Assembly (NCBI GenBank): GCA_027046625.1
Contig: JALTXX010000013.1
Coordinates: forward strand, 1 to 13,155
Source of the DNA: Candidatus Micrarchaeota archaeon
Lineage (GTDB): Archaea > Iainarchaeota > Iainarchaeia > JAADDC01
Direction of reading: 5' to 3'
Length of the DNA: 13,155 bases
The notes under the pieces are model-generated. The model was not told the DNA's origin. It saw only the letters and a program-made list of their open reading frames with translations, and made no database searches. The first letter of the stretch is position 1. Every line of letters starts with the position of its first letter. A program made the translations under genes and the position numbers. Shown here one piece after another: positions 1 to 13,155 of this stretch.

Positions 1-1235
1 TCTGCACAGTAGTAATATCTAAAGGATGGGTTGGTAGTACAGTCAGCATCCTGTGTTGTAGTACTCAAATCATCATCAGACGCAGGTATAAGGATTTCTG
101 TCACTCTCTTTGGCTCTATCCAGAAAGGTAGTACGTTGCCATTGGCATCCACGAATCGAATATCGTTTGCTAAGGGATCTACGTTGTAGTTGTTCAGATC
201 GAGTACTATTCTTGTTTGATAATCGTTTAGATCGAAGGCATTGGGGTTGGTTACATTTATCTCCAGTCTGTACTTCCAGTTGGGATCCCACCAGTTGGAT
301 GTACCGGTTCTATACTGAGACGTAAGGAGGTTTCCTTCAAGGAAGATATTAATCCAGTTGTTGGGAACTGGGGTTCCGTTTCTTTCCAGATATCCAAACA
401 CTGTTACAGTAGAAGAGGGTGCTGTTACCTGAGGGTTTAGATCTGCTGATATGGTAAGACCACCAGTTCCTATACCTATGGGATCTGCAATGCTGTTTGG
501 TCGGGGATCGAGATCAAATGGACCATTATCTATTATTCTAAGGGAGAATCTGTCCCTATGTACGCCAAGAAATACCCATATGTTCCCATCAAACTTATAA
601 ACCTTGAACAAACCAGGTGTTTCTATATTTATATCTAGGAATGGGCCGTTTCTTTCCACGTAGAACACTTTCAGCCCGTTAAAATCTCCAAGCAGTTCGT
701 ATGCAACACCTTGTGTGTTAAGTGTTATGGATCCTAGTGTGTAGAAGTTTCCAACTTTTGTTAGGGGTTTAGGAATGGCGTTCAATTCTATTTTGAATGG
801 TCTTTTGATAAAAACTGTGGATGTGGCCGTCTTTCCATCACAGTAAAGTGTGGCAACATAGTTACCTTCAGGTACGTCAAGAAAGTCACCACACCTATCT
901 CCTATACAGACCCTTACAGTGTTACACTCTGCATTTACGAGAGGTTTCACGCCGAACGGCGTCACCTCAAAGTCTACGGGGAAAAATTGCAGATTTTTCT
1001 CAAATAACTGACCATTGTACTCAACTATTACATTGTATGAAATCTTTTTTCCCAGGAATATTTGGGTGGTAGGTCCAGATCCTACAAACTGGGTACACTT
1101 CCCCTCTACACATATAGTATCCACATTCCCTTCAATAAGCGCATAGGCTCCATCTTTCCAGAGGCCTTGAATAATGGGCATAGCATAGGCTGCACTTATT
1201 ACTGCTATAAACCCCACGAGGCCCACTAAACGCAT
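1..1235 (-). CDS. Large secreted/surface protein with DUF2341 domain (N-terminal 411 codons, runs off the left edge; absent from the ORF track)
   Basis: Manual translation from ATG 1235 is open to the window edge. Signal peptide MRLVGLVGFIAVISAAYA; Cys-containing beta-rich region; YKFDGNIW...IIDNGPFDLDPRPNSIADPIGIG (resembles the choice-of-anchor U end motif); WWDPNWKYRLEINVTN...DYQTRIVLD...DIRFVDANGNVLPFWIE (DUF2341 signature). TATA-like TTAAAA begins 29 nt upstream. Confidence 0.9.
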   Translation of the reverse strand, partial: MRLVGLVGFIAVISAAYAMPIIQGLWKDGAYALIEGNVDTICVEGKCTQFVGSGPTTQIFLGKKISYNVIVEYNGQLFEKNLQFFPVDFEVTPFGVKPLVNAECNTVRVCIGDRCGDFLDVPEGNYVATLYCDGKTATSTVFIKRPFKIELNAIPKPLTKVGNFYTLGSITLNTQGVAYELLGDFNGLKVFYVERNGPFLDINIETPGLFKVYKFDGNIWVFLGVHRDRFSLRIIDNGPFDLDPRPNSIADPIGIGTGGLTISADLNPQVTAPSSTVTVFGYLERNGTPVPNNWINIFLEGNLLTSQYRTGTSNWWDPNWKYRLEINVTNPNAFDLNDYQTRIVLDLNNYNVDPLANDIRFVDANGNVLPFWIEPKRVTEILIPASDDDLSTTTQDADCTTNPSFRYYYCA

Positions 1236-1258
1236 CGTAAGGAATAATACATTTGGGG

Positions 1259-1264
1259 TTTTAA
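1259..1264 (-). promoter_or_regulatory. TATA box for a leaderless transcript of the DUF2341 protein
   Basis: TTAAAA on the minus strand starting 29 nt before ATG 1235; same spacing as other genes in the window. Confidence 0.6.
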
Positions 1265-1281
1265 TGCTAACTCTGTCCTGT

Positions 1282-1322
1282 GTGGAACCACCACCTGGTG
1301 GCAAAGAGCTATGTGTGCCACC
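1282..1322. promoter_or_regulatory. Cluster of GTGG/CCAC inverted repeats between divergent promoters (putative regulator sites)
   Basis: GGTGGCA(1297-1303)-N12-TGCCACC(1316-1322); CCACC-T-GGTGG (1291-1301); GTGG-AA-CCAC (1282-1291). Confidence 0.4.
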
Positions 1323-1328
1323 GCAACC

Positions 1329-1362
1329 TTTAAAAGTGATGAAGCGTTTCTCTATGCGGTGA
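1329..1362 (+). promoter_or_regulatory. TATA box and Shine-Dalgarno of the 224-aa gene
   Basis: TTTAAAA at 1329 and archaeal SD GGTGA at 1358-1362, 4 nt before ATG 1367. Confidence 0.7.
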
Positions 1363-1366
1363 TACC

Positions 1367-2041
1367 ATGAGGAGGATATTGGCACTCTTAGGGCTGTTGG
1401 TAGTGCCATTTGCCTTTGCAGCCACACCAGTAACGGTAACAACCGGTGCACCGCAGACCTATACCACTACATCCACCCCTGGTTCTGTGGATGTAAACGC
1501 GGGTTATGTGATAGAAACCAACGTTACAGTAGAAACGGTAACCCAGTGGTGGACAGGTACCTACGGTAATGTGAACGAAACAGTAGTGCTTGGAGCAGGT
1601 ACCAGCAAGTTCTTCGTATGGAACCTGTCAACACTAACAGGATATGTATACTTTACAACAGCATCATCTGTAAACTTTGCAGACTTGAACATAAACGTGT
1701 CTACAACAGATGTAAACGCAGCAATAGCTTCTATTACATCCACCAGCTGGACACCGAGCGCAGACGAGAACTTTGAGGCAACCTTTGCAAACACCGATAC
1801 TACAGGTACATACTGTAGCATTGCAAACGCCAAGTACGTATTAACATTGGACAACACACCTGCTGCGGTGTGGCCAACCTGTGCCTACAAGGAGAACGCA
1901 ACGGGAGCACTAGTGTTTGAGGCAAAGATCAGGCAGGACCAGGCGGCATTTGATGGTAGTACCGTAGATTACCAGGCACTATTGCCAGCAGTTGTGGAGA
2001 GCGGTGCTGGAGGACTAGTATACTACGTGTGGAAAGGTTAA
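1367..2041 (+). CDS. Secreted Thr/Ala/Val-rich protein, 224 aa, no membrane anchor (candidate structural surface subunit)
   Basis: Signal peptide MRRILALLGLLVVPFAFA; 5 N-X-S/T sequons (NVT, NET, NLS, NVS, NAT); 2 Cys; ends YYVWKG without a TM helix; own TATA, SD and T-rich terminator; marked preference for AAC/TAC/GCA/ACA codons. Confidence 0.9.
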   Translation: MRRILALLGLLVVPFAFAATPVTVTTGAPQTYTTTSTPGSVDVNAGYVIETNVTVETVTQWWTGTYGNVNETVVLGAGTSKFFVWNLSTLTGYVYFTTASSVNFADLNINVSTTDVNAAIASITSTSWTPSADENFEATFANTDTTGTYCSIANAKYVLTLDNTPAAVWPTCAYKENATGALVFEAKIRQDQAAFDGSTVDYQALLPAVVESGAGGLVYYVWKG

Positions 2042-2054
2042 TGATTAGCCCCAT

Positions 2055-2080
2055 CTTTTCCCTTTTTATATTTTGTTTCT
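2055..2080 (+). terminator. T-rich archaeal terminator after the 224-aa gene; contains TTTATA (2065-2070), a possible promoter for the next gene
   Basis: CTTTTCCCTTTTTATATTTTGTTTCT shortly after the stop at 2041. Confidence 0.55.
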
Positions 2081-2096
2081 CTAAACATATGGGTTG

Positions 2097-3791
2097 ATGA
2101 GGTGGATCCTGCTCTTCCTGTTGCTACCACTTGTGTGGAGTGCAAATATAAACATCTCTAATTCTGCTGATTGGCGCTTTGCATATATATTGGGTTACTA
2201 TTCCTTCGTCGGAGGGGATTACTTCTATGGATTAGACAGTCAAGCAACTGCAAGGGAGGTGTTTCCATATCTACCTTCTGAGAGAGAAAAACAGACCGAT
2301 ACAGTAACCATTTTTTCTGATAGAAACCCTATAATGGATAACTATGATACATTTCTTAGGGGAATGGGTTTTAGAAACGTAAGAACAGAGGTCTATAGAG
2401 ACTTCGACGAACTAACTCAGACTCTTTTCCAAAGGTACGGGCCCTTTGAGTGCTATGTAATAGTGGCTGATGGGGGTGGGGAGTGGGCGTATGCAGGCTC
2501 TGCATTGGCAGCTAGGTATAAATGTGCTCTGTTCATAGCTAACACAGATACCATAGATACAATTACATCCCTTGTGCCTAAGGATGGAAATATTATTATC
2601 ATAGGGTATGCTGGAAAACGGCTGAAAGAGACTTTTCCCAATGCTATCATAATAAACACTGGTAACAGAGCAAAGGATACGGTGGAGGTGGCAAGGATCC
2701 ATTCAAAGAAGCCAGCTACTGTGTACCTGGTGTCTGGCATGTACCTCTACTTACCAGGACATTACAAAGATCCTGCGGTATGGACAGGGGGAGGATCCAT
2801 ACCTATACTAGCAGCCTACCCAGATGAGCTTCCCGAGCCCGTGAAGGATTATATACTTAAGAGTGGCGTAAAGTTCGTGGGTTTTTACGGGGCAGAGCTG
2901 TATGATCTATATGGAAGAGAAAGGGAGGAGCTATCAAAGGAGGGTGTCAAAGCTCTTGTATTTACAACTTTAAAGTTCAGAAATGTGCCAACAAGGGATC
3001 CAAACAAAGAATACCCGCCTAATGTGTTGTTCATGCCTGGTGGGGATGTATTTGTATCTCTAGAAAGGGTAAATGCCTTAGCTGAGGGGAAGATCCTGTT
3101 CCGCTTCAGGAACACAGGGAAAGGGATAGTATATCTCATGCCCCTTATTGTAAATGTGAAGTGTGGTGGGGAGGAGGTGCCCATCTCCCTCCCTGAAGAA
3201 CCTCTCGTCATACTACCGGAGAGCGTATACATATGGGAGGTAAGTACTCAGCCCTTACCTTCCACGGGCTGTGAAGTGTACTTTGAAGGCAGATACGGTC
3301 CTGATAAGGACAGGATGATGTTTGATTACAATACTACTCTAGGTTTTATGCCCGAAAAGATAGAGGATCCCTCTACCCTTGAAGTGAAGAGGGTACTATA
3401 CTCTCCACGTTTGAAAGCCTTTGTAATATACGTATCTAATCCATCTTCAGTGAAGGTATACGCCTATCCCTCTTTGAAGGGAGTGCTGGTGGATGGTATA
3501 CCGACAGATTTTTCTGGGAGGATGGGGGTAGTACCTCCCAATGGAGAAGGAAAGCTGTATGTAAAGGCAGAACTATCAGATGCCGACATCATAGATAACC
3601 CAACCGTAAAGGTTATGATACGCTATGGAAAGCGGGCAGACCTTCCCATTAAGCTGTTGGAGGGGGAGTTTAATCTAGAGAAAGAAACATTCACCGATGT
3701 AGTTGTGGAGCTTATACAGGAGAACTTTGTGTTGGTAACAGCTATCGTAGTGTTAATATTAGTGATTCTCCTTATTCTACGGAGACGATGA
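2097..3791 (+). CDS. Membrane-anchored surface protein with cell-wall-binding repeat 2 (CWB2)-like repeats and C-terminal Ig-like domains
   Basis: ATG 2097 (TTG 2094 is an alternative); signal peptide; CWB2-like units YVIVADG..ALAARYKCALFI..NIIIIG..GNRAKDTVEVA and TVYLVSG..IPILAAYPDELPEPVKDYI..VGFYG; beta-sandwich motifs FRFRNTG and IYVSNPS; C-terminal TM helix followed by RRR. Confidence 0.8.
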   Translation: MRWILLFLLLPLVWSANINISNSADWRFAYILGYYSFVGGDYFYGLDSQATAREVFPYLPSEREKQTDTVTIFSDRNPIMDNYDTFLRGMGFRNVRTEVYRDFDELTQTLFQRYGPFECYVIVADGGGEWAYAGSALAARYKCALFIANTDTIDTITSLVPKDGNIIIIGYAGKRLKETFPNAIIINTGNRAKDTVEVARIHSKKPATVYLVSGMYLYLPGHYKDPAVWTGGGSIPILAAYPDELPEPVKDYILKSGVKFVGFYGAELYDLYGREREELSKEGVKALVFTTLKFRNVPTRDPNKEYPPNVLFMPGGDVFVSLERVNALAEGKILFRFRNTGKGIVYLMPLIVNVKCGGEEVPISLPEEPLVILPESVYIWEVSTQPLPSTGCEVYFEGRYGPDKDRMMFDYNTTLGFMPEKIEDPSTLEVKRVLYSPRLKAFVIYVSNPSSVKVYAYPSLKGVLVDGIPTDFSGRMGVVPPNGEGKLYVKAELSDADIIDNPTVKVMIRYGKRADLPIKLLEGEFNLEKETFTDVVVELIQENFVLVTAIVVLILVILLILRRR

Positions 3792-5623
3792 TGTGGTTAC
3801 TACTCCTGCTTCCCCTTGCCTTTGGGGCTTCCCTTGACGTAAATGCAGGCTATGTTATAGAGTCGAACCTACTTATTGAGGCAAATTTGACGGATACTAG
3901 CTGGCTTGGAATATACGGCTATGTAAACAGTAACCTCGAGAAAAAAGATTATACCTACTACATCTCACCCCTTGCGGCCGTTATAAACCTTAATCCTCCC
4001 AACGAGGTGAGGGTGGCAGACCTCAATCTTTATAACTCTGTAGAGTACCCGAGGAGTAGTATTCAGTGGTATGCCATCGTGTCTCCTTCGGGGGATGTCA
4101 ACCTCTATGAGTTGAATGATGCCTGTGATAACAATGTTGATGATTTGCTTGAAGGAAACTTTACCCCAGACACCCTTCCATCTCTTACCTATGATAAGAA
4201 CACTTTCATAGTGGTGAATGATAGAAATCTGTGTGCATTGTACGCAGAAACATCCTTTGGAAAGCGTATCTATCTACTTGAGTGGAACGGGGAGCCTGTG
4301 TACCTATCCAAGATATCAGACTTTAATCTTGGAGGGACGGTTTATAACTTTGCATTCCTCATAACTGTTCCACCCCAACTTTACCTATATTTGGCAAGGG
4401 AAAATATTATATGTGGAGATCTGGTGTGCGATCCGGGAGAGACAAACTGTTCAGACTGTATAAACCTTGAGATAAACGTGTCTCCCGATTCCAAGGAAGC
4501 AAATATAGGCACCTCTGTTACATATACCGTAACCCTTACAAATAACGGCAATTCTGATCTACTTGTCTCTCTCTCCCTTAGGGAGATAACAGCCCCGGGT
4601 ACTTATGCCGCATCCTTCTCCGAAACCAATGTTACTGTTCCCGCCGGAGATGTCAGGGCTGTAAGTCTTGTGATCGGAGCCTCCGATCCTGGTACATATG
4701 GTTTCGTGGTGGAAGGAAATGTAAGAGGGGTTTCTATTACCTCCAATGAGTTTGTACTCGTAGTTGTATCTCCCACGCCTGAGGAAACTACGGAAGAGGG
4801 GGGTGGCGTAGTAGAAGAGAACGCTCCCACTTCTACCGAAGAGAATCTAGCCCCCATACTAACCCCAAGAGGATATTATATACCCTGGATGGGTTGTATA
4901 TCCTACATAAATGTTTTTTCTCCGGACGTGGTTGAGGTGGGAGTGGACGAAAATGTAACGGTATCTGTAATCGTGCAGAATGCTGGTACATGTGAAGAAA
5001 ACATTATATTCTCCGTAGAGGGCTATGATAGCTACTTTGTAGATGAAAACAGCTTTTCTCTATCTTCGAAGAGTGCTAAAACCTTAGATGTGGTATTCAC
5101 AGGAGAAAAACAAGGAGTTTATGAAGTAAAGTTGAAGGCAAAGGGATTCTATACCTCTACAAGGAAGATGATTCTAAGAGTGGTGGGAAAACAGGTTATA
5201 GAAAGGGGATGTATCTCAAAGCTTATGTTTATGACACCAGATGTGATGGAACTGGTGGAGGGCGAGGAAATAAACGCTGCTGCAGAGGTGAAGAACGAGG
5301 GTACCTGTTTAGAAGATGTGGAGATTAGGCTCATAAAACAGTCCATGGGAACGGAGGTACTGTTGGACAGGAGAGACATCAAAATCCCTCCAGGTGAAAG
5401 ATACATATACAGACCACCTCGTCTGGCAACCGGAGAATATAAGCTCTATCTTTCGTCTGGCCCTCTAAAGGATGAAGTGTCCATTGTTGTGCGACCCAGA
5501 TCTGTTGTCACTGGAGTGGCTGAGGAATTGTTGTTGAGAAGCAGATTTGCGGTACTAATACTTATGATAGTGGTACTGTTGGCAGCCCTGTCCTATCTTA
5601 GAAGTAGGTACCTTTCCTCATAG
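3788..5623 (+). CDS. Membrane-anchored paralog of the 224-aa protein with a Cys-rich module, three CARDB/NEW3-type Ig-like domains and a C-terminal TM helix
   Basis: ATGA overlap with the upstream stop; signal peptide; DVNAGYVIE identical to the 224-aa protein; CGDLVCDPGETNCSDC; YTVTLTNNGN, VIVQNAGTC, AEVKNEGTC; acidic P/T/E linker; TM helix FAVLILMIVVLLAALSYL followed by RSR. Confidence 0.9.
   Translation: MMWLLLLLPLAFGASLDVNAGYVIESNLLIEANLTDTSWLGIYGYVNSNLEKKDYTYYISPLAAVINLNPPNEVRVADLNLYNSVEYPRSSIQWYAIVSPSGDVNLYELNDACDNNVDDLLEGNFTPDTLPSLTYDKNTFIVVNDRNLCALYAETSFGKRIYLLEWNGEPVYLSKISDFNLGGTVYNFAFLITVPPQLYLYLARENIICGDLVCDPGETNCSDCINLEINVSPDSKEANIGTSVTYTVTLTNNGNSDLLVSLSLREITAPGTYAASFSETNVTVPAGDVRAVSLVIGASDPGTYGFVVEGNVRGVSITSNEFVLVVVSPTPEETTEEGGGVVEENAPTSTEENLAPILTPRGYYIPWMGCISYINVFSPDVVEVGVDENVTVSVIVQNAGTCEENIIFSVEGYDSYFVDENSFSLSSKSAKTLDVVFTGEKQGVYEVKLKAKGFYTSTRKMILRVVGKQVIERGCISKLMFMTPDVMELVEGEEINAAAEVKNEGTCLEDVEIRLIKQSMGTEVLLDRRDIKIPPGERYIYRPPRLATGEYKLYLSSGPLKDEVSIVVRPRSVVTGVAEELLLRSRFAVLILMIVVLLAALSYLRSRYLSS
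4892..5500 (+). repeat. Protein-level tandem duplication of an Ig-like domain (105-aa period)
   Basis: GCISYINVFSPDVVEV..VQNAGTCEENI..GVYEVKL (from 4892) versus GCISKLMFMTPDVMEL..VKNEGTCLEDV..GEYKLYL (from 5207). Confidence 0.75.
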
Positions 5624-5624
5624 G

Positions 5625-5630
5625 TTTAAA
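5625..5630 (+). promoter_or_regulatory. TATA box of the 448-aa gene
   Basis: TTTAAA starting 29 nt before ATG 5654, right after the upstream stop codon. Confidence 0.65.
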
Positions 5631-5653
5631 ATAGAACGGAGCGTAATGTATGC

Positions 5654-7000
5654 ATGCCGAAAGGGGTGTTGCTGCTCGTATTTTTACTACTAATAGGTGG
5701 TATTTACTACTTCTTTCTCTCCTCTCCTCCAAAGGAGATAACACCCCCATCCATCATCCTGTCCCCTGTGGTTGAGGAGGGAGTAGTGGGACTGGATGGG
5801 AAGATAAAACTAACAGGTGATGGAGAGTATAGGGTGGAAGGGAGGGTATACATCTCCTCCAATGGTATAACATTGAAGGAAGAAGAGATTAATACCACGC
5901 TAAAGGGACCCACAGACTATCCGATTACTCTGCCTCCCACAAGGGTGGAGGGAAAGGCAACGGTTGGAGCAGATATCACGGTTAAGGGAGATACAATTTT
6001 ACGTATAAAGGAAGAGGTGCCTGTAGAGATGCCACATCCTATCTATCTAACCATTCCTCCTTCCTTCTCCATATATCCAACCTCTGTTTCTCCCACAGAG
6101 AATGGATACGACGTAACTCTTAGGGTTGAACTATCCAATCCCAATGAGGAATCCCTCGATATTAAGGATGCAAAGGTAAAAGTGGAAGACAGTACCTATA
6201 ATGTTTCCATTTCGAAGCTTGATGGAAACGAGCGCAAGCACTATGATATACCAGTTTCCATAGATGGAAATACACTATCTGGGGAGCTTTCTCTATCATA
6301 TTCGATATCTGGAAAGAAAAGAACGGTAGTTTATAACTTTTCCCTGTCCTTTCCTCCTTTCAGTCAGCAGAGGCCCCTGTATAGATTGAGCTATTCTATT
6401 ACATCCCTTTCGAATGAGGGAGTAAAGCTGAGGATAAAGCTCTTCCTAAAGAACGAGGGAGCCCTTCCTTATACGGCAAAGGATCTGAGGATAAAGATTA
6501 GGGGTAAAGATGGTATCGTAAAGGAAGTTAACCTAGGAAATGTTACTATTCCACCTCTTTCGGAGAAGAACATTACAAAAGATGTTAGTGCGGTACCTCT
6601 TTTGATCGGCGGGAGTATAGAAGTGTACGAGGGTGATGAAAGGGTTGTATCTGTTCCCTTGGAGCTGGTGTCTTCTGATCTTATCAAGCCTCCATCGGTG
6701 GAAATAAACATAGAGGAGGTCAACGGAACCGGAGCGGATAAGGTGCATCTCATCATAACTAATACCAACGATTTTAACATCAATGTAAAGGATGTAGACA
6801 TAGCTGTATATAGGGGTACCACGAACCTTACATCAGACTTCTCCTCCTCGCCTGTGGAGATTGACGATAAACATACATTTACCGCTGAGACTACCTTCCT
6901 TTCAGGTCTACTAAAGATCGTAGTGAAGTACACTTATGGTCTTGAGAGCTTAGGTCTCTGGTTCAATGAACAGATTACTACTTACTATAGAGCCTCCTGA
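5654..7000 (+). CDS. N-terminally anchored protein with tandem LEA_2/WHy-like beta-sandwich domains
   Basis: N-terminal TM helix; three units VTLRVELSNPNEESLDIKDAKVKV, LRIKLFLKNEGALPYTAKDLRIKI, VHLIITNTNDFNINVKDVDIAVY matching the LEA_2 NPN motif pattern. Confidence 0.75.
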   Translation: MPKGVLLLVFLLLIGGIYYFFLSSPPKEITPPSIILSPVVEEGVVGLDGKIKLTGDGEYRVEGRVYISSNGITLKEEEINTTLKGPTDYPITLPPTRVEGKATVGADITVKGDTILRIKEEVPVEMPHPIYLTIPPSFSIYPTSVSPTENGYDVTLRVELSNPNEESLDIKDAKVKVEDSTYNVSISKLDGNERKHYDIPVSIDGNTLSGELSLSYSISGKKRTVVYNFSLSFPPFSQQRPLYRLSYSITSLSNEGVKLRIKLFLKNEGALPYTAKDLRIKIRGKDGIVKEVNLGNVTIPPLSEKNITKDVSAVPLLIGGSIEVYEGDERVVSVPLELVSSDLIKPPSVEINIEEVNGTGADKVHLIITNTNDFNINVKDVDIAVYRGTTNLTSDFSSSPVEIDDKHTFTAETTFLSGLLKIVVKYTYGLESLGLWFNEQITTYYRAS

Positions 7001-7598
7001 GCAAATCCCTGTTGAACTCTTCAATCTCCTTCCTTGTCATGAGCTTTGATATGAGAGATACATAACCCTGTACCATTCCAGCCGCAAGCAATGCTGCCCT
7101 CTGTAAATCTCCAGGATCTATCTGAAGGTTTTCTGTGGTAAGAACTTCTATTACGGTGGGGCCGTAAAAGAATATGAAGTAGAAAAGGGACTCTATGTTA
7201 GGAAAGTCTACAGTAACATCTATATGTCCATAATAAGATCCGGTTTCCTTATCCTGCTCTATGTCTGATACTGCCACCTTCTTTACGTTAAAGTCCTTCT
7301 TTAATCCTTCTACAATTTCCTCTAAGCTCCTCTTTAGGAGAGACTCGTCCACAGATTCAACCTCTATAATACCGTGAACCAATAATTTTTCCGGTTCCTC
7401 TTCGAGGGCTACCCTTATATGGGGAGCCAGTGCATACTTTGGAGGGGTACCCTCCTTTACAATGAGTCTCATCTTCAGCATCTCCTTCAGCGCATCCATT
7501 ACGTCATGAATGTCCTTGTTTAGCCTCTCTGCTATCTCTTCGGCTGTTAACTTCTCCTTTGCCAGTAACAAACCTATCTGTTTTTGTAATTCTTCCAT
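6978..7598 (-). CDS. Winged-helix DNA-binding domain fused to an uncharacterised archaeal alpha/beta domain
   Basis: Likely start MEELQKQIG at 7598 (ATG 7646 is an alternative); HTH LTAEEIAERLNKDIHDVMDALKEMLKMRLIVKEG..PKY; C-terminal GIIEV..GHIDVTVDF..YGPTVIEV. Confidence 0.8.
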   Translation of the reverse strand: MEELQKQIGLLLAKEKLTAEEIAERLNKDIHDVMDALKEMLKMRLIVKEGTPPKYALAPHIRVALEEEPEKLLVHGIIEVESVDESLLKRSLEEIVEGLKKDFNVKKVAVSDIEQDKETGSYYGHIDVTVDFPNIESLFYFIFFYGPTVIEVLTTENLQIDPGDLQRAALLAAGMVQGYVSLISKLMTRKEIEEFNRDLLRRLYSK

Positions 7599-7610
7599 GC
7601 ATATAGTGAG

Positions 7611-7623
7611 AGGCTTAAAGCCT
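7611..7623. promoter_or_regulatory. 13-bp palindrome AGGCTT-A-AAGCCT upstream of the wHTH gene
   Basis: Perfect 6-bp arms with a 1-nt spacer, 13-25 nt upstream of ATG 7598. Confidence 0.4.
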
Positions 7624-7713
7624 TTGAATGGAATGTATTGTTTCATGGAGTATAACCTTCCCTATCTATCATCTAGTGTAATGAAATACGCATCATTTTT
7701 ACCTCCAGGAGAC

Positions 7714-7941
7714 ATGGGAACCCTTTTGCTTGGGATGATTTTGGCTGTGGCCGCTATTGTGCTTGTGTTTATCCTAAAGAGAGTGCTAGAAAACCTTGTA
7801 ATAGGAGTAATTGGGTTTCTACTACTAAAATTTGTACTGGGTGTAAACATACCGCTTATACCAGGTCTCATTATATCTCTGGTCTTTGGTTTAGGAGGAT
7901 TGGCAGTACTTCTCATCCTTCATTTCTTTGGTGTCCTATGA
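7714..7941 (+). CDS. Small membrane protein, BofA-like family (75 aa)
   Basis: ATG 7714 preceded by AGGAG; three hydrophobic segments with the pattern LKRVLENLVIGVIGFLLL..GVNIPL..FGLGGLAVLLIL. The ORF-track extension to 7510 overlaps the wHTH gene. Confidence 0.75.
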   Translation: MGTLLLGMILAVAAIVLVFILKRVLENLVIGVIGFLLLKFVLGVNIPLIPGLIISLVFGLGGLAVLLILHFFGVL

Positions 7942-7981
7942 TTTTACCACAAGGCGGTTGTAGAGAGAGGAAGAACCTACT

Positions 7982-7987
7982 TTTAAA
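7982..7987 (+). promoter_or_regulatory. TATA box of ppsA
   Basis: TTTAAA starting 27 nt before ATG 8009; no SD present. Confidence 0.65.
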
Positions 7988-8008
7988 TCATGCATTCCAA
8001 ATAAAGGC

Positions 8009-10279
8009 ATGCACGTAGTGTGGATCAAGGATGTAAGGAAGGATGATGTATCTCTTGTTGGCGGGAAGGGAGCAAACTTAGGAGAATTGATAAACGCAGG
8101 CTTGCCTGTGCCTCCCGGATTTATAGTTACGTCCGAGGCATTCTTCGAATTTTTAAAAGAAAGTGGTTTAGGGGATAGAATTTATCCTCTTCTTGATGAG
8201 GTTGATGTAGAAGACACAAAACAGCTCCAAGAAGTGTCAAAACAGATTATGGGAATGATAGAGGAGGCTACTATTCCCTCCCACATTGCTAGAAGTGTTT
8301 CCACCTTCTATAGAGGGCTTTCCAAAAAATATGGAAGAGGAAAGGATGTGTGGGTCGCTGTAAGATCCTCCGCCACGGCAGAGGATCTGCCAGAGGCATC
8401 CTTTGCAGGTCAGCAAGCAACATTTCTCTTTGTTAGAGGAGAAGAGGAACTTCTGAAGCATGTAAAAAAGTGCTGGGCATCACTGTTTACAGCAAGAGCT
8501 ATATACTACAGAACAAAACAAGGATTCCCCCATAGAAAGGTAGGTATAGCTGTGGTGGTTCAGAAGATGATAAACTCAGAGGTTTCTGGGGTAATGTTTA
8601 CAGCCCATCCAGTTGATGGCTCTCCTAAAATAATTATAGAGGCTGCTTGGGGACTGGGAGAAGCTGTTGTATCGGGAAGAGTAACCCCGGATGAGTATGT
8701 GGTGGACAAGGAATCTATGAAGATTCTGGAGAAGAGGGTAGCAGAGCAGGATATTATGATAGTACAAAAGCCAGAGGGAGGAACAGAGGAGGTAAAGGTT
8801 CCTCCGGAGAGGAGAAAGGTTCAAAAGCTGCCAGATGAGAAGATTCTGGAGTTGGCGGAAATAGGAAAGCGCATAGAGGAACACTATTCATTCCCTCAGG
8901 ATGTAGAGTGGGCCCTAGAGGAAGGAACCCTCTATATTGTACAGTCAAGGGCTATTACTACCATAGGAAAGAAGGTGGAGTCTAATACTACAGCGGAGGG
9001 AGAGCCTGTTTTGAAAGGGTTGCCTGCATCGCCCGGAATAGCCACCGGAAAGGTTAGGATAGTGCTGGATCTCTCCGATCTCTACAAAGTCAAGGAAGGG
9101 GATATACTTGTTACTACCATGACATCCCCTGATATGGTACCTGCCATGGAGAGAGCTGCTGCTATCATAACGGATGAAGGAGGAATGACGTCTCATGCAG
9201 CCATTGTATCGAGGGAACTTGGTATTCCGGCGGTGGTAGGGACAGGTAATGCAACCAAAATACTGAGGGATGGCGAAGTTGTTACTGTGGATGCGTATAA
9301 GGGTGTTATATACAGAGGGAAGGTTGAGAAGGAGGATGTGGAGAGGAAGAAGCAGGTGGAAGTGATAAGAAGTGCCATTGCACTACCTACTGCCACCTTG
9401 GTGAAAGTTAACGTGGCACTACCTGAAGCAGCTGAGAGAGCTGCCCAAACAGGTGCGGATGGAGTAGGACTGTTACGAGCTGAACATATGATAACGGCCA
9501 CAGGTAAACACCCCGCTTGGTTTGTGTACAATGATAAATTGGAGGATCTTGTGCATGCAGTTTATAAGGGTATAAAAGTTGTCGCCTCTAAGTTTCATCC
9601 AAAACCTGTATGGTATAGGACATTTGATGCCAGAACAGACGAGTTTAGGCATTTGAAGGGAGGAGAAAAGGAACCAGAGGAAGATAATCCTATGTTGGGG
9701 TGGCATGGCATAAGGAGATCCCTGGAACAGAAGGAAATACTCTCCTCAGAGTTCGAGGCCATAAAGATGTTATACGAGGAGGGAATGGATAACGTAGGTG
9801 TTATGATACCCTTTACCATTTCCGTAGATGAATACATTGCTACAAAGAGGATTGCAAAAAAGGTAGGTCTTATTCCCCATAAAATGGTAGATTTTGGTAT
9901 TATGGTGGAGACACCTGCAGCAGCCCTCACAATAAAGGATTATATAAGGGCAGGTATTGACTTTTTATCCTTTGGAACAAACGATCTTACCCAGTTAACA
10001 CTAGGTATTGACAGAAACAATGAAAGGATCCAACATCTCTTTAACGAGAAGCACCCCGCCGTTTTGAAACTTATCAAATATGTGATAGAGCATGCAAAAC
10101 CACATGGAGTGGAGACATCCATTTGTGGTCAGGCGGGTTCCGATCCAGAAATGGTGAGAAAGCTGGTAAGAATGGGAATAGATAGTGTTTCCGCGAATAT
10201 TGATGCCGTCCAAAAGATAAGAGAGGTTGTATATAGGGAAGAAAGAAGAATAATGTTGGAGGCTGCCAGAAAGCTCTAA
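8009..10279 (+). CDS. ppsA: Phosphoenolpyruvate synthase (pyruvate, water dikinase)
   Basis: VGGKGANLGEL, VAVRSSATAEDLPEASFAGQQ, phospho-His motif GGMTSHAAIVSRELG, GVGLLRAE, SFGTNDLTQ, ICGQA. Confidence 0.97.
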   Translation: MHVVWIKDVRKDDVSLVGGKGANLGELINAGLPVPPGFIVTSEAFFEFLKESGLGDRIYPLLDEVDVEDTKQLQEVSKQIMGMIEEATIPSHIARSVSTFYRGLSKKYGRGKDVWVAVRSSATAEDLPEASFAGQQATFLFVRGEEELLKHVKKCWASLFTARAIYYRTKQGFPHRKVGIAVVVQKMINSEVSGVMFTAHPVDGSPKIIIEAAWGLGEAVVSGRVTPDEYVVDKESMKILEKRVAEQDIMIVQKPEGGTEEVKVPPERRKVQKLPDEKILELAEIGKRIEEHYSFPQDVEWALEEGTLYIVQSRAITTIGKKVESNTTAEGEPVLKGLPASPGIATGKVRIVLDLSDLYKVKEGDILVTTMTSPDMVPAMERAAAIITDEGGMTSHAAIVSRELGIPAVVGTGNATKILRDGEVVTVDAYKGVIYRGKVEKEDVERKKQVEVIRSAIALPTATLVKVNVALPEAAERAAQTGADGVGLLRAEHMITATGKHPAWFVYNDKLEDLVHAVYKGIKVVASKFHPKPVWYRTFDARTDEFRHLKGGEKEPEEDNPMLGWHGIRRSLEQKEILSSEFEAIKMLYEEGMDNVGVMIPFTISVDEYIATKRIAKKVGLIPHKMVDFGIMVETPAAALTIKDYIRAGIDFLSFGTNDLTQLTLGIDRNNERIQHLFNEKHPAVLKLIKYVIEHAKPHGVETSICGQAGSDPEMVRKLVRMGIDSVSANIDAVQKIREVVYREERRIMLEAARKL

Positions 10280-11382
10280 CCTTCTAACACAACTACTTCC
10301 ACCCCTTCTGGAGGCTTCTGTAGTATTTTCTTCACTCCTACAATCTTTTTTACCCCTCTCCCCTTTGCGAGGGAAGCTAGTCTGCTTGTTATGATGCCAT
10401 CCATAACTATGGTATGTATGTTTTCTGCTTCTTCTAGCGTATTTTTTAGCTCTCTTACCATGGTTTCCCCTATTACGTTTCCTTTTTCATCTATTAACAG
10501 AGCCTTTAGAGTACCCTTTATCTCTTTTAGTTTTTCAATCAACGGATCAGCCTCGGAGGGTTCCTCCCTTTTCTCTACTGGTGTCTTTCTTCTGAGTGCT
10601 TTGAGTATCTCTTTCTGGGTGAGTTCTTCCACTTCTTTTCCATCGGGAGCCCTTGCAATATAGTCTACATCCATGTTTTCTAGTGCCATCTTTATGATTA
10701 GATCTCCCCCTCTGTCTCCGTCTACAAAGAGTGTTACCACCTTTTTCTTTGATAGCTCCTTCAGTGTATTGGGCACCCTGTTTCCATTCATTGCAATTAC
10801 ATTTCTTATGCCGTGTTTGAGAAGGTTAAGCACGTCGGCTCTGCCTTCCACCACTATTATTTCCTCTGATTCATCTATCTCTGGGCCAGCTGGTAGCTTA
10901 TCTTCCCCATACTCTACAATCTCAGCCTTTCTCAGCTCTTCCTTCACCTGATTAATAAATTCCTTTGAATCTGGAATTTCTTCCTCCATCATCCTCCTTA
11001 GGAGCTCCTTGGCCCTCTCTACTACATACCTTCTCTTGGATGATCTCACATCCTCTATCTTTTCTACCTTCATGGAAGCCTCTGTTGGCCCTATCCTATC
11101 GATGGTCTCTAGAGCAGCGGCTATTATGGCTGTTTCTACCATGCCTAGTCCAGAGGGTACTATTACCTCTCCTACAGTGGATCCATTCTTTCTCTCTAGC
11201 TTAGCCTCGATCCTTCCTATTCTTCCCGTTTTTTGTAGCTCTCTAAGATCAAGTTCCTCTCCTAGTAGACCCTCGGTCTGACCGAAAATGGCTCCTATGA
11301 CGTCTGGCTTTTCTACCATGCCCCTTGCCTCTAACCTTGCCTTTATAAGGTACTTTACGGAATCTACGTAGATCTTCCCCAT
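10276..11382 (-). CDS. dnaG: Archaeal DnaG (bacterial-type primase homolog, exosome-associated)
   Basis: VEKPDVIGAIFGQTEGLLGEELDLRELQKTGRIGRI; Toprim motifs VVEGRADV and DGDRGG; DGKEVEEL. Start MGK at 11382 is 6 nt after SD GGAGGTG (11395-11389). Confidence 0.96.
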   Translation of the reverse strand: MGKIYVDSVKYLIKARLEARGMVEKPDVIGAIFGQTEGLLGEELDLRELQKTGRIGRIEAKLERKNGSTVGEVIVPSGLGMVETAIIAAALETIDRIGPTEASMKVEKIEDVRSSKRRYVVERAKELLRRMMEEEIPDSKEFINQVKEELRKAEIVEYGEDKLPAGPEIDESEEIIVVEGRADVLNLLKHGIRNVIAMNGNRVPNTLKELSKKKVVTLFVDGDRGGDLIIKMALENMDVDYIARAPDGKEVEELTQKEILKALRRKTPVEKREEPSEADPLIEKLKEIKGTLKALLIDEKGNVIGETMVRELKNTLEEAENIHTIVMDGIITSRLASLAKGRGVKKIVGVKKILQKPPEGVEVVVLEG

Positions 11383-11734
11383 TAACATCACCTCCCTTAA
11401 CATCTTCCACATGTTTTACCCCAAATATTGCATAGAAACGCCTCCTGAGGCGTTCATCAACTCTTATATCCATAGAAAGCAGGAGCATACGCATGCTCCT
11501 ATTGAGTTCCTCCCCCCTTCTATCCATATCTGTTAGTATTACTGCTCTTCTTATGCCCATGTTGTATAGCATCTCCGCAAGTTCTGGCAGCCCCTTTGCA
11601 TCCTTCAGTGTTACAATCCTTCTGATTCCTAACTCTCTTAATGCCTCTCTATCCCTCTTGCCCTCTACCACTATGCAAAAGTCCTCTCTTGTATCTGATA
11701 GTTCTTCCAGAAGTTTTTCCATTTCTGTTAGCAT
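11249..11734 (-). CDS. Small Toprim-domain protein (RNase M5-like/UPF0292 type)
   Basis: IVVEGKRDREAL, VILTDMDRRGEEL, KHVED. ATG 11734 follows GGTG (11722 is an alternative). The frame runs 134 nt into dnaG. Confidence 0.88.
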   Translation of the reverse strand: MLTEMEKLLEELSDTREDFCIVVEGKRDREALRELGIRRIVTLKDAKGLPELAEMLYNMGIRRAVILTDMDRRGEELNRSMRMLLLSMDIRVDERLRRRFYAIFGVKHVEDVKGGDVNGEDLRRFRKVPYKGKVRGKGHGRKARRHRSHFRSDRGSTRRGT

Positions 11735-11755
11735 GAGGAACACCACAGGGGGAGG

Positions 11756-11812
11756 TGTGCTGCGCCCTGTTGACCGGTGTTCATGTCATCCGCCGGCCAC
11801 CCGGGGCGCAGC
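11756..11812 (-). ncRNA. Single-hairpin archaeal box H/ACA pseudouridylation guide RNA
   Basis: Minus strand reads GCUGCGCCC-CGGGUGG-CCGG-CGGAUGACAUGAACA-CCGG-UCAACA-GGGCGCAGC-ACA: perfect 9-bp lower stem, internal pocket, GC upper stem, apical loop with GAUGA..UGA (K-loop-like), ACA directly after the stem and 14-15 nt from the pocket top; TTTAAA about 30 nt upstream. Confidence 0.8.
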
Positions 11813-11837
11813 TATTTAGGTATTGGGCACCAAAGGA

Positions 11838-11843
11838 TTTAAA
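11838..11843 (-). promoter_or_regulatory. TATA box for the H/ACA RNA (and probably toprim-dnaG)
   Basis: Palindromic TTTAAA; too close to the hjc start (11854) to serve it, and correctly spaced for a minus-strand start near 11813-11815. Confidence 0.6.
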
Positions 11844-11853
11844 GGTGAGTGGT

Positions 11854-12216
11854 GTGTACCGCAAGGGTGTGAGGGCTGAAAGAGAATTGGTGGATATGCT
11901 GTGGAGAAAGGGGTTTGCGGTGGTTAGAGCAGCTGGATCAGGAAACATGTACTCCCCAGATGTTATAGCTATAAAAGATGGAAAAGTGTTAGCTTTTGAG
12001 TGTAAAAGCTGGAAGAGGGAAGAGGTATACATTGAAGAAGATCAGTTTAGAAAGATGAGTGAGTGGCAACGAAGGAGCGGTGCCCTTCTTTACATTGCAT
12101 GGAAGTACCCAAGAAAGGGATGGTTATTTATACCGTTTTCCCTCTTGAGGAGGAGAGGAAGTAAATATGTTATATCTTGGGAGGAGGGGAAGCTATTGGG
12201 CAGAAATGTTCTTTAG
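11854..12216 (+). CDS. hjc: Archaeal Holliday junction resolvase Hjc (120 aa)
   Basis: GTG start at 11854 after SD GGTGA (11844-11848); MYRKGVRAERELV, GFAVVRAAGSG, PDVIA, FECKS (PD-(D/E)XK motif). Confidence 0.93.
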   Translation: MYRKGVRAERELVDMLWRKGFAVVRAAGSGNMYSPDVIAIKDGKVLAFECKSWKREEVYIEEDQFRKMSEWQRRSGALLYIAWKYPRKGWLFIPFSLLRRRGSKYVISWEEGKLLGRNVL

Positions 12217-12924
12217 CCAGTCATAGGTTTTACTCAATTCTCCCCTTTGAAACCTTCTTAAAAGATCTATGGCAGCTCTTCTCTCATCTGGGATACCACC
12301 CCTCAGGAAAAATCCTTTCTCCCTTGCATACTCCTCAAGATCTTTATGGGGAAGCTCTCCCATGGCATGAAGGTTAGTTAGGAGGATATGGGCTGCAAGC
12401 TCTGGATTCTTGGAGGAGGAGGGGTCCTTTCCCCCCACCAATAGTAGAAAAGTTTCGTCCCTGTTTTCTACGACTCCCGGTGTGTCAATAAGGAAAACGT
12501 CTCTTGATAGGCGAACCAGTTGTTTTCCCCTTGTAAATCCGGGCCTCGGAGATACCCCAGATACGTGTCTGCCTACAAGTACATTTATAAGGGATGATTT
12601 TCCCACGTTTGGATACCCCACCACTCCCACATATGTGGGTTTGTGAGTCCTTCTCTCCTTTATGGTATTTCTGAGTATCCTTGTGCCCCATCTTTCTTTA
12701 GTGGATACAAACACCGTAGGAAAATCCTTTGAAAGGATTTTTTTCCAGCTCTCTGCATATTCTTTTGGAATGAGATCAGCCTTGTTCAAAACAATTATAA
12801 GGGGTTTTCCCGTTCTTTCTGCATAGCGTTCCACCATCTTTACCCTTGTAAGGTCGGGAAACCTTGCATCCACCACCTCAAGGATGAGATTGCTGCGTGA
12901 GAGTACCTCCCTTAATACCTTCAT
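12193..12924 (-). CDS. Circularly permuted ribosome-biogenesis GTPase, RbgA/YlqF family (243 aa)
   Basis: EVVDAR, G4 NKAD, G5 FVST, G1 GYPNVGKSS, G2 PGFT, G3 DTPG in permuted order. Start MKVLREV at 12924; the ORF-track extension is antisense to the tRNA. Confidence 0.93.
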   Translation of the reverse strand: MKVLREVLSRSNLILEVVDARFPDLTRVKMVERYAERTGKPLIIVLNKADLIPKEYAESWKKILSKDFPTVFVSTKERWGTRILRNTIKERRTHKPTYVGVVGYPNVGKSSLINVLVGRHVSGVSPRPGFTRGKQLVRLSRDVFLIDTPGVVENRDETFLLLVGGKDPSSSKNPELAAHILLTNLHAMGELPHKDLEEYAREKGFFLRGGIPDERRAAIDLLRRFQRGELSKTYDWLKNISAQ

Positions 12925-12948
12925 AGTGATGTTTAAGTGATATAATTG

Positions 12949-12954
12949 CTTTAA
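12949..12954 (-). promoter_or_regulatory. TATA-like box for a leaderless GTPase transcript
   Basis: TTAAAG on the minus strand starting 30 nt before ATG 12924, abutting the tRNA 5' end. Confidence 0.5.
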
Positions 12955-13029
12955 GGCCCCGTGGCCTAGCCTGGATAGGGCGTCGCCTTCCGGAGGCGAA
13001 GGTCGGGGGTTCAAATCCCCCCGGGGCCG
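12955..13029 (+). tRNA. tRNA-Arg(CCG), no intron, CCA not encoded
   Basis: Acceptor GGCCCCG/CGGGGCC with discriminator G; D arm GCCT-AGCCTGGATA-GGGC; anticodon stem TCGCC/GGCGA with loop TT-CCG-GA (12990-12992); T arm GGGGG-TTCAAAT-CCCCC. Confidence 0.97.
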
Positions 13030-13041
13030 TTAACCCTGCAC

Positions 13042-13050
13042 TTTTTAATA
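13042..13050 (+). terminator. Oligo-T terminator of the tRNA, overlapping a TATA-like TTTAATA
   Basis: TTTTT at 13042-13046; TTTAAT at 13044 begins 29 nt before ATG 13073. Confidence 0.5.
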
Positions 13051-13072
13051 TCACAGCCGCAATTATACACCT

Positions 13073-13155
13073 ATGAACACCATCATCTCACCCCTTCTCA
13101 TTCTCCTCATCGTAGTAGCCTCCTCCCTCTTCCTCTACAACACCGTCATCTCCTC
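13073..13155 (+). CDS. 5' fragment of a membrane or secreted protein
   Basis: MNTIISPLLILLIVVASSLFLYNTVIS, open to the window edge, with a TATA-like box at the usual spacing. A minus-strand frame ending at 13088 (..GDDGVVEEEGGGYYDEENEKG*) cannot be excluded. Confidence 0.5.
   Translation, partial: MNTIISPLLILLIVVASSLFLYNTVIS

Follow-up and report, generated by a model that had tools for sequence, protein, structure and literature searches.

The 13,155 nucleotides of DNA analysed here (the window), from a tiny vent archaeon, hold part of a conserved set of surface genes built around a domain, termed the A domain below, that is without known sequence relative or fold and occurs in hundreds of archaea. 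The domain is co-encoded in three formats, as a free secreted subunit, at the N-terminus of a membrane-anchored protein and at the C-terminus of a giant protein, and the product of the gene set is probably an anchored appendage or coat with which the cell adheres to other cells. How DPANN archaea grip their host cells is largely obscure, as is the function of the numerous secreted proteins that lack annotation in Woesearchaeota and Pacearchaeota. The locus links roughly a thousand protein clusters without a name to one conserved gene set, in which labour appears to be divided among free subunit, membrane anchor, giant adhesin and CWB2 base.

The locus comprises the following features.

3..1223, minus strand: first 407 aa of the giant, a secreted protein whose Sec-type signal ends in AYA; runs off the start of the window.
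1224..1366, no strand: intergenic stretch from which the giant gene and gene A diverge (read from the sequence).
1367..2041, plus strand: gene A, a secreted protein of 224 aa (open reading frame list).
2056..2078, plus strand: T-rich runs after the stop of A, a candidate archaeal terminator (read from the sequence).
2094/2097..3791, plus strand: gene B, 564-565 aa (open reading frame list).
3788..5623, plus strand: gene C, an anchored protein of 611 aa (open reading frame list, homology, hydrophobic segments).
5654..7000, plus strand: gene D, 448 aa, a beta-rich ectodomain behind an N-terminal TM helix; fourth gene of the operon.
6978..7646, minus strand: winged-helix protein of 222 aa, whose gene converges with D and overlaps the end of D; weak TrmB/MarR matches.

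Residues 1-18 of the A product form a signal peptide, the only hydrophobic segment of the protein. The mature product (206 aa, 21.8 kDa, pI 4.05, five N-glycosylation sequons) consists of an N-terminal extension (about residues 19-38) followed by the core domain. No sequence match in Pfam, NCBIfam or the PDB was found, in line with the uncharacterised family of the sequence-only reading. In the AF2 monomer model (pLDDT 92.4, pTM 0.84) the core domain is confidently predicted to adopt a new fold, with no fold neighbours in the structure libraries searched. Residues 21-40, the N-terminal extension, are docked on the body in this model and not free (pLDDT ~88-91), an arrangement that would fit an integral intramolecular segment and a closed donor equally well.

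Upstream of A, a TATA-like TTTAAAAG at 1329-1336 and a GGTGAT at 1358-1363 ahead of the start codon were read from the sequence as candidate promoter element and candidate SD. Both motifs of the earlier proposal that A has its own TATA box and SD are present, but since the box lies just ~35 nt from the ATG, GGTGAT may sit at or before the transcript start, and the two may not act jointly. The proposed terminator corresponds to the T-runs at 2056-2078, as a candidate only. The biased codon usage of A is a real outlier, but it clusters with Cas3, Cas7 and hypothetical genes, away from housekeeping genes, and does not point to high expression; the description of A as abundant is unsupported.

The C product starts with a signal peptide and has an A-like domain at residues ~14-205 in which the N-terminal extension is absent; a four-Cys module and Ig-like domains come next, and a TM helix (580-607) closes the C-terminus. 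The three Ig-like domains claimed earlier do have Ig-like matches, but all of these lie below the Pfam cut-offs. As had been read from the sequence, the stop of B and the start of C share a real ATGA overlap, B and C are hydrophobic at the C-terminus, and A is unanchored.

Pairwise, the similarity between A and C is confined to the first ~100 residues. BLASTP aligned A 40-136 with C 15-106 (44.3 bits, E 2e-9, 33/103 identical), and Smith-Waterman alignment of A with the C domain scored 113, a value that none of 1000 shuffled C domains reached (mean 34.1, sd 5.7, max 70). Every motif pair listed in the sequence-only reading was seen in alignment A1, and the broad family HMM matched C at residues 14-50 only. 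Homology of A with the N-terminal ~195 aa of C over the whole domain is carried by the profile comparison: hhalign of six aligned C-type N-domains against the family alignment of 138 sequences gave a probability of 97.6% (E 3.8e-12, 163 columns, query 1-194). The domain-length homology on which the sequence-only reading had staked its proposal was thus found, and these sequence comparisons support A and the C N-domain as paralogues.

The A-domain family counts 991 cluster representatives and 427 loci in species genomes. It is present in Woesearchaeota, Pacearchaeota and Nanoarchaeota and also in Methanosarcinales, and is hence not bound to DPANN. Nearly all loci (76 of 78) contain 2-7 family members. 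Loci labelled Methanoperedens, ANME-2 or Methanosarcinales read [quoted passage not shown], and DPANN loci read "wHTH, small, small, TM-Ig, B"; a subunit-like domain on an anchored paralogue, first proposed from this one genome, recurs far outside it. A, B and C are conserved together, within the family as a four-gene operon A-B-C-D, with D present in 10 of 14 family genomes and directly downstream of the C homologue in eight of these. The trio of the sequence-only reading holds as a conserved unit, but the system has five parts, A, B, C, D and the giant.

The formats differ in the extension. Ten N-terminal-domain proteins have an intact domain start, and in every one the match opens at position 45-55 of the 240-position model, so these proteins are without the extension (model positions 31-50), which is missing also in C and its relatives; the 204 small members span model positions 10-237, and their C-termini lie a median of 1 residue beyond the domain. 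In the phylogeny, 13 of 19 C-terminal-type domains, this genome's giant included, form one clade (UFBoot 100 / aLRT 99) and 10 of 12 N-terminal-type domains another (86/89); C, long-branched, falls outside the main clade of N-terminal-type domains. Judged from the sequences, the A-domain formats are old. Direct-coupling analysis of 451 sequences paired the extension with the C-terminal strand (rank 13), and in the family alignment the signal ends in Ala, followed by x-P-x-G.

The remaining part of the giant is an ORF of 1830 aa on contig C10 of the same genome, with the third A-like domain at its end; this genome has three A-like domains, no more. Residues 248-406 of the window part align to 668-823 of a 2320-aa protein from the same genus (E 1e-22), and residues 2-69 of the C10 ORF to 926-992 of that protein (E 4e-19). 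By these alignments the giant is a predicted secreted protein of ~2,300 aa, split between the window and contig C10, and a divergent neighbour of A. It matches DUF2341 weakly in Pfam, and no TM segment was found in it. Since the giant and A are both without a TM segment (the A signal peptide aside), each needs a partner to remain on the cell. The winged-helix protein is a possible candidate regulator; hhalign against the ArsR-type neighbour family of other loci gave a probability of 3.8%.

The protein described earlier as CWB2-like does have the CWB2 fold, with three tandem repeats making up one module. B is ordered as signal peptide, triple CWB2 (about 12-285), two beta-sandwich domains (about 310-530) and C-terminal TM helix, and 15 of 26 homologues add a cytoplasmic zinc ribbon. 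The B of the window has no match to Pfam CWB2 (PF04122); 10 of 26 family members match at E <= 1, the best at 22.1 bits, below the cut-off of 24.9. FimC-like matches for B were rejected as generic two-Ig matches.

We tentatively favour, while holding it somewhat short of probable, a Sec-dependent tip-shaft-anchor assembly held by A-domain contacts. A domains would join head to tail, with the ~20-residue extension of the free subunit docking alongside the C-terminal strand of the domain that follows. C, without an extension, would be an acceptor only and root the assembly in the membrane; the giant, itself unanchored, would be held via its A-like domain as the adhesive end; and B would serve as base or glycan-binding co-anchor. 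Mutual binding of A domains, chain polarity, chain length and the role in attachment are what we infer. As the anchor type and many giant types are without the extension, N-terminal donation would make both of them acceptors at the same chain end, which counts against the proposed tip-shaft-anchor polarity, and the two constant paralogues of DPANN loci would also fit a heterodimer instead of a fibre. TIGR02537 and the archaellin families, matched by archaellins on contig C10, match none of A, B and C, and no window ORF matched a class III signal family or an ATPase, as the sequence-only reading had noted for the trio and for an assembly ATPase.

Whether the assembly amounts to a new class of archaeal appendage is more doubtful. 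Such a class would be a Sec-dependent, ATPase-independent A-domain fibre or chain with an acceptor-only anchor, a giant-adhesin tip and a CWB2 base, serving cell-cell attachment; its subunit fold would be unrelated to type IV pilins, TasA-like jelly rolls and Ig-type pilins, and it would extend to hundreds of DPANN and Methanosarcinales species, Methanoperedens and ANME-2 included. Methanoperedens and ANME-2 can be grown in laboratory enrichments, and because the same gene set is found in genomes so labelled, the prediction is open to proteomics and microscopy there.

The gene set could instead be a non-polymeric coat or adhesin set, which we regard as possible but on the unlikely side. The A domain would then be a ligand- or glycan-binding head on the stalks of C and the giant, and free A would dock on the CWB2 module of B, in the manner of the C. 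difficile low-molecular-weight S-layer protein on its CWB2-bearing high-molecular-weight protein. B lies alongside small members in 24 of 78 loci (6-kb flank) but is absent from 54 of 78 within the flanks examined. The distal position of the A domain on long stalks, its fusion to CARDB, MAM and other modules, the copy numbers of 7 and 10 in two genomes of Woesearchaeota and a monomer model that is complete with its extension docked would all fit such a head. However, structure searches with the A model gave no lectin or binding-fold match, and neither the loss of the extension specifically in anchored forms nor the joint retention of three formats across phyla is explained.

Two-component archaeal S-layers combine a stalk with a canopy, and A, being secreted, acidic, glycosylatable and without an anchor, might by similar logic be the main S-layer or lattice protein on stalks of C and B. 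This is very improbable. A is small for an S-layer protein, its family was found in just 5 of the 215 genomes from the phylum of the window, and the family is also found in Methanoperedens-, ANME-2- and Methanosarcinaceae-labelled genomes, the S-layer protein of Methanosarcinales being of another kind. A profile search gave no S-layer family match for A, B or C; another protein, of 904 aa on contig C7, passes TIGR01564 (26.5 bits, cut-off 25) and is an S-layer candidate elsewhere in the genome, which counts against the S-layer-like lattice suggested earlier. That A belongs, as a divergent case, to the TasA superfamily (TasA, AbpA, AbpX, CanA, thread/tafi subunits) and forms a classical donor-strand biomatrix fibre is scarcely credible, even though it resembles such systems in its Sec signal, ~20 kDa size, acidity, co-encoded paralogues, subunit-like domain on an anchor and nearby regulators (bioRxiv 10.64898/2026.01.04.697558). 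The comparison of the family with six archaeal PF12389 proteins by hhalign, using a shallow TasA alignment, reached 5.7% and covered the signal peptide only (positive control 99.5%). The list of 25 families for the 138 members does not include PF12389 (42 more single-member families lie beyond the list); profile searches found it neither in this genome nor in four other carriers, and found no signal peptidase gene in the window. The likeness to TasA or the bundling pilus drawn in the sequence-only reading is not supported, the fold of A resembling neither in the searches run.

Among known systems, the preferred tip-shaft-anchor assembly can be set beside chaperone-usher type 1 pili, in which subunits join head to tail and the tip adhesin has a C-terminal pilin domain without a donor strand of its own. 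The giant likewise has its subunit-like domain at the C-terminal end, but the present system lacks chaperone, usher and outer membrane and has an unrelated fold. No known strand-donating pilin resembled the A fold in the searches run.

In the Tat-fimbriae (tafi) of Haloarcula hispanica, TafF combines a subunit-like domain at the N-terminus with a membrane span at the C-terminus and is an acceptor only, for the donor strand of TafA (PMC11821415). C is, in architecture, a similar anchor, which would likewise be an acceptor only, A resembles the small major subunit (Sec-dependent DUF1102 analogues exist too), the giant resembles TafC, a larger adhesin with one subunit-like domain, and the tafi locus includes regulators, as this one possibly does (PMC11821415). 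That domain is, however, N-terminal in TafC and C-terminal in the giant, the signal is Tat in tafi and Sec here, and tafi, as described, have no counterpart of the CWB2 protein (PMC11821415). A shows no sequence likeness to tafi and no pilin-like fold match; it has no Pfam match, and DUF1102 does not appear in the list of 25 families for the 138 members.

The fibres of TasA/TapA, AbpA/AbpB, AbpX and CanA are donor-strand biomatrix fibres (PMC9245690; bioRxiv 10.64898/2026.01.04.697558). They share with the present system a secreted, acidic, beta-rich subunit of ~20 kDa, independence of an ATPase, an N-terminal segment paired with the C-terminal strand, and paralogous minor, tip and anchor parts nearby (same sources). 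Unlike them, the window has no dedicated signal peptidase or DUF5305 gene, and no jelly-roll match for A was among the matches listed.

For the B module, the closest known proteins are the CWB2 proteins of C. difficile (Cwp8, Cwp6 and SlpA HMW; PDB 5j6q, 5j72, 7acz). Unlike these, B is archaeal and held by a C-terminal TM helix, with its module placed distally on two beta-sandwich domains. For an archaeal B, the polymer to which these proteins bind in the C. difficile cell wall is not expected as a ligand. In B, a bacterial-type CWB2 anchoring module is put to use on an archaeal membrane protein.

Protein A, a secreted protein of 224 aa, and C, its anchored paralogue of 611 aa, share a domain, here called the A domain. 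The window, which is contig C13 of a source genome of 652 kb (18 contigs, 94% complete), encodes the two among four co-directional surface-protein genes, A to D, next to part of a gene for a giant secreted protein and to housekeeping genes for PEP synthase, DnaG, a Toprim protein, Hjc and a YlqF-type GTPase. Its DNA was detected in hydrothermal-vent metagenome runs. The surface-protein genes are as follows.

3-1223, minus strand, 5' part of the giant gene: divergent from A, continues beyond the window edge
1367-2041, plus strand, gene A: 224 aa, an N-terminal signal peptide as sole membrane feature
2097-3791, plus strand, gene B: 564 aa, transmembrane (TM) segment at the C-terminus
3788-5623, plus strand, gene C: 611 aa, TM segment at the C-terminus
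5654-7000, plus strand, gene D: 448 aa, TM segment at the N-terminus

The gene layout described in the sequence-only reading was borne out, with the stop codon of B overlapping the start of C in an ATGA, and with a TATA-like TTTAAAAG (1329-1336) and a GGTGAT (1358-1363) upstream of A and T-runs 3' of its stop. The same reading had taken the biased codons of A as a sign of abundance. The codon usage of A does stand out (1.9th percentile on PC1, 97.9th on PC2), but its use as support for abundance was dropped because the company of A at high PC2 is not housekeeping: among the 20 genes with the highest PC2 one is A itself, and the 19 others, which were scanned, encode Cas3, Cas7/DevR, a flagellin-like protein, assorted enzymes and nine proteins without a Pfam family, with no ribosomal or other housekeeping gene. 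No RNA run was among those listed for the window either, and the claim that A is abundant is unsupported. Two further features of the window were observed. A 222-aa winged-helix protein, E (6978-7646, minus strand), with weak TrmB/MarR matches, faces D convergently, and the two genes overlap over the last 23 bases of D. A small Toprim-domain protein (PRK04017-like; 11249-11746, minus strand) lies directly upstream of DnaG (10276-11412, minus strand); as called, these two reading frames share about 160 bases, which makes a start codon further downstream probable for one of them.

Compared pairwise, A matches the N-terminus of C with E 2e-9 and 32% identity across 103 columns, and the Smith-Waterman score is 113, the highest of 1000 shuffles being 70. 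The pairwise signal is limited to the first ~100 residues, and the broad family HMM detects C at residues 14-50 only. Homology over the length of the domain, on which the claimed kinship of A and C depended, is present by profile: a profile of six C-type N-domains matched the 138-sequence family alignment with an hhalign probability of 97.6% (E 3.8e-12) in 163 columns that extend from the opening core segment to the last strand. Since this match begins at template column 59, C lacks the mature N-terminal extension of about 20 residues (19-38) that precedes the core in A.

A single-sequence search gave only two relatives of A, and the family emerged only by profile search. Of 1.84 billion cluster representatives 991 matched at E <= 1e-3, of which 307 reached E <= 1e-10, the majority being proteins of 200-270 aa with a Sec-type signal, and a word-based search with the family alignment retrieved 832 proteins at E <= 1e-10. 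Where a name is given by the source, it is nearly always 'hypothetical protein'. Over the A-like domain, A and the other members scanned had no match in Pfam or in NCBIfam, and no PDB sequence matched them. The signal ends in Ala and the mature chain begins x-P-x-G-A-x-V-T; a G-N-(V/I)-T sequon is conserved, one Trp and one Gly are invariant, and at the C-terminal extremity E-L comes after an aromatic strand.

The search of species genomes gave 427 confirmed loci, of which the best 78 carry the labels Woesearchaeota (33), Methanosarcinales or Methanosarcinaceae (18), Nanoarchaeota/Nanoarchaeia (9), unclassified archaeon (7), Pacearchaeota (6), Methanoperedens (2), other euryarchaeal (2) and ANME-2 (1). 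Some Methanosarcinales-labelled records may be wrongly labelled; the genome behind one 'uncultured Methanosarcinales' record (L045 / G217) is only ~0.9 Mb, and the Methanoperedens and Methanosarcinaceae carrier genomes are 3.3 and 2.9 Mb. Two Woesearchaeota genomes hold 7 and 10 copies, and three Methanosarcinales-labelled genomes hold 2-4. In the phylum of the window the domain is confined to the window's own family (5 of 215 genomes).

One domain of new fold occurs in three formats, which are co-encoded and old. The 204 free, small members span model positions 10-237 of 240 and end at a median of one residue past the domain. Among the 12 anchored, N-terminal-type proteins, 10 begin matching at model position 45-55, so that the mature extension (model positions 31-50) is absent from them, the other two being cut by contig ends; the anchored format is therefore without the extension, and A and the giant are without an anchor. 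In all C-terminal-type proteins the terminal motif of the family is the protein's own C-terminus, and some begin at model position 57-78, right after a CARDB-like domain, while others have the whole domain. Maximum-likelihood analysis of 96 A-like domains placed 13 of 19 C-terminal-type domains in one clade (100/99) that includes the source genome's giant as well as Methanosarcinales and Nanoarchaeota members, and 10 of 12 N-terminal-type domains in another (86/89). C and its relative are on a long branch elsewhere in the tree, so that there may have been a single origin. A single-sequence hhalign comparison of C with Methanosarcinales N-terminal-type proteins, a weak test in which no predicted secondary structure was used, gave a probability below 4%. 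The DPANN small proteins form two clades, matching the first and the second gene of a pair.

Modelled by AF2 with 138 sequences, A has a mean pLDDT of 92.4 and a pTM of 0.84. Regular strands run from residue 62 on, and residues 21-60 are confidently placed (pLDDT ~88-92) and mostly irregular. The best Foldseek match in the PDB had E 0.45 and TM 0.16, and neither there nor in a viral library did any match reach E <= 0.001. The ESM Atlas search with homologue P0080 returned the family's own unnamed clusters, the named ones having TM <0.3 and no usable feature match. Within the limits of these searches we regard the predicted structure of A as a fold that has no known neighbour. For B, the model (pLDDT 87.6) shows three parts ahead of the TM helix, including a second beta-sandwich domain (about 430-530). 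B bears a CWB2 module on a stalk: the CWB2 match was found in the model by VIA-align, and sub-threshold PF04122 matches occur in 10 of 26 B-family members. Foldseek on B gave only generic tandem-Ig matches (RbmA, transglutaminases, FimC). In 15 of the 26 B-family proteins (L049, L086 and others) the chain ends, past the TM helix, in a cytoplasmic zinc ribbon. The window's B has none, and neither have the three of the 26 aligned proteins that come from the window's own family.

The whole source genome encodes exactly three A-like domains: one in A, one in C and one at the C-terminus of an 1830-aa ORF that opens contig C10 (L115, 2-5494). The giant's part in the window and this ORF correspond, in the same order, to stretches of a single protein of 2320 aa from a same-genus genome, the former aligning to its residues 668-823 (E 1e-22) and the latter to residues 926-992 (E 4e-19), and the divergent neighbour of A is thus a giant that ends in an A-like domain. 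Judged from these alignments, contigs C13 and C10 very probably join, with one gene of ~2,340 aa in two pieces and ~102 residues missing between them. The sequenced parts on both contigs show a signal peptide and no TM segment. Beyond the giant, C10 (5591-14148) carries an archaellum cluster made up of three genes for archaellins, ArlH, ArlJ and a tandem pair of full-length ArlI paralogues (620.7 and 550.7 bits), and the order of giant and then archaellins is also seen in a same-genus genome (L007).

D lies directly downstream of a C homologue in 8 relatives and is present in 10 of 14 genomes of the family, and A-B-C-D are contiguous in two sister-genus genomes, most other assemblies breaking at contig ends. 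The trio proposed earlier stands in so far as A, B and C are conserved together, but the system is larger than three parts, with D and the giant. Among the best 78 of the 427 loci, 76 have 2-7 family members within 6 kb; the neighbours are an ArsR-type winged-helix protein (54 loci), an N-terminally anchored Ig-like protein (42), a full-length B homologue (24) and a protein with two sigma-70 region-4 HTH motifs (23). DPANN loci have the stereotyped order 'wHTH, small, small, TM-Ig, (B)', and Methanoperedens, ANME-2 and several Methanosarcinales-labelled loci have the order 'C-terminal-A-domain protein, small, B, N-terminal-A-domain protein', the parts of which are the same as those of the window locus. 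In single-sequence hhalign comparisons, again a weak test made with no predicted secondary structure, neither E against the ArsR-type wHTH family nor D against the TM-Ig family reached a probability of 4%. At many other family loci the ArsR-type gene is directly 5' of the small genes. The sigma-70 region-4-type gene (in 23 of the 78 loci L036-L113, e.g. L051 2372-2875; ~168 aa, PF08281 E 1.5e-10), whose domain is unusual in archaea, is just 5' of a small member.

A type IV filament was rejected, since a family search found no class III prepilin signal in A, B or C, as the sequence-only reading had said, and the archaellins on C10 do match. A recognisable TasA relative was rejected as well (hhalign 5.7% vs 99.5% for the control). 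PF12389 was not found in the source genome or in four other carriers; in the order to which a Methanoperedens genome belongs, 2 of 81 genomes have it. The archaeal PF12389 control loci (L118 2098-2667, L119; G290, G221) have several TasA-like paralogues and an adjoining signal-peptidase-like gene, an arrangement as described for bacterial tasA operons. A is probably not the S-layer protein either: a separate secreted protein of 904 aa on contig C7 (33902-36616, L114) passes TIGR01564 just above the cut-off (26.5 bits, cut-off 25) and, by this match, is likely the organism's S-layer protein.

Our preferred reading, held tentatively and at somewhat less than even confidence, is an assembly of tip, shaft and anchor kept together by contacts between A domains. 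The domains would bind one another: a free subunit would dock its extension (residues 19-38 in A) along the C-terminal strand (residues 220-223 in A) of the domain that follows, with C as an acceptor-only root and the giant as the adhesive end. Direct-coupling analysis of 451 sequences places an extension/C-terminal-strand pair at rank 13, a signal in which contacts within and between chains are indistinguishable. Against this assembly, the monomer model of A already has its extension docked, and since the anchor type and many giant types are both without the extension, the polarity of a chain is ambiguous. A heterodimer would also account for the two constant DPANN paralogues. The alternative of a coat that does not polymerise, with free A docking on B by analogy with the H/L complex of C. 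difficile, is considered a little less likely still.

None of the libraries searched contains a description of the family or of its fold. Full-text literature searches listed no paper on the A-domain family, and among the papers listed none joined DPANN terms with donor strand or TasA. The kind of system is already known, with a secreted subunit, an anchored paralogue, an adhesin and a wall-binding-type base. The closest published logic to the proposed tip, shaft and anchor arrangement of giant, A and C is that of tafi, in which TafF combines an N-terminal subunit-like domain with a membrane span and is the acceptor for TafA's donor strand, with TafC as tip adhesin (PMC11821415). Loci of the TasA superfamily, according to two reports, likewise bring minor subunits, tip proteins, anchors and regulators together (AbpX preprint, bioRxiv 10.64898/2026.01.04.697558; PMC9245690).
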